Of a stretch of DNA of 64,000 nt, positions 1 to 64,000 are shown in pieces (the stretch's first letter is position 1; each line of letters opens with the position of its first letter). This DNA comes from an uncultured virus (IMG/VR IMGVR_UViG_3300044630_007263) (taxonomy: Duplodnaviria; Heunggongvirae; Uroviricota; Caudoviricetes): IMG/VR virus record IMGVR_UViG_3300044630_007263. One strand, 5' to 3'. Both the position numbers and the translations under genes were made by a program. The notes beneath the pieces were generated by a model. It was given only the letters and a program-made list of their open reading frames with translations. It had not been told where the DNA came from and made no database searches.

Positions 1-19
1 CGGCTCTCTTAATATTGAA

Positions 20-256
20 TTGGTACGTTGGGAAGCAGAGTCGACTTATCTTTCGCGAATGGGAGCTCGTCACCAAAAGAAATATCCTAACTACTATAAC
101 TTTACAGTTAGCGACTATGGTGCAGAGCCTGGTACTCTACGAATCTTGTGGCACTCAAGCAAGGATCCAGTAAGGGAAGAGTCAATTGACTCAAGCGATC
201 CTTGGAAAGTTGTACAAAAGATAGACCAATTATTTAGCGAGCGCCGTGTTGATTAA
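20..256 (+). CDS. Hypothetical protein (probably 5'-truncated by window edge)
   Basis: ORF track; frame appears open to the window start. Confidence 0.5.
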   Translation: MVRWEAESTYLSRMGARHQKKYPNYYNFTVSDYGAEPGTLRILWHSSKDPVREESIDSSDPWKVVQKIDQLFSERRVD

Positions 257-683
257 TCGCCATACTATATCCGAATCATTTTCCTTTGCTACTTGGCAAA
301 GGCTTCAAGATCTAGGTCTTGGTGAAGGTGGTATTACAACTAAACGCATTGATCTGCATGGTAAACTCCTAAGTGGCCTAGTCGATGAAGCAGAGTTTAA
401 AGAAAAGTTGGTTGAGCTTGGATTGGTTGTACTTGTTGTTAAAGTATTTAGATCGAGGACCCAGCCAATTGCACAAACAGTTGCTATTGCTGGACCAGAA
501 GAAGCCTTTATCGAATTAGATAGTTGGTGGCAGGAACAAACTGGTCGAGGCTGTCCAATCCATAATTATCTAGACAACTATTTGTCAAATGGATTCTTGG
601 TTAAGGATCGTTGGTCACAAGCAGTTGCAGATGGCCGAGCTATTGCAACTGGCGCATTTAATGAATTAGGTTCAAGATTATAA
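246..683 (+). CDS. Hypothetical protein
   Basis: ORF overlapping upstream stop. Confidence 0.6.
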   Translation: MLINRHTISESFSFATWQRLQDLGLGEGGITTKRIDLHGKLLSGLVDEAEFKEKLVELGLVVLVVKVFRSRTQPIAQTVAIAGPEEAFIELDSWWQEQTGRGCPIHNYLDNYLSNGFLVKDRWSQAVADGRAIATGAFNELGSRL

Positions 684-689
684 ACTATT

Positions 690-1562
690 ATGAAAACTTT
701 ATTAACCATACTACTATTGGTGACTGGCCTAGCCGCAACCGCACAAACCCCAGCCGATACCCTAAAGCTGACACCACAAGAACTATTTGAATTTAACTCT
801 CAATGGTTGGGATTGGGAACAACTCAAGCCTATATTGATTTTTCAAAGGACGTCCTAAATACTTCAGATCTTTCGCTTGGTGTTGTGGGTCGTAAGGTAT
901 CAACTACACTTAACTTAACCCTTAACAGGGCTTCGACTAGTGGGGAGTGGAATCATGCTGGAATCCTATCAATTAATCCAGGCTGGAAATATTATGGCAT
1001 AGGTTATGGCCTTACCCGAAAGAGCGATTGGCGTAGCACAACTCTACAGGTAGTTGGTTCGTTTGATTTTGATTTTCAGAAAAATATTAATGTATCATTT
1101 ATTGATATGATTAAGACCCATAGATTTGGCACAATTGGCTATAACTTAACTGCAAGCCAAACATTTTGGGGCGAGTGGGAAGGCCCATGGCAAGGCGAAT
1201 ACACAGTTGATTCGCTGGGTAATTGGGTCGCTAACATCTATCCGATAATGCCACCATCTAGACAGCTGACAACCCGTGCCATGATTGTCTATTCTTATCC
1301 AATTAAAAAGAAACGGGTGACCCTTTCACCACAAATTATTTTAGTTAGTGATATTCACAGGTCATTTAGTGATGGTACTCTTAATATTAGTTACCTAGCA
1401 GATTTTAATTTGGATGCCTATTATGGTATACAGGCAGATTGGAAAATAGGAAAAAACTTTATCTTAAATAGCGGTTTAAGATTTAATAGTACAATTGAAA
1501 AAAACAGTCAAGGTTTTAAAAAGAGTAACCCTATTCTTTTTTCAATCGGCACCGGCTTCTAG
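690..1562 (+). CDS. Secreted, probable outer-membrane beta-barrel protein
   Basis: Signal peptide, alternating beta-strand pattern, C-terminal Phe. Confidence 0.55.
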   Translation: MKTLLTILLLVTGLAATAQTPADTLKLTPQELFEFNSQWLGLGTTQAYIDFSKDVLNTSDLSLGVVGRKVSTTLNLTLNRASTSGEWNHAGILSINPGWKYYGIGYGLTRKSDWRSTTLQVVGSFDFDFQKNINVSFIDMIKTHRFGTIGYNLTASQTFWGEWEGPWQGEYTVDSLGNWVANIYPIMPPSRQLTTRAMIVYSYPIKKKRVTLSPQIILVSDIHRSFSDGTLNISYLADFNLDAYYGIQADWKIGKNFILNSGLRFNSTIEKNSQGFKKSNPILFSIGTGF

Positions 1563-1578
1563 GAAATAAATAAAGTAT

Positions 1579-1917
1579 ATGAAACACGTAAATAACTTTA
1601 ATAGCTGGAGGGAGACTAGCCAAATTAATGAAGGTTATGAAATAACTCTTCAAGCAGCAATTGCACTTGCTATAATTGGTTTTGCTGGTCTACGTCAAAT
1701 TTTCTTAAATATCGCAAAGCGGGTTGGTGGCAAACAAAAACTTGAAGAAGCGGACCTTCTTAATCTTGTTGATGAAGGCATTGATGCAATTCGCAAAGCC
1801 GATAAGAGTGGAGCCTCATTTGCTCAATTAGAAAAGGAACTTAAGGCAAGAGTAAAGAGCGGTAAAATCCAAACAATTAATGATATTCTTAAATCAATTA
1901 GCGAATTAACCCGATGA
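1579..1917 (+). CDS. Hypothetical protein with capsid-targeting-like leader and one TM helix
   Basis: MKHVNNFNSW...INEG; upstream ATAAATA. Confidence 0.6.
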   Translation: MKHVNNFNSWRETSQINEGYEITLQAAIALAIIGFAGLRQIFLNIAKRVGGKQKLEEADLLNLVDEGIDAIRKADKSGASFAQLEKELKARVKSGKIQTINDILKSISELTR

Positions 1918-2882
1918 AACACCTTATGCTATATGAAGAGTGGTGTGCAACCGGTCAACTTAGTCCGGGAGCCGTGCCAATCTTTGAATTTGATCTTGAT
2001 CTTTCAACGGTTCTACATGCAATTGGTGATATTTCAGCAGCAGTTGCCGATGTGGTTGTTCCAGGTTCGGGTATGGTAATTGATGTTATTAACATGCTTT
2101 CCTATTTTGTTGAGGCTAGTTTTAAAAATGCAAAGACTCAACTCAATGATATTATTAAACTTTCGCTCAGTGGACTTATTCAATTTGTTGCAATATTTGA
2201 TCCGCTTAATATAGTAACCACGCTTAAGACTGGACTCAATCAAATTTTTACTGCTCTTAGGGGTGGAGCCTCACCAACTACAATTGCCGCGGCTCGCTTG
2301 GCTGCTCGTAGTGTGGGTGATGGTATTATTGCACTCAAAAACAGTGCGCTTAGGGTTATCGGAAATGTTATAACAACTCTATCTCAATCAAGATTTGGTC
2401 AAGTTATTTCATGGTTAAGTGGAAGACTTGGAATAACTGATGTCCTTGGTTGGCTTAGGAGATTTATAACTCAAACTCTACCCGGTTATATTAAAACCTT
2501 TTTAGAACTATTAGCTAGATTAAATCCATCTGGAGCAGGGTCACAGCCACTGAGTGGAGAGCTTGCTGAGCTTATTACAAAGGCAGGCGGTAAAGGCCTA
2601 GTAACTGTTTTTGCAACAGATGCTGCCGTAAATCAATCAGCACAGGTTATACACAATACGGTCAAACAAACAGCTGCAACCTTTAATTCTTTTTATTCAT
2701 CTAATACTGGTTCTAACTTTGGTTCATATTTAAAAATGCCAATTCATAACACAGACTTTAGTCGATCGGCTCAAGATGCAACTGCAGTAAAACAGCCAGT
2801 ACGGATGTTACCGAAGGGTGCGGTCGGCGTCAGTGCAGCCAATAAAGCAGCACTAGCCAAGGCGTTAGGCCATGGAAGTTAA
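1914..2882 (+). CDS. Hypothetical hydrophobic helical protein, possible virion cargo
   Basis: MKHLMLYEEW leader; amphipathic helices. Confidence 0.55.
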   Translation: MKHLMLYEEWCATGQLSPGAVPIFEFDLDLSTVLHAIGDISAAVADVVVPGSGMVIDVINMLSYFVEASFKNAKTQLNDIIKLSLSGLIQFVAIFDPLNIVTTLKTGLNQIFTALRGGASPTTIAAARLAARSVGDGIIALKNSALRVIGNVITTLSQSRFGQVISWLSGRLGITDVLGWLRRFITQTLPGYIKTFLELLARLNPSGAGSQPLSGELAELITKAGGKGLVTVFATDAAVNQSAQVIHNTVKQTAATFNSFYSSNTGSNFGSYLKMPIHNTDFSRSAQDATAVKQPVRMLPKGAVGVSAANKAALAKALGHGS

Positions 2883-2956
2883 GGCTAAGATCAATTAACT
2901 AAATCATAGCTTTTAGTACAAGATAAATAACTACAAATAAATTTAACAATTTTAAA

Positions 2957-4153
2957 ATGGCAACAATTAAACTATTTGAATCTTGGTTGCAGTCTCAAGC
3001 AATCAATGAATTTGGTCCTCATGGAGATATAGAAATGAGTTACATCACGCAGGCCTTTGACTCAGACGGCATGTACGAAGGATTACGGCAATATTTTGGA
3101 GGAGAAGACAATTTAAATTATGAAAAAATTAAATCGATTTTAATAAGAAACGGCATAGTTTTCTCAGTCACCCCTGAACACGCTGCTGCAATTTTAACTA
3201 ATTTGTTTATTGGTATTAAACAAACTATTACTGATTTAACTCCAGCTACATGGATTAATAAAAGTGGAGATATTAAACTAATGCCCCACCCAGAAAAGCC
3301 TACCGAAGTTCTTACAACTGGAGTTTTCACAAATGAGTTAATAAGCGATCCAGGAAATCCTGATCAAGCTTCAAAATATGAGAATATTGCACTATATTGC
3401 AATAATAAATCTTTATCTGAAATTGCGTATCGAATAAAATATCAAAAGGGTGGTTTACCCGGAGGTGGAGTAATCTTAGAAGTAAGTCCAGAAGGTACTC
3501 TAACCTGGGAAAAACCTGTAACAGGATTTAAATTTAAATTGTATGGAACTAAGGCTACAACGTCAGCTGTGTCTAAAGAAGTTGCAACGACTACCACTTG
3601 GGAAGTTCCAGCAACTGGAAAAACTATTGTTAAGGCATTACCTGGTACAATGTTTGAAACTGGAAAAACTACCTTATCTAATACTAAAGAATTAGATTCA
3701 GCAATTGCTGAATTACAAGCACTATTGGCCGATAAAAGTACTAAAATTAAAACAATTCAAGTTGAGGCTAGTGCATCCGGTGATCGTAAAGCAGCAGATG
3801 GAAAAAGCGGTTATCCAGCAAACCATCCAGCAGGTACTCAGTATTTTCCAAAGACTGCGGGCGAATCTGGAAATGCAACATTAGCATTTGGTAGAGCTGA
3901 CGCAATTGTATCAAAATTAAAAGGATTAGGCGTTCCTACAACAACTAAAGCAGTTATTCAAAATGGTGGAGATGATGCACAGTATGCTAAACTTACAGTA
4001 ACCGTTGAAAAAGTAGGCAAACCTGCTGAGCTTTTCACTAAAACTGAGTTAGACACTATTTTATCAAAACCTAAGCAAACTACTGGATTGGACTCAACTA
4101 GAACTCTAAGCGCCTGGACAGCAATTACAAATCCTCAAGGAAAAAACTCCTAA
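2957..4153 (+). CDS. Protein with C-terminal OmpA-like domain
   Basis: MFETGKTTL...IQVEASASGD...NATLAFGRADAI resembles the OmpA-C pattern. Confidence 0.5.
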   Translation: MATIKLFESWLQSQAINEFGPHGDIEMSYITQAFDSDGMYEGLRQYFGGEDNLNYEKIKSILIRNGIVFSVTPEHAAAILTNLFIGIKQTITDLTPATWINKSGDIKLMPHPEKPTEVLTTGVFTNELISDPGNPDQASKYENIALYCNNKSLSEIAYRIKYQKGGLPGGGVILEVSPEGTLTWEKPVTGFKFKLYGTKATTSAVSKEVATTTTWEVPATGKTIVKALPGTMFETGKTTLSNTKELDSAIAELQALLADKSTKIKTIQVEASASGDRKAADGKSGYPANHPAGTQYFPKTAGESGNATLAFGRADAIVSKLKGLGVPTTTKAVIQNGGDDAQYAKLTVTVEKVGKPAELFTKTELDTILSKPKQTTGLDSTRTLSAWTAITNPQGKNS

Positions 4154-4713
4154 AGACCACTACTGTTCCCATAATACCCTAACTGGAAAACGATATATGC
4201 GATTTTGTAGTTAGGGTATTTTATTATATTTACAGAGATAGCTCCGTACCTACATAACAATACTCCAGTAACTTGAGCATCTCCAAACTGAACAGTTGCA
4301 GTATCGCCAACCTTTTCTTGTCTTGGTGCAACAATTCCACTAACATGATATTTAGATTGTAACCATTTGGTTAGGGCAGTCTCTGCAATATATTGGTAAT
4401 TATCTTCTGCTTCAGATAAAATTGGAACAGCTACAATCATTTCCTGTCCTCTAAAGTCTTCCCACTCCTTTCCTCGATTGTGGCCCCAATTACCATTTTT
4501 TGAAACTTCATTATTCCACCTCTTGGCTGAGCTATACCAGAATTCTGTCCAAATAAAAGGTTTTTCAGGTAGAGTTGATCGATAGTTATTAATATGATTG
4601 AATACATATTTAGATAACTCTTTATCTTCCGTAACGCTTATCGGAGTTCCAGATTGAGTATATGCACCAGTTGATAATAGTGCAAATACAGAAGAAATAA
4701 TTAACCTTTTCAT
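4150..4713 (-). CDS. Secreted CAP/SCP-like protein
   Basis: Signal peptide; INNYRS...WGH...QE...WLQSKYH. Confidence 0.55.
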   Translation of the reverse strand: MKRLIISSVFALLSTGAYTQSGTPISVTEDKELSKYVFNHINNYRSTLPEKPFIWTEFWYSSAKRWNNEVSKNGNWGHNRGKEWEDFRGQEMIVAVPILSEAEDNYQYIAETALTKWLQSKYHVSGIVAPRQEKVGDTATVQFGDAQVTGVLLCRYGAISVNIIKYPNYKIAYIVFQLGYYGNSSGL

Positions 4714-4806
4714 AAATCTCTATACTATTGTTACTATAATTAATATACCAATTATTATTTTTTAATATACTAAATCAAATAACGTATTCTTTTGTATATT
4801 AACTAT

Positions 4807-5292
4807 ATGAAGAAGCTGATAATCTTAATTCTTATTGCAACTGGTTCTGCTGCAACTGCACAGGTTCAAAGGGATTCAGTTTATACCCTCGTTAGAGGTC
4901 TAATTGCTCCATCTACAAAGGTAACCAGAACCTCTAAACTAGATTCAGCTGCTGCACTTCATGCAAACTATCTAATTTCTGGTAAAAAGGCTGGCCACTA
5001 TGAAGAGGATCGTCCTCAAACCAGGACTCCAATGAAACGTGCAGAAAAGTTTGGAGATGCAGGCCTAGGAATCTATGAAGTGTGCTGGGCTGGGGATCCT
5101 AACTATACAGGTATTCCAGCTTCAACCAAATCTGCAATCTACTATTTTAAACTTAGTGATAAACATTGGGATATTATGACTAGAGGAGTCAGTCAATTTA
5201 CTGAAGTTAGATTTGGTTATAGCCGAATTGAAACCAAGGACTGGAGTGTATGTGTTATCCTCTACTCAACAGGACCTGAACCTGTAAGATAA
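4807..5292 (+). CDS. Secreted CAP/SCP-like protein
   Basis: Start moved to MKKLII; LDSAAALHANY...GHYE...SDKHWDIM. Confidence 0.55.
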   Translation: MKKLIILILIATGSAATAQVQRDSVYTLVRGLIAPSTKVTRTSKLDSAAALHANYLISGKKAGHYEEDRPQTRTPMKRAEKFGDAGLGIYEVCWAGDPNYTGIPASTKSAIYYFKLSDKHWDIMTRGVSQFTEVRFGYSRIETKDWSVCVILYSTGPEPVR

Positions 5293-5319
5293 ATAACTAC
5301 AAACAAACCATAATTATTA

Positions 5320-6669
5320 ATGGCAAATATTTTAAGATACCAAAATTGGTTAAGCGAAAATAGAATTTTTGAACAAGATGCAAGTCTTTTTATTGATTGG
5401 CGAGGAAAACTAAGTGGCAAATTCCCAAAATTAGGCTTGGCTGGAAGCGGTCAACGTATAATTGGAATTGCTGAAAAATCCGGAAAAGAAGGAGCACTTG
5501 GTATATCATTCGGCTCAGCTGCTAAACGTGGATCTAAATGGTCCAGTGTTACCCCTCCTAAATCAACACCAGCTGTAACAACTCAACCACAAGTTGCACC
5601 ACCGACTGTTACCCCATCGGTTGATTTTAAAGGAACAGATTTTCCTTACCCAGATAATATTATTACACCAAACTGGACAGTTGCTCAAACCGCTAAAGTT
5701 TTATTTGATGGTTTTATTACAAACCTAGTTGAATATTTTAGGTTAGATGCAACACAAGCAAAAAACAATTTCAAATCAATTGCAATTGAAGGAGCAGCCG
5801 ATATTGCAAATGCAACTCTAGATATTCCAGCTGGTTATACTAAACTAGACCATAATTATGGTGGTGCTAAACCAAGCAATGAATTTCTTGCAGAGAATCG
5901 CGCAATTAAAATGAAGGAAGAAATAGTTAAGGCCTTAACTGCAACCGGTAAACTTACTCCAGATTTGGTTACATTTATTTCAGGTAAAATTACAACCTCA
6001 TTTAAGGTTGGCTTGCCTAGAGGCGGTCGTTATGTTAAAATAACAACTAGTGCTACTCCATACGATGTAAAAACTCCAGGTGTTGTTACTCCAGGAACTA
6101 CTACGCCAGGAACAGAAACTCCAGGTCAAGTTGGATCAAGCGGCGAAACGTCTAAAACCTATTCAGTCTTAACTGATAATCTATTGGAATTCTTTTTTGG
6201 AGATGCTAGCAACCATAAAATTGAATCTAGCGCAATTACTCCATTTAGACCAGATAAAAATGGAAAATCTGATTTCCAAAAAATTGAAATAGGCGCACTA
6301 CAAGCATGGGCTAAAGAATATTTAGGCGGTGAATTATTGAGTTCAGATGAAGTTGCTAATCTTACTGCAACAATTGAAATGGGTGAAGCTGATACTCTTC
6401 AAAATTCATATGGTAAAGAAAGAACCTATTCGATTTCATTTAATGTTCCATCAGGAAAAGTATTTGCTCCATCTGATGAAGGCAATACTGTTACGTGTTC
6501 AACCGAAAACAGTAGATATCTAAACAGATATGGATATGGAACCGATCAGCAAGGAATAAAAACAGGTATGCCATTTGTAATATTCTATACTGCAATTGGA
6601 GATGGTCAATGGGGAATATTAGAAATGAACTCAGTTGCAATTGCAAAAGAAAATTTAATAATGTATTAA
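5320..6669 (+). CDS. Protein with OmpA-like domain and Pro/Thr linkers
   Basis: IAIEGAAD...NEFLAENRA; TPG repeats; resembles 2957..4153. Confidence 0.5.
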   Translation: MANILRYQNWLSENRIFEQDASLFIDWRGKLSGKFPKLGLAGSGQRIIGIAEKSGKEGALGISFGSAAKRGSKWSSVTPPKSTPAVTTQPQVAPPTVTPSVDFKGTDFPYPDNIITPNWTVAQTAKVLFDGFITNLVEYFRLDATQAKNNFKSIAIEGAADIANATLDIPAGYTKLDHNYGGAKPSNEFLAENRAIKMKEEIVKALTATGKLTPDLVTFISGKITTSFKVGLPRGGRYVKITTSATPYDVKTPGVVTPGTTTPGTETPGQVGSSGETSKTYSVLTDNLLEFFFGDASNHKIESSAITPFRPDKNGKSDFQKIEIGALQAWAKEYLGGELLSSDEVANLTATIEMGEADTLQNSYGKERTYSISFNVPSGKVFAPSDEGNTVTCSTENSRYLNRYGYGTDQQGIKTGMPFVIFYTAIGDGQWGILEMNSVAIAKENLIMY

Positions 6670-6676
6670 TTTACGC

Positions 6677-7441
6677 ATGCGATACATTAAACTATTTGAA
6701 GACCTAGAACCATTTTATCAACCTAAACTTAATCCAAGAGTTTGGGGTATCGCTGATGTAAACTCTGCACCGAAAATACATCCAACTCTACGTAACAGAC
6801 TACTTGTAATTGCTCAGGATTTTTATGAAGCCCTTAAGGTTGAGATTCCAATTGAAGATATCCACTTAACTGGATCTCTTGCCAATTATAACTGGACCAA
6901 ATACTCTGATTTTGATGTGCATGTACTTTTTGATTTTACAAAGATCAATGAAGATACAGCTCTAGTTAAAAAAGCTCTAGACGGTCAGAGATTTATGTGG
7001 AATCAGCGTCATCCAGTTAGGATCTTAGATCATGATGTTGAACTCTATGCACAAGATATTAGCGAACCGCATATTGCCAGTGGACTCTATTCTCTCCTAA
7101 AGGACGAATGGATTACAATTCCTCGCTTTACCCCACCTTCAATTGATCCTAAGGACGTTAGTCGCAGAGTTGAAGCTCTACAAACTGAGATTGAAATGTT
7201 AGCTAAGGAAATTGATACAAGCGATTTCGGGTTAATTCAGGAGCCTCTAATTTCAAGGGTTGATTGGCTTAAAGAGAAAATCATGAAAGCTCGTAAGGAT
7301 GGTCTGAGTGAACGGGGAGAGTTCTCAGTTGAGAACCTAACGTTTAAAGCTTTAAGAAATTCAGGCCATATTGAAAAACTAATTGACTTAGGCAAGGAAG
7401 CCTATCGTAAACGTCACTCTGACGGAAACCCTATTGCATAA
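6677..7441 (+). CDS. Pol-beta-superfamily nucleotidyltransferase
   Basis: LTGSLANYNWTKYSDFDVHV (hG[GS]...DxD motif) plus downstream VELYAQD. Confidence 0.8.
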   Translation: MRYIKLFEDLEPFYQPKLNPRVWGIADVNSAPKIHPTLRNRLLVIAQDFYEALKVEIPIEDIHLTGSLANYNWTKYSDFDVHVLFDFTKINEDTALVKKALDGQRFMWNQRHPVRILDHDVELYAQDISEPHIASGLYSLLKDEWITIPRFTPPSIDPKDVSRRVEALQTEIEMLAKEIDTSDFGLIQEPLISRVDWLKEKIMKARKDGLSERGEFSVENLTFKALRNSGHIEKLIDLGKEAYRKRHSDGNPIA

Positions 7442-7472
7442 TAGAGTAAAATATAGAATAAATCTCTATACT

Positions 7473-7607
7473 ATGCGATCAAAAATTAAATCACTTTCAA
7501 ATTTTGCATTTTCAAGCATTTGGAATTTTGTCTTTACTCTATTAAGTATAAGTATTGCACTTCGTTTTATTGCACTATTTGTTAAGTACTGTATAATTCA
7601 AAACTAG
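7473..7607 (+). CDS. Small membrane protein (44 aa, not in ORF track)
   Basis: Manual translation MRSKIKSLSNFAFSSIWNFVFTLLSISIALRFIALF...; fills intergenic gap. Confidence 0.55.
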   Translation: MRSKIKSLSNFAFSSIWNFVFTLLSISIALRFIALFVKYCIIQN

Positions 7608-7608
7608 C

Positions 7609-7815
7609 ATGAAGCAACTCGACTATATTGCAATAGCACAATGGATTGACAAGATAGTCGAGTCGGCAACTACCAAAGCCCATCTTAAAGTTTGTGAAAA
7701 GCTATTAGATCGATATCAAGATCTAATTATAAGTGAGCACAATTCTAAACTGTGGGTTCTACACCACAAAATCCGCAATAACATTTTTACCAAATCTGTC
7801 AAGATTAAAGTATAA
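7609..7815 (+). CDS. Hypothetical protein
   Basis: ORF track, tight spacing. Confidence 0.6.
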   Translation: MKQLDYIAIAQWIDKIVESATTKAHLKVCEKLLDRYQDLIISEHNSKLWVLHHKIRNNIFTKSVKIKV

Positions 7816-7822
7816 TAGTACT

Positions 7823-7984
7823 ATGAAAGTAGTATACATGGAGCAGACTATTAATTGGCTTGCTCAAATTGATCCACACCTAGTTAATAACCTTATTCAA
7901 TCAGGTACTGTTAAAAAGACAGAATCTGGTATTAATTATTTAGTAATAGAAGAAGATGGAAACACCGACACAAAAGGCAATTAA
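7823..7984 (+). CDS. Hypothetical protein
   Basis: Start moved to MKVVYMEQ. Confidence 0.55.
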   Translation: MKVVYMEQTINWLAQIDPHLVNNLIQSGTVKKTESGINYLVIEEDGNTDTKGN

Positions 7985-8156
7985 TGAAGCTCGTGCCATT
8001 ATGGAAAGTTTTGACGAAGCTGGCGCAATGACAATTGGATTTGATCAGCCAACTTATACCTTAACTGCAGAGCAAATGACTAAAATCGCTGGAGCTCTTT
8101 ACCTAGCTGATTGCGAAATTGATAACTTAACTGGATCCCAGTGTAAATGTAACTAA
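7956..8156 (+). CDS. Hypothetical protein
   Basis: ORF track. Confidence 0.55.
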   Translation: METPTQKAINEARAIMESFDEAGAMTIGFDQPTYTLTAEQMTKIAGALYLADCEIDNLTGSQCKCN

Positions 8157-8157
8157 G

Positions 8158-8457
8158 ATGCCAACTCTAATTAAAATACATCCAGACGGTCGAGAAGAAT
8201 TTATGGAGCAAGGAGCAAGGGTCGATGCTATTGCTTGGAATGAAGACAAGACATTTAAAGAAGTAGTCGATCATAAACCGGTAGTCGGGTGTTCACTCCT
8301 AGTAGGATCTGTTACTGCTCGCAGTTATTCTAATCAAGACTATTGGTTGACAACTGTCGTAACTGAAATCTTAGAAGAGGAAAGGGATGAAGAAGGTTAC
8401 TTAAAATTTGTTAGATTTAAAACCAAAAACTCAGAATACCTTTTAACCAACAGATAA
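8158..8457 (+). CDS. Hypothetical protein
   Basis: ORF track, tight spacing. Confidence 0.65.
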   Translation: MPTLIKIHPDGREEFMEQGARVDAIAWNEDKTFKEVVDHKPVVGCSLLVGSVTARSYSNQDYWLTTVVTEILEEERDEEGYLKFVRFKTKNSEYLLTNR

Positions 8458-8458
8458 G

Positions 8459-8662
8459 ATGGCAAATCACAAAATTGAAATAGAATTAAACGATAAAGAA
8501 CAGGCAAAGTATGAGGAATGGATTGAGCATATTAAGGCTCTATATGGTCAGGTTGGGCTACTTACTTGGAAATACACACCAAACGGAATTGGTATGGAAC
8601 TTAGTGTCTTTAGTCATTTAGCAAAGGTTGAATTAGACCTAACCGATATTGATAGTTGGTAA
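8459..8662 (+). CDS. Hypothetical protein
   Basis: ORF track, tight spacing. Confidence 0.65.
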   Translation: MANHKIEIELNDKEQAKYEEWIEHIKALYGQVGLLTWKYTPNGIGMELSVFSHLAKVELDLTDIDSW

Positions 8663-8675
8663 TTAAAATAAATTT

Positions 8676-8927
8676 ATGATAAATCTAATATTCTTAATTT
8701 ACGTAGTTGGATATTTTATATCCCTATATGTAATGCACAAATTTAAAAATGGCTTAGATCTTAATAACTATGATCCGCCGCATCCAGACTACTATGATGA
8801 TTATGACTCAAATGCTGAAGCCTATGCAACTATTAGTTTTATGTGGCCACTGTTTTGGGCAGCTATGGTTATTTCCCTTATTTGGAAAAGCTTAGTATGG
8901 ATTTCTACTAAATTAGATACAAAATGA
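8676..8927 (+). CDS. Two-TM membrane protein
   Basis: Two hydrophobic segments. Confidence 0.6.
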   Translation: MINLIFLIYVVGYFISLYVMHKFKNGLDLNNYDPPHPDYYDDYDSNAEAYATISFMWPLFWAAMVISLIWKSLVWISTKLDTK

Positions 8928-9502
8928 AAGTAATATTTTTAGATATAGATGGAGTTTTAAATTCACAGGATTGGTATGTCTATCGTAGAGATGTGGTTGA
9001 AATGGATTCAGTTAATGCACAATATCCATTCTATGAATTTGATCCCCGTGCAATTGAGAGACTAAACCGAATTATAAAGGAAACTGATGCTAAAATTGTA
9101 GTTAGTTCAAGTTGGAGAAGCGGCGAAACTGTCGAATCTTTACAAAGGCTATTTGATCAAGTTGGTATTGTTGGAGAAGTTATTGGAGTAACACCTCATC
9201 TTTGGTGTAAAAAACCATATGAAGAATTTGATGGATACCGAATGCCAAGAGGTTGTGAAATTGACTGGTGGTTAGATAATCATGGAGATTTTCAAAGAAT
9301 TAATTGGAGCGAAGAGAAACAAATCGAGCATATTGATAAAGCCATAGTTAAGAACTATATTATTTTAGACGATGATTCGGATATGTTATATGGACAACGT
9401 GAACATTTTATTAAAACTCAGCACCCAACTGGTCTAACGGATGATCTTGCAGATAAGGCTATTGCAATCTTAAACCAATCATTAGTAGATTTATATTATT
9501 AA
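8924..9502 (+). CDS. HAD-family phosphatase (RNA-repair 'Swiss army knife' HAD type)
   Basis: FLDIDGVLN, IVVSSSWR, RGCEI, IILDDD. Confidence 0.8.
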   Translation: MKVIFLDIDGVLNSQDWYVYRRDVVEMDSVNAQYPFYEFDPRAIERLNRIIKETDAKIVVSSSWRSGETVESLQRLFDQVGIVGEVIGVTPHLWCKKPYEEFDGYRMPRGCEIDWWLDNHGDFQRINWSEEKQIEHIDKAIVKNYIILDDDSDMLYGQREHFIKTQHPTGLTDDLADKAIAILNQSLVDLYY

Positions 9503-9510
9503 TACAAACT

Positions 9511-10107
9511 ATGAAAGTAATATTTTTAGATCATGATGGAGTAATTTGCTTAGCAACTGAATGGGGCGGTAGATTTAAGAAGCAACAAAAGGCTGGCCGA
9601 AAACTGAGCCAATCTGTTTTGTCATTATCTGTTGATGCACGTTTTGATAATTTCAATAAGAAAGCAGTCGCAGTCTTAAATGAAATTTTGCAAGAAACTG
9701 GAGCAGAAATTGTAGTTAGTTCAGATTGGAAACGTTGGGCAAATGTAGAAGAGATGGGAGAATACTATGAGGCAAAAGGTATTATTAAAAAACCAATTGC
9801 ATATACTCCAAATCTGGCTGAGTGTAATTGGTATAATGCAGGTACATTTGTTTGGGCGCCTAAATGGGATTTAGAACAGACTCGCGCAATTGAAATCAAG
9901 CAATACTTAATCGATCATCCAGAAATAACACATTGGGTTGCAGTCGACGATTTAAATATGGGAGCGCCATACACAGATCCAGATTGGGGAGATATGGATA
10001 GAGATTGGGGTCTCTCTAATTTTGTCTTAACTCCAAAATCAAGAGAAGGAATAAAACAAAGTGGGGTCAAAGAATCAATTTTAAAATTTTTAGGAAATGG
10101 GAACTAA
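9511..10107 (+). CDS. HAD-family phosphatase paralog
   Basis: FLDHDGVI, IVVSSDWK, RAIEI, WVAVDD. Confidence 0.8.
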   Translation: MKVIFLDHDGVICLATEWGGRFKKQQKAGRKLSQSVLSLSVDARFDNFNKKAVAVLNEILQETGAEIVVSSDWKRWANVEEMGEYYEAKGIIKKPIAYTPNLAECNWYNAGTFVWAPKWDLEQTRAIEIKQYLIDHPEITHWVAVDDLNMGAPYTDPDWGDMDRDWGLSNFVLTPKSREGIKQSGVKESILKFLGNGN

Positions 10108-10597
10108 CTATTACAGAATTCCAACTGAACAAGAAATGGAAGAGCGTAAAGCTAGATTAGCTAAGCGTATTCAGGAATTAGAGATGACACCTTCAAATAT
10201 TGAACGTAGATTTTCTACAATTCCTACTCATGATTCTGATTATGTATGGGAACACGAATCTCCATGGGACGAGTTCTGTGATCAAACTCTAATTCACTTA
10301 GGTAAAAGGTCAAGTGGTTGGAAATTCTGCTGGAATTTTAATGGTGAAAGATATTACACCAATAAAGAAACTCTACTTAAGTTTATTAAGAGTGGTAGAG
10401 TAGTTGATGAGTATGGAACAGAATTTGAAGCTGATGAGTTTATTCAAATGGCTATGGAATGGGGTCAACCTGATGGATTAGTCGCTGACGAAGCATACAT
10501 GAGAGATAAGGAACACTACTTAGGAAATAATTGGAAAGCCTATGCTGATCGTGAAATTGATGGACTAAGAGTTTCAAGCTCAACTGAATTCTGTTAA
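10097..10597 (+). CDS. Hypothetical phage protein
   Basis: MGTNYY...HLGKRSSGWKF. Confidence 0.65.
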   Translation: MGTNYYRIPTEQEMEERKARLAKRIQELEMTPSNIERRFSTIPTHDSDYVWEHESPWDEFCDQTLIHLGKRSSGWKFCWNFNGERYYTNKETLLKFIKSGRVVDEYGTEFEADEFIQMAMEWGQPDGLVADEAYMRDKEHYLGNNWKAYADREIDGLRVSSSTEFC

Positions 10598-10611
10598 AAT
10601 TAAAATATAAA

Positions 10612-11151
10612 ATGAAAACAATTAAAGATTTTATTAATGAAAAGAAAGCAGCTTATGATTTTTCATGTGCAATGCTTTATCTAGATTTTCCGCAAATGTC
10701 AGAATTGCATGGTCAAATCGATCGCGATGATGTGTATGTGGATCCAGAAGATCAAACATTTGGGTTAGAGGATGAACCTCATGTAACACTACTTTATGGT
10801 CTACATAATAATGTTGGCTTAGATAAGGTTGAACCAATTGTTAGCGAGCCTACTTACACAACAGTTAAGGCACATAACCCATCTCTATTTGAGAATGATA
10901 AGTATGATGTCTTAAAGTTTGATATTAAAGGCGATCAATTATCAGAACTTAATACTAAGTTAAAGCAGTTTCCTTTTACATCAGACTTTCCAGACTATCA
11001 TCCTCATATGACAGTCGCCTATATTAAAAAAGGTATGGGTAAAAAATATGCGGATCAATTTAAAGGTAAGGAATATCAAATCCATCCAAGTCATGCAGTT
11101 TATTCAATGGCAAATGGTGAAAAACATAAAATTGAAATAAAACGTGATTAA
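10612..11151 (+). CDS. 2H phosphoesterase (T4 gp57B/Acb1-like or 2'-5' RNA ligase-like)
   Basis: Two HxT motifs: PHVTLLYG and YHPHMTVAY. Confidence 0.8.
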   Translation: MKTIKDFINEKKAAYDFSCAMLYLDFPQMSELHGQIDRDDVYVDPEDQTFGLEDEPHVTLLYGLHNNVGLDKVEPIVSEPTYTTVKAHNPSLFENDKYDVLKFDIKGDQLSELNTKLKQFPFTSDFPDYHPHMTVAYIKKGMGKKYADQFKGKEYQIHPSHAVYSMANGEKHKIEIKRD

Positions 11152-11281
11152 GTTAATACAAAGAATCTTTAACCATGAAATCTGGCATAAGTGCACTAAT
11201 TGCGGTAGCAACTATGATTTAAGATCTAGCACCTATTGCAGTGACTGTGGACATCAGTGGAAATCCGGAGACCCTATTTAA
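11144..11281 (+). CDS. Small zinc-ribbon protein (45 aa, not in ORF track)
   Basis: GTG start; CTNC...CSDC. Confidence 0.55.
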   Translation: MIKLIQRIFNHEIWHKCTNCGSNYDLRSSTYCSDCGHQWKSGDPI

Positions 11282-11300
11282 TAACCTTAGTATAAAATAT

Positions 11301-11609
11301 ATGGAAAACCAAGAAGTTTTAATTTGTGAGTGTCACTCGACTGACCATCAAATACTATTTATGTGGGAGTATGATAAACAAATAGATGATCAACTAGCGT
11401 TTATGCATATTCACCTAACAAACTATCGAAGTTTCTGGAAACGCTTATGGTATGGATTGGCCTATGCGTTTGGTCGTAAGAGCCGCTTTGGGGCTTTTGA
11501 CGAGGTAATACTAAACCCAAAGGATGCTGATAAACTACAGAGAGTAGTTAATCATCTCAAAAATATAAAGAAAGCACGTGAAAAGAAAGTTAAGAGAACT
11601 GATGGATAG
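11301..11609 (+). CDS. Hypothetical protein
   Basis: Start moved to MENQEVLICEC. Confidence 0.6.
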   Translation: MENQEVLICECHSTDHQILFMWEYDKQIDDQLAFMHIHLTNYRSFWKRLWYGLAYAFGRKSRFGAFDEVILNPKDADKLQRVVNHLKNIKKAREKKVKRTDG

Positions 11610-11781
11610 TCTTGCAAAAAAGGCAGGATATTTAACAGTTGCTGAAGCTGAGAAACTTGTAGTCGAGCAGCGCGAAAAATGCGCAGTTAGAGCAAGTCAA
11701 AGATTCCAACATGCCAAGAGTAATCGAGACATGTTTGGCGCAGTAATAAACACATGGTTAGTAACAGAAAAACAGAACTAA
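11578..11781 (+). CDS. Hypothetical protein
   Basis: ORF track. Confidence 0.5.
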   Translation: MKRKLRELMDSLAKKAGYLTVAEAEKLVVEQREKCAVRASQRFQHAKSNRDMFGAVINTWLVTEKQN

Positions 11782-11786
11782 ACAAC

Positions 11787-12152
11787 ATGCAAATTGCACT
11801 AATTGCACACGATGGCAAAAAAGCAGAAATGGTTGCATTCCTAATGGAAAACCGTGAAGCATTAGATGGAATTAATCTTATCTCAACCGGCACTACCGGA
11901 AAATTCGTAGAACAGGCAGGACTCAAGGTAACTCGGGTCCTGTCTGGTCCTATGGGTGGAGATGCTCAAATTGCAACTAAAGTTGCAGAAAAAGAAATCG
12001 GGGCAGTTATATTTTTTAGGGATCCACTTGATGCCCATCCACATGAACCCGATGTACAGATGCTAATGCGAATCTGTGATGTACACAATGTCCCACTTGC
12101 AACTAATCCAAGTTGTGCACGCCTTATCCTAAAAGGCCTCCACAGTAATTGA
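11787..12152 (+). CDS. mgsA: Methylglyoxal synthase
   Basis: IALIAHDGKK, STGTTG, SGPMGGDAQI, DPLDAHPHEPDV, LATN. Confidence 0.95.
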   Translation: MQIALIAHDGKKAEMVAFLMENREALDGINLISTGTTGKFVEQAGLKVTRVLSGPMGGDAQIATKVAEKEIGAVIFFRDPLDAHPHEPDVQMLMRICDVHNVPLATNPSCARLILKGLHSN

Positions 12153-12167
12153 TAAATATTTTCAGTT

Positions 12168-12419
12168 ATGCAAATTATAGAATTTTATATCACAACCTAT
12201 AACTCAACTTCTGAACGAGTTATTGAAACAGTCCTGACTCAGTTGGCTGATGGCGGACATGTTAAAAAATGGAAGACCCACTCTGACGAGTCTACTCTAC
12301 ACTGGACTGTAACTGGAAGTTGGGCTGCCTATTCAACAGTTTCAGCAATCGATAAGAATAAATCTTATTCTGAACTGGAACCCATCTCATTTAGCCTAGA
12401 ACATTTCGAGGAAGATTAA
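12168..12419 (+). CDS. Hypothetical protein
   Basis: ORF track. Confidence 0.55.
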   Translation: MQIIEFYITTYNSTSERVIETVLTQLADGGHVKKWKTHSDESTLHWTVTGSWAAYSTVSAIDKNKSYSELEPISFSLEHFEED

Positions 12420-12519
12420 CACTAATATTCCAATTTGATAATAATTTGTTAATCTAAATTTACTGATCTTGATAGACAGCTCTCAATAGATAATATTGAA
12501 AAAAATCTATTGACATCAT

Positions 12520-15006
12520 TTGTTAAGATTATTCCTGCTAGCCTTGGTAATACTACCAACCCTAGCCTATTCCCAAACCAAAGTCAGTGGCTTTGTTAAA
12601 TCTAAAAGCGATACTCTAATTGGAGTCGTAGTTCAGTTTACAAATTCTACAACCGGTAAAACTGACGCAGCTATTACATCAACGACCGGATATTATGAAC
12701 TCTTTTTATCTGAGTCATCCTATTTAGCTAAGGCATCCTATATTGGACATACGCCTTTAACTAAAGAAGTTTCTATTAAAGGCCCAACCCAAATAGATTT
12801 TGAATTAGAAGAAATAACCCAAACGCTTGGCGCAGTCGAGGTAAGGGGTATTGCTAAAAAGGAATCAGCCGCTTCTGTTATTAATATTGTAAAAAACAGT
12901 ACGCCAGTTGCAGATGGTATTTCTTCTGAAACAATTAAAAAGACTCCAGACAGAACCGTAAGCGATGCACTTAAGCGAGTAAGTGGCGTAACTATACAAA
13001 ATGACAAGTTTGTTTTAGTTAGAGGCTTGGCTGACCGATATAATTCTGTTCAGCTAAACAAGACTCCACTACCTTCAACTGAACCCGATCGTCGTTCATT
13101 TTCGTTTGATATTATTCCAACTGCACTTATTGACAATCTAATTATTATTAAATCAGCGGCTGCCAATTTACCAGGAGATTTTTCAGGTGGATTAGTTCAA
13201 ATAACAACAAAGGAAGCTGGTGATAATTTTATTTCTGGTGGAGCTTCATTTGGAATTGGAACGCTTACTACATTTAAGGAAGTTGGTCAAATTGCCAAAG
13301 TAGATTTTCCAACCAATTTTCCATCCATTTATAAATTTAGACTAAGCGATATTTCAGATAGAAAATATTTTACTACTCTTATTGCAAATCCATCTGCTAA
13401 TTTTACAACAGCTCTTCCAAATTCAACCTTTAATTTGGCTGGAGGTTATACTAAAAAGAAACTTAATATTATATTAAGCTCTAACTATAGAGAATCCAAT
13501 TCAACCTCAACTATTACCAGAAAAGAATATTTTTCTTCAACTGAATTTGCATACGATTATAGAGATCTTTCTTTTACAAATACTAAATCAATAAACGGCC
13601 TTCTTAATCTAACGTATCTTGGAAAAACCCGAATTGGATTTAAGAATATTTTTAATAGAAATATTGAATCTAATTATTTAAAAAGGTTTGGTGAAAACTA
13701 TGACAATATGCAGAATATTTCGTCTGAAGTCTCTAACCATATAATTAAATCTATTTTAAATTCACAAATAGATCTTAAGAAAGATAGGTTTGATTTTAAT
13801 CTTGGATATAACTTAATGTTGAGAGATCAACCAGATTATCGAGTTCAGCCATTAGCTAAATCATTGGGAACCTCTGATAATTTTTCAACTGTATGGCGAG
13901 ATACTTATAGATTTTGGAGTGTAATGAACGAAAATTCAATAAATGCTTCAGCTAATTATTCAGTTAAACAATTAAAATTTGGTGGATCATACTTAACAAA
14001 GTTAAGACACTTTAAAGCCCGAACCTTTAGATATGAAGCCGCCGATTTATTAAATGAGATTACAAATAATACTGACAAATATTCAGCTGCATTTGATTTA
14101 GTTGGAGGTTATGTAATGTTCGATTCAACTTTTAATAATTTAAAAATCAATGCAGGTATTAGAACAGAATACAATCAATTTTCAGTTAATACTGCAGATT
14201 TTGGAGGAGCCGCGTTAGTAATTAATAGAAACTATTTAGACATACTACCATCTTTAAATATAACCTATTCGCTTACTGATAAAAATAAAATTAGATTTGC
14301 TGCAAGTCAAACCTTAGCTCGACCAGAATTTAGAGAGATTGCTAATTTTGCTTATTATGATTTTATAAGAGGTGCTCAAATAATAGGCAATCCAAATTTA
14401 GAAAGAACAAAGGTTAGTAATATTGATTTTAAGTTTGAACGCTATCCAAAAAATGGAGAGAATATTTCGGTTGGAGTATTTGCAAAACACTTTAATAAGC
14501 CGATTGAATTGGTGGTTGATGCTGGGTCAGTTCCATCAAATCTCTTAATGACATATTCAAATCCAGCCTCAGCAATTGTAGCTGGTATAGAAGTAGATGC
14601 CAGAAAAAAGGTTACAGAGTGGTTAACTCTATATTCAAATGTTTCTGGAATAATTTCAACTGTAACCGAAAGAGGTCAAACTCGACCTTTACAAGGACAG
14701 TCTCCATATATTATTAATGCTGGTGCAACTATCAATAAAGGTACCTTATCTGGATCAATTACATATAATCGAATTGGCGAAAGAATTTCAGCCGTAGGTT
14801 TTCAAGGTTATCCAGATATTTATGAAAATGCTAGAGATATTTTAGATTTAGTTCTTATTAAAAAAATAAAGAGTGGCGAAATAAAACTATCAATAGCAGA
14901 CATTTTATCACAAGACTCTAGGTTTTTTCAACATAATAGATCGGCCGATCTAATCAATATTAAAAATGAAAAAAATATTTCAATTTCACTAACTTTAAAA
15001 ATTTAA
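12520..15006 (+). CDS. TonB-dependent receptor
   Basis: Signal peptide, N-terminal extension, plug VRGLADRYN...FSGGLVQITTK, GNPNL barrel motif. Confidence 0.9.
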   Translation: MLRLFLLALVILPTLAYSQTKVSGFVKSKSDTLIGVVVQFTNSTTGKTDAAITSTTGYYELFLSESSYLAKASYIGHTPLTKEVSIKGPTQIDFELEEITQTLGAVEVRGIAKKESAASVINIVKNSTPVADGISSETIKKTPDRTVSDALKRVSGVTIQNDKFVLVRGLADRYNSVQLNKTPLPSTEPDRRSFSFDIIPTALIDNLIIIKSAAANLPGDFSGGLVQITTKEAGDNFISGGASFGIGTLTTFKEVGQIAKVDFPTNFPSIYKFRLSDISDRKYFTTLIANPSANFTTALPNSTFNLAGGYTKKKLNIILSSNYRESNSTSTITRKEYFSSTEFAYDYRDLSFTNTKSINGLLNLTYLGKTRIGFKNIFNRNIESNYLKRFGENYDNMQNISSEVSNHIIKSILNSQIDLKKDRFDFNLGYNLMLRDQPDYRVQPLAKSLGTSDNFSTVWRDTYRFWSVMNENSINASANYSVKQLKFGGSYLTKLRHFKARTFRYEAADLLNEITNNTDKYSAAFDLVGGYVMFDSTFNNLKINAGIRTEYNQFSVNTADFGGAALVINRNYLDILPSLNITYSLTDKNKIRFAASQTLARPEFREIANFAYYDFIRGAQIIGNPNLERTKVSNIDFKFERYPKNGENISVGVFAKHFNKPIELVVDAGSVPSNLLMTYSNPASAIVAGIEVDARKKVTEWLTLYSNVSGIISTVTERGQTRPLQGQSPYIINAGATINKGTLSGSITYNRIGERISAVGFQGYPDIYENARDILDLVLIKKIKSGEIKLSIADILSQDSRFFQHNRSADLINIKNEKNISISLTLKI

Positions 15007-15012
15007 AAAACT

Positions 15013-16221
15013 ATGAAAAAGATTTTATTAACTTTAATTTCTGCTCTAACCTTAATGAGCTGCGAAAAAGATTTAGGCGGAGCAGACGATCCAATTGGAG
15101 TTCCATCTACCAATACTATTACAGGAAACATAACTCAAACCGTAACTCTTACTTCAGATAGAGAATGGATTCTTAAAGGATATGTTTATGTAGTAAATGG
15201 CGCTAAATTAATTATTCAACCTGGCACAATTATAAAAAGCGATCTTATTGAAAAGGGAGCTCTTTGTATTGAAAGAGGCGGAAAAATTATTGCTGAGGGT
15301 ACTTCAACCAAACCAATTGTATTTACATCCGGTCAACCAATTGGTCAACGTTCTCCAGGCGATTGGGGTGGTATTGTAATATTAGGTAAAGCCACCACAA
15401 ATAGAACATCTGAACCAACAATTGAAGGCGGTATTGGTAGACCATTCGGTGGATCTGATGATTATGATAATTCTGGAATTTTAAAATATGTAAGAATTGA
15501 ATATGCTGGTATTGCAGCAATGCCAAATTCAGAAATTAATGCCTTAACCTTAGGTGGAGTTGGTAGTGGAACAATCCTTGAGAATATTCAAACGGTCTAT
15601 GCAAATGACGATGCCTTTGAATTTTTCGGCGGAACTGTTAATGCAAAAAACCTATATGCATTTGCAACAGCTGACGATGATTTCGATTTCGATTTTGGAT
15701 ATAGAGGTACTATTTCATATTCAGCATCAAAAAGAGATCCACAATTTGTAGATAATGGCGATGCTGGAAATGGAGTTGAGTGCGATAATGATGGAACAGG
15801 TTCTGCTGCAATTCCAACTACCCATCCAAAGTTAGATAATGTAATTTTAATTGGGCCATTTGATGCTGGATCACTAGCCAATCATAATCTAGGTTTAAGA
15901 TTTAGAAGAGCCACTCAATTTACAATGACTAACTCTAAAGTATTGGGTTATCAAAAAGGTAGTTTTAGTATGGAATCAACTGAAACAGTTCAACACTACA
16001 AAAATGGAACAAGCATATTTTTAAATAATGAAGTTCAGGCATTTGATCCTTCTTTAAATTTTATTAGTAAGGCAACTTCAATTATGACTTCTGACTCAGT
16101 TAAAGCCAAAGCCCTAAGCCAAGGTACTGTAGAAAAATCATATACTAAATCAGAAATGGATGCGCTTGCAAAGCCTAGTTGGTCTAATGGCTGGACCAGA
16201 TTTCCAGTAAAGGGATTTTAA
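15013..16221 (+). CDS. TBDT-associated lipoprotein, beta-helix-like
   Basis: Lipobox LMSC; GDWGGIVILG, VRIEYAG, DDAFEFFGG. Confidence 0.75.
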   Translation: MKKILLTLISALTLMSCEKDLGGADDPIGVPSTNTITGNITQTVTLTSDREWILKGYVYVVNGAKLIIQPGTIIKSDLIEKGALCIERGGKIIAEGTSTKPIVFTSGQPIGQRSPGDWGGIVILGKATTNRTSEPTIEGGIGRPFGGSDDYDNSGILKYVRIEYAGIAAMPNSEINALTLGGVGSGTILENIQTVYANDDAFEFFGGTVNAKNLYAFATADDDFDFDFGYRGTISYSASKRDPQFVDNGDAGNGVECDNDGTGSAAIPTTHPKLDNVILIGPFDAGSLANHNLGLRFRRATQFTMTNSKVLGYQKGSFSMESTETVQHYKNGTSIFLNNEVQAFDPSLNFISKATSIMTSDSVKAKALSQGTVEKSYTKSEMDALAKPSWSNGWTRFPVKGF

Positions 16222-16240
16222 CCTAATCTATTATAATTTA

Positions 16241-16269
16241 AATAGGGAGCCCAGACTCCCTATTTTTTT
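16241..16269 (+). terminator. Intrinsic terminator
   Basis: AATAGGGAG-loop-CTCCCTATT plus T tract. Confidence 0.8.
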
Positions 16270-16307
16270 GACTAAAACTCTCAGAGATTGTTCCAGTATA
16301 ATATTCC

Positions 16308-16412
16308 ATGAAATGGAAAAAATACAACTGGACCTTCCTTATTACTTGGATAATCGTCCTACTTATCGGTGGCTTTATTTGGGGTAAACTCATTGCCTGG
16401 CTAATTGCTTAG
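16308..16412 (+). CDS. Small single-TM peptide (34 aa, not in ORF track)
   Basis: MKWKKYNWTFLITWIIVLLIGGFIWGKLIAWLIA after AGTATAAT. Confidence 0.55.
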   Translation: MKWKKYNWTFLITWIIVLLIGGFIWGKLIAWLIA

Positions 16413-16460
16413 CCCAAACCCAAATCAATTGGGTATATTAATTTAAATTACGTCTAATAG

Positions 16461-18296
16461 ATGGCATCAACAAAAGAAATTAGTAAGAAATACCAGCTGC
16501 TTGATGAGATCGAGCACGTCCTAAAAAGACCTGGCATGTATATTGGTTCAACTAAACCACATACAAGTCAGGAATGGATCTTAAAAGATGGTATGTATGA
16601 GAAAGAGGAATTGACTTACAATCCCGGCTTTCTAAAGTTATTCGATGAGATTATTTCAAACTCAGTCGATGAGCATAAACGCTCAGGCAAAATTAACCAA
16701 ATTAAAGTTGTAGTTAAAGACAACTCTATTTCAGTTTGGGACAATGGAGGTATTCCAGTTCTTCAGCATCCAGAACATAAAGTTTGGATTCCCGAATTAA
16801 TCTTCTCTAATCTTAGAGCCGGTTCAAATTTTAATGATGAAGAAGGCAGAACTGTTGCTGGAACCAATGGTGTTGGTGCATCACTAGTAAATATCTTTTC
16901 TAATAAGTTTAAGATTGAAACGGCTGATGGTAAAAAGAGATATGTTCAGCTCTTTACTAAAAACATGTCAGTTAAAGGCGATGCTAAAACATCTGCGTCA
17001 AATCAAGGTTTTACCGAAATTTCATATGAACCAGACCTTAGCCGATTTGAAATGCAGGCTCTTGATGAAGCTCATATTAAAATGATGCGTAAACGTGTTA
17101 TTGATATTGCAGCAGCAAATCCTGGTCTTAAGTTAGAATTTAATGGAGAGAAATTTAGATTTAAAAACTTTAAAGAATATGTTGAGCTCTATGTTCAAAA
17201 TCCTATTTGGGAAAAGAGCGAGCATTGGGAATTTGCAGTAGGTCATTCAAAAGATGGGTATCAATCTATTTCTTTTGTTAACTCAATTGAAACTAAAGAT
17301 GGTGGAACCCATGAGAACTATATCCTAAATCAGGTAATTGAAGACTTAAGAGTCTTAATTAAAAAGAAGCATAAGGTTGAAGTTAAACCTTCGGAAATCC
17401 GTAATCATGTTTTCTTATTCATTAACTGTACAGTAATTAATCCAGCGTTCTCTTCACAAACTAAAGAGAAGCTAATTACCGAACCCAAAGAATTTGGAAC
17501 GGCTCACACAGTTTCTGAAAAATTTGCAAAGGCGGTTTTTACATCAGAAGTAGTTGAGTCTTTATTGGATTGGATTCAACAAAAGAAACAAGCTGAAGAG
17601 CGTGCTGAATTACGTAAACTAAATAAATCTTTAGCCACAACTAAAGTTCTTAAATTAATTGATGCTAAAGGTAAAGACCGCAATAAATGTTCGCTTGGAA
17701 TATTTGAAGGTATGTCTGCACTTTCGGCTGTTCGTAAGTTTAGAGATCCTCAAGTTTTTGGCGCATTTCCTCTTAAAGGTAAATTCCTTAATGTAAGCGA
17801 AATGAAAAACAGTGATGTTATTAAAAATGACGAAGTCGTTCAATTAATGGCATCGCTAGGAATTAAACTTGGCGAAGATCCTAAGGACATGCGATATAAT
17901 AAAATCTTAATCTATACTGATGCAGATCCAGATGGAGATTCTATTGCTGCATTGCTAATTAACTTTTTTAATAAGTATTGGCCAGAATTAGTTAACGAAG
18001 GAAAGATTTTTAAAGTTATGACTCCGTTAGTTGTTGCAAAAAAAGGAAAGGATATTGTTCCATTCTATACTGCAGAAGATTACTTAAAATGGGAGGCTAA
18101 AACTAAAATGACTGGCTGGAATGTTGAATACAAAAAAGGTCTTGCCGCTCTAGAAGATGATGAGTATCGTGAGATTATTCATAATCCAAATCTAGTTCAG
18201 TTAACAAATGATAAGCAGAGCAAGCAGTCTCTTGAAGATTGGTTTGGTAACGACTCTGCACCAAGAAAAGAGAAACTACTTAAACTTTCATTTTAA
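16461..18296 (+). CDS. Type IIA DNA topoisomerase ATPase/TOPRIM subunit (T4 gp39/60-like)
   Basis: HVLKRPGMYIGS, GTNGVGAS, EGMSA, PLKGK, TDADPDG, YKKGL. Confidence 0.95.
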   Translation: MASTKEISKKYQLLDEIEHVLKRPGMYIGSTKPHTSQEWILKDGMYEKEELTYNPGFLKLFDEIISNSVDEHKRSGKINQIKVVVKDNSISVWDNGGIPVLQHPEHKVWIPELIFSNLRAGSNFNDEEGRTVAGTNGVGASLVNIFSNKFKIETADGKKRYVQLFTKNMSVKGDAKTSASNQGFTEISYEPDLSRFEMQALDEAHIKMMRKRVIDIAAANPGLKLEFNGEKFRFKNFKEYVELYVQNPIWEKSEHWEFAVGHSKDGYQSISFVNSIETKDGGTHENYILNQVIEDLRVLIKKKHKVEVKPSEIRNHVFLFINCTVINPAFSSQTKEKLITEPKEFGTAHTVSEKFAKAVFTSEVVESLLDWIQQKKQAEERAELRKLNKSLATTKVLKLIDAKGKDRNKCSLGIFEGMSALSAVRKFRDPQVFGAFPLKGKFLNVSEMKNSDVIKNDEVVQLMASLGIKLGEDPKDMRYNKILIYTDADPDGDSIAALLINFFNKYWPELVNEGKIFKVMTPLVVAKKGKDIVPFYTAEDYLKWEAKTKMTGWNVEYKKGLAALEDDEYREIIHNPNLVQLTNDKQSKQSLEDWFGNDSAPRKEKLLKLSF

Positions 18297-19435
18297 TGCA
18301 ATTATCTCAAACACGAACCGAAATTTTATCGGGTCTAACTATTGCCGTTGCACTTGTGCCTGAAGCAATTTCGTTTGCGCTATTGGCTGGAGCAGCTCCT
18401 CAAGTTGGATTATGGGCTGCTGTATTTATGGCGTTATCTACTGCAATTTTTGGTGGTCGACCTGGTCTTATTTCTGGTGCAACTGGTGCAACTGCTGTAA
18501 TTATGGCAGGTCTTGTTGCAAAATCTGGAATGGATCTGCTTTTCCTTGGAGTTATTGTAGCAGGACTTATTCAACTTATAATTTGGTCAACATCTGCTTG
18601 GAAAATATTTGGCAAAATTCCGCCATCCGCAATTTCAGGGTTTTTGGTTGCACTAGCTATTATGATTCTTACTAGTCAATTCAGGTATTTGTCAGTTGGC
18701 TTGCCCAGTACAGCAACACTAAGTTTAACGTTAGTAACAGTTGCAGTCTGTTCAGGAGTAATGTGGTGGTCAGCTAAGAAATTCAGTTTTCCACCAGCCC
18801 TTATTGCTATCGCAGCTGGCTGTATTATTGGCATACCACTTGGGCTATCAACAGTTGGTGATCTTTCGCCAGTTACGGCAAGCTTGCCAAGTTTTAACCT
18901 ACCCGAAATAACAATAGCTTCAATCTTAACTGTGTTGCCCTATTCTTTTGGTATGGCAATATCAGGTCTAACTGAATCTCTATTGACAGTCGATTCAGTA
19001 TCTTATAAGTTAAATGAAACTGGCAGCAAAGCCAAAGAAACATTTGCCCAAGGTCTAGGCAATATTATAAGCGGCCTGTTTGGAGCAATGGGCGGTTGCG
19101 TATTAGTCGGTCAAACTAATCTTAATGTTGGAGCTGGCGCAAAGCACAGACTATCTGGAATAGTTGCCGCAGTTGGGCTAATTTCAATAATTCTAGTGTT
19201 TGGTAACTATATAGAACAGTTACCGTTAGCTGGCCTAATTGGAGTTATGCTAATTGTTGTATATGAAACTGGAGATTGGCGCAGTTTAACTAATAAGAAT
19301 CCTTTATATTTTACAACAACCGTTTCTACAATTATAGTTTCGGTGGTTACACATAATTTAGCAATAGGCGTAATTTTGGGTTCAATTGTATTCTATGTTG
19401 GTAAATTAATACTAAGCTATGATAAAAGTAAATAA
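18296..19435 (+). CDS. SulP/SLC26 anion transporter lacking STAS domain
   Basis: GLTIAVALVPEAISF, GRPGLISGATGA, QGLGN, MGGC. Confidence 0.9.
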   Translation: MQLSQTRTEILSGLTIAVALVPEAISFALLAGAAPQVGLWAAVFMALSTAIFGGRPGLISGATGATAVIMAGLVAKSGMDLLFLGVIVAGLIQLIIWSTSAWKIFGKIPPSAISGFLVALAIMILTSQFRYLSVGLPSTATLSLTLVTVAVCSGVMWWSAKKFSFPPALIAIAAGCIIGIPLGLSTVGDLSPVTASLPSFNLPEITIASILTVLPYSFGMAISGLTESLLTVDSVSYKLNETGSKAKETFAQGLGNIISGLFGAMGGCVLVGQTNLNVGAGAKHRLSGIVAAVGLISIILVFGNYIEQLPLAGLIGVMLIVVYETGDWRSLTNKNPLYFTTTVSTIIVSVVTHNLAIGVILGSIVFYVGKLILSYDKSK

Positions 19436-20771
19436 TAAAACAGTAACCGAATATTTAGATCAAGACTATGCAATGTATGGTATGTATACTCTTGAGAATC
19501 GGGCAATTCCTTCTGTAATAGATGGATTTAAACCAACTCAGCGTAAAATTATTTTTATTGCAGATAAAGTTTGGAAAGGTTCTAATGATAAACCTCTAAA
19601 GATATTTCAATTGGGTGGTAGAATTGCAGCAGATGCTCACTATCATCATGGAGATGGATCCCTTAATGGAGCTATTATTGGAATGGCTCAATCATTTAAG
19701 AACTCGCTTCCTCTATTAGATGAGGTCGGTCAGTTTGGATCGCTACGTTCTCCAGAAGCTGGAGCCCCTCGTTATATTTCAACTAAGCTAACTCCAAATT
19801 TCAGACTACTCTATAAAGATTTTGAGCTCTTAACTTCTCAAATCGAAGAGGGTAATGAAATCGAACCTAAATATTTCCTACCAATTATTCCAACAGTTCT
19901 CCTAAATGGAAGTTCGGGTATTGCTGTAGGATTTGCAACAAATATCTTAAACCGGAATCCGGTTCAATTAATCGACGCTTGTACCAAAGTCTTAGATGGT
20001 AAAAAAATCGGAGAACTTTTACCATGGTTTAAGGATTTCAATGGGCCAATCTCTAGAATTGGAGATAACCAATATCAATTTAAAGGGGTTGCTCGAGTAG
20101 TTAATACTACAACTGTTGAAATTACAGAATTGCCTCCATCAATGACATTTCAAAAATATGAGAACCATTTAAATTCTCTGCAAGAAAAAGGAATTATCTT
20201 TTCATACGAAGATAATTGTTCAAATGGAATTTCGTATACTCTTAAGTTTCAACGAGCAAAACTTTCAGAATTAATTGCAAAGGATAGATTAGAATCTACT
20301 CTTAAATTAGTCGAAACAGAAAGCGAAAACTTAACTTGTCTAGATGAAAGAGGTAAGCTTAAAATATTTACAGCTTTACCTGAATTAGTAGAATACTTTG
20401 TAAAATTCCGGTTAACCTATTATGATAAACGTAAAGCCTACTTAATCGATAGTTTAGAAAAGGATTTAGTGTATCTTTCAAATAGAGCTAGATTTATTAA
20501 GATGATTATTGATGGTAAACTTAAATTAGGTAATCGTCCAAAACAAGAAATTGTTACCGAATTAGAAGAACTAAAATTTGACCGCATTAATTCTAGCTTT
20601 GACTATTTGTTGAGCATGCAAATTCAAACTTTAACCAAAGAGAAATACGAACAGTTAGTAAATGAAGTTAAAGAGAAATCTGCAGAATTGGTAACAGTAA
20701 AGAAAACTGCACCAATCGATATGTACAGAACTGATCTTGCAGAATTAAAGAAGAATCTAAAAACTAAATAA
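19419..20771 (+). CDS. Type IIA DNA topoisomerase cleavage subunit (T4 gp52-like)
   Basis: RAIPSVIDGFKPTQRK, YHHGDGS, GAPRY, NGSSGIAVG. Confidence 0.95.
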   Translation: MIKVNNKTVTEYLDQDYAMYGMYTLENRAIPSVIDGFKPTQRKIIFIADKVWKGSNDKPLKIFQLGGRIAADAHYHHGDGSLNGAIIGMAQSFKNSLPLLDEVGQFGSLRSPEAGAPRYISTKLTPNFRLLYKDFELLTSQIEEGNEIEPKYFLPIIPTVLLNGSSGIAVGFATNILNRNPVQLIDACTKVLDGKKIGELLPWFKDFNGPISRIGDNQYQFKGVARVVNTTTVEITELPPSMTFQKYENHLNSLQEKGIIFSYEDNCSNGISYTLKFQRAKLSELIAKDRLESTLKLVETESENLTCLDERGKLKIFTALPELVEYFVKFRLTYYDKRKAYLIDSLEKDLVYLSNRARFIKMIIDGKLKLGNRPKQEIVTELEELKFDRINSSFDYLLSMQIQTLTKEKYEQLVNEVKEKSAELVTVKKTAPIDMYRTDLAELKKNLKTK

Positions 20772-20995
20772 TGCACGATTACGAAATACTAATTAGAAAA
20801 CGGGGCGCAACTCCCGATGATACTGTTCAAGTTCAAGTTAGATTAACTGAAGAAATGGTAGAAAATTCTAGTATTGATATTTTAGATGTGGCATTTCAAA
20901 AGTTAAAGGAGGATCTTTATAAAAATCTTCCGGTAAAATTTAAAACAATATACAAACGTGAAGTTTTTGAATCAACACCCTATCAAGAAATCTGA
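20771..20995 (+). CDS. Hypothetical protein
   Basis: ORF track. Confidence 0.55.
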   Translation: MHDYEILIRKRGATPDDTVQVQVRLTEEMVENSSIDILDVAFQKLKEDLYKNLPVKFKTIYKREVFESTPYQEI

Positions 20996-21365
20996 TCTAG
21001 GATTTCATGGTAACTTATTTGGAGGTAAGCTCCTAGCTTGGATTGATGCAGCTGCCGCTGGTTATGCAATGGAATATGCACATAATCGCAGAATGGTTAC
21101 TGTTAAAATTGACGAGTGTATTTTTAAAAAGCCGGCAAAGGAAGGCAGTCTACTTAAAATCTATGGTGCCATAACTAAAGTCGGAAATACTAGCATTACT
21201 CTTTATATGGAGGCAAGATCATTTAATGTCTACACTCACGAAGAAGATATTGTTCTGTCTACTCATATTACATTTGTTAGAATTGACGAGGATGGAAGCC
21301 CTATCCCTATTTCAGATAAGGTACGTAATGGATTCCATTATGATATAACAGCGGAAGATAAATAA
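20958..21365 (+). CDS. Hotdog-fold acyl-CoA thioesterase
   Basis: HGNLFGGKLLAWID...FKKP...VGNTSI. Confidence 0.85.
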   Translation: MKFLNQHPIKKSDLGFHGNLFGGKLLAWIDAAAAGYAMEYAHNRRMVTVKIDECIFKKPAKEGSLLKIYGAITKVGNTSITLYMEARSFNVYTHEEDIVLSTHITFVRIDEDGSPIPISDKVRNGFHYDITAEDK

Positions 21366-21386
21366 TTCTGAAAAAGATCTAAAATT

Positions 21387-22292
21387 ATGTCAATTGTAAC
21401 AAACTTCGATAAATTTACAGTAAACGAAGAAGAAAACGAAACTCCAGCGGTTCCAACTCCTCCTGCTCCTGCACCAGAAACAGAACCTGCTACACCAGAA
21501 GTTCCTACTCCAGAAGCAGAACCTGCAGCAGAAGAGCCTAAAATGGAAGATGAGCCTAAGGAAGAAGTTAAAGCTGACGAGCCTCAAGCTGAAGAACAAG
21601 ATTACTACTTTACTTGGTATGGTTGGGTTCCTAGTTATGGAGACTTTGATCAGGATTGGATGTTAGTTAAAGCTAAGTCTGATGCTGAGGCAATTGAAAA
21701 ATTATCTGAATACAAGCCACTTCAATATTCTAAAGGTGGAGTTGGTCTTGATACACTAAATGGAGAAAAGCCCAAAGGCGCTTCAGTTGGTGGATGGGAA
21801 GAACAAGAAGATGGATCCAAAATTTCAAAATCTTACGAAGTAGATTTTAAAAACAAGAAATTTGTTTTAAACGTTACAACATATCCAAAGGATCACTTTA
21901 CTAATCCTAAAGAAAACCCTAAAAAGAATGAAAAACAGGATGTTGAACCATTCTTTAGCGGAGATTCAAAATCTAAATCAGTTGAAGAAAATATTGAATT
22001 TGAAAATGATTTAGGGCTAGACGTAAAATTCGAAAAATTCTGCGATGAATTTAGAGCAAGCGGTAAAGGTGCAAAGATTACTTTAACAAATGACGATGTT
22101 ATAGTTGAATTAGGATTTAATTATCCAGACGAACTTGCTCATGTTGCATTTGACATTGCAGATCAGTGTGGAATTACAAGCAGAGAACTTTCAGTTTGTG
22201 CAGAATCTAGCGGCCACAAATCTATTAAGATTTGCACGGTTAATGGTGGACCTAAAAACTGGAGCATGTTAAATAGATACGGTCGTCGTTAA
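21387..22292 (+). CDS. Acidic Pro/Glu-rich protein with capsid-targeting-like leader
   Basis: MSIVTNFDKFTVNEEE; upstream GATAAATA. Confidence 0.6.
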   Translation: MSIVTNFDKFTVNEEENETPAVPTPPAPAPETEPATPEVPTPEAEPAAEEPKMEDEPKEEVKADEPQAEEQDYYFTWYGWVPSYGDFDQDWMLVKAKSDAEAIEKLSEYKPLQYSKGGVGLDTLNGEKPKGASVGGWEEQEDGSKISKSYEVDFKNKKFVLNVTTYPKDHFTNPKENPKKNEKQDVEPFFSGDSKSKSVEENIEFENDLGLDVKFEKFCDEFRASGKGAKITLTNDDVIVELGFNYPDELAHVAFDIADQCGITSRELSVCAESSGHKSIKICTVNGGPKNWSMLNRYGRR

Positions 22293-22295
22293 TCT

Positions 22296-22553
22296 ATGCC
22301 AAAGGTATTATCATATGATGAGTGGGCTAAATTAAAGCAGGCCGATCATGTAAATCATGATGGATATCTAGACTCATCTCCCAACAATACAAACCCTTAT
22401 AATATTATTCCTTCTGCTGACATTACAATGGATGGTGTTAGCAGAAGGCTTAAACTTACCCCAGAAAAAGGCGAGTCAATTATAGCCGAACCAAACTCCG
22501 GTTCATATAATTTCGGAGACTCTAAGTGGGTATTAGAAATTCCTCAAGATTAA
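22296..22553 (+). CDS. Hypothetical protein
   Basis: ORF track. Confidence 0.6.
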   Translation: MPKVLSYDEWAKLKQADHVNHDGYLDSSPNNTNPYNIIPSADITMDGVSRRLKLTPEKGESIIAEPNSGSYNFGDSKWVLEIPQD

Positions 22554-22608
22554 GTTAATCTAATTTTATTTTTTTAGTATAATAGCTTAACATACTAATT
22601 ATACTTAT

Positions 22609-23334
22609 ATGAAATTTGGACAATGGTTTTGCGATCTATTCAGAATTAAGAAAAGAAGTTTCTATGTAGGCAAACTTTATTTTTCAATCTCAAAGGAATC
22701 TCCATATTACCGATCAGGCGGAGATATCTTAAATAATGTACACTTTAAATTTTTAGGTCTCTACTTTGTGAGCAGACTAAAAAAGAGAGACACAGTAAAA
22801 GGTTTCCGAAAGGATCAAAAACTAATTAAGATTTTTGAATCAACGTGTGGAGTTAAGGTTGGCAATTATCAAGTTAAAGATGCTTCACAAAATACCTATG
22901 ACGATTGGTCTTTACCCGATGCAGTGGTTACTCCAATTAGTAAAAAATTAGTTGGAACACTAGATGATTGCTATTGGATGCTTGAAAGATCCGTTGTTAT
23001 ATGTGATGACTTTCCAAGTGCAGGATATTCCCTAACTGATAATGCATGGATCGGTTGGTCACATAGAGCAAAGGCTGCATTTAAAAAGGGCGATAGACTA
23101 TTTGATGAAAAATATAAACCAGTTGAATCTGATTATACTGAAGAAGAGTGGACTAAATTTTCAATTGCTTATCAAAAAAGTTTAGACTCAGCAGCCGATG
23201 ATTTAGATAGAAAGTGGATTATTGAAGATGGAATTTCCCATGTAATACCATTTAAACAAAGAGGGCCAAAGGTTATTGAAACAAATAATGAGGCCAAACA
23301 AGCAGCAATTAATTTTTCTAAATACGTATCATAA
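22609..23334 (+). CDS. Hypothetical phage protein
   Basis: ORF track. Confidence 0.65.
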   Translation: MKFGQWFCDLFRIKKRSFYVGKLYFSISKESPYYRSGGDILNNVHFKFLGLYFVSRLKKRDTVKGFRKDQKLIKIFESTCGVKVGNYQVKDASQNTYDDWSLPDAVVTPISKKLVGTLDDCYWMLERSVVICDDFPSAGYSLTDNAWIGWSHRAKAAFKKGDRLFDEKYKPVESDYTEEEWTKFSIAYQKSLDSAADDLDRKWIIEDGISHVIPFKQRGPKVIETNNEAKQAAINFSKYVS

Positions 23335-23639
23335 TGCAATTAACAAATGAATTCCAATCCATTAGAGATTGGGCAGAAAACAAAGGAATCTACGCTAAAG
23401 GCGATCCTAAAACACAGTACATTAAATTATGCGAAGAGATGGGAGAGCTTGCTCAATCACTCTTAAAACAGGATGAAGCTGAATTTAAAGATGCAATTGG
23501 CGATTGCGTCGTGGTACTTACAAACCTAGCCAAATTAAAGGGTTATACAATTGAAGAGTGCATTAACGGATCTTATGATGTTATTGCCAAGCGTACAGGT
23601 AAAATGGTTAACGGAACCTTTGTTAAAGAACAAAACTAA
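23334..23639 (+). CDS. MazG-like nucleotide pyrophosphohydrolase
   Basis: KLCEEMGELA...DAIGD. Confidence 0.85.
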   Translation: MQLTNEFQSIRDWAENKGIYAKGDPKTQYIKLCEEMGELAQSLLKQDEAEFKDAIGDCVVVLTNLAKLKGYTIEECINGSYDVIAKRTGKMVNGTFVKEQN

Positions 23640-23640
23640 A

Positions 23641-24609
23641 ATGAAACAATACAAGATTTTCTCAATCGACGGCCGTCCAATTGCAAATGAAATTTGCGAG
23701 CACCTTTCAGAATTAACTGATTCTGATATTAGAGTAGGTAAATTTAAAATTGATAAATTCTCTGATGGAGAGTTTAGTCCTCAATTCTTAGAATCAATTA
23801 GAGATAAATCTGTTTTTCTTGTTACAACCCTAACAAGTTCAGATGCAATAATTAAATTAGTACTTTCAATTGATGCAGCTAAACGTGCATCCGCATCTGA
23901 AATTATTGTTATTCTACCGTACCTTGCATATTCAAGACAAGATCGTAGAGAGGGACATCGCGGTTCAATTGGTGGAAAAGCAATAGCTGATCTTATTAAA
24001 AATGCTGGAGCAGACAAAGCCATCTTATTTGATCTACATTCAGAACAAATTCAAGGTTTCTTTGATATGCCAGTTGAACACATTCCTGGATGGGTTGCAT
24101 TTACTGATTATGTAAAAGAATTGGATCCAACTTGTGATTGGACAGTATGTTCCCCTGATGCAGGTGGAGTAAAGCGAGCCAACCGTTTTTATCAACACTT
24201 TGTTAAGACCCATGAAACAGCGACTTTTTCAATGCTATCTAAATTAAGAGACAAGCCAAATTCAATTGAGCGAATGGATCTTATTGGAGACGTTAAAGGT
24301 CGATGTGTAATCTTAATTGATGATATGGTCGATACTGGTGGAACTCTTTTGCTAGCAGCAAAGCTACTAAAGGAAGCTGGAGCATTACGGGTCCATGCTA
24401 TTTGTACGCACGGCGTTTTATCTGGCCCAGCTTATGAAAGACTAAGCGGTGAAAACGGCCAATTTCTAGATTCTCTAGTTATTAGTACGTCAATTCCCTC
24501 AAATTTTCATGAAAAAATAAAAACTGTTAGCTGTGCAAAACCAATTGCTAAAACAATTTTTGCAATGACTAAATCTGTATCAGTTGCCCAAACCTTAATT
24601 CCACAATGA
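23641..24609 (+). CDS. prs: Ribose-phosphate pyrophosphokinase
   Basis: FSDGE, PYLAYSRQDR, DLHSEQIQGFF, SPDAGG, DDMVDTGGT; start moved to MKQYK. Confidence 0.95.
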   Translation: MKQYKIFSIDGRPIANEICEHLSELTDSDIRVGKFKIDKFSDGEFSPQFLESIRDKSVFLVTTLTSSDAIIKLVLSIDAAKRASASEIIVILPYLAYSRQDRREGHRGSIGGKAIADLIKNAGADKAILFDLHSEQIQGFFDMPVEHIPGWVAFTDYVKELDPTCDWTVCSPDAGGVKRANRFYQHFVKTHETATFSMLSKLRDKPNSIERMDLIGDVKGRCVILIDDMVDTGGTLLLAAKLLKEAGALRVHAICTHGVLSGPAYERLSGENGQFLDSLVISTSIPSNFHEKIKTVSCAKPIAKTIFAMTKSVSVAQTLIPQ

Positions 24610-25340
24610 AGAAACTAATTTTTATATTATGCTTTTTACCAAGTTTGGTAAAGGCTCAAACACAAGCCTATTCCATAAATGGCATGCTCAATGTTGGTAA
24701 TCGAGCTGGCTATTTAATTGGCGCAAAGGGAGAATACAAGTCAAAGGACACTGGAAAGCTTGGTGGAATTGCAACCCTTTCTGGACAGGTTCAATATGCT
24801 TCAATTAATGAGGTAATGGTTCTACAAAGACGGGATATTACAGCCTCGGTATATGGCTGGAAGACTCTGGATAAGGTCCAGTCACTTATATTATTTAGCG
24901 AAGGGGAACATTCATATACCAGAAAGGTGGATTTCAGGGTGACCGGAGGGGCTGGTTATAAGGTTACTGTAATTGATCTGCCTGGCAAAAAACTGGAAGT
25001 TTCACAAGCAGTAACAACCGAGCAGCTTCAGCTAATAGAAGGAAACCGAACCTGGACCATAAGAAGTTCGACCAGAACTAAGCTGGTTTTGGGTACATTA
25101 ACTAAGTTAACAGTTACTGCCCTTGTGCAGCCGCCTTTATTTTCTAACACCGGTGCTAGTGCAAGTAATAACATGGTAAGCAGGGTTATTGTTTTAGTAG
25201 AGCACCCACTATCAAAAAGCCTATCATTTTCACTTGGCGGTGACGTTAATCACCAAACTTATCAAACTTGGGTAAAACCAGAGGTTAAACCATACGATGG
25301 GGTCTTTCAAATCGGCCTCGTATGGAAGCCAAATAAATAA
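24606..25340 (+). CDS. Secreted beta-barrel protein (DUF481-like)
   Basis: Signal peptide; FRVTGGAGY; beta-strand pattern. Confidence 0.5.
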   Translation: MKKLIFILCFLPSLVKAQTQAYSINGMLNVGNRAGYLIGAKGEYKSKDTGKLGGIATLSGQVQYASINEVMVLQRRDITASVYGWKTLDKVQSLILFSEGEHSYTRKVDFRVTGGAGYKVTVIDLPGKKLEVSQAVTTEQLQLIEGNRTWTIRSSTRTKLVLGTLTKLTVTALVQPPLFSNTGASASNNMVSRVIVLVEHPLSKSLSFSLGGDVNHQTYQTWVKPEVKPYDGVFQIGLVWKPNK

Positions 25341-25346
25341 TTTTAT

Positions 25347-25961
25347 ATGACAACCGCCAGTCGACTAGAACATCCACGTATTAAAGCATTCATTAAGCAC
25401 GTAAAGTCTGAATGTAAAAATACTGGAATCAAAGTCGAACTGAGAAACGTTAGATACCTAAGACTTGGTCAGGGTATGAAGTGTTCAGGTTATTTCGATG
25501 ACCAAAATCGAAAACTTGTGGTTGCCATGTTAAATCCAGTATCAGTTGAAGTTTTAGTACACGAATTTGGACACTTTACCCAATGGAATGAAAAGATTCC
25601 TATTTGGAAAGAATCTGGCTATGCAATGGGTCATATTGAAGAGTGGTTAAATGGTGCAACTAAACGTAATATTGAAAAATGGATGGCCCTATCTAGAGAT
25701 CTTGAACTAGATAACGAAAAACGTAGTGTTCAATTAATAAGGGACTTCAATTTGCCTATTAATATTGAAAAGTATACTAAGAGTGCAAACGCTTATGTTC
25801 TCTTCTATAATTGGATGCTTACTTCTAGAAAATGGTGTAAACCTGGTAACACACCATATTCAAATAAGACTGTTCTTAATGCCTGTTCGCCAAAATTTAA
25901 CATGAGATATGATCAACTCTCTGCAAGAATGAGGCAAGCATTTGAAGAGTCTGGAATTTAA
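25347..25961 (+). CDS. Zincin-like metalloprotease
   Basis: LVHEFGHFTQ (HExxH) plus downstream Glu. Confidence 0.65.
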   Translation: MTTASRLEHPRIKAFIKHVKSECKNTGIKVELRNVRYLRLGQGMKCSGYFDDQNRKLVVAMLNPVSVEVLVHEFGHFTQWNEKIPIWKESGYAMGHIEEWLNGATKRNIEKWMALSRDLELDNEKRSVQLIRDFNLPINIEKYTKSANAYVLFYNWMLTSRKWCKPGNTPYSNKTVLNACSPKFNMRYDQLSARMRQAFEESGI

Positions 25962-26020
25962 AACCAAAGTGCCCAAATTGGGTATAATATCTTTACAAAA
26001 CAAAACCAAAAACCATAGCT

Positions 26021-26188
26021 ATGAAAAAGTACGCAATCGTAATGATTCTAGTTGCTGCAGTAGGATTTACTGCATGTGGAAATGGTGCAACGACCGCTGA
26101 CGCTCCTGCGGCTGACTCTACACAAGTAGACTCAACTGTAGTAGCAGCAGACTCGACTGCAACCGTAGACACTACTGCAACTAAGTAA
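26021..26188 (+). CDS. Small Ser/Thr-rich lipoprotein (55 aa, not in ORF track)
   Basis: MKKYAIVMILVAAVGFTAC lipobox; own promoter-like motif and terminator. Confidence 0.8.
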   Translation: MKKYAIVMILVAAVGFTACGNGATTADAPAADSTQVDSTVVAADSTATVDTTATK

Positions 26189-26210
26189 TCGGGAGACATT
26201 AACTCCGGCC

Positions 26211-26240
26211 AAAAGAGGAACAAATTGTTCCTCTTTTTTT
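26211..26240 (+). terminator. Intrinsic terminator
   Basis: AAAAGAGGAACA-loop-TGTTCCTCTTTT. Confidence 0.8.
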
Positions 26241-26302
26241 GTTTCAGGTGACCTTTAAAAATATTGATTTAGATAAATAATAAGAAAAGGTCTAGATTTA
26301 AA

Positions 26303-28237
26303 ATGAAAAACTGGTTATTAACCATTTTGTGTGCTGTATTATGTTTTGCGGCTACCACAGAAACTTATGCCCAAACGGGTCCCCCAGCCCCATCTTCAGG
26401 AGCTTGGGTAATTATTGACACCAACTATACAGTTGGATCGTCTTTGCTTGGTCAAACTAAAGCAAGAATTACTTATAAAAATAACACTTCGACTCTAGTA
26501 ACAGGTCTTCAATTTAGAGTATTCTATGATAAGACTGCGTTTACTGGTGCAACTGTGGCGGCTGTTACATCTGCATCAAATGAAGTTCTTTCATATCAAA
26601 CTGATTCAGTAAACGGGTTTATTACAATTACCTTAGTTTATACTGGTTCAAGTAGTACATGGACGCTAGCTGAAGGCGAAACTTTTGAAATTACATTTAC
26701 ACATGCTGCGAATACTACATTCCAAGCCCTAACTGCAATTTCAAACTTAACTTGGTCACCAACTACTGGTAACTCTTTCCCTCAATTGTTAGCAAAACAA
26801 GATGGTACTGATGGTACACTAAGCCAACACAATTACGGTGGTATCTTCTTACGCCCATCTCTTAATTACCATGGTACATTCACTAACGTAACAGGTTCTG
26901 GTTCTAAAAACATTATTGTTCAATTACAACAAAGACCAAAAACTGGTGGTACTTGGACAACTATCAAAATGGATACGACTGCCGTATCTGGAGCATTTGC
27001 ATTTAATGATGTAGTTGTCGATACAACTTATTTCAATGCACGCCTCTATGTTAAAGGTGATACCCTTACTGTAGGTAATACAATTTCAACAGCAGATGCT
27101 GCTAAAGTAAACCAATATGTATTAGGACAAGCAACTCCAACTGGATTTGATTACTATGCAGCTGATGTAAACTCAGATAATACTATCTCAATTACAGATG
27201 CTTATGGTATCTATGGTAGATTAGCTGGAAGATTCTCGGCATGGCCAAATAATACAATGGATGTTAAATTCTTTACTGCTTCTCAATATGCAACAATCAA
27301 TGGTTCAACTACCAATTATACTGCATCAATTCCAGGTGTAACCGATATTACATTTGATATTGTTGCGGGTCAACCCGATTCTGTAACATTCTATGTATTA
27401 GGTAAAGGAGATGCAAACGGCACTGGTTTCCACATGGCGCGTATGGTTCCTATTCAAATTGTTAATCCAAACAATGCACCAAACCATATTATTGATGCAA
27501 CAACTCAATATGATAATGCAGCCACTTTAGAAACAATTGAAGTAAACATGCCAGAAATTACAGTTGAAGCAGGTAATCTTCTTAATGTTCCAGTTAAAGT
27601 TTTATCTAGCAATGTTCAAGTAGGATCTCTTCAATTAGCTTTAAAATACGATCCACAATTACTTGAATTCAAATCAATCGCAGCTACTGAAAATATTTCA
27701 CACTGGTTGTCTTTTGTAAACCCACAAGATGGAACTATCGAATGGGGCGGTGCAGATTTTACAACAACTCACCCAATTGCAGATGGACAAACTGCGTTTA
27801 ATCTTCAATTCCTAGCGCTTGTTCCAAAAGATCAATGGAATAAAAGCCCGCTTTATGTGACTAGAAAATATGCTGGAGTTAATACAACTCATAAAGATTT
27901 AAACATTACCCCGACTGACGGAATTATTCAAGTCTTAATTGTTAATCCAGGATGGGGAGTAGGAACTATTGAAAATAATTTAATGACAGTTAAACTTGCA
28001 CCAAACCCAACTCAAGGTCATGTTGCAGTAACCTTTAACGTTTTAGAAGATGCAATGGTTAATCTTACATTTAGAGATCAATTAGGTCAGCCAATTAAAA
28101 CCCTAGTAAATCAATTTATGCCAGCTGGAACCTATACTTATAGTACAGACTTAAGTCATGTTCAAGGTGGAATTTACTATGCGATCCTAACCGCAGGTAA
28201 GAAAATTGCATCCGCAAAAGAAATAGTTTCAAAGTAA
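26303..28237 (+). CDS. Secreted cohesin-dockerin-cohesin protein with T9SS type A sorting domain
   Basis: GLQFRVFYDKT and GSLQLALKYDPQLLEF (cohesin-like), AADVNSDNTISITDA (dockerin-like), LAPNPT...GIYY C-terminus. Confidence 0.75.
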   Translation: MKNWLLTILCAVLCFAATTETYAQTGPPAPSSGAWVIIDTNYTVGSSLLGQTKARITYKNNTSTLVTGLQFRVFYDKTAFTGATVAAVTSASNEVLSYQTDSVNGFITITLVYTGSSSTWTLAEGETFEITFTHAANTTFQALTAISNLTWSPTTGNSFPQLLAKQDGTDGTLSQHNYGGIFLRPSLNYHGTFTNVTGSGSKNIIVQLQQRPKTGGTWTTIKMDTTAVSGAFAFNDVVVDTTYFNARLYVKGDTLTVGNTISTADAAKVNQYVLGQATPTGFDYYAADVNSDNTISITDAYGIYGRLAGRFSAWPNNTMDVKFFTASQYATINGSTTNYTASIPGVTDITFDIVAGQPDSVTFYVLGKGDANGTGFHMARMVPIQIVNPNNAPNHIIDATTQYDNAATLETIEVNMPEITVEAGNLLNVPVKVLSSNVQVGSLQLALKYDPQLLEFKSIAATENISHWLSFVNPQDGTIEWGGADFTTTHPIADGQTAFNLQFLALVPKDQWNKSPLYVTRKYAGVNTTHKDLNITPTDGIIQVLIVNPGWGVGTIENNLMTVKLAPNPTQGHVAVTFNVLEDAMVNLTFRDQLGQPIKTLVNQFMPAGTYTYSTDLSHVQGGIYYAILTAGKKIASAKEIVSK

Positions 28238-28263
28238 TTAAATAATAAAAAAACAAACTCACA

Positions 28264-28587
28264 ATGTCTGAAGAAACACAAAACGAAGGCACTTGGTCAG
28301 GTCTTAAAAAGACCATCATAGGAACTCTTTCAACTGCAGTATTAGCAGGTGGAACCTATTTGACTACTACTCTTTTCGGTGGTGGAAGCGACAAGGAAGA
28401 GACTAAAACTGAACAAGCTGCCCCAGCCCCTGCTCCAGTTGTAATCAACCTTGAAAACAATAACACTAACCAACAAAAACAATCTGGTGGAACTAACACA
28501 ATTATTAAAGAGCGTGTTATTGAAAAACCTGCAGCAGAACCTGCAAAACCTAAGGCTGAACCTAAGAAAGAAGAAGAGTCTTGGTAA
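28264..28587 (+). CDS. Membrane-anchored low-complexity protein
   Basis: N-terminal TM, Pro/Glu/Asn-rich tail. Confidence 0.65.
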   Translation: MSEETQNEGTWSGLKKTIIGTLSTAVLAGGTYLTTTLFGGGSDKEETKTEQAAPAPAPVVINLENNNTNQQKQSGGTNTIIKERVIEKPAAEPAKPKAEPKKEEESW

Positions 28588-28610
28588 TTAAAAAAATAAA
28601 GAACACTAAA

Positions 28611-28970
28611 ATGTCTATTAAAGAAACGGTTAAAAATGCATTAGGCTTCGGAAAAGAAGAATATGTAAAAGTAGATGATAAGAACAGATTCTATTACATG
28701 TTACAGCAAATGCAAGCAAACAGATGGAGAATTACTGCAATTGTATTAGGGTTATTCACTTTAATTATTGTAGGAATTAATGCTGGCGTATTTATGGGTG
28801 CTACTATCGGAGAAGACTGGAAAGAAATGTTATTAATTCTTTTAGGTGCATTCGTTGGTAACCTAAATAAAGTTGTTGACTACTGGTTTAATTCAGAAGA
28901 TCGCGACAAAATGTTAATTCAGAAAGTTGACGAAGAAGACGGTCAGTCTTTATCTAATACTGCTGAATAA
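28611..28970 (+). CDS. Two-TM membrane protein
   Basis: Start MSIKETV; two TM helices, VVDYWF. Confidence 0.65.
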   Translation: MSIKETVKNALGFGKEEYVKVDDKNRFYYMLQQMQANRWRITAIVLGLFTLIIVGINAGVFMGATIGEDWKEMLLILLGAFVGNLNKVVDYWFNSEDRDKMLIQKVDEEDGQSLSNTAE

Positions 28971-28984
28971 AAAAATTGAGTCCT

Positions 28985-29089
28985 ATGAAAAAGGTTTACT
29001 CCTTTTTTGAAGAAAACTGGAAAATAATTTTAATAGCAGCGGCATGGTTCGGTGGTATTGGATTTATTGCCTATAAATTTGGAATATGA
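28985..29089 (+). CDS. Small single-TM peptide (34 aa, not in ORF track)
   Basis: MKKVYSFFEENWKIILIAAAWFGGIGFIAYKFGI; ATGA overlap with next gene. Confidence 0.6.
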   Translation: MKKVYSFFEENWKIILIAAAWFGGIGFIAYKFGI

Positions 29090-29799
29090 AAAAGTTAATC
29101 GTAATTTGCATCATGCTGCTATTGGCGGTGGGTGCTCAAGCTCAAACCATTGGTTCAACTAAAACTGAAACCTATCAGGCTGATTTTGAAAAGAAACAGT
29201 CAATAAACCTTGTTGCAAATTACGATGATACTATTGTAATTCCTATACAGGTATTAAAAATTGGTATTAACGAAGAACTCTATGCAATGTACCCTGAATT
29301 AAAGGACAATCGTGTGGGTCTTGGTGTTGCCAATATTGTTCTTGAATTTTTAGAATCAACCGATAGATTTAAATTCACAGAGGACAGAGAAGAGATTAAA
29401 CAAAAAATGATTGCTCAACAAAAAGCATCAGATAAGGGAATCTCAGCAAATACTATTCAGGTAAAAGGAAATGTTATCCTTGCTAAATATTTTGTGTATA
29501 TCGAAGTTTATGACTTTGCAATTTCAGAAGATGAAGAAATTCAAGTATCTGGTGCAGAGGTTAAACAAAAAACCACAATCGGCCTTCAAGTAAGATTTGT
29601 TGATGCTGAAACCGGTGAAATAATTACTGGCTCAGGTCTTGGAGAAGCCATCACCGTTAAGAAAGCAAGTCTATTGGACGGAGTTGATGAAGTTAAATTT
29701 AATCAATCAACGATCGGTATATCTACTAAGAAATCCCTTGAGACTGCTGCTTCACGAGTTGTAAGCAAGTTGATCAAAAAGGGAGTTTTTAGACGATGA
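29086..29799 (+). CDS. CsgG/HfaB-like secreted protein
   Basis: LESTDRFKFTEDRE...GLQVRFVDAETGEII. Confidence 0.7.
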   Translation: MKKLIVICIMLLLAVGAQAQTIGSTKTETYQADFEKKQSINLVANYDDTIVIPIQVLKIGINEELYAMYPELKDNRVGLGVANIVLEFLESTDRFKFTEDREEIKQKMIAQQKASDKGISANTIQVKGNVILAKYFVYIEVYDFAISEDEEIQVSGAEVKQKTTIGLQVRFVDAETGEIITGSGLGEAITVKKASLLDGVDEVKFNQSTIGISTKKSLETAASRVVSKLIKKGVFRR

Positions 29800-31493
29800 A
29801 AAACCTAATCTTACTGGTATTTTTATTTGCTTCTACTTCCTTAGTAAAAGCGCAAAGCTACATTTATCAATATGTAGATCCATGTACAAAAAATATTAAA
29901 TTTGTTTCAGTTCCATTAAGTGGAGCAGCTATTGCTGTTACATATTATGGACAAGTTGGAACATTTACTAATACCGATTTTAGTAATGGAGCATTTTTAG
30001 CTTGGTTAAATCAAACATCTGGCGCAAATGCTGGAAAACCTTGTGATCAAGCAACAACACAAGCAGTTCAATCAACAAATTTAATTGTTACAAATAATAT
30101 TATTTCAACCCTGACTAATATTACGTCAGTATCAATGATGGCGTCAAGTCTTGCATCAAACATAGCTGGCGCATCAAGTACGGTTGGAGGTAATCTTGGA
30201 AACACTGTAAATAATGGATCAAGTGGAGACGGTACCGGTAACGGAGGCAGTGGTGAAAAGAAAAATAATAACAATCGTAATGGCGGAAATGGGAATAGCG
30301 GCGGCAGTAATAGCAGCAATAATAATGGCTCCTCTAGTTCTAATGGGGGTAGTCAATCTAGTGGGTCAGGTCAAGGCAGCAATCAAAGCTCGTCGGGATC
30401 AGTAGGCTCAGGAAATAATCAAGGAAATGGATCATCTACTAATAACGGAGGAAATACAACAGGTTCTAGTGGAAATACTGGAAGCGGAAACACTGGATCA
30501 GGTTCAGGATCTGGCCAAACAGGTGGAAACCCTGCTTCAGGCTCGGGAGGAAACGGTTCAGGTTCAGGTGGGTCAACTCAAGGAGGAGGTTCGTCGTCTC
30601 AGCCACCTGTAGGTAATACGGGATCATCTGGTACAACTGGAACTGGATCTAATGGTAACACTAATGGCACAGGTTCGGGATCAGCCGGAGGTACAGGAAA
30701 CACCACAGAGTCTGGTGGATTAACTCAATCTAATTCAAGCGGAGGTAATGGTGGAACAACTAACTCAGTATCAAATGCAGCTGAAGCAACTTCAAGCGGA
30801 GGTAGCAGTGGAGGTAACAGTTCAAGCGGAGGTAGCTCAAAGAATGGAGATAAAAACCGAGCAAGAACTGGAGCCTTAATTGGAACAGGAGATATTGTTG
30901 CAGTACGAAGCGCAGAAGAGGGAGAAAAGGATCAGTTTAAATTTACAATGAGTATGACTAAGTCTAATACTAAAAATACTTTTGCTAGAGGATTTTTAGG
31001 AAACTTTACTACTCAAATTAATAATTCAAATATTACCTTTTATGGAGCTTGGACTTTACCTAAGAGTAAAACTACAATTATTGCAGCAAACTCGTCAATG
31101 GTAAATCCAGCAAGGGACTTCTTTAATACTACGACTTTACTTGGATCAAAGAGATTTACTAAGCTTTCCCTAATGGGCGGTTTAAACTTTACTGCAGGTA
31201 AAATTGGAGAAACTGGGTTTCAGAACTTATCAGCAGTTGGAGGTGGATTTTACATGTTTAACGCAGGTAAAAAAATAACAGGTACCCTTTTAGTACTTGG
31301 AGTCTATTCTCCATTTACTCAATTCTATGAAGGCCAATGGTGGAGTTCAGGTTTATTAGTAGTTCCATTTAGTTCATGGGATTATTCAATCACAAAGAAA
31401 TTTAAATTTAATATAAGTTTCTCGGGAACTTATGAAATGAATAAAAATATGCTTAACTATCAGGTCTTAACTGGTGGTAAGGTTATGCTTTAA
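29796..31493 (+). CDS. Secreted protein with Gly/Ser/Asn-rich linker and probable C-terminal beta-barrel
   Basis: Signal peptide, >200-aa GSN tract, beta-strand C-terminus. Confidence 0.7.
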   Translation: MKNLILLVFLFASTSLVKAQSYIYQYVDPCTKNIKFVSVPLSGAAIAVTYYGQVGTFTNTDFSNGAFLAWLNQTSGANAGKPCDQATTQAVQSTNLIVTNNIISTLTNITSVSMMASSLASNIAGASSTVGGNLGNTVNNGSSGDGTGNGGSGEKKNNNNRNGGNGNSGGSNSSNNNGSSSSNGGSQSSGSGQGSNQSSSGSVGSGNNQGNGSSTNNGGNTTGSSGNTGSGNTGSGSGSGQTGGNPASGSGGNGSGSGGSTQGGGSSSQPPVGNTGSSGTTGTGSNGNTNGTGSGSAGGTGNTTESGGLTQSNSSGGNGGTTNSVSNAAEATSSGGSSGGNSSSGGSSKNGDKNRARTGALIGTGDIVAVRSAEEGEKDQFKFTMSMTKSNTKNTFARGFLGNFTTQINNSNITFYGAWTLPKSKTTIIAANSSMVNPARDFFNTTTLLGSKRFTKLSLMGGLNFTAGKIGETGFQNLSAVGGGFYMFNAGKKITGTLLVLGVYSPFTQFYEGQWWSSGLLVVPFSSWDYSITKKFKFNISFSGTYEMNKNMLNYQVLTGGKVML

Positions 31494-31507
31494 AAAAATA
31501 AAAACAA

Positions 31508-31954
31508 ATGAAGAAGGTATTATTAGTTTTATCAACGCTTACTCTACTTTCATTTACTGAACCTTGTTATAAAGTAACAAGTGTTGTAGCAAGTGCAGAT
31601 GCGCCTGATATGAAAAAGGAAAGAGTAATTTTCGGTATTAAACAATTAGCCGAAGAAATCGTTTCAGAAAAATTTACAATTTGTAATGACGGTTCGCCAA
31701 TTACAGTAGACGTATTTTCAATTGAAGCTCCAACTACAGGAATTGCAATTGGACCCTTTACTGCAATTAAAAAGGAAACTATTATTAAAGTTAAAGTTAC
31801 CAAAGATGGTAAAGAATATATTGGAGAAGGTACTGCTAAAACAACAGTTAAATCTACCTTAATTGAATTAAAGGATGAGAACCTTCCATTTGAAAAAACA
31901 ACTTTCGCTAGCGCTATAAAGAAAAGTTTATTAGACGCAGTTAGCAAAATGTAA
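31508..31954 (+). CDS. Secreted hypothetical protein, possibly CsgG-like fold fragment
   Basis: Signal peptide; GEGTAKTTVK...FEKTTFASAIKKSL parallels C-terminus of 29086 protein. Confidence 0.55.
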   Translation: MKKVLLVLSTLTLLSFTEPCYKVTSVVASADAPDMKKERVIFGIKQLAEEIVSEKFTICNDGSPITVDVFSIEAPTTGIAIGPFTAIKKETIIKVKVTKDGKEYIGEGTAKTTVKSTLIELKDENLPFEKTTFASAIKKSLLDAVSKM

Positions 31955-31956
31955 TT

Positions 31957-34251
31957 ATGTTTAAAAGAGCTCTCATATTACTAAGTATTATTTGGTTAGC
32001 ACCAACTTTGGTAAATGCCCAAGCAACATCTGTTAGTTTGGGAGGAAGCTCTTCGACTCTATCTGTTAGTTATAATACTTGGACAAAGGTTGATCCAAAC
32101 GTAGCGGTAACTGCAAATGGAACAATTACTGGATTTAGGGTTCAGATATCTCAAGCCTATACAAGTGGTGCAAGTGGAGATCAATTAAGATCAACTGCAA
32201 CTCTTCCATCAGGTGTAAGTGTTTCAGCGTTTAACACAACAACTGGAATTTTAGTATTTAATGGTACAGCGAGCGCAGCTGATTGGCAAACCGTTTTAAG
32301 AGGAGTAGAGTTTAAATCCACTACTGCAACCTGTTATGCTCTCCAAAGACGTGTAACATTTGTTGCAGGTACAGTATTTTATAATCCTCTAACTGAGCAC
32401 TTCTATGAATACGTTTCATCAAGCGGTTCATGGACAGCGGCTAAAACTTCTGCCTCCAATCGATCGTATTTTGGTAGAGCTGGTTATCTTGCAACAATGA
32501 TGTCAGAGGCTGAGAACAATTTTATTTGGAAGTTAATGTCATCAGACGGTTGGTTTGGTGGATCCGATGAAGTCAGTGAAGTTAATACAGCAAAAGGTAC
32601 AACTGCATTTGCTTCACAAGCTGCAGTAGAACAAAAATGGCACTGGGTAACTGGGCCAGAAAAAGGAACTCAATTTTCAAATTCATCAACTGCAGTAACT
32701 GGACAATATGCCAAATGGGCAGGAGGAGAACCGAACAATGCTGGAGGCGAACACTATGCACAATTTTATTCGGCAAATAGCGGATCATGGAATGACTTAC
32801 CAAATACAAGCTTACCGGGTTATATTTGTGAATACGGAGATATGCCAGGAGATATAACTTCAAGCGTAACTATCTCAACTAGAAATATTGAAATCAGTGG
32901 AGCATCAAGTGGTTGGATATCAGGTGGAAATCTTAATGTATGTTCTGGCTCAAACAGTACAACCTTAACCTTAAACAATTACACAGGAAGTATAGTTAGA
33001 TGGGAATCTTCATTTGATAACTTCTTTACAGCTGGAACAACTATAACAAGTACTTCCTCTAGTATAACCGTAACTAACTTAACTAAAACCACTTATTATA
33101 GAGCAATTATAAATTCAACTAGTCCAACTTCATGTACTGGCCTTGCAACTTCAAGTGTTTTTTTATCGGTTAAGCCAACTAATGCAGGAACAATATTTGC
33201 AGCAAACAATTCAATTTGTTCAGGTGGACAGGCTGAACTTACCCTTTCCGGTCAACAAGGAAATATTAATAAATGGCAGAGATCCACAGATAATGTTAAC
33301 TGGACTGACATTTCAAATACTACTGCCAGTTTAAATCAAACACTTACTACAGCTGGAACTTATTATTATCGAGTTGAAGTACAAACGCCAAACTGCGGAG
33401 GCGCGGTACTGTCTACTGCAAAAACAATTACTGTAACTTCAGGAACTCCACCAGTTGGAGGATCAGTTTCATCTGCTGTGCATGCAACTTCAACTAACTC
33501 AGGTACCTTAACTCTAAGCGGTTACACTGGAACTATTGTTAAATGGCAGCGTTCAATTAATGATGGAGTAACTTGGTCAGATATTACAAATACCTCTGCT
33601 ACTAATTCATATTCAAATCAAACTGATGGAGTTTTGTATAGAGCTCAATTACAAAATGGAACTTGTGGATTTACCTTTTCAAGCGCTGGAATGATTATAG
33701 TTGCTCCATTTACACAAACTGGAAATGTGTATAATTCTGAAGGAGTTGGTATCGCAAATATTTCAATTCAGCTTTATTCAAAACCAAAATCCGATTCAAA
33801 TTATAATCTACTTAGTTCAAGTACAACTAATTCAAGTGGAGCGTATTCTTTTTCGACCCAATTGAGTGCAAATAAAAATGATTTTAGAATAGTTATTGGT
33901 TCTATTACTGTAGATAATCCAACCTCAACTGATGCTCAATCATTTACTCAAAAAGTTTTAAGTCAATCATTTAATTCAAAGGATTATTATAGAATGGATG
34001 CGAATGGAAATTCAACTCTATCAATAACGGATATTTTTCTAGTTTATTCTAAAGCAAATTCTAATCTTTCAGCTTGGCCAAACTCAACTCCAGCTTACAG
34101 AATATTTAAAGCTAGCGATTGGACTCCTATTAATAATGGAACTACTAACTTAACTTCAACCTATCCTGGTTTACAGGTGCTAACCGTCGATGCTCTTGTA
34201 TCTGGCTCAACTACTAATTTTTATCTAGTCAGAACTGGATTTCGCCAGTAA
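31957..34251 (+). CDS. Secreted C-type lectin / Ig-like repeat / dockerin-like protein
   Basis: GYLAT...WAGGEPNN...WND...YICEY; repeated KWQRS modules; MDANGNSTLSITDIF. Confidence 0.75.
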   Translation: MFKRALILLSIIWLAPTLVNAQATSVSLGGSSSTLSVSYNTWTKVDPNVAVTANGTITGFRVQISQAYTSGASGDQLRSTATLPSGVSVSAFNTTTGILVFNGTASAADWQTVLRGVEFKSTTATCYALQRRVTFVAGTVFYNPLTEHFYEYVSSSGSWTAAKTSASNRSYFGRAGYLATMMSEAENNFIWKLMSSDGWFGGSDEVSEVNTAKGTTAFASQAAVEQKWHWVTGPEKGTQFSNSSTAVTGQYAKWAGGEPNNAGGEHYAQFYSANSGSWNDLPNTSLPGYICEYGDMPGDITSSVTISTRNIEISGASSGWISGGNLNVCSGSNSTTLTLNNYTGSIVRWESSFDNFFTAGTTITSTSSSITVTNLTKTTYYRAIINSTSPTSCTGLATSSVFLSVKPTNAGTIFAANNSICSGGQAELTLSGQQGNINKWQRSTDNVNWTDISNTTASLNQTLTTAGTYYYRVEVQTPNCGGAVLSTAKTITVTSGTPPVGGSVSSAVHATSTNSGTLTLSGYTGTIVKWQRSINDGVTWSDITNTSATNSYSNQTDGVLYRAQLQNGTCGFTFSSAGMIIVAPFTQTGNVYNSEGVGIANISIQLYSKPKSDSNYNLLSSSTTNSSGAYSFSTQLSANKNDFRIVIGSITVDNPTSTDAQSFTQKVLSQSFNSKDYYRMDANGNSTLSITDIFLVYSKANSNLSAWPNSTPAYRIFKASDWTPINNGTTNLTSTYPGLQVLTVDALVSGSTTNFYLVRTGFRQ

Positions 34252-34296
34252 TCCAATTTCTATTTCATAGTATAATAGCTAAAATAATCAATCGTC

Positions 34297-34524
34297 ATGA
34301 TAGATTTAAAGGAAGTGTCAATTGCCTGGTTTAGGTCGTTTAATCCAACTCCAGAACAAAAAGAAACTGCTGACGAAAGACTTGCAATTTGTCAAGCCTG
34401 TCCTGAAGCAAAGGTTAATCAATTAAATATTCACTATTGCGGAGCATGCGGCTGTCCACTAAGTAAGAAAATATTTTCACCTAAGGGTCCAAGCGCATGT
34501 CCTCAGCAAAAATGGCCTCACTAA
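34297..34524 (+). CDS. Small Cys-rich protein
   Basis: RLAICQACP...CGACGC...CP..KW. Confidence 0.7.
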   Translation: MIDLKEVSIAWFRSFNPTPEQKETADERLAICQACPEAKVNQLNIHYCGACGCPLSKKIFSPKGPSACPQQKWPH

Positions 34525-34541
34525 GGGTATATTAATATCAA

Positions 34542-34769
34542 ATGGCAAAGTTAAACCTAAAGTTATTTAAAGAAACAATGGACGAGTTTAAAGACAAGAT
34601 CGAAAATGATCCATTCCGAGCTGGTGCAGTTTTACGTGAACAATATCCAGACGAAATATCTGAAATGTTAGAATTGCTATTTTGGGCAAAGGGTGCTAGG
34701 GAAGTAACATTTAAAGTTTCCAAAGACTCAGATGACCTACTTAAAGTTGAAATCTTAAATAGAAAATAA
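34542..34769 (+). CDS. Hypothetical protein
   Basis: ORF track. Confidence 0.6.
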   Translation: MAKLNLKLFKETMDEFKDKIENDPFRAGAVLREQYPDEISEMLELLFWAKGAREVTFKVSKDSDDLLKVEILNRK

Positions 34770-34770
34770 A

Positions 34771-35052
34771 ATGCCAGAATTTTACACAGAAGCCGAATTA
34801 GATATCGATCCATCAGAGTATTGGAGCGAATGTTCAAACAGAGAAAAAGAAGAGTTAGCCGACTTTGCAATTGAAGATGGCTATGCTCAAGCAAATGGCC
34901 CGGTCTCGCCAAATAATTTATTCGCTAGTTCAACCTATACCGAAAATGAATTGGCTAAATTGTTAATTGATATTTGGGAAAGTCGAACTTGGTTTAGTAT
35001 AAAAGAAATTGATGAATTGCGTCAGCAATTAAGAGAAAATAAAAAGATATGA
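34771..35052 (+). CDS. Hypothetical protein
   Basis: ORF track. Confidence 0.6.
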   Translation: MPEFYTEAELDIDPSEYWSECSNREKEELADFAIEDGYAQANGPVSPNNLFASSTYTENELAKLLIDIWESRTWFSIKEIDELRQQLRENKKI

Positions 35053-35501
35053 TTAGAATTTATTTAGACGATGTCCGAACTCCAGTTGGAACTGACTGGG
35101 TTGTAGTTAGAAATTATGAAGAATTTGTAAGCCTAGTTAAGGAAACAGGTTTAGCAAATATTGAAGTAATTTCTCTTGACCATGACTTAGGGGATTCTGC
35201 CATGAGTGAGTACTTCAATAATGTAAGCCCTAATTATATTTTAGATTATACTCACATTAATGAGAAAACTGGATATGACTGTGCTAAATGGTTAGTTGAC
35301 CAGTTTTATAATGAGAATCCAAAGTGGATCGACTTGGCGAGAGATGTAAAACGCGGAAAGCCTTTTCCATTTCCACTGGTCTATACTCACTCAGCAAATC
35401 CAATTGGAAGTGCCAATATTATGGGGTATATTAATAACTTCTTAATGAACGAAGCCCAACCTCAAACTTGTGTAAGGGTAATGATTGAACACACAGCATA
35501 A
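35049..35501 (+). CDS. Cyclic-phosphate-processing receiver-like domain protein
   Basis: IYLDDVR, ISLDHDLG, TGYD, HSANPIG. Confidence 0.75.
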   Translation: MIRIYLDDVRTPVGTDWVVVRNYEEFVSLVKETGLANIEVISLDHDLGDSAMSEYFNNVSPNYILDYTHINEKTGYDCAKWLVDQFYNENPKWIDLARDVKRGKPFPFPLVYTHSANPIGSANIMGYINNFLMNEAQPQTCVRVMIEHTA

Positions 35502-35676
35502 AAATTAACCAAAGTCAAAAGCTCTGAACTGACCATTAGATTGGAGGTTCTAAGTATACTAGAAGGCAGGTGAAGCCCCTGAAGGTTAATTTTTAAATTT
35601 TTTAAATAAAAGTGCTAATTGTCAAAAACTTTTTGTATATTAGCTAATATAAATAACTATACAAATAACAAAAGTG

Positions 35677-35775
35677 ATGCAAACACAAATGAACCATATT
35701 ACCGAGAATTGCTTTAGCCAAGTAGCGTATGCGAAGTGGACAGGCAATGATCGTGCAACAGGGTTCAGGAGTTGA
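35677..35775 (+). CDS. Putative attenuator leader peptide (32 aa, not in ORF track)
   Basis: MQTQMNHITENCFSQVAYAKWTGNDRATGFRS; 3' codons overlap the antiterminator strand. Confidence 0.65.
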   Translation: MQTQMNHITENCFSQVAYAKWTGNDRATGFRS

Positions 35776-35845
35776 TAGGTATTATAAAGTTAGTAGCTAT
35801 AGAAACACTGAGCCCGAACCCAAAAAGTTCGGGTTTTTTATTTTT
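35761..35845 (+). promoter_or_regulatory. Transcription attenuator (alternative antiterminator/terminator)
   Basis: GGGTTCAG (35761-68) can pair with CTGAGCCC (35808-15), which overlaps terminator AGCCCGAAC/GTTCGGGTT plus T tract. Confidence 0.7.
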
Positions 35846-35854
35846 ATAGAATAG

Positions 35855-35877
35855 GTTCTTTGACATGTTGGAAAGTA
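35855..35877 (+). promoter_or_regulatory. boxA-like antitermination element
   Basis: GTTCTTTGACATGTTGGAAAGTA, near-repeated at 38290. Confidence 0.6.
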
Positions 35878-35880
35878 TTT

Positions 35881-35953
35881 GGACAGGTAGCTCAGTAGGT
35901 AGAGCACAGGACTGAAAATCCTGGTGTCGGCGGTTCGATCCCGCCCCTGTCCA
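35881..35953 (+). tRNA. tRNA-Phe(GAA)
   Basis: Cloverleaf, loop CTGAAAA. Confidence 0.95.
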
Positions 35954-36029
35954 CGGAGTCCCGAATTAACGGGGTACCCCCACTCCCATATGGCAGCCAG
36001 TCCGTTAAGCTGGTGAAGTGGGGTTTTAT

Positions 36030-36106
36030 GGTAGTTATAGTGTTAATGGTTAGCACGTCAGATTGTGGTTCTGCTAGTATGGGTTCGAATCCCATTAATT
36101 ACCCCA
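36030..36106 (+). tRNA. tRNA-His(GTG)
   Basis: Cloverleaf, G-1:C73, encoded CCA. Confidence 0.9.
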
Positions 36107-36108
36107 TC

Positions 36109-36193
36109 GGAAGTTTGTCAGAGTGGTCTATTGTGCAGCTTTGCTAAAGCTGTGGATGTCAAAGTCCCGAAGGTTCGAATCCTTCAGCTTCCG
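36109..36193 (+). tRNA. tRNA-Ser(GCT)
   Basis: Long variable arm, G73. Confidence 0.9.
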
Positions 36194-36214
36194 CTAATTA
36201 AAAAATAAAATGAT

Positions 36215-36643
36215 ATGGAAAATATCGATAAGGAGTTTATAAAACTCAAAATACAGAAACAGTTAGAACACGAACGGGAAGAACGTGTTAAAAGAATTAA
36301 GGAATATTGGGAAACTGAAACTACTCCATTTAAGGAGCCACACGAAGTTCCAACTATTCCAAGAGCAGAACCAGAAGAATATAAAAACTTCTATGTTCCT
36401 AAACTTATACAAAGAGGAGCGATTCCAAAACGCGACCTGATCCATGGTCAAGTTTATATTGGCGACACTCGTAATGCCACCACAGCTAAATGGAATGCTG
36501 AGAAGCAGGAATTTGAATATTGGAGATATAAGTTCGGTAACACTTATATTGATACCTGCAATCATTTTGAAGATGATAATGGTTTCGCCCTCTTTGTTCC
36601 TATTAGATTAGGCGAAGAAAAAGATTGGAAAAAAGTTGATTAA
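36215..36643 (+). CDS. Hypothetical phage protein
   Basis: ORF within tRNA array. Confidence 0.7.
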   Translation: MENIDKEFIKLKIQKQLEHEREERVKRIKEYWETETTPFKEPHEVPTIPRAEPEEYKNFYVPKLIQRGAIPKRDLIHGQVYIGDTRNATTAKWNAEKQEFEYWRYKFGNTYIDTCNHFEDDNGFALFVPIRLGEEKDWKKVD

Positions 36644-36649
36644 AAATTT

Positions 36650-36679
36650 TTTAGTGTCAAATATTTGTTTTATATTTGC
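36650..36679 (+). promoter_or_regulatory. Bacteroidota housekeeping-type promoter (-7 TAnnTTTG)
   Basis: TATATTTG 36671-36678 just upstream of tRNA-Ile. Confidence 0.55.
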
Positions 36680-36690
36680 TCTAATTCAAT

Positions 36691-36764
36691 CGAACTGTAG
36701 CTCAGTTGGTTAGAGCACTCGCCTGATACGCGAGTGGTCGATGGTTCGAGTCCATCCAGTTCGA
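36691..36764 (+). tRNA. tRNA-Ile(GAT)
   Basis: Cloverleaf. Confidence 0.92.
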
Positions 36765-36861
36765 CATACTGGTTTTTGATACTGCTTTACCGTTAGGAAC
36801 GGCTATTCGCCAGAACAGAATACAAGGGAAGTATGACAGATGTGGAGAGACACATAGTTTT

Positions 36862-36933
36862 AGTCGATTAGTTCAATGGATAGAACACTTGACTACGGAT
36901 CAAGAGGTAAGGGTTCGAGTCCTTTATTGACTA
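36862..36933 (+). tRNA. tRNA-Arg(ACG)
   Basis: Cloverleaf. Confidence 0.92.
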
Positions 36934-36940
36934 CATATAA

Positions 36941-37010
36941 GTACAGGATGATCGTGGTGGTCGGATGGTCTGCAAAACTATTGGTGTTGGTTCGATTCCA
37001 ACCTTGTACT
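36941..37010 (+). tRNA. tRNA-Cys(GCA)
   Basis: Cloverleaf with short atypical D-arm; U73. Confidence 0.8.
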
Positions 37011-37018
37011 CAACATAC

Positions 37019-37092
37019 ACGTCTGTGGTGAAATGGTATCATGTCGGTCTCCAAAACCGCTGTTAGAGGTTCGAATCCTTTCAGGCGTGCCA
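37019..37092 (+). tRNA. tRNA-Trp(CCA)
   Basis: Cloverleaf, encoded CCA. Confidence 0.9.
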
Positions 37093-37095
37093 AAA

Positions 37096-37170
37096 GTCTC
37101 AGTAGCTCAGTGGTAGAGCAAGCGGCTGTTAACCGCTAGGTCGTAGGTTCGAATCCTTCCTGGGACGCCA
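37096..37170 (+). tRNA. tRNA-Asn(GTT)
   Basis: Cloverleaf, encoded CCA. Confidence 0.95.
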
Positions 37171-37174
37171 ATAT

Positions 37175-37249
37175 TGCGGGATGCGTAGAAAGTGGCTATC
37201 TCGTCAGTCTCATAAGCTGAAGTTCTGGGTTCGAGTCCCAGTCCCGCAA
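37175..37249 (+). tRNA. tRNA-Met(CAT), elongator (identity uncertain)
   Basis: CTCATAA loop; irregular D-arm. Confidence 0.75.
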
Positions 37250-37254
37250 CAAAT

Positions 37255-37328
37255 GATCTCGTAGCTCAGTTGGTTAGAGCACCTCACTTTTAATGAGGGA
37301 GTCAATGGTTCGAGTCCATTCGGGATCA
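37255..37328 (+). tRNA. tRNA-Lys(TTT)
   Basis: Cloverleaf. Confidence 0.95.
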
Positions 37329-37417
37329 CAAGGAGTTTCAATCTCAAGTGCTGGTTAGTTTAAAGACTGTCAGATGAGCCCATCAAAATTGATGACAATA
37401 CGGAAAGACGTATATAT

Positions 37418-37492
37418 GCTTTCTTAGCTCAGCTGGTTCAGAGCGCCTCGTTTACACCGAGGAGGTCACAGGTTCGAACCCTGTAGAAAGCA
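37418..37492 (+). tRNA. tRNA-Val(TAC)
   Basis: Cloverleaf. Confidence 0.95.
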
Positions 37493-37523
37493 CATAGTAT
37501 AACTAAATTAGTATAATAATTGT

Positions 37524-38195
37524 ATGAGAAACGAATTTGAAAAATACGCGATGAGTAAGCATGGCATTTCTTCATTGAATATGCACTACCATCAAAAGCA
37601 GATTGAGTCGTCAATGACTCCTTATATTTTAGAAGAGCGCGAATTACGTGCAACTCAAATGGATATTTTTTCCAGATTAATGATGGAAAGACTAATTTGG
37701 GTAGCAGGTCCAGTCAACGATCATATGTCGACTATTGTGCAAGCTCAGCTAATGTTTTTGGATTCAGTTGATGGATTAGATATTACTATGCATATTGATA
37801 GTCCAGGTGGAAGTGTTAAGAGCGGCTTATCAATGGTTGATGTAATGGATTATATTAACTGTGATATCAGAACAGTTAATACTGGAATGGCTGCATCAAT
37901 GGGATCAGTGTTGTTAGGAGCTGGCACAAAAGGAAAGCGGAGCTCACTAAAACACTCAACTACAATGTTGCATCAATCTTCAGGAGGTTTCAGTGGAAAT
38001 ATCCAAGATGCTGAAATTGATTGGAAAGAGTGGCAAAAAGTAAATGACGAGCTATTTGTTTTACTTGGTGGATATTGTGATAAAGATCCAGAACAAGTTA
38101 AAGCAGATGCAACTAGAGACTTTTGGCTTAGTGCTGAAGAAGCAAAGGCATATGGAATTATCGATGAGGTAATTTCTAAAAAGCCTAGAAAATAG
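37524..38195 (+). CDS. clpP: ClpP protease subunit
   Basis: DIFSRL, IDSPGGSV, GMAASMGS, MLHQ, RDFWLSAEEAKAYGIID. Confidence 0.95.
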   Translation: MRNEFEKYAMSKHGISSLNMHYHQKQIESSMTPYILEERELRATQMDIFSRLMMERLIWVAGPVNDHMSTIVQAQLMFLDSVDGLDITMHIDSPGGSVKSGLSMVDVMDYINCDIRTVNTGMAASMGSVLLGAGTKGKRSSLKHSTTMLHQSSGGFSGNIQDAEIDWKEWQKVNDELFVLLGGYCDKDPEQVKADATRDFWLSAEEAKAYGIIDEVISKKPRK

Positions 38196-38201
38196 AATAA
38201 T

Positions 38202-38283
38202 GCCTGTATCGCATAGCGGCAATTGCGGCTGACTGTAAATCAGCTCCCTTACGGGTTCGGTGGTTCGAGTCCATCTGCAGGCA
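38202..38283 (+). tRNA. tRNA-Tyr(GTA)
   Basis: Long variable arm. Confidence 0.93.
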
Positions 38284-38289
38284 CAAATT

Positions 38290-38312
38290 GGTCTTTGACG
38301 TATTGGAAAGTA
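38290..38312 (+). promoter_or_regulatory. boxA-like antitermination element
   Basis: GGTCTTTGACGTATTGGAAAGTA. Confidence 0.55.
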
Positions 38313-38315
38313 TAC

Positions 38316-38386
38316 TGTCCTGTGGTGTAACGGCAGCACATCTGGTTTTGGTCCAGATAATCGAGGTTCGAATCCTTGCGGGACAA
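38316..38386 (+). tRNA. tRNA-Gln(TTG)
   Basis: Cloverleaf. Confidence 0.93.
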
Positions 38387-38505
38387 CAAAGGGGCTAGTG
38401 GAAGCCCAAGAGTAGACGATGAGTCTATGTCCACAATGATGAAGAGAACCCTTAATTTATCAGAAGGTTGCTGTAAATTAAGTAGACGTCATACTTCATC
38501 TATTT

Positions 38506-38578
38506 GCCTCCTTAGCTCAGCTGGTAGAGCAACTGATTTGTAATCAGTAGGTCGTTGGTTCGATTCCGACAGGAGGCT
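38506..38578 (+). tRNA. tRNA-Thr(TGT)
   Basis: Cloverleaf. Confidence 0.95.
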
Positions 38579-38623
38579 CAATGCAATTATTAGCTTGTTT
38601 ATAGTATAATAATTACAGTAAAC

Positions 38624-38697
38624 GGGGATGTAGCTCAGTTGGCTAGAGCATCTGCCTTGCACGCAGAGGGTCGCAGGTTCGATTCCTGTCATCTCCA
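38624..38697 (+). tRNA. tRNA-Ala(TGC)
   Basis: Cloverleaf, G3:U70. Confidence 0.95.
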
Positions 38698-38700
38698 CTA

Positions 38701-38886
38701 CAAATCTTACATAAGACGGATTAGCACCGTTGAAAGAGACCTTGGCTTCGTGGGAGTAGCTACCCAATGAAGTATACATGACCCAAGGTATTATGTGATG
38801 GACCCTGCTCTTTGGTGCACTCAAAACAGGTGAACAGTAAACTATGTTCAATCAAATCCACAAGCATGGTGAGCATGCAAGATTTG
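38701..38886 (+). ncRNA. Unassigned structured RNA (~186 nt)
   Basis: Ends pair (CAAATCTT/AAGATTTG); several internal hairpins. Confidence 0.45.
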
Positions 38887-38891
38887 TCCTT

Positions 38892-38963
38892 GGCCCGTTA
38901 GTCTATCGGTTAGGACACGCCCCTTTCACGGGTGAGAGACGAGTTCGATTCTCGTACGGGCTA
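38892..38963 (+). tRNA. tRNA-Glu(TTC)
   Basis: Cloverleaf. Confidence 0.93.
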
Positions 38964-39066
38964 CGCTTTACCGAATAAGTTAGCAGCGTAAACAATTGAC
39001 GGAACGCTGTAAGCTGAGAAGCTTTGAAGAGCTGAAGTTTAGTAACCTCTTCTGAAATATCTAAAT

Positions 39067-39140
39067 GGTCTGTCGGTCCAGTTGGAGTGGACGCCTGCCT
39101 GTCACGTAGGAGATCACGGGTTCGAGTCCCGTACGGACCG
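39067..39140 (+). tRNA. tRNA-Asp(GTC)
   Basis: Cloverleaf. Confidence 0.92.
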
Positions 39141-39145
39141 CAAAT

Positions 39146-39251
39146 AGTCATAAATTCATTGGTTGAAGGGCACCTCCCCAAGGTTGAGATTAACTGCTAA
39201 TGGCACTCTTTATGGTAAAGCCTGTAATTGGTTCGAATCCAATTATGACTA
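39146..39251 (+). ncRNA. tRNA-like RNA with expanded anticodon domain
   Basis: Acceptor AGTCATA/TATGACT and T-arm ATTGG-TTCGAAT-CCAAT; no 7-nt anticodon loop. Confidence 0.65.
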
Positions 39252-39366
39252 CGCAGAAATCCAACACAACGACGACTTGCAAATAAAGCATTCTAGTAAT
39301 AGAAGCAGTCATCCAAACAAGGGTTTGGAACGTGCACTGGTTGACAGCTTGGAAAGACAGCAATTT

Positions 39367-39438
39367 GCGGATGTCGTATAATGGCCATTACTCCAGTCTT
39401 CCAAACTGGAGATGAGAGTTCGATTCTCTCCATCCGCT
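39367..39438 (+). tRNA. tRNA-Gly(TCC)
   Basis: Cloverleaf. Confidence 0.93.
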
Positions 39439-39493
39439 CAAAAATTTTTTAGGTATATTAAAAACTATTATTAACTAAGTAATACAATAAAAC

Positions 39494-39922
39494 ATGAATA
39501 TCACAAAAGCACTTAAACAGAAAAACAAATTAGTTTCAAAAACTAATGAGTACATTTCGCATGTTTCAGCGTACAACTCTATTCAAGAAGGAACTACACG
39601 TCCTTATGATGCAAAGGAAGCGTTGGAAAAAGCAATGACATCGGTTGATGAATTAGTTGCATTAAAAACAGCTATTCACAAAGCTAATGCAAAGGTTTAT
39701 GATAAAATCTTTAGATTAGCTGAACTAAAATCTTTGGTTTCTAAATTGAAAGGTTTAGACTGCAAAGAAGGAATGCACCAATCATATCGAATGGATTCTC
39801 CAGTGAAGTACACTTCACAAATCTCAATCGTTGAAAAAGATCAATTGATTGAAAAATTGGAGTCTCAAATCGAGATGTTGCAAGAGGAGCTAGAAGCTCA
39901 CAATGCAAAAACCAAAATTTAA
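39494..39922 (+). CDS. Coiled-coil protein, DIP1984-like
   Basis: MNITKALKQKNKL...LKTAIHKAN...LQEELEAHN pattern. Confidence 0.55.
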   Translation: MNITKALKQKNKLVSKTNEYISHVSAYNSIQEGTTRPYDAKEALEKAMTSVDELVALKTAIHKANAKVYDKIFRLAELKSLVSKLKGLDCKEGMHQSYRMDSPVKYTSQISIVEKDQLIEKLESQIEMLQEELEAHNAKTKI

Positions 39923-40214
39923 AATATAGGGGAGAGAAAAGAGTGAAGAGGAATCGGTAGCATATGACTGCACGTCATTTACATACTTATTCTAGCAATC
40001 CAATTGATGTTAAGACAGGGACTCTGAATTTAAAATTCAAGATTTAAGAAATTCAAAAATGGCACCTATCAACATTTAACACTCTTTTAGCGAAAATTTT
40101 TTCGGATCTCTTTTCAAACCCTTAATTTTTTTTTACTTATTTAAACCAAAATCAAATAAAGTAGGTATAATAAATAAGTAACACAAACAAGTTCTTTGAA
40201 TCTTATTGATATAT

Positions 40215-41065
40215 GTAGCCTAGCTTGCTAGGTTGCAAAACGGTCGCCTATGATCGTCAAATAAACCTGGAAACAGGTATAAAGTGGAGCTATATGACTT
40301 ATCAGCTCTGCGGTTTCGCAAGGAACTCGAGTAGGCAAGCGGGATATCAGAAGTCCTAAGTATCTGAGGGTAACACTGTAGGAGAACTGGAATGCTGACT
40401 AGGCGATGTGGGTCGTTTAGTTGAGAGGGGAACCTCAATAAGATTAACTCGTAGGATATTTGCAAGGAGTGGAATCATCCGACTCCATGATTGCGAACTC
40501 CAATTTAATGGGAGCCTTAAAGTCGAAAGACAAGTTGATGTACAGGTGGTGCTGTTATTAACCTTATCATCAGTCTACCAAGACTGCAGTTAAGAGGAAT
40601 CCGGAAAAATTGAGGTAGGGATATCTCAGAGAGTAGTTAAGTATCGACCCTGACAAAATCGGGGCTGGCCTAGTGACGAGCCACTACTTTCACAATCCAC
40701 AGAGTCAATAAACTTTGGAAATAAAAAGTTCTTTTGGTGAATAACTAAAATCCATTTTAAAACAAAGCTTAAGCGCTCGTCAGCTGCGAACGAAAGGTGC
40801 CTACCTAGTAACTGGTTGTCAGTTGCCGTAAAGGATCGCAAGTCCAATACGAGTTCTCAGAAAAATCTATAGCCTCGCAAGGGTTAACGGGATCGGCAGA
40901 TTCTGGTAGATATAATATGAGGAGAGTAGTTCAAACCCGCAGCTCAAGGAGTGGTACACCTAAAAAACCGGCACTGTTAGAGTAGAGATCAAAAGTCTCT
41001 GGATAAGTAGGGAAACAATAATCCTATGTAAAGATCTAACGTTAAAACGTATAATCTCAGCGTTT
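40215..41065 (+). ncRNA. Large structured ncRNA, probable GOLLD RNA
   Basis: ~850 nt, GC-richer, no credible ORF, multiple GCAA/GAAA-capped hairpins, inside phage tRNA array; family call from length and context. Confidence 0.65.
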
Positions 41066-41108
41066 TTCTTTTTTACTTTCCAACAATCACATCTTGAAAA
41101 TATTATAG

Positions 41109-41183
<75 letters not shown>

Positions 41184-41190
41184 AAAAAGA

Positions 41191-41213
41191 AAAAGCCGCT
41201 TAATGAGGCTTTT
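41191..41213. terminator. Bidirectional terminator
   Basis: AAAAGCC...GGCTTTT between convergent units. Confidence 0.65.
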
Positions 41214-41214
41214 G

Positions 41215-41391
41215 TTATTTACAGGCTTTTAAAAAGTCTTCGTAGTTTAAGATAATCTTTTCTCGCTTTAATTGCTTAACCATATTGGTTGCAATCTCTT
41301 CTCGATTATCTTTGTCCCTTACTTGTTTTATAATATCGACTATTCCGTCGACCATATCTTTATCTTGGGGTTTAATATCTCTAATCTTCAT
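41215..41391 (-). CDS. Small hypothetical protein (58 aa, not in ORF track)
   Basis: MKIRDIKPQDKDMVDGIVDII...; 1 nt after upstream stop. Confidence 0.6.
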   Translation of the reverse strand: MKIRDIKPQDKDMVDGIVDIIKQVRDKDNREEIATNMVKQLKREKIILNYEDFLKACK

Positions 41392-41392
41392 A

Positions 41393-42304
41393 TTATGCTA
41401 ATGATTGTGCATAGTCTAGAGCTCTAGCAAAACCCTGAGCCTTAACTCCGCTTGTAATATCTGAACCCCAACCCGCAGTTGATCTAACATAATCAGTTAC
41501 GGCAGATTCTAAATCACTAAAGTTATTTAGGTTTTTATTTGCTCGTTTAAAACTATCGATATAATAAAGAATTGCAAATTCTGCTGCAATCGCTGGATCT
41601 TCCAACTGTTCTGGATTATCAACTATATCGATTGTATCATTAGTTTCGAGTTTACCAATTTCATTGTATACTTTTTGAAGATTGATATAATTACTTTTAA
41701 ATGTAATTCCATTAAATCCGCGACCCCTATATCTTTCGCCATCGCCCGGTTCAGAATTCCCATATTTTGAGCCTCTTCCAGTTGGATCGGTTGGTCCATA
41801 TACTCTATCCCAAAACTTAGTTGGATTAGCTTTTAATGCATCAAGTTGAGAATCTGATAATTCTGAAACTCTTGATCCAAATACTTCTCTAATTCTAGAG
41901 TTGGAAGTTTTACTATAGTCAACTTCAGGTCTTAGATCTGGAGATTCCTTTGATACTACTCCAAGAATAGCCTTTCTTGCAAATTCATTTGTAATTCCAT
42001 GTCTATCCATGGCTGCTTCTAATGCGGCAATGTGTTCTTCTGGAATTTTTCCGCTATTTGATTTAAAAGCTTTAGAAGATTTTGGTTCTTCCTTTTTGTC
42101 AGTTTCTATTCCTAGTGTATCTGCAATTTTATCTACAACAGTACCAGCTAATGTCTTTACGCCGGTTAATGCAGCCTTTGCATCTGCTCCTAATTCTGGA
42201 GTCTCTGCTCCTACGCCAGTAACTAATGATTGCATCCACTCTCCCCAAGAACCAGCTTCTGAAACGTTCTTCCAACCTTTAAAATTTTTAATGTGATTTC
42301 CCAT
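41393..42304 (-). CDS. GH19-like lysozyme/chitinase-fold protein with capsid-targeting-like leader
   Basis: VSKES, GNSEPGDGERYRGRGFNGITFKSNY, IVDNPE. Confidence 0.8.
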   Translation of the reverse strand: MGNHIKNFKGWKNVSEAGSWGEWMQSLVTGVGAETPELGADAKAALTGVKTLAGTVVDKIADTLGIETDKKEEPKSSKAFKSNSGKIPEEHIAALEAAMDRHGITNEFARKAILGVVSKESPDLRPEVDYSKTSNSRIREVFGSRVSELSDSQLDALKANPTKFWDRVYGPTDPTGRGSKYGNSEPGDGERYRGRGFNGITFKSNYINLQKVYNEIGKLETNDTIDIVDNPEQLEDPAIAAEFAILYYIDSFKRANKNLNNFSDLESAVTDYVRSTAGWGSDITSGVKAQGFARALDYAQSLA

Positions 42305-42385
42305 TAATAATTGAGTTATTTCTATAAATATTTATCTTCGACTGATAACCCAGTTAATAAACTTAGTATAATAACTTAGTTAAAT

Positions 42386-42474
42386 GCCGACGTGATGAAA
42401 TAGGTAGACATGAGAGACTTAAAATCTCTTGGGCCGTAATGCCCGTGCCGGTTCGACTCCGGCCGTCGGTACCA
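42386..42474 (+). tRNA. tRNA-Leu(TAA)
   Basis: Long variable arm, encoded CCA. Confidence 0.95.
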
Positions 42475-42491
42475 AAAATAACCTCAACTAA

Positions 42492-42779
42492 ATGTCAGAG
42501 GATCTTACTAAAGAAGAGCAAGGTAAAATACTTGCTGAAATGATGAGATTAGATCAAGAAGCTGGTTTATATGACGAGCCATTTGATAATCCACTAGTCA
42601 AAGAAAAATTAAAGGATTCAAACTATTATAAATTTGCAGGTATTGCACCAGACGGATTTGTGCTAGTTCCACACGAAGTTATCGATATATTAGATGATTT
42701 TGAAGAGTGGAAAGATTTTAAATATAGAAAGCTTGAATGGATAGAAGAAAAATCTAAACAAGTTTTAAGAGTAAAATAA
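42492..42779 (+). CDS. Hypothetical protein
   Basis: ORF track. Confidence 0.6.
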   Translation: MSEDLTKEEQGKILAEMMRLDQEAGLYDEPFDNPLVKEKLKDSNYYKFAGIAPDGFVLVPHEVIDILDDFEEWKDFKYRKLEWIEEKSKQVLRVK

Positions 42780-42792
42780 AATAAAGAAAACA

Positions 42793-43065
42793 ATGATTAA
42801 CGTAATTTATTTTTCAGCACCATGGTGTGGACCGTGCAGAACGTTTGGACCAGTTATGGAAAGGGTTGCTGAACATTTTAGTGAAAACTCTTTAGTTGAA
42901 ATTACTAAAGTAAATGCAGATGAAGATCCAGATACAGCCGCTCTGCATGGAATTAGATCAATTCCAGCATTAGTCTATTTAAAGGATAGCGAAACTGCAT
43001 ACCAGTCAGTTGGCGTAAAAGCGCAAGCTGATATTATTGAAAAAATTAATGAGCTACTAGCTTAG
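42793..43065 (+). CDS. trxA: Thioredoxin
   Basis: FSAPWCGPC, IRSIP. Confidence 0.92.
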   Translation: MINVIYFSAPWCGPCRTFGPVMERVAEHFSENSLVEITKVNADEDPDTAALHGIRSIPALVYLKDSETAYQSVGVKAQADIIEKINELLA

Positions 43066-43069
43066 TCCT

Positions 43070-44113
43070 ATGAGTGAACCAATTTTAGGAGTACATGCAT
43101 TCTATTCAAGCGATGTTGATGAAGGAAAGTTTAAATCTGTAGAATTACTTTGCCAATTGGCATCTGCTCTATACTGGAGAAAAAACTTTGGCCCAATGGG
43201 ATTATACATTAGTCCAGAAAGGGAATCTCAAGTATTTCATTATGGCCTACATAATGCATATTCATTCGTTGATACAATTCATCATGAACAAGTATTAATG
43301 AACGGTAGCCCTAGATTTTGGGCATATCCGAAACTGATGATAGCTAAGCACCTTTCCCGAGACTTTGATAAGTTTTGCATATTGGACACAGACCTATACA
43401 TCAAATCCAGATATAACTTTAGTATAGACGCTCCGATTTTAACATTTCATTATGAGGAAATCGATCCAATTAAATATCCAGACGTTGAATATGTTAGTGG
43501 GCCTAGCATATATGAATTAGCTGAAATTGAAAGTCCAATTACTAATTGGGACAATAAAGCAACTAACACTGCAATTCTGTATTTAAATAAGGTTGCTCCA
43601 TTTGTACACGAATGGATGGATCATGTTGATTCAATTATTGAAAACAGTCATAAATGGGAAACTCTTCCTGGAGCCGGCGATATGATTTTTGTTGAACAAT
43701 ATTTATTGCCGAGTTTAGCAAAGGAACGTGGCATTAATATACAGACATATTTAAATTCAAGCTGGATTCCTGGACCAAAGGTCGATGTTATGCACATTTC
43801 GGCAGATATGTATGGGTGGATTCACAATGAGCCCATTGAAGAAGCTAAAGAAAAATTTGATAATGTTTTTCATATCTGGGGACTAAAGCATAACTTAAAT
43901 TATGCAATAGTTCGACAAGCAGTATTAGGCAGAATTCTAAGTGATTTAGATAAAGATTTTCCAGAAATTGATAAGTCTTATCCGGTTTTATTAGCAGAGG
44001 CTAGAGAATTGTTTAAAGACCAAAAAGACTATTACTTAGGTATATTAGATTCAGATAAACCTAAAGAAAGAAAAAATGGAAAATCAAAAAAACTTCGCCC
44101 AACAACTAATTGA
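43070..44113 (+). CDS. Glycosyltransferase-like protein
   Basis: FWAYPKL, ILDTD (DxD), NTAIL, VEQYLL, HIWG. Confidence 0.5.
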   Translation: MSEPILGVHAFYSSDVDEGKFKSVELLCQLASALYWRKNFGPMGLYISPERESQVFHYGLHNAYSFVDTIHHEQVLMNGSPRFWAYPKLMIAKHLSRDFDKFCILDTDLYIKSRYNFSIDAPILTFHYEEIDPIKYPDVEYVSGPSIYELAEIESPITNWDNKATNTAILYLNKVAPFVHEWMDHVDSIIENSHKWETLPGAGDMIFVEQYLLPSLAKERGINIQTYLNSSWIPGPKVDVMHISADMYGWIHNEPIEEAKEKFDNVFHIWGLKHNLNYAIVRQAVLGRILSDLDKDFPEIDKSYPVLLAEARELFKDQKDYYLGILDSDKPKERKNGKSKKLRPTTN

Positions 44114-44405
44114 AAAAGCATCAGCTTTACTTAAGCGGCTTGGAACAGTTGTAGTTTTAGCTAGTGCACTAATCTCTGGATTTTGTATTGGTTACTATTA
44201 CGAACTAGCCCTAAACAAAGTCAAAGGAGAGGCTTGGAGAGAAGCAAAAACTCTTAAAAATACGTCAGTTGCCGTAAATGAAAAAGAAGATTTGCTAATT
44301 ATTGATAGAAAGACTGGGGTTTATACAATCTATTCAGATTCAATTGGACGTGTTATTTTTAACATATATGCACAAAAGGCATATGTAAATGCTACTGGCC
44401 ACTAA
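44076..44405 (+). CDS. Single-TM hypothetical protein
   Basis: ORF track. Confidence 0.6.
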   Translation: MENQKNFAQQLIEKASALLKRLGTVVVLASALISGFCIGYYYELALNKVKGEAWREAKTLKNTSVAVNEKEDLLIIDRKTGVYTIYSDSIGRVIFNIYAQKAYVNATGH

Positions 44406-44415
44406 TATTAAAAAT

Positions 44416-44916
44416 ATGGGAGTAAAATCATTTAAAACTCTCATTGTATTGGCTGGAATTTTAGCATTCGGTTTCCTTTGGAGACTATTAAATACCGAAA
44501 AACCTAAAGAGCTAAGCAGCGGAACAATCAATGAGAAGTCACCGCCAAGTTTAGCTCTTTATTATTATTTAGAGAAATACTCTGAAGAATACGGTGTTCC
44601 GTTCCACATTGCAATGGGAGTTGCTCGAGAAGAAACAGGTTATAAAGGACCATTTCATTGGAAATATAATCCTAAATTAACATCATCGGCTGCCGCATAC
44701 GGCGCAATGCAGATACAGGTTCCAACTGCAAATTTTATATGGGATGCACCTGTTACAAAAAAGCAATTGTTGAATAATCTTGAACTAAATGTTCAAATCT
44801 CAATGAAACTTTTGGCGTATTTGTATAAAAGATATGATAGTTGGCCAGTTGCTCTTGGCTGTTATAATACAGGAAGACCTCTTGTCAATGATTATGCTAG
44901 ACGCATAGTTAAATAA
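44416..44916 (+). CDS. Membrane-anchored lytic transglycosylase (SLT)
   Basis: REETG, AYGAMQI, ALGCYNTG; start moved to MGVKSF. Confidence 0.85.
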   Translation: MGVKSFKTLIVLAGILAFGFLWRLLNTEKPKELSSGTINEKSPPSLALYYYLEKYSEEYGVPFHIAMGVAREETGYKGPFHWKYNPKLTSSAAAYGAMQIQVPTANFIWDAPVTKKQLLNNLELNVQISMKLLAYLYKRYDSWPVALGCYNTGRPLVNDYARRIVK

Positions 44917-44927
44917 AGTAAAGCACT

Positions 44928-45065
44928 ATGGAAAACTGGGATCCAAATGAACATCAAGGTCGTAGTAAAAAACAGGTCGAAGGTCATCAAGAAATAGTGG
45001 CGATAGTATTAATTACTGGAGCCTTTGCTGCACTTGTTGCCCTTATAATTAAAATCTTATTCTAA
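44928..45065 (+). CDS. Small single-TM peptide (45 aa, not in ORF track)
   Basis: MENWDPNEHQGRSKKQVEG...; TAATG coupling to next gene. Confidence 0.6.
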   Translation: MENWDPNEHQGRSKKQVEGHQEIVAIVLITGAFAALVALIIKILF

Positions 45066-45304
45066 TGAAAGAAACTGCTAAAGCAAAACTGCACTCATTC
45101 CTAAACATCATATTTTATGTAATGGTTGGGGTAAATTTTATTGTTCCAATTTCTTTGCTCACGCTTTGTTCAATTGCGTTAGGTCATCTTGAAAATCAAC
45201 ACTGGTCAATTGAATGGGCAGTTAAGATTTCGTTATGTCTTGCAGTTGTTGAAACTTGTGCACAGCTAATCAGAACAGTAAAACTTTTTAGGAATAAAAA
45301 GTAA
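45065..45304 (+). CDS. Two-TM membrane protein
   Basis: ORF track. Confidence 0.6.
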   Translation: MKETAKAKLHSFLNIIFYVMVGVNFIVPISLLTLCSIALGHLENQHWSIEWAVKISLCLAVVETCAQLIRTVKLFRNKK

Positions 45305-45313
45305 ATAATACTG

Positions 45314-46236
45314 AAGAAGAGAGAATTAGAGCCTCTCCTTGTTCGCCTCGGGTTAATAGCCCTTGAATGATCTTACGGTCATAAAGAGGTAAGCAAAAAA
45401 TATAAATCTAAAATGTATACACTACAAGAACAAAAGCGGTGTTCGGTGAATATCACCAGCAACAAGAATCGTATTAAACAATACGAAAGCTCTGTCTACC
45501 TAAAAGACGGACAACAATTTGAACTGGAAATTTTTAATCCTCACCAGTGCAAAGTATTAGCAAAAATTTCAATTAATGGTAAAGCAATTTCTCAAGCTGG
45601 ACTAGTTATTAGACCTGGCCAAAGAATTTATCTTGAGCGCTATATTGATGTTGCTAAAAAATTTAAGTTTGAAACGTATGAAGTCGAAGATTCAGATGAC
45701 GCTAAGGAGGCAATTGCTAAAAATGGCGAAGTTAAAGTTGAATTCTACTATGAACAAAACTTAAGAGGAAATTACTGGTATGGTAATTCCATGACAATTA
45801 ATTCAAATAATTGGAATGGCTCACATACTACTACAATTAATCCAAATACCTTTTTTACAACAACTGGAACTAGACAGCTTGGATCAAACATAACTTATAC
45901 TAGTTCAAATAGTATCGGTAGTGTTAGTTATGGTGGAACCACTGTTAATAATATCTCAATGCCAGTTGCAGGTTCTCTTGAAACAGGAAGAGTTGAAGAA
46001 GGCTCTAAGTCAAAACAACAATTCTCTCAGGATAATGGTACTTATAATTATTGGGTTAATGAAACTGTAATTATAAAACTACTGCCCCTTTCCAAAAAAC
46101 CATTGGAAGTTGCTGAAATACGTAACTACTGTGGTGGATGCGGCTCACGTATTAAAAAATCTAGTTGGAAGTTTTGCCCTAGCTGTGGCGAATCTTTAGA
46201 CTAAAAATCGAACAGAGAGGCTCTAACTCACTTCTT
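45314..46236. repeat. Imperfect ~30-bp inverted repeats flanking gene 45413..46204
   Basis: 45314-45345 complementary to 46209-46236. Confidence 0.8.
45413..46204 (+). CDS. Hypothetical protein with C-terminal zinc ribbon
   Basis: YCGGCG...FCPSCG; N/S/T-rich middle. Confidence 0.75.
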   Translation: MYTLQEQKRCSVNITSNKNRIKQYESSVYLKDGQQFELEIFNPHQCKVLAKISINGKAISQAGLVIRPGQRIYLERYIDVAKKFKFETYEVEDSDDAKEAIAKNGEVKVEFYYEQNLRGNYWYGNSMTINSNNWNGSHTTTINPNTFFTTTGTRQLGSNITYTSSNSIGSVSYGGTTVNNISMPVAGSLETGRVEEGSKSKQQFSQDNGTYNYWVNETVIIKLLPLSKKPLEVAEIRNYCGGCGSRIKKSSWKFCPSCGESLD

Positions 46237-46267
46237 TTTAGTATAATATCTTTATAAATTTACAGAA

Positions 46268-46609
46268 ATGGAAAATCTATTAAATCAAGTATTAGGCTGG
46301 CCTGGCCATATTGTATCAGGTAGCAAAAGCGGTTATCGCGAAAATAACCCTGGTAATTTAGTAATTTTTAATTCTAATGTATGTACAGATGAGGGCAAGA
46401 TTTGGTGGGGAGATATTGACATTACACTTAGCAAAGATGACTTAAGCGAAATCGCAATAGCTGAAGGAAAAACTATCTATGTTCTTTATGAAATGGATGG
46501 ACGTTTTGAAAATGAAGACTCTCCTAAATTAAATCAAGCCGTTGTTAGGTTTTTGCCAGATGGTTTGGTTATAATACGTGAAGATCTTCAAAAGTATTAT
46601 TCAATTTAA
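46268..46609 (+). CDS. Hypothetical phage protein
   Basis: ORF track. Confidence 0.65.
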   Translation: MENLLNQVLGWPGHIVSGSKSGYRENNPGNLVIFNSNVCTDEGKIWWGDIDITLSKDDLSEIAIAEGKTIYVLYEMDGRFENEDSPKLNQAVVRFLPDGLVIIREDLQKYYSI

Positions 46610-46610
46610 C

Positions 46611-46684
46611 GGTCCTTTAGCTCAGTTGGTTAGAGCAGCTCGCTCATAACGAGAAGGTCACAGGTTCGAGTCCTGTATGGACCA
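46611..46684 (+). tRNA. tRNA(CAT), probably Ile2 (lysidine type)
   Basis: GGTCCTT acceptor, CTCATAA loop. Confidence 0.8.
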
Positions 46685-46703
46685 CTAACTTTTAATAATT
46701 TAT

Positions 46704-46937
46704 ATGAAAATAGCATCAACACTCGGTCTAGTTATACTATATTTTTTAGTGACCGTTGGCGTAGTCTCAACAATTGAAGAGGCTTTTATCCTAATGAATA
46801 ACTCTAGTATACTCTCATTTATTGGAGGACTTGCACTATTAATGCTAGTTACTGCATTCGTTATTGCATTAGCTGCACACATAGTTAATGAATACAATCA
46901 CGCTAAATCAGAAAATGAAAACCACCGATCTACTTAA
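46704..46937 (+). CDS. Two-TM membrane protein
   Basis: ORF track. Confidence 0.55.
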   Translation: MKIASTLGLVILYFLVTVGVVSTIEEAFILMNNSSILSFIGGLALLMLVTAFVIALAAHIVNEYNHAKSENENHRST

Positions 46938-47418
46938 AATAATAGAATCTGAGCCAAACAAAGTTAAATTATTAATTGAAACACTAGATCAGCTTAAGAC
47001 AGATTTAGGTTTTCAGCAAGACTTGTTAACTCCAGGTTTTATTAAAGAATGGATGATTGCTGAAATTCTTGGTCATAAGTGTCATACTACTAAACATGGA
47101 GCAGATGCTTATTCTCAATGTGGTAAGGAACAATATGAATACTTATCATGTAAAGAGGGAGGAGGATTTCAATTAGATAGAATTCACGATGGTAATTTAA
47201 TTAGAATAACCCGAAACTCAGCATTTTTCTTTGCAGAGTTTGATGTAAAAAGCGGATTAATTTGTCAACGTATCTGGAAAGGATCAACTCAAGTTTTTTT
47301 GAATGAGGCTCTACGTAAATTAGAAAAAATGTCAGCTTCATCGAATCACTTAACCTTTCCAGTTAAATGGGTAAAACATAATTGCGAATTAGTATATTTA
47401 AACCCAGATATAACTTAA
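46915..47418 (+). CDS. Hypothetical protein, possible PD-(D/E)xK-like nuclease
   Basis: E...HGADAY...YEYLSCK; start moved to MKTTDLL. Confidence 0.4.
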   Translation: MKTTDLLKIIESEPNKVKLLIETLDQLKTDLGFQQDLLTPGFIKEWMIAEILGHKCHTTKHGADAYSQCGKEQYEYLSCKEGGGFQLDRIHDGNLIRITRNSAFFFAEFDVKSGLICQRIWKGSTQVFLNEALRKLEKMSASSNHLTFPVKWVKHNCELVYLNPDIT

Positions 47419-47419
47419 T

Positions 47420-47833
47420 ATGAAAAATTTAATTTTAGTAAGAGGAATCCCAGGTTCAGGTAAAAGTACAACTGCAAACCTATTAGGAGCAAACGCAAGT
47501 GGATGCGCTCACTTTGAAGCAGATCAATATTTTATTGAGGATGGGGTTTATAAATTTGATCCAGCTAAAATTAAAGATGCTCATAGGTGGTGCAAAGATA
47601 GTGTTGAACAGGCGATGCTCCTAAACCATACTACTGGACATAATAGTACAATTATTGTATCTAATACCTTTACACAAGAGTGGGAAATGGAGGCATACTT
47701 TGATTTAGCTAAACAGTGGAACTATCGAGTTACTTCCCTAATTGTAGAAAATCGACATGGTGGTGTAAATATACATGGTGTGCCTGATGATAAGTTAGAA
47801 CAAATGAAAAATCGTTTTGAAATAAAATTATAA
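47420..47833 (+). CDS. P-loop kinase (AAA_33/polynucleotide-kinase-like)
   Basis: RGIPGSGKST, EADQY, VSNTF, HGVP. Confidence 0.8.
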   Translation: MKNLILVRGIPGSGKSTTANLLGANASGCAHFEADQYFIEDGVYKFDPAKIKDAHRWCKDSVEQAMLLNHTTGHNSTIIVSNTFTQEWEMEAYFDLAKQWNYRVTSLIVENRHGGVNIHGVPDDKLEQMKNRFEIKL

Positions 47834-47835
47834 AA

Positions 47836-48963
47836 ATGGAAAATAATAATTCAGTTTGCTTTGTAGCAAGTATTGGTGAAATCGTACCTATTCCAGGAGC
47901 AGATGCTATTGAATTGGCATTAGTCAGTGGATGGCAAGCAATTATCCAAAAGGGACAATACTCGAATGGGGATCTTGTAGTAGTTGCAACAACTGATGCA
48001 GTAATTCCAGTCGAGTTGTCTGACAGCCTAAATGTTACAAATTATTTACGTAAAGGCGGTAGAGTTCGTACTGTAAAATTACGTGGAGTATATTCAGAGT
48101 GTCTAATCATTCCAATTAAACATGTTCCATTCATGGAAAATTACTATGAAGGTAAGGACATGATGTATGCAATGGATATTTGGAAATATGAACCACCGGT
48201 TAAGCAAGTTCAATTGAGTTCTGGTAAAAAGATCAGATACTCAGAAAATCCAAACTTCCATATCTATTACAAATTTCCAAATGCAAAGAATGTACCAGGA
48301 ATTTTTACTGAAGATGATTGGGTTGAGATCACTCGTAAGATCCATGGAACCAATGCTCGATATGGTATTGTAAAGAAAAACAAATTATCTCTATTCGATA
48401 AGGTAAAGAAATTCTTTGGTGCAAAGTGGGTCGATTACGAATTCGTAGTAGGTTCGCATAATGTAGAAAAAGGATCAGACTCTCAGGGCTTCTACGACAC
48501 TAATGTCTGGTATGATATTGCGGCAAAGTATAATCTTAAACAGGTTTTATGGAAGTTTGTCAAGGATCCCGAAAGATTCCCAGATGGTATTGGAATTGGC
48601 GTTGTTCTATATGGAGAAATCTATGGAGCAGGTATTCAAAAGAATTATGACTATGGTCTAAAAGAAATTGAATTTGCAGGATTTGACTTGGAAATCAATG
48701 GCAAATACTGTTCAACTGACGAGGCCTTTAATTTTGTTGGAATTGAAATGGACCTACCTTATGTTGATGTACTTTATGTAGGAGATTGGAATAAAGAAAT
48801 TGAAGATATGTATGTCTTTGATAATTTTATCTTTGGAACTAAAGTACCTCATGAAGGAGTTGTTGTAAAACACCATACTGGAGATAGAAGCAAAGTTGCA
48901 AAAGTAATTAATCCAGATTACTTAATCTATGCAGAAAATTGGGAAGTTGGCGATAGTCACTAA
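47836..48963 (+). CDS. ATP-dependent RNA ligase (DRB0094-like)
   Basis: N-terminal OB-like IPGADAIE...KLRGVYSE; KIHGTN, YGEIYG, FD, EGVVV, K. Confidence 0.88.
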   Translation: MENNNSVCFVASIGEIVPIPGADAIELALVSGWQAIIQKGQYSNGDLVVVATTDAVIPVELSDSLNVTNYLRKGGRVRTVKLRGVYSECLIIPIKHVPFMENYYEGKDMMYAMDIWKYEPPVKQVQLSSGKKIRYSENPNFHIYYKFPNAKNVPGIFTEDDWVEITRKIHGTNARYGIVKKNKLSLFDKVKKFFGAKWVDYEFVVGSHNVEKGSDSQGFYDTNVWYDIAAKYNLKQVLWKFVKDPERFPDGIGIGVVLYGEIYGAGIQKNYDYGLKEIEFAGFDLEINGKYCSTDEAFNFVGIEMDLPYVDVLYVGDWNKEIEDMYVFDNFIFGTKVPHEGVVVKHHTGDRSKVAKVINPDYLIYAENWEVGDSH

Positions 48964-49274
48964 TGAAACAAGTAGCATACAATATAGGATATAGGGGATT
49001 GGGGTATTCAGGTATACTGACCCCATATCCTACTATTTGGGATTGTGATTTTCCAACGTTTGCAAAAAAAATTAGACAAAAGGGAAATACTAAGCAGTTA
49101 TTCAAATGGGCTAAAGAGAATTATGTTCCACCATCTAGCTTAGTGCTACATGTAACTATTTGGTATGAGACTGAATATTGGCAATATACAATTAACATGA
49201 TTAATGTGCGAGAGTATAGAAAATATTGGGAAGAAAAATACAATAAACCTTGGCAAAAGCCAGAAAAATTTTAG
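48963..49274 (+). CDS. Hypothetical protein
   Basis: ORF track. Confidence 0.55.
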   Translation: MKQVAYNIGYRGLGYSGILTPYPTIWDCDFPTFAKKIRQKGNTKQLFKWAKENYVPPSSLVLHVTIWYETEYWQYTINMINVREYRKYWEEKYNKPWQKPEKF

Positions 49275-49286
49275 TATAATATTACT

Positions 49287-49382
49287 ATGAAAAATAAAAT
49301 TACAGGCAGAGACGTTTTGATTATATTGGTCATGAGTGCATGGGCAGCAGGCGTCATTTGGGGAATCTTACATTCAATTTAA
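49287..49382 (+). CDS. Small single-TM peptide (31 aa, not in ORF track)
   Basis: MKNKITGRDVLIILVMSAWAAGVIWESYIQF after AGTATAAT. Confidence 0.5.
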   Translation: MKNKITGRDVLIILVMSAWAAGVIWGILHSI

Positions 49383-49386
49383 GAAT

Positions 49387-49716
49387 ATGAATTTATACAT
49401 TTATCCAGGTATTAGACAAACAGAGGATGCACAATTTGTAGTTGTGACCGAAGAGGGAGAAGTTCTCTATTCTCATGTGTGTTCAAACTATCTCTTTGCA
49501 AAGGGAGATTTGATTGAAGGCCGACCTGAAAGAATTGATGAGCTTAACCAAAGATACGGCGAAGGCAATTGGTCAATTCGATTCATTGATGAAGAAGGCC
49601 AAACAGATATTACTGGAGACGAACTTTGGGAGCGTAATCAACAATTTTATAAACCAAGTGAACCACCAATTGAAGGTCCTCTATCAGAGGATGCAGATTG
49701 CGGTTGCGGACAATAG
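49387..49716 (+). CDS. Hypothetical protein
   Basis: Start moved to MNLYIY. Confidence 0.6.
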   Translation: MNLYIYPGIRQTEDAQFVVVTEEGEVLYSHVCSNYLFAKGDLIEGRPERIDELNQRYGEGNWSIRFIDEEGQTDITGDELWERNQQFYKPSEPPIEGPLSEDADCGCGQ

Positions 49717-49722
49717 TTTAAT

Positions 49723-51248
49723 ATGAACCCAGCAAATTTAAAACGATATATGCAAGTAAGTAGAACACTAAATGTCTCTGATCAATTTAGAACAAATAAT
49801 TTAAGCTTGACTCCAGGCGGGTCAGTTGTTGAAATTACCTACAATAATGGAAAAACCCTATCTTATGATAAGGTTAAGAATCCTAAAAAGTATATTCAAA
49901 GTTTATCTAACTACAAGGATATTATTGCAGTTAAGGTAGATGGCGAACCATTTAATTTTTAAGAAATGATAACATTTGAAAATTTAGTATTTATGGATCA
50001 CCCAAATGGAATGGGTGGAGTTCAAGCTAGGATCAAGTTTGACAATGGCTATGGTGCAAGTGTAGTTAAGACACCTTTCTCGTATGGAGGAAAAAATGGA
50101 TTATACGAACTTGCAGTATTTGGTAAAGACGGCCATATTACCTATGATACGCCAGTAACCAGCGATGTACTAGGTCACCTATGCGAAGCTGAAGTGACTA
50201 CAATTTTAGCACAAATTCAATCACTGTAAAATGGCAAAGAAGAAGAGTCCAGAAGAAATGGCCAAGATCCTTATCGACAAAATGTTTGAGATTGCAGGTC
50301 ATGATGTTAAGTATGAAGATGTGGTTGATCGCAAGGACAATTGGTTTTGGGATTGGACTATGACAATGGAACAGCGCTCCCAATGGATTGAATGGGGAGT
50401 TGAAGTTCTACTTAAAAATAATAGGCATCGCACCAGAAAGCTCGCTGAAATTGATATGAGCTGGGTCGATATGCAATGGGGTCTTAAAGTATCAGATTAT
50501 GAGCAATAATATAGAACCAATATTTAAAGTTGGAGATAAACTAGAGGCAATCGATTATGATAAAGAAGAATATGGGTTGACTTTTGTTACTATTACTTCA
50601 ATTAATAAGAAAAATAAAGTTTACCATTGGGAAGCAGAAATGAATTGGGATATAGGTGGTAAAGTAAGTTCAGGATATTATTTTCACGAAGCAAAAGCAT
50701 ATGAGCACACTAACAATTAATACAGATTCTGGTCACCTAACCACGAAAGGCTCAGGTAAAGTTACAATTAAAAGCAGTATCTCTATTGCTGGTAGCGGAA
50801 CCTCTTTACCAATTGAATGTATTGCAGACTTTAATACCATTCCGGTTCATTTGCATCAAGTATATTTTGATGCATTTCGATATCAATATGGTACAAATAG
50901 TAATGTCTATTCAAACTTAGGGGAAGAACCTAAAACAATCGAAGAAAAAAAGAGAGAGTGGAGACTGAATCGACTTACTCAAATTTTTAGTAGTATACTT
51001 AAACCAAAGGGCTAATGAGCAGATATACCAAGAAAACTGAAGCTGGTACTACAATCGTTTATGGTTGGGATCATGCATTAGGATATTTTTATGATGTTTG
51101 GGAAAATTATGGCACCAAAGAAGAGGCTTGTATTAAGGAGCGATGCTCGCTTTTTGGCATGCCTAAATCCGAGTTGCTAGATGCAATTAGTGAAATAAAA
51201 GCTGACCCTGGTTTTATGAGGTCGCTTGCTCTGGATCTTCCAGATTAA
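49723..51248 (+). other. Run of six short hypothetical genes (49723-49962, 49966-50229, 50231-50509, 50499-50720, 50701-51015, 51015-51248)
   Basis: Tightly packed co-directional ORFs. Confidence 0.65.
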
Positions 51249-51265
51249 CATTAAAAATTAAAATT

Positions 51266-51730
51266 ATGAAAAAATTGTTAGTGGTAGGAGTATTTCTTAC
51301 TGCACTATCGTCATTAGGGTTTGGCCAGGATTTAATAGAGGTTCCCCCTTTCACTAAAGACTCTACGCTTAATAGTTTTATTATTCACTGGATTGGTAAA
51401 CCTTATAAACTCGGTGGTTCGACTGAATATGGAATCGACTGTTCACAGTTTAATAAAAGACTATATCAAGATGTTTATGAAGTTAAACTAGAAGGAGTCT
51501 GTTATAAACAATGGAATCAAACTATCCGAATTAAAAGGGACAGCCTTGAAATAGGAGACCTCGTATTTTTTAGAAGCAGTCAATCTCCATCGGGTTGGCA
51601 CTGCGGAACTTATATCGGAGAAACTATGTTTGTTCATGCAGCAAATAGGGCAGAAGGCGTTAAAGTAAGTTCGCTAATGGAACCTCGATATAAGGCTGCG
51701 TACAAAGGAGCAGGGCGACTTCAAGATTAA
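51266..51730 (+). CDS. Secreted NlpC/P60 peptidase
   Basis: GKPYKLGG, GIDCS, GDLVFF, HCGTY, FVHA. Confidence 0.9.
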   Translation: MKKLLVVGVFLTALSSLGFGQDLIEVPPFTKDSTLNSFIIHWIGKPYKLGGSTEYGIDCSQFNKRLYQDVYEVKLEGVCYKQWNQTIRIKRDSLEIGDLVFFRSSQSPSGWHCGTYIGETMFVHAANRAEGVKVSSLMEPRYKAAYKGAGRLQD

Positions 51731-51816
51731 TTTAATGTTATTTTCACAAAATATTTCATTTTTTAAAAACTTTTTGTGGCGGCTTTGTTAAATAACTAAA
51801 ATTAACAACTGCTACC

Positions 51817-52053
51817 ATGTCGACACTACTAAAATCACCTGTTACAATTGACGATACTTATATCGGCAAGAGATTTACTATGGTAAATTCTAGAGGTGAA
51901 GAGGTAGAAGATACTGTAAAAGAGTTTGTAACAATCTGGATGGCAAAAAACCACAGGAAAACAAACACTAGAGTTTATCGACCGCAAGTATCAGTTAAAA
52001 GCCCCAGTGAAAAACTCTATCCACTGGCTGAGATCTATTTTCATCTCGATTAA
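51817..52053 (+). CDS. Hypothetical protein
   Basis: ORF track. Confidence 0.55.
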   Translation: MSTLLKSPVTIDDTYIGKRFTMVNSRGEEVEDTVKEFVTIWMAKNHRKTNTRVYRPQVSVKSPSEKLYPLAEIYFHLD

Positions 52054-52114
52054 TCCATTCTTTTTTCTGTAGTATAAGACCATTGTAGCTAAGACACAAA
52101 ATAATCTTAAAACA

Positions 52115-52417
52115 ATGGAATTAACTTCATTCGCTTTAGGTATGCTAACGATGGTTGCTATTGCATTTGCAGTAGTAGTTGTTATTGGTTTGCTTAAGGT
52201 TAACAGACAAGCAAAGCAGATTGAAAATCTGCACCAAGGTCTCGATCAAACAAATCGAGATTACCACCAAGATCTCCAGATATGGAGAACCGATTTAGAA
52301 TTAGAAATAAAAAGGGTCGAATTAGAGTGCAAATCCTACACTGATTCAAGACTTGATAAAAAATTAGGATTGACAGGTTCAAAGTCACAAAAAGAGAATA
52401 CACTAATTAATAGCTAA
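52115..52417 (+). CDS. TM-anchored coiled-coil protein
   Basis: N-terminal TM. Confidence 0.6.
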   Translation: MELTSFALGMLTMVAIAFAVVVVIGLLKVNRQAKQIENLHQGLDQTNRDYHQDLQIWRTDLELEIKRVELECKSYTDSRLDKKLGLTGSKSQKENTLINS

Positions 52418-52440
52418 TTAGTAAAATAGTTTTAGCTACT

Positions 52441-52517
52441 CGGGATGTAGCGTAGTCCGGTATCGCGCCTGCTTTGGGAGCAGGAGGCCGTAGGTTCGAA
52501 TCCTGCCATCCCGACCA
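52441..52517 (+). tRNA. tRNA-Pro(TGG)
   Basis: Cloverleaf, encoded CCA. Confidence 0.95.
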
Positions 52518-52538
52518 AATTTTAGGTATAATATAATT

Positions 52539-52727
52539 ATGGAAAAGACAAGTAAATTTTTAATTTGGATGCAAGTTGTAATTAACTTACTACTCATGGT
52601 GGTTCTTGCAATTGCAGCATTTGATAAGAGCATGTTGGATATCATTGATGTTAGATGGTGGACACTGTTTATTTTAGTTAATTTGTATAGCGACAAGCTA
52701 TGGAGAGACTTAAATAAAAATCAATAA
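52539..52727 (+). CDS. Small membrane protein
   Basis: ORF track. Confidence 0.55.
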   Translation: MEKTSKFLIWMQVVINLLLMVVLAIAAFDKSMLDIIDVRWWTLFILVNLYSDKLWRDLNKNQ

Positions 52728-52733
52728 ACGCAT

Positions 52734-52808
52734 GGTCCTGTAGTTCAACGGATAGAACAACTGCCTTCTAAGCAGTGGATCCAAGTTCGATTCTTGGCGG
52801 GACTACCA
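52734..52808 (+). tRNA. tRNA-Arg(TCT)
   Basis: Cloverleaf, encoded CCA. Confidence 0.95.
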
Positions 52809-52820
52809 CAAAATTTAGAT

Positions 52821-53078
52821 ATGAAAAAGATATATTTTATAATTGGTTTAATTTTTACAGGCTTAATTACGAGTTGCGGAAGCGAAGTAATTGGTGAAGT
52901 AACAGAACAAACTTGCGTTGCAACTGAAGTCGAGTATTTTCAAGTTGGAGAAAAACACACACTACAAACTGATCCAGAATGGAGAGTTAAATTAGATTGT
53001 GGTCGAATCTACACATCCAGAAACGCAGTTAGAGTGGGAGATAGTATTCAAATTAAAATTATAAAATATAAGAAATAA
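52821..53078 (+). CDS. Small lipoprotein
   Basis: Start moved to MKKIYF; lipobox ITSC. Confidence 0.65.
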   Translation: MKKIYFIIGLIFTGLITSCGSEVIGEVTEQTCVATEVEYFQVGEKHTLQTDPEWRVKLDCGRIYTSRNAVRVGDSIQIKIIKYKK

Positions 53079-53083
53079 TTCCT

Positions 53084-53165
53084 GCCCCTTTGGTGGAATT
53101 GGTAGACACGCTAGACTTAGGATCTAGTGCCGAAAGGTGTAAGAGTTCGAGTCTCTTAGGGGGTA
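53084..53165 (+). tRNA. tRNA-Leu(TAG)
   Basis: Long variable arm. Confidence 0.95.
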
Positions 53166-53170
53166 CAATT

Positions 53171-53196
53171 GGACTGAAGTAATTCAGTCCTTTTTT
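53171..53196 (+). terminator. Intrinsic terminator
   Basis: GGACTGAA-GTAA-TTCAGTCC plus T tract. Confidence 0.8.
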
Positions 53197-53215
53197 GTTT
53201 TAGATAAATAACTAC

Positions 53216-53629
53216 ATGAAGAACCAAATTAACACGTTTAGCGAATTTATTAATGAGGCTAAACTTGAAGCTAAGGCTGAAGAAAAACCTAAAGTTAACT
53301 CAACTGAAGCATTGGACCAAAAATTTAAAGAGTTTAGCGAATCTCGACTAATGGGCGCTACTAAAATAGCAGAAGGCGCAAAGGAAAGAGGCGGAAATGC
53401 TATGCTAACTCACCACCACTTTGTTGTTAAATTACCATATTACAAAAAGGCGATGAAGGGCTGGACTAAAGCAGATCGCGATTCAGCAGTTAAAGAGTAT
53501 AATCAATTAGTTGAGGAGCTCTATTTAACTAGAAGTTCTGTTAAAATTGACCAAACTGCTTTCCAAAAATTGGTTGGAAAAATTGAAGTTTTTGGAGAAT
53601 TAGTTATTAAGTACGATGAAATATATTAA
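53216..53629 (+). CDS. Hypothetical protein with capsid-targeting-like leader
   Basis: MKNQINTFSEFINEA; upstream GATAAATA. Confidence 0.65.
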   Translation: MKNQINTFSEFINEAKLEAKAEEKPKVNSTEALDQKFKEFSESRLMGATKIAEGAKERGGNAMLTHHHFVVKLPYYKKAMKGWTKADRDSAVKEYNQLVEELYLTRSSVKIDQTAFQKLVGKIEVFGELVIKYDEIY

Positions 53630-54173
53630 GATATACGAAGACTTTGATCTTGATAGATTTATGCAAGATCCAGATGCAGAGTTTCAAAGAAATGAAGAAA
53701 ATCCTGAAATCGAACCTGGCGACTATGTAACAAGTTACAGAGGACCTGGTCAAGTTATTGATATGGATGCAAATTTTGCAAAAATTGAACTCCTAGATTC
53801 TAGTAAAAAGATTGTTAGAGTTCCAATCGATCTTATTACAAAAACCAAAAAGGCAGATGTTTACCATGACAATAAATCTCATGCTGAAGAAATCGCAGAA
53901 ATTGGAGAAGAAGTTAGGCAATATGCTGAAATAATTTCTCCAGATGGAGAAGACCCAATGAACGTTAATTCAGGAGCAATTGCAGGTTTTATTGAAAATA
54001 CCCTAATTGATATATTAAGAATGTACAAAAAGGATAAAAACGTTACCTATTTACCAGGTTACGAAAAGGTCGTAAATGGTATTGCAATTCTTGCAGATAT
54101 TGCTGAACAAGCTGATCCATCCATTTCGGACAGAATACAAGCAGCTCTTGAAAAATTTTATGAATTGGGATAA
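53616..54173 (+). CDS. Hypothetical protein with capsid-targeting-like leader
   Basis: MKYIKIYEDF. Confidence 0.65.
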   Translation: MKYIKIYEDFDLDRFMQDPDAEFQRNEENPEIEPGDYVTSYRGPGQVIDMDANFAKIELLDSSKKIVRVPIDLITKTKKADVYHDNKSHAEEIAEIGEEVRQYAEIISPDGEDPMNVNSGAIAGFIENTLIDILRMYKKDKNVTYLPGYEKVVNGIAILADIAEQADPSISDRIQAALEKFYELG

Positions 54174-54198
54174 CCTAAATAAACATAGAAGATATAAG

Positions 54199-54227
54199 AA
54201 AGAGCAGCTAAACACTGCTCTTTTTTT
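54199..54227 (+). terminator. Intrinsic terminator
   Basis: AAAGAGCAG...CTGCTCTTTTTTT. Confidence 0.75.
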
Positions 54228-54267
54228 GTATAATAATATTAAGTAAAAAATAAGAAAGAATCAATCG

Positions 54268-55005
54268 ATGAGAATTACACTAATTAGCGACACGCACACA
54301 AAGCACAATGCGGTAACTTATGATTTACCAGGTGGAGATCTATTAATCCATGCAGGAGATATCATGAACTCTGGAAGAAATCCAGTTGACATTGTGAGCT
54401 TTTGTAAATGGTTTGATGGGTTAGACCAATACGACCATAAGGTGTTTATTGCAGGAAATCATGACAGAATGTTTGAAGATTTTCCAGAAAAATCAATGGA
54501 GATTGTTCGCTCTTATAAGTGGATTGATTATTTGCAAGACGATTGGCTTATTGTTGGAGATGCGGATCCACATGATCCAAATGTAAACACTGCAAAAATC
54601 TATGGAAGTCCATGGCAACCAGAATTCCATCACTGGGCATTTAATCTTCCTCGTCAAGGAGAAGAGTTAGCTGCTAAATGGGCAGCAATTCCAGCAGATA
54701 CTGATATTTTGGTTACACATGGTCCAGCTCAAGGTCATTTAGATACGAGTGGGCCTCCATATAATGAACCAAATTTAGGGTGTCCTCTATTGAGAAATCA
54801 TATAGACTCAGCTGAACGTAAACCTAAAATTCATGTGTGTGGTCATATCCATGGAGGATTTGGTTACAAGTTTGATGGACATACTCACTGGTTTAATGCA
54901 TCAATCTTGAATGAATATTACGAATATGTTAATAAACCAGTAACATTTGACTGGGATCCTAAAACAAATGAAATCACCTTTATTAAATTTACAGATAATG
55001 AATAA
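54268..55005 (+). CDS. Calcineurin-like metallophosphoesterase
   Basis: SDTH, HAGD, AGNHD, THGP, GHIH. Confidence 0.9.
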   Translation: MRITLISDTHTKHNAVTYDLPGGDLLIHAGDIMNSGRNPVDIVSFCKWFDGLDQYDHKVFIAGNHDRMFEDFPEKSMEIVRSYKWIDYLQDDWLIVGDADPHDPNVNTAKIYGSPWQPEFHHWAFNLPRQGEELAAKWAAIPADTDILVTHGPAQGHLDTSGPPYNEPNLGCPLLRNHIDSAERKPKIHVCGHIHGGFGYKFDGHTHWFNASILNEYYEYVNKPVTFDWDPKTNEITFIKFTDNE

Positions 55006-56071
55006 TATTGCCCTTACATATGACGATATTCAACTTGTACCTGGTTATTCAGAGGTTTCAAGTCGTCAAAACATTAACTTACAAACTCTAGTAAGTCGCC
55101 GCTATGGTTTAATGCGACCTCTAGTTGCGTCGCCAATGGACACTGTGTGCGAATTGGAAATGGCATTTAGAATGTTTCTTTTAGGAGGAGTCGGCTGTAT
55201 TCACAGATTTATGCCAATTGAAGAGCAGGCTAAACAGGTTAAACTGCTAAGTCATAAAATTTATGGCGATGGATTTGGTGGACCATACGAAGATTGGGGA
55301 GTTATGTATGATGATTGGCACGCTGAAATTAAACAGGTTCCAATTATGGCAGCAATCGGAGTAATGGCAAGCGATATGGATAGAGCTAAAGCACTAGTGG
55401 AAGCTGGTGCAAATATCCTCTTAATTGATGTTGCACACGGGCATCACAAAAATGTAAAAGCCATGATTGAATGGTGTAAAGAAAATTTACCCGAACATGT
55501 TGATATTATTGCAGGAAATATTGCAACTGCAGAAGCAGCTCAAGATTTAGAATCATGGGGAGCAGATGGTTTACGGGTTGGAATTGGTGGAGGATCCCTT
55601 TGCACAACGCGAATTAAAACTGGATTTGGAATTCCAAACGTAACCTGTGTTAATGATATTGTTGCAGTTGCAAAAACTCCAGTAATGGCAGATGGCGGAA
55701 TTAAAACTAGTGGAGATATTGCAAAAGCCCTAGCACTAGGCGCAAGTACAGTAATGTTAGGCTCTCTCCTAGCTGGAACTTCAGAAAGTCCAGGTCAAAT
55801 TGTTGAAAAGTCAACTGGTTTGTATAAGCGGTATAGAGGAGCAGCCTCATTAGAAACTAAAACCGTTCACGGTCAAGCTCAACGTAATGTTGAAGGCGAA
55901 TCAACTATTGTTCCATTTAAAGGTGGAGTTAAATTTATTGTAGAAGGCCTAATTGATGGAGTAAAATCTGCTCTATCCTATGCCGGTGCAGAATCACTTG
56001 CAACTTTCCATCCAAAATGGGTACAAATAACTAATGCTGGTCAAACAGAAGCCAAACCACACCTATTATGA
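54998..56071 (+). CDS. IMP dehydrogenase/GMP reductase family protein (no CBS domains)
   Basis: ALTYDDI, SPMDTV, IDVAHGH, GIGGGSLCTTR, ADGGI, YRG; start moved to MNNIAL. Confidence 0.9.
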   Translation: MNNIALTYDDIQLVPGYSEVSSRQNINLQTLVSRRYGLMRPLVASPMDTVCELEMAFRMFLLGGVGCIHRFMPIEEQAKQVKLLSHKIYGDGFGGPYEDWGVMYDDWHAEIKQVPIMAAIGVMASDMDRAKALVEAGANILLIDVAHGHHKNVKAMIEWCKENLPEHVDIIAGNIATAEAAQDLESWGADGLRVGIGGGSLCTTRIKTGFGIPNVTCVNDIVAVAKTPVMADGGIKTSGDIAKALALGASTVMLGSLLAGTSESPGQIVEKSTGLYKRYRGAASLETKTVHGQAQRNVEGESTIVPFKGGVKFIVEGLIDGVKSALSYAGAESLATFHPKWVQITNAGQTEAKPHLL

Positions 56072-56175
56072 AAAATATAATAACTAAAATTAAAGCTATT
56101 GTTAAAGAGATTCTACTTGGATTCAAGATAGCTGAAGAAAATAGACATAAATCCCAATGGGGTAAATTTTAAACT

Positions 56176-56403
56176 ATGGCAGAATTTTGTGACAAATGCG
56201 CCCCTGAAATGTGGGGAGATGAGTTTCCACCAGACATCGACACAGATCAAATTTTTGGTAGTCTGATGGATGAACACTATCAAGACGGAATTATTTGTGA
56301 AGGTTGCGGATTAAGGGCAGTCGGTCGAGTTGGAGATGAAAAGATCCTAATATATGATAACTCTGATCTTAACCGAATGCATGAAATGATAGTAAATAGG
56401 TAA
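56176..56403 (+). CDS. Small CxxC protein
   Basis: CDKC...CEGC. Confidence 0.6.
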   Translation: MAEFCDKCAPEMWGDEFPPDIDTDQIFGSLMDEHYQDGIICEGCGLRAVGRVGDEKILIYDNSDLNRMHEMIVNR

Positions 56404-56416
56404 GTTATATTTAATT

Positions 56417-56501
56417 GGAGGTGTGGCAGAGTGGTCGATCGCGGCAGTCTTGAAAACTGTTGTACCGCAAGGTACCGTAGGTTCGAATCCTACCGCCTCC
56501 G
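56417..56501 (+). tRNA. tRNA-Ser(TGA)
   Basis: Long variable arm, G73. Confidence 0.95.
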
Positions 56502-56502
56502 C

Positions 56503-56530
56503 AAAGGAGAATCGAAAGATTCTCCTTTTT
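56503..56530 (+). terminator. Intrinsic terminator
   Basis: AAAGGAGAATC-GAAA-GATTCTCCTTT. Confidence 0.85.
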
Positions 56531-56566
56531 TCTTTTCAGATAAATAATAAAAATTATTTTTAAATA

Positions 56567-56950
56567 ATGTCAAAACATATTAAGCCATTTGGTCAATATA
56601 TCACCGAATCATATGGAGAATATCAAGAAGAACAATTAGGTAAGGACTTTAGTGAGCAATTTGGTGTTAGAGCTTACTCTGATACGTATTCTACTCATGG
56701 TAAAATTACTATTCAGGTTAGAGGCGATATTCATCCTGAAGAATTTTCGCAAATGATGCAATGGGTTGAATCTCAAGGATATTCAGTTGACAAAGATCAA
56801 TCATATAATGAATTTGATAGTGATGATGATAGATATTGGTACCCTAGGATTGTATTTAATAAATCTATTAGTGATGAGGAAATGGACAGAATGACTAAAA
56901 TTCAAATGGATCATGACGAAGCTCAATTACGTCGTGAACAAGGATTCTAA
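56567..56950 (+). CDS. Hypothetical protein with capsid-targeting-like leader
   Basis: MSKHIKPFGQYITES; upstream GATAAATA. Confidence 0.65.
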   Translation: MSKHIKPFGQYITESYGEYQEEQLGKDFSEQFGVRAYSDTYSTHGKITIQVRGDIHPEEFSQMMQWVESQGYSVDKDQSYNEFDSDDDRYWYPRIVFNKSISDEEMDRMTKIQMDHDEAQLRREQGF

Positions 56951-56973
56951 TATTACGCAAATCAACATTTTTT

Positions 56974-57002
56974 AAAGGGCCTTTCGGCCCTTTTTCTTTT
57001 TT
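56974..57002 (+). terminator. Intrinsic terminator
   Basis: AAAGGGCC-TTTC-GGCCCTTT. Confidence 0.8.
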
Positions 57003-57039
57003 CCTGGCGTATAAATAACAAAAATAAAACCGAAAAACA

Positions 57040-57279
57040 ATGGATAATCGTATCATGAGTTTCGATGAGTTCGTAGCAAAAGATCAACCTCAAGTTGATG
57101 CAATGCCAGCTATGCAACCAGAGATGCAACCAGAGATGCCAATTGCTCAAGAGCAACCAATGGAAGAGCCTATGATGCCTCAAGCTGAACCAGCTATGGC
57201 ACCTAGTATGGAACAGCCTGCAGTTGAACCTGGTCAAGGGGAAGAAGGTCTTCAAATGCTAGAAGAACCTACAGCTTAA
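57040..57279 (+). CDS. Met/Pro/Gln/Glu-rich low-complexity protein
   Basis: MQPE repeats; upstream TATAAATA. Confidence 0.65.
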   Translation: MDNRIMSFDEFVAKDQPQVDAMPAMQPEMQPEMPIAQEQPMEEPMMPQAEPAMAPSMEQPAVEPGQGEEGLQMLEEPTA

Positions 57280-57300
57280 TAAAAAATTAGAACACGGTAA

Positions 57301-57696
57301 ATGTCAGATCAGCCTATCAGACGTCGAAAAAGCAATAACGAAGAGGTTAGCCAAATGATGGACGAAATCCTTGGTGCACTGGACCATATCCGTAAGCATA
57401 TGCCCAATGGTGAACTAAAGATTATTCAAGAAAAGGTTGAGGCAATTGAGGAATCTCACGAAAAGTTGCATGATGACATTAGTCAAATTAAAAAACTCCT
57501 ACTTGACCCTGAAACAGGAGTTGTAGTTAGAGTAAACAAAAACACTCAATTTAGAGAGGATAATGAAAAAAGCATGCGCGAAAAGTTTGAAGTGCTTAAT
57601 GAAGTTAATAAGTGGAAAGACGGTATTAACAAAGCAATGTGGATTATTTTCGCTGCACTTATTGGAATCATCTTTGAATTATTCTTTAAAAAATAA
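57301..57696 (+). CDS. Coiled-coil protein with C-terminal TM, possible holin-like
   Basis: Topology and position before endolysin. Confidence 0.45.
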   Translation: MSDQPIRRRKSNNEEVSQMMDEILGALDHIRKHMPNGELKIIQEKVEAIEESHEKLHDDISQIKKLLLDPETGVVVRVNKNTQFREDNEKSMREKFEVLNEVNKWKDGINKAMWIIFAALIGIIFELFFKK

Positions 57697-57707
57697 AACT
57701 TAACAAA

Positions 57708-58544
57708 ATGTCAGTACTTAAAATCGGTTCTACCGGAGACTTAGTTAAAAAACTTCAAGAAAAATTAGGTGCGGGTGCAGATGGATCATTTGGTCCTGGT
57801 ACAGAAGCAAAATTAAAAGCATGGCAAACCGCAAACGGTCTTACTGCTGATGGTATTGCTGGACCTGCTACACTTGCAAAATTAGGTATTAGCGAATCAG
57901 CTGCTCCTGTAGCTGCAGCCCCTGCTGCCGCAATTCCACCATCTTCTTTTAAATTAGCTGCGCTTAAAGGTCATGTACCAGATGCAGTTCTTGCGCAAAT
58001 TCCTGATACTGCTGCTAAATTTAATATTACTACTCCTTTGCGTTTAGCTCACTTCTTAGCACAGTGTGGTCATGAAAGTGGCGGATTTAAAGCCGTTAGC
58101 GAAAATGTTAATTATTCAGCAGATGGTCTTAAAAAAATCTTTGGTAAATATTTCCCAGGTAACCTAAATGAGTCTTATGCTCGTAATCCTGAGAAAATTG
58201 CTTCAAGAGTTTATGCAGATCGTATGGGTAATGGTAATGAAGCATCTAAAGATGGTTTCAAATTCCGCGGTCGTGGTTATATTCAATTAACTGGAAAATC
58301 AAACTACACAAATTTCGCTAAGTTTATTGGTGAAGATACTGTAGCTAATCCAGACCTAGTTGCAACTAAATATCCTTTAGCTTCTGCAGCATTCTTTTTT
58401 GATTCAAATAAACTTTGGTCAATTTGCGATAAAGGTGCAGATACTGCAACCGTTACTGCTGTAACTAAAAGAGTTAATGGTGGTACAATTGGTCTTGATG
58501 ATCGTATTAAACACTTTAACGAATATTACAATCTATTAAAATAA
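57708..58544 (+). CDS. Endolysin: PG-binding domain plus GH19
   Basis: ADGSFGPGT...ADGIAGPAT; FLAQCGHESG, FRGRGYIQLTG, VNGG. Confidence 0.92.
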   Translation: MSVLKIGSTGDLVKKLQEKLGAGADGSFGPGTEAKLKAWQTANGLTADGIAGPATLAKLGISESAAPVAAAPAAAIPPSSFKLAALKGHVPDAVLAQIPDTAAKFNITTPLRLAHFLAQCGHESGGFKAVSENVNYSADGLKKIFGKYFPGNLNESYARNPEKIASRVYADRMGNGNEASKDGFKFRGRGYIQLTGKSNYTNFAKFIGEDTVANPDLVATKYPLASAAFFFDSNKLWSICDKGADTATVTAVTKRVNGGTIGLDDRIKHFNEYYNLLK

Positions 58545-58562
58545 TTTTCGAGGAATTTTAAA

Positions 58563-58946
58563 ATGTTCACTCCTAATCATCTTCATCTTTTGGTAAGAGG
58601 CTATATCCAAAACCCTCCAAAAGATGAAGATATTTTAAATCAGTGGCTAACTGATCTTGTTAAAAAAGTAAGAATGGTTGTTGTAGCCGGTCCAACTTCA
58701 ATTTATGTAGATGAACCTGGCAATGAAGGTATTACTGGTACAGTTACCTTAGCTACATCACATGCAGCCATTCACGTTTGGGATAAAGCCGACCCAGCAT
58801 TTTTTCAATTTGATATTTACTCTTGTTCTGAATTTTCAGCAGATGAAGTTTTAGATCACTTTGAACAATTTGGTTTAGTGTCATGTGAATACATGTATAT
58901 TGACCGAAACCATGGATTAAAGGTGGTTCATGAAGGAAAAAGATAA
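58563..58946 (+). CDS. speD: S-adenosylmethionine decarboxylase proenzyme-like
   Basis: HLL, GITG.V.LATSHAAIHVW, DIYSC. Confidence 0.75.
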   Translation: MFTPNHLHLLVRGYIQNPPKDEDILNQWLTDLVKKVRMVVVAGPTSIYVDEPGNEGITGTVTLATSHAAIHVWDKADPAFFQFDIYSCSEFSADEVLDHFEQFGLVSCEYMYIDRNHGLKVVHEGKR

Positions 58947-59238
58947 AAATCTAATGGCAGAAAACCAGAGTCCAGTTAGTGGATTTGCTGATACATTCTT
59001 TTCAAAGCTAAAGGAACAATCCTTTACTATTATATTGATGGTAGGTGTTATTTGGTATCAGGGCGTAATGATGGAAGAGCGTGTTGCATATTGGCAAAAG
59101 CTGTACGAAGAACAAAAAACTTATATTCAACAAACAGCAAAGGAAGATAAGGAAGATATGTTAGAACGAATCAAGTATTTACAGGATCAACGCGATAAGT
59201 ATGTTGAAGATGCAATTCAAGAGTTAAAAAACAAATAA
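58930..59238 (+). CDS. Single-TM coiled-coil protein
   Basis: ORF track. Confidence 0.6.
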   Translation: MKEKDKNLMAENQSPVSGFADTFFSKLKEQSFTIILMVGVIWYQGVMMEERVAYWQKLYEEQKTYIQQTAKEDKEDMLERIKYLQDQRDKYVEDAIQELKNK

Positions 59239-59246
59239 TATAAAAA

Positions 59247-60488
59247 ATGGAAAACACTCAAGAAGTTAAGGTAGAGGCAGAAGTTTCAGTAGAAATTTCT
59301 GATTCAGTATCTACACAAACTGGTAATGAAGAAGTTGGCGCAAGCGCTGATGCCTCATACGATGCACACGCTGAAGCAAGCGCAAGTGCTGAAGCTGGTA
59401 TTGATGGTGGAATGGCATATGCTGGAGCTGAGGCTCACGTAAGTGCCGAAGTATCAGCAGAAACAAACGCTGAAGCTCATGCTAGTCAAGAACTAGGTGG
59501 AGGAGTAAGTGTTGAAGCTGAAACAGATGCTCATGCAGAGGCTCATGCAAGCGCAGAAGCAAATGCTGAAGCTCATGCCCAAGCAGGTTGGAATGGAACA
59601 GATGCAGTAGTCGAAGCTGGAGCTAGCGTTGATGCTAGAGTAGAAGTTGAAGCTAGCGCTGAAGCCCATGCTGAAGCTGGATTAGACACTCCACTTGGAG
59701 AAGTTAAAGTTGGAGCAGACGCTGAAGGTCATGCTGGAGCTTATGCTGAAGCACATGCTGGAGTTGAAGGACATGCCTCAGTTGGAGAGCATGGAGTTGA
59801 CGTAGGTGGTGGCGCAATGGCTGGAGCTGGAGCAGGAGTTGAAGCTGGCGGATCTGCTGGTATTGATACTCCAATTGGTAATGCGGATGCAAGCGCTGAA
59901 GTTGGTGCAAGTATCGGAGTTCAGGTTGGAGTTGAAGGTGAAGCTCATGCAACATATAATGATGGAGAAGTTTCAATTGGTATTAGTGGAGAAGCCGCCT
60001 TATTAGTAGGTTTGGATGCTGATATTAATGTTGATTTAGACTTAAATCCAGCAATTGATCTTGCAAATAATGCAGATGAAATTGCAAAAGCAGCAGCAGA
60101 AGAGGCTCATAAACAAGCTGAAATCGCGGCTGAGGAAGCTAAGAAAGCAGCAGAACTTGCCGCAGCTGAAGCACAAAGAGCCGCGGAAGAAGCGGATCGT
60201 ATTGCAAAGGCTGCAGCCGAAGAAGCTAGAAAACAAGCAGCTGAAGCTAAACGTATTGCTGATGAGCAAGCAGCAGCGGCAGCTAGAGAAATTGAAAGAC
60301 AAGCGGCTGAAGCTAAAAGAGTAGCAGACGAAGCAGCTAGAGTTGCTGCAGCAGAAGCTCAACGTGCAGCTGAAGAAACTAAAAGAGCTGCTGAACAAGC
60401 AGCAAGAGCGGCAGAAGATGCAGCAAATAAAGCCGCTAGGGAATTAGAAAAGGCTGCAAAGAAAGCCAATCCTAAAAATTGGTTTTAA
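59247..60488 (+). CDS. Ala/Glu/Gly/His-repeat protein with C-terminal Ala-rich coiled coil
   Basis: AEAHA-type repeats then EAKRxA repeats. Confidence 0.75.
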   Translation: MENTQEVKVEAEVSVEISDSVSTQTGNEEVGASADASYDAHAEASASAEAGIDGGMAYAGAEAHVSAEVSAETNAEAHASQELGGGVSVEAETDAHAEAHASAEANAEAHAQAGWNGTDAVVEAGASVDARVEVEASAEAHAEAGLDTPLGEVKVGADAEGHAGAYAEAHAGVEGHASVGEHGVDVGGGAMAGAGAGVEAGGSAGIDTPIGNADASAEVGASIGVQVGVEGEAHATYNDGEVSIGISGEAALLVGLDADINVDLDLNPAIDLANNADEIAKAAAEEAHKQAEIAAEEAKKAAELAAAEAQRAAEEADRIAKAAAEEARKQAAEAKRIADEQAAAAAREIERQAAEAKRVADEAARVAAAEAQRAAEETKRAAEQAARAAEDAANKAARELEKAAKKANPKNWF

Positions 60489-60507
60489 ATAAAAAATTTT
60501 TTAAATT

Positions 60508-61101
60508 ATGAGTTGTTACACTAGAGAACAGATTGAAAATGCAGTAAAATCAAAGGGATATGTTTGGTTTGAAGGTGCAAAGGACTATGATCTTAATATT
60601 GTTGGAGTTAGAAATTCAGCAACTGGTCAAAAAGTTACAAATGCATTCGATGATTGCATTACAGTATCCTATAAACTAGGAGGCGAATGGAAATCTCATT
60701 GCTGGATGGCCACAACCGATCCAGGTAAAAAGGGTGTTATGGAATACCATAATGCAGCAGGAGTTGCTAGACTTGTTGAAGGTCAATATAGAGGTTCGCA
60801 TACACTAGGTTTACACCAAGGTAAGTATGAAGCTCTTAAGCAACAAAAACCTGTAAAAGTATATCGTGATGCAGACAAAGATCTAGAATACGATGAAAAC
60901 AAAATTCAAGAAGGTATTTTTGGTATTAACATCCATAAAGCTGGAGCAGATTCTACCTATGTAGAAAACTGGTCAGAAGGATGTCAAGTATTTAAAAAGG
61001 CGGCTGAGTTTGAAGATTTTATGGCTCTTTGTAGAAAAGCTGCAGGGATTCACGGTAAATCATTTACTTACACTCTAATTGAGTCTAAGGATATTGTATA
61101 A
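60508..61101 (+). CDS. Phage protein with YkuD/L,D-transpeptidase-like motif
   Basis: GINIHKAG...WSEGCQV. Confidence 0.55.
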   Translation: MSCYTREQIENAVKSKGYVWFEGAKDYDLNIVGVRNSATGQKVTNAFDDCITVSYKLGGEWKSHCWMATTDPGKKGVMEYHNAAGVARLVEGQYRGSHTLGLHQGKYEALKQQKPVKVYRDADKDLEYDENKIQEGIFGINIHKAGADSTYVENWSEGCQVFKKAAEFEDFMALCRKAAGIHGKSFTYTLIESKDIV

Positions 61102-61640
61102 TGATTAAGTACATTAAAGACATATTAACTACAATTACGCCAGGGCAGAGACTTTTTGCCCTGGTATTTTTACTAATTGCTATAACACTAATGACAGTTG
61201 GCCCACGCCTATTTGATAGTGTTACAATGGATCATGACGAACTCAACCTTAAGGTAAATCGTCAAAAAACTGAAATCTTTGAATTAAATTCACGAGTTGG
61301 AGAATTAACACAACAAGTATTAGACAATCAACGTAGCTGTACAAATGACTTAATTGCAAAAGAAAAGGAAATTCTTGGCATTATTACTTCAATTGAAATT
61401 GAAATGGAACGTGGACAAACCACTATTACTAGAACTGAGAAACGAGCAGAAACTAGCAATCGAATGATAAGACGCTCGCCTAGCTCAACTGAAGATACTA
61501 TTCAAGTTGCATATTCAATAATACCAGATGAACCTGAACCAACTATAATTGAGACAAGAACTGATAATAGTAAAGCCTTAAATTCAATTAAACAACTTAA
61601 AAAGAAAATTTCTTCTGATATTGAGAAGAAAAAACAATAA
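61101..61640 (+). CDS. TM-anchored coiled-coil protein, possible spanin-like
   Basis: N-terminal TM plus coiled coil in lysis-like cluster. Confidence 0.45.
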   Translation: MIKYIKDILTTITPGQRLFALVFLLIAITLMTVGPRLFDSVTMDHDELNLKVNRQKTEIFELNSRVGELTQQVLDNQRSCTNDLIAKEKEILGIITSIEIEMERGQTTITRTEKRAETSNRMIRRSPSSTEDTIQVAYSIIPDEPEPTIIETRTDNSKALNSIKQLKKKISSDIEKKKQ

Positions 61641-61676
61641 AGGATTCCTTTGGAACCTAGAGCTCCAACTCTAAAT

Positions 61677-61701
61677 AAGCTGCTTTCGGGCAGCTTTTTT
61701 T
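61677..61701 (+). terminator. Intrinsic terminator
   Basis: AAGCTGCT-TTCG-GGCAGCTT plus T tract. Confidence 0.8.
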
Positions 61702-61752
61702 ATGCATAAACTTTGGTAATTAACTATAGTAAAATATCTTAAACCTACTATA

Positions 61753-62882
61753 ATGGACAATCACGAAAATTTAGAACCAATTGGTGAACTTAAATTAGTT
61801 CAACCAGAATATCTTTTTACAATTAATGATGCTGGCGAAAGACTAATTGAAATTGATAAAACTGGTAATATTACCTATATGAAAGACGAAGAGGCTCTTA
61901 ACGAAGCAAGCCGAGTTTTTTGGAATTCAATACAAGGAAATTTCTTAGTAATTCAAACTGATCTAATTAATGAAACTCCAAACGATATGGAATTGGGTAA
62001 ATTAATTAGAAAAAGATACAATCAGAAAACTTCGGAAACAAAATGGATGTAATTGATATTGGTCATAAAGTATTTGATAGACTAGTCGACTTTTATGGAG
62101 AAGATCCACAAAGTCGACTCTTATTTTTAGCAGGTTGTACAACTGGATTTGAGTGGTTTGTAATTAATTCTGATAAAACCGTATTAGTTACAGAAGATGG
62201 AATTTCTGCTAATTTTGAAGATGAGGTAATTACTCAAATTAATAATGAAATCCAAGCTGAAAAACGCAAGCTTACTGAAGAACTTGCTAAAAAGATTACC
62301 AAAGAATTAGAAAAGGGTCGCGATAAATTTAAAGATGGCGATACTTATGAATTCTGGAGTAATACCTCAAACAATATAAACATTGATTTAAAATTTTAAA
62401 TATGAGCTACGTAATTGTAAAAATGGTCAGAACCTCTGATGGTTCATCTCACTTGCCAGTTATCTTGTTAGATGGTAACAGTGAAGTAATGGAATTTGAA
62501 AATGAGACTGAGGCTGAAGAAATGCGAAGACGATTTCAAGTAAATTCTGATTCGGGCTATGCCTATAATATTAAAAAAATAGGTGGTAATGAGTAAGAAT
62601 TTAAAATTAATGATTGACATAGTATTGATTGGACTGTTATTAATGCTAGTGTCCTTTATTCCAGAATACTTTAGAGAATTTTTTGGAGATTGGCTGTGTC
62701 AGGGTAGCGGCGAAGCAATTCCAAATACTTATCATTATACAGGCTGTAATTATGCAGGAAATGGATTCCATGATCCAGAATGGCATTGGGGTTTTAGGCA
62801 CTATGTATGGATGGTAATGGGTGCAGTTCTCACCATAATTAGAGCAATTGGATTAGCAAAGAAATATGATGCAAATATATGA
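61753..62882 (+). other. Four short hypothetical genes (61753-62052, 62043-62399, 62402-62596, ~62589-62882 membrane protein)
   Basis: Tightly packed ORFs. Confidence 0.6.
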
Positions 62883-64000
62883 ATAACTTAGACACTCAAT
62901 ATCAAGATCTGCTTAAAACAATTTTAGAACATGGAATTGTCAAAGGTGATCGAACTGGAACTGGAACCAAATCTATTTTTGGTTATACGGTTCGTCATAA
63001 TATGAAGGATGGATTTCCTCTCTTAACTACTAAGAAAATGGCTTGGAAAACCATGGTCACTGAGCTAATTTGGTTCCTAAGAGGAGATACAAATATTCAA
63101 TTCCTAGTTCAAAATGGCTGTAATATTTGGAATGGAGATGCATATAAAAACTATGTGAATCAATTATCAAAAGTTCATTCGAAATATTATATTCCAATGG
63201 AGATGCCAGCTTTCGTTGAGCGCATTAAAACTGATGATGCTTTTGCAAAAGAATTTGGCGAATTAGGACCAATTTATGGTAAGCAATGGAGAAGATGGGG
63301 GATTGAATGGGAAGATACTGAAAGTATTAAGTATATAGACCAAATCCAAAACCTAATCAACGACCTTAAAACAAATCCTGATTCAAGACGACTAATGGTT
63401 AATGCTTGGAATGTTGGTGAAATTGATAATATGGTTCTTCCACCTTGTCATTATGGATTTCAAATGTATACGAGAGAATTAACATGGGAAGAACAAGTTC
63501 AATGGGTTCTAAAAAATACAGATGTTGAATTAGAGAATCTCTATATTGTTGAAGAAATTGCTAAAGACTCAACTCCAAAGAGAGCAGTTTCCCTAATGTG
63601 GAATCAGCGTTCAGTTGATACTTTTTTAGGTTTACCTTTCAATATTGCTTCGTATGGTTTATTACTTGAAATTATTGCAAAGATGGTTAATATGGTACCT
63701 GATCAGTTAGTTGGAAATTTAGGAGATACTCACCTTTACTTAAATCACCTAGAGCAAGCGCAAGAACAGATTGGACATCGATACAGTTTAGACGAGCGTA
63801 GAGCAATGGTTACTCAAGAGATGTTCAATGAGATCTATACTGGTGGAGACCCTAGTACCTTATCTCATTCAGAAATAGATCAATGGGGAGTGCCCAGAAT
63901 AGCCGAGAGAGAGCCTTATGTATTACCTAAGCTAGTAATAAATTCTGGAAATAAAAATTGGCACCTATTAGAAGTAGATGAGATTATTAATACGTTTGAT
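62879..64000 (+). CDS. thyA: Thymidylate synthase (3'-truncated by window, not in ORF track)
   Basis: Manual translation: DRTGTGT, FPLLTTKK, LGPIYG.QWR, LPPCH, QRSVD.FLGLPFNIASY, GDTHLY.NH. Confidence 0.95.
   Translation, partial: MNNLDTQYQDLLKTILEHGIVKGDRTGTGTKSIFGYTVRHNMKDGFPLLTTKKMAWKTMVTELIWFLRGDTNIQFLVQNGCNIWNGDAYKNYVNQLSKVHSKYYIPMEMPAFVERIKTDDAFAKEFGELGPIYGKQWRRWGIEWEDTESIKYIDQIQNLINDLKTNPDSRRLMVNAWNVGEIDNMVLPPCHYGFQMYTRELTWEEQVQWVLKNTDVELENLYIVEEIAKDSTPKRAVSLMWNQRSVDTFLGLPFNIASYGLLLEIIAKMVNMVPDQLVGNLGDTHLYLNHLEQAQEQIGHRYSLDERRAMVTQEMFNEIYTGGDPSTLSHSEIDQWGVPRIAEREPYVLPKLVINSGNKNWHLLEVDEIINTFD

What the first reader, a model, noticed from the sequence alone, without database searches (positions are those of the whole stretch)
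35677..35880. Leader-peptide attenuator that may sense the whole tRNA pool and switch on the phage tRNA array
Seen: an unannotated 32-codon ORF (MQTQMNHITENCFSQVAYAKWTGNDRATGFRS) lies directly before the first tRNA. It uses 18 different amino acids and lacks only Leu and Pro. The array at 35881-41183 encodes tRNAs for exactly those 18; the Leu and Pro tRNAs lie elsewhere (42386, 52441, 53084). Both Ser codons are AGY and one Arg codon is CGT, matching the in-array Ser(GCT) and Arg(ACG). The last codons (GGGTTCAG) are complementary to CTGAGCCC, which overlaps the 5' arm of an intrinsic terminator (35811-35845). Known: this is the geometry of trp/his-type attenuation, where complete translation gives termination and stalling gives read-through, but classical leaders repeat one amino acid. 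Inference: this is a 'one-of-everything' sensor that expresses phage tRNAs when any host tRNA is depleted, e.g. by anticodon-nuclease defence or starvation. Caveats: a 32-mer can be diverse by chance, and internal promoter-like motifs (~36671, ~37509, ~38603) may bypass the attenuator.
Basis: partly seen in the sequence, partly recalled or inferred. Interest (0 to 1): 0.93.

Follow-up and report, generated by a model that had tools for sequence, protein, structure and literature searches.

The report
Codon-census attenuator gating phage tRNA genes
A tiny test gene written in the codons that the phage's own tRNAs read sits before a switchable transcription stop and a borrowed ribosomal-RNA anti-stop signal, so the phage probably makes more tRNA when ribosomes read those codons slowly.

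Summary
A 32-codon ORF (35677-35775, 18 amino-acid types, no Leu or Pro) lies 34 nt before a strong terminator (35810-35845) and tRNA-Phe (35881). Its last codons pair with the terminator's 5' arm.

Two new points:
- The conserved motif between terminator and tRNA is not a promoter. It is the Bacteroidota rRNA-operon boxA, which acts in RNA and so needs transcription from upstream.
- The layout promoter, short ORF, terminator, boxA, tRNAs recurs in many uncultured phage contigs. I analysed 76 sites, which gave 22 unrelated leader clusters.

Across those 22 clusters:
- 161 of 163 amino-acid types with a tRNA downstream occur in the cluster's own leader. The null is 79%, p<=1e-5. Other reading frames give 109-123 of 163.
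- Codon choice fits the anticodons (172/184, p<=2e-4).
- Each leader's 3' end pairs best with its own terminator arm (p<=1e-5).

Best reading (about 0.77): a ribosome-mediated attenuator that ties transcription into the tRNA block to decoding speed at the cognate codons.

Caveats:
- There is no experimental evidence.
- The closest relatives add a Leu codon to the leader, so the exact 18=18 match is partly luck.
- Internal promoter-like motifs may bypass the switch.

I found no published account. This scan noted the same design earlier on other genomes.

The parts
35636..35643 (+). Promoter-like -7 box TATATTAG, 41 nt before the ATG. It has one mismatch to the Bacteroidota TAnnTTTG consensus, which I recall from memory.
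   Evidence: 10 of 22 cluster representatives have an exact TAnnTTTG 25-82 nt before the leader ATG; the window family has this 1-mismatch box. The region from about 35620 is 92-93% conserved in 5 relatives.
35677..35775 (+). Leader ORF, 32 codons plus TGA, with 18 amino-acid types
   Evidence: It is intact in 6 of 6 aligned sequences. It belongs to one of 22 unrelated leader clusters with the same layout.
35690..35695 (+). Region 1: UGAACC, paired with GGUUCA (35762-35767) in the minimum-energy fold. Putative anti-antiterminator.
   Evidence: MFE -52.0 kcal/mol, z -5.3, 0 of 200 shuffles as stable. Conservation of this pairing was not tested.
35760..35769 (+). Region 2: AGGGTTCAGG, the last codons of the ORF and the 5' strand of the antiterminator
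   Evidence: the duplex with the terminator 5' arm is -14.9 kcal/mol against -9.2 for shuffles (1 of 200 as good). It lies 6-15 nt before the ORF end.
35808..35845 (+). Region 3/4: intrinsic terminator. 5' arm GAGCCCGAAC 35810-35819, loop, 3' arm 35827-35836, T tract to 35845. CT 35808-35809 extends the antiterminator.
   Evidence: 10 pairs, 5 G-C, loop 7, T tail.
35855..35871 (+). rrn-type boxA, GTTCTTTGACATGTTGG
   Evidence: It matches 10 of 11 positions of the published gamma-proteobacterial consensus GYTCTTTAANA (PMC5725501, passages). The near-identical 17-mer lies in the 16S-23S spacer in 20 of 20 Bacteroidota loci examined. It precedes tRNAs at a fixed distance in 21 of 80 viral loci.
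35881..41183 (+). tRNA block: 18 ARAGORN tRNAs and one Rfam-only CAT tRNA, interrupted by three ORFs and two structured RNAs
38290..38310 (+). Second boxA-like copy (GGTCTTTGACGTATTGGAAAG), 5 nt before tRNA-Gln
39341..39356 (+). Third, partial copy (TTGACAGCTTGGAAAG), 10 nt before tRNA-Gly

Best explanation
This is a ribosome-mediated (leader-peptide) transcription attenuator at the head of a phage tRNA operon.

Proposed mechanism:
1. Transcription starts about 25-30 nt before the ATG at 35677.
2. If a ribosome translates the 32 codons quickly and reaches the stop, it covers region 2 (35760-35769). The terminator 35810-35845 then forms and the transcript ends before the tRNAs.
3. If the ribosome stalls at any earlier codon because the matching charged tRNA is scarce, region 2 is free. 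It pairs with the terminator's 5' arm and RNA polymerase reads through.
4. Polymerase then transcribes boxA (35855-35871). BoxA probably recruits the host NusB/NusE antitermination complex, so the untranslated tRNA block is transcribed processively.
5. The leader is written in codons read by the tRNAs that follow. The loop would therefore be a feedback on the supply of exactly those tRNAs.

Shown here: the sequence elements, their conservation, the match between codons and tRNAs, and the complementarity.
Inferred: translation of the ORF, termination, stalling-dependent read-through, and Nus binding.
For: 1. Anatomy in the window.

2. boxA:
- The motif after the terminator matches the boxA consensus at 10 of 11 positions.
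- Its 17-mer relative sits in the rrn 16S-23S spacer in 20 of 20 Bacteroidota loci examined. These are 20 of the 80 fetched from at least 122 hits.
- boxA acts in RNA, so it needs transcription from upstream. Only 9 nt separate the T tract from it.

3. Recurrence:
- Of 164 distinct boxA sites in 247 sources, 76 have a terminator within 70 nt upstream. One of the four source scans required a T run before boxA.
- 75 of those 76 have an ATG ORF of 15-60 aa ending within 100 nt of the stem.
- 74 of 76 have an ORF of 20 aa or more, against 32 of 76 on the reverse strand.
- The gap from stop codon to stem has a median of 25 nt, IQR 22-30.

4. Tracking, on 22 clusters drawn from 55 usable loci. 20 of 75 were dropped for short flank, fewer than 2 tRNAs, or a leader under 20 aa.
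- 161 of 163 non-Met amino-acid types with a tRNA within 2.6 kb occur in their own leader.
- The permutation null is 0.791 +/- 0.027, and 0 of 100,000 permutations reach the observed value.
- The same-locus protein-window null is 120.2 +/- 4.8, maximum 136 in 2,000 draws.
- Other frames and the reverse strand give 109-123 of 163.
- The two misses lie behind a second attenuator whose leader holds them.
- The fraction of leader residues with a cognate tRNA is 0.519 against 0.382 +/- 0.020, p<=1e-5.

5. Codon level: 172 of 184 anticodons can read a leader codon by strict wobble. Synonymous resampling gives 154.6 +/- 3.6, maximum 168 in 5,000 draws.

6. Antiterminator:
- Mean z is -2.97, and 15 of 22 clusters are matched by at most 5 of 200 shuffles.
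- The best partner lies at or within about 40 nt of the ORF end in 21 of 22 clusters.
- Own terminator arm gives -13.1 kcal/mol against -8.0 for other clusters' arms. It ranks first in 12 of 22, permutation p<=1e-5.
- Region 2 changes together with the terminator stem between and within clusters.

7. Weak hint: contigs from two RNA libraries bridge the terminator. These are X15 at 35761-36195 and X16 at 35613-35896.
Against: - There is no experimental evidence for translation, termination or read-through. The RNA-library contigs may derive from DNA and cannot show transcripts.
- In the 5 nearest relatives the leader has a Leu TTA codon. In G001, the one whose array I read to its end, the boxA-led block has no Leu tRNA. 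The nearest, Leu(taa), lies 1.2 kb beyond tRNA-Met, and in the window that position is behind a minus-strand ORF.
- On average only about half of leader residues have a cognate tRNA within 2.6 kb.
- Internal promoter-like motifs could bypass the switch. TATATTTG lies at 36671, 20 nt before tRNA-Ile. TAGTATAATAA lies at 37509 and 38602. The attenuator may therefore gate only Phe-His-Ser directly.
- The leader's own promoter is imperfect.
- The 1:2 pairing is only 6 bp and I did not test its conservation.
- In 7 of 22 clusters the antiterminator is not clearly better than shuffles.
- Loci were found through exact boxA or T-run patterns, so sampling is biased to Bacteroidota-type phages. The 22 clusters may not be fully independent.
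Confidence: 0.77

Rival explanations
1. The element is a general translation-capacity sensor and is not codon-specific. The same RNA switch reports whether any ribosome loads on and keeps up with RNA polymerase, for example after host shut-off or ribosome shortage. The codon content of the leader would then be secondary.
For: The geometry alone fits any attenuator that depends on ribosome position. The large 'diverse' leaders, like the window's, cannot be told apart from a generic ORF on composition alone.
Against: Leader content tracks the particular tRNAs downstream. This includes small specialised arrays, and it holds at codon level and only in frame. A generic sensor gives no reason for that.
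Confidence: 0.12
2. The ORF encodes a functional micropeptide, or the promoter-to-terminator unit is a small RNA gene, and either acts independently of the tRNAs. The terminator would simply end that unit.
For: The unit has its own promoter-like box and strong terminator, and it folds stably (z -5.3). Attenuated leader RNAs and leader peptides are reported to act in trans in Sinorhizobium (abstracts of PMC6614838 and PMC7298713, seen in the listings).
Against: Peptide sequence is not conserved between the 22 clusters (under 40% identity by construction), yet composition follows the downstream tRNAs. boxA directly after the terminator needs read-through transcription. A trans role could exist in addition.
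Confidence: 0.06
3. The ORF is a chance reading frame. The terminator ends or insulates the upstream operon, and the tRNAs are expressed from other promoters.
For: 18 types in 32 aa occurs in about 2-3% of comparable stretches. The array boundary at 41183 was chosen after the fact. Internal promoter-like motifs exist.
Against: The ORF recurs at 74 of 76 sites against 32 of 76 on the reverse strand. Tracking is frame-specific, and the antiterminator is specific to each leader's own terminator. Only 8 of 12,571 windows match the array set.
Confidence: 0.04

Closest known systems
Leader-peptide transcription attenuators of amino-acid operons (trpL, hisL, pheL; the multivalent thr and ilv leaders) and of the pheST synthetase operon. 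Named from memory; pheL and trpL attenuation are also described in abstracts listed.
   Same: Promoter, short translated ORF, mutually exclusive antiterminator and terminator with the antiterminator strand at the ORF end, and leader codons that name the limiting species.
   Different: The regulated genes are tRNAs, not enzymes. The leader samples up to 18-20 different amino acids once or twice each, instead of runs of one. It is followed by a boxA. It is phage-borne and in Bacteroidota-type phages. No Rfam leader family matches.
T-box riboswitches
   Same: They couple tRNA status to transcription read-through through an antiterminator/terminator choice.
   Different: A T-box binds uncharged tRNA directly, has no ORF, and controls synthetase and amino-acid genes. 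No T-box hit was found in 34500-42600 at E<=1.
rrn antitermination (boxA with NusB/NusE/NusA/NusG/SuhB) and lambda nut sites
   Same: A boxA of the host's rrn type at the start of an untranslated RNA operon.
   Different: Here boxA is placed behind a regulated terminator and in front of phage tRNAs. No boxB or N-type partner was sought. Nus binding is untested.

Membership tests
Ribosome-mediated leader-peptide attenuator | A short ORF with a start codon in the 5' leader, kept open in relatives | tested here: met
   6 of 6 open; 75 of 76 sites; 74 of 76 against 32 of 76 on the reverse strand.
Ribosome-mediated leader-peptide attenuator | An intrinsic terminator between the ORF and the regulated genes | tested here: met
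   The stop-to-stem gap is 34 nt here, and the family median is 25 nt.
Ribosome-mediated leader-peptide attenuator | An antiterminator that competes for the terminator's 5' arm, with its 5' strand where a terminating ribosome masks it | tested here: met
   window family -14.9 against -9.2 kcal/mol; own against foreign arm p<=1e-5; the partner lies at or within about 40 nt of the ORF end in 21 of 22 clusters.
Ribosome-mediated leader-peptide attenuator | Leader codons correspond to the species whose supply is regulated | tested here: met
   In the window all 18 array amino acids occur in the leader.
Ribosome-mediated leader-peptide attenuator | A 1:2 pairing that allows termination when the leader is not translated | tested here: inconclusive
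   A 6-bp pair, 35690-35695 with 35762-35767, appears in the MFE. Its conservation was not examined.
Ribosome-mediated leader-peptide attenuator | Read-through rises when ribosomes stall in the leader | not testable with these tools
   This needs reporters, Term-seq or Ribo-seq. One search gives only contigs that bridge the terminator.
rrn-type boxA (Nus-factor site) | Sequence fits the boxA consensus and the host phylum's own rrn boxA | tested here: met
   10 of 11 positions match GYTCTTTAANA. The 17-mer lies in the 16S-23S spacer, 26-198 nt before 23S, in 20 of 20 loci examined.
rrn-type boxA (Nus-factor site) | Binds NusB/NusE and makes polymerase resistant to termination | not testable with these tools
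Rfam leader families and T-box | A match to a curated covariance model | tested here: not met
   cmscan of 34500-42600 at E<=1 lists no leader or T-box family.

The most novel reading that the evidence does not exclude
Phage tRNA operons carry a 'codon census'. The supply of each phage tRNA is measured by ribosome transit over its own codon in a leader ORF. A shortfall in any one tRNA opens transcription of the whole block, which boxA then makes processive. Such a shortfall could come from a codon-usage mismatch with the host, from starvation, or from host anticodon nucleases that cut tRNAs as anti-phage defence. That would be a homeostat and counter-defence sensor for tRNA itself, a class of tRNA-gene regulation I could not find described for any organism. 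The gene just upstream (35049-35501) has a cyclic-phosphate-processing receiver domain. As I recall from memory, that family has been linked to RNA repair, which would fit a tRNA-damage theme.
Probability: 0.35. Interest if true: 0.95.

Novelty: new variant of a known kind. Interest (0 to 1): 0.87.

Why it matters
It is not known how phages control their large tRNA arrays, or why they carry them. A leader ORF that reads the same codons as the downstream tRNAs would make tRNA supply self-adjusting. It would be the first attenuation control of tRNA genes that I could find. Four full-text searches (listings with titles and the starts of abstracts only) returned no such account.

It also shows phages copying the host rRNA boxA to drive untranslated RNA operons.

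The design is compact and predictive, because leader content forecasts array content. It is therefore directly testable, and useful both for annotating phage regulatory regions and for building codon-specific translation sensors.

Tried and rejected
1. Motif as promoter. I first read the motif between terminator and tRNA as a promoter. The sigma-70 scan gave nothing there and the spacing did not fit. I rejected that reading once the motif proved to be the rrn spacer boxA.

2. Neighbour gene as anchor. In only 6 of 80 loci (L004-L008, L041) is it followed by the Phe-led array; another 11 show one tRNA downstream. blastn of the intergenic region finds only the 5 close relatives and a short L041 hit.

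3. Cultured model phage.
- The Flavobacterium phage immuto region has 4 tRNAs, no such attenuator and only a boxA-like GTTCTTTGAAA.
- blastn of the tRNA-Phe end returned only tRNA-Phe matches.
- blastn of the terminator-boxA stretch returned 10 weak hits, none from Bacteroidota phages.

4. Other tRNAs of the window. Leu 42386, Pro 52441, Arg 52734 and Leu 53084 have no attenuator or boxA.

5. RNA evidence. All four runs laid are contigs. No starts or ends were listed and cover is uneven, so expression level and 3' ends cannot be read.

6. Box-level test. Ser/Arg/Leu codon box against tRNA box gave 32 of 47 matches without a proper null. The anticodon-coverage test replaced it.

7. Technical points. 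One search reported that the window's own assembly is not held. One search timed out and was rerun.

Full report
**The observation**

Bases 35677-35775 hold an ATG ORF of 32 codons, MQTQMNHITENCFSQVAYAKWTGNDRATGFRS. It uses 18 amino-acid types and lacks only Leu and Pro.

ARAGORN finds 24 tRNAs in the window. The 18 between 35881 and 41183 cover exactly those 18 amino acids. Leu (42386, 53084) and Pro (52441) lie elsewhere. Rfam adds a CAT-anticodon tRNA at 37175-37249.

The best terminator-like site in 34000-43000 is 35810-35836, followed by a T tract. GGGTTCAG at the ORF's end can pair with CTGAGCCC, which overlaps the terminator's 5' arm.

On composition alone the ORF is unusual but not extreme:
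- 18 or more types occur in 2 of 93 short ORFs and in 293 of 11,674 32-aa protein windows of this window.
- Only 8 of 12,571 such windows hold all 17 non-Met array amino acids.

The stretch 35650-35850 folds far better than shuffles (-52.0 kcal/mol, z -5.3, 0 of 200). In that fold the terminator is formed and UGAACC (35690-35695) pairs with GGUUCA (35762-35767).

**Close relatives**

Five IMG/VR contigs keep 35604-35880 at 92-93% identity. The upstream protein gene is 89-91% identical at the protein level. The ORF is open in 6 of 6 sequences.

All five relatives read ...NDRDLGF... and so hold a Leu codon (TTA), giving 19 types. One of them, G001, has the same tRNA order. Its only nearby Leu tRNA lies 1.2 kb past tRNA-Met. 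In the window that position is behind a minus-strand ORF.

The exact match of 18 to 18 is therefore not conserved. What holds is that every array amino acid is in the leader.

**The motif between terminator and tRNA is boxA**

GTTCTTTGACATGTTGG (35855-35871) recurs before tRNA-Gln and, in part, before tRNA-Gly.
- In IMG/VR, TTCTTTGACATNTTGG gave at least 115 hits. In 21 of the 80 fetched, a tRNA of many different kinds starts about 22-27 nt after the motif start, with three cases at 56-58 nt.
- The exact 17-mer with A gave at least 117 viral hits, and 21 of the 80 fetched have a tRNA within 70 nt.
- The same 17-mer gave at least 122 hits in prokaryote genomes, mostly Bacteroidota.
- In 20 of 20 of those genome loci examined with Rfam, it lies in the 16S-23S spacer, after the spacer tRNAs and 26-198 nt before 23S.
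- It fits the published boxA consensus GYTCTTTAANA at 10 of 11 positions (PMC5725501, passages read).

boxA works in the nascent RNA, so it must be transcribed from upstream. Here that means through the terminator.

**A family of such leaders**

I pooled four groups of loci: the close relatives, L041, and the loci of three pattern scans. The last scan required a T run before boxA.

This gave 164 distinct boxA sites, of which 76 have a terminator within 70 nt upstream. Of those, 75 have an ATG ORF of 15-60 aa ending just before the stem.

An ORF of 20 aa or more is present at 74 of 76 sites, against 32 of 76 on the reverse strand. The stop codon lies a median of 25 nt before the stem.

The leaders fall into 22 clusters with under 40% identity between them. 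These come from 55 usable loci. I dropped 20 of 75 for short flanks, fewer than two tRNAs, or leaders under 20 aa.

**Leader content tracks the tRNAs that follow**

Examples:

| Leader | Downstream tRNAs |
|---|---|
| MKKMLDILVVLSVAVLLWDDAAEEKLHEVG | Asp, Glu, Val, Leu, Ala, Trp |
| MMAISKHSKFSFWFSSHKTKFRFIMPYSNHMK | Phe, Lys, Trp |
| MKTMNTNTNLDTPTTPNGDGGTICVSSEASGW | Pro, Asn, Asp, Gly, Thr |

Over the 22 clusters:
- 161 of 163 non-Met amino-acid types with a tRNA within 2.6 kb occur in their own leader.
- Pairing leaders with other clusters' arrays gives 0.791 +/- 0.027, and 0 of 100,000 permutations reach the observed value.
- Same-length windows of proteins from the same locus give 120.2 +/- 4.8, maximum 136 in 2,000 draws.
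- The other two frames give 109 and 118, and the reverse strand 114-123.
- The two misses (Glu and Leu in L482) lie behind a second attenuator in that locus, whose leader contains them.
- At codon level, 172 of 184 anticodons can read at least one leader codon by strict wobble. Synonymous resampling gives 154.6 +/- 3.6, maximum 168 in 5,000 draws.
- Only about half of all leader residues have a cognate tRNA within 2.6 kb (0.519 against a null of 0.382). Leaders therefore contain more than the array, or the arrays run on further.

**The switch**

I compared the best duplex between each leader (ORF plus spacer) and its terminator's 5' arm with shuffles.
- Mean z is -2.97. In 15 of 22 clusters at most 5 of 200 shuffles do as well; 7 of 22 are not clearly better.
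- The best partner lies at or within about 40 nt of the ORF end in 21 of 22 clusters.
- The 3' end of each leader prefers its own terminator arm: -13.1 against -8.0 kcal/mol, first rank in 12 of 22, p<=1e-5.
- Region 2 resembles the terminator's 3' arm and changes with it between and within clusters.
- In the window, region 2 is AGGGTTCAGG (35760-35769), with -14.9 kcal/mol against -9.2 for shuffles.

**Mechanism (inferred)**

A ribosome that reaches the stop codon covers region 2, so the terminator forms. A ribosome stalled earlier leaves region 2 free to pair with region 3. Polymerase then reads on into boxA and the tRNAs.

Contigs from two RNA libraries bridge the terminator. This is weak evidence: such libraries can hold DNA, and contigs cannot show transcripts.

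**Caveats for this window**
- One exact Bacteroidota-type -7 box, TATATTTG, lies 20 nt before tRNA-Ile.
- A repeated TAGTATAATAA motif lies at 37509 and 38602, and 8 of its 9 copies in the window are on the + strand.
- The leader's own -7 box has one mismatch. The TAnnTTTG consensus is recalled from memory, not from a call.

**Comparison with what is known**

The design works like the leader-peptide attenuators of amino-acid operons and meets their structural criteria. It matches no Rfam leader or T-box model. Its targets are tRNA genes, its leader is multivalent, and it is coupled to boxA.

Four full-text searches (I saw the listings with titles and the starts of abstracts) showed no report of attenuation control of tRNA genes.

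**Earlier notes of this scan**

After I had reached this reading, one search showed that the scan had already noted the same design on at least seven other genomes. One similar case there was judged a chance frame. These are unchecked notes, not independent support.

**Verdict**

This is a new variant of a known kind and of high interest. It awaits experiment.

Noticed in passing
window 40629-41063 (+): A full-length GOLLD RNA (Rfam RF02032, 242.8 bits, E 1.2e-68) lies directly before tRNA-Met 41109, inside the tRNA block.
   Followed up: no
window 38794-38856 (+): A freshwater-1 RNA (RF02979, 72.4 bits, gathering score 72) lies between tRNA-Ala and tRNA-Glu.
   Followed up: no
window 37175-37249 (+): A tRNA with a CAT anticodon is found by Rfam (42.8 bits) but missed by ARAGORN in the window. 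ARAGORN calls tRNA-Met at the same place in relative L005.
   Followed up: partly
window 35049-35501 (+): The gene just upstream of the attenuator has a cyclic-phosphate-processing receiver domain (PF20274 cREC_REC, E 1.5e-21). At least 218 viral relatives exist, most of them not next to tRNAs.
   Followed up: partly
window 37524-38195 (+): A ClpP-family protease gene (PF00574, E 2.2e-56) sits inside the tRNA block, preceded by the TAGTATAATAA motif.
   Followed up: no
window 22575, 34268, 37509, 38602, 42364, 46239, 49272, 54226 (+): The repeated motif TAGTATAATA(A/G/T) has 8 of its 9 copies on the + strand. Several lie just before ORFs or tRNAs. It is a candidate phage promoter class.
   Followed up: partly
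L199, L205, L210, L212 and others; L209, L216, L233 and others: In 59 of 80 viral loci the exact boxA 17-mer precedes conserved sequence that is not tRNA. Several recurring families appear, possibly unannotated phage non-coding RNAs driven by the same antitermination signal.
   Followed up: no
L482 2508 and 4067: One contig carries two attenuators in series. Each leader matches its own sub-array; the second leader holds T, L, E and D before Thr, Leu, Glu, Asp and Leu tRNAs.
   Followed up: partly
L503, about 2170 nt after boxA: ARAGORN calls a tRNA with anticodon TTA, which would read the stop codon TAA, inside a phage tRNA array. It is a possible suppressor tRNA.
   Followed up: no
L560 6330-6350 (Flavobacterium phage immuto): A boxA-like GTTCTTTGAAA follows tRNA-Cys in a cultured phage that lacks the leader-terminator unit.
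   Followed up: partly
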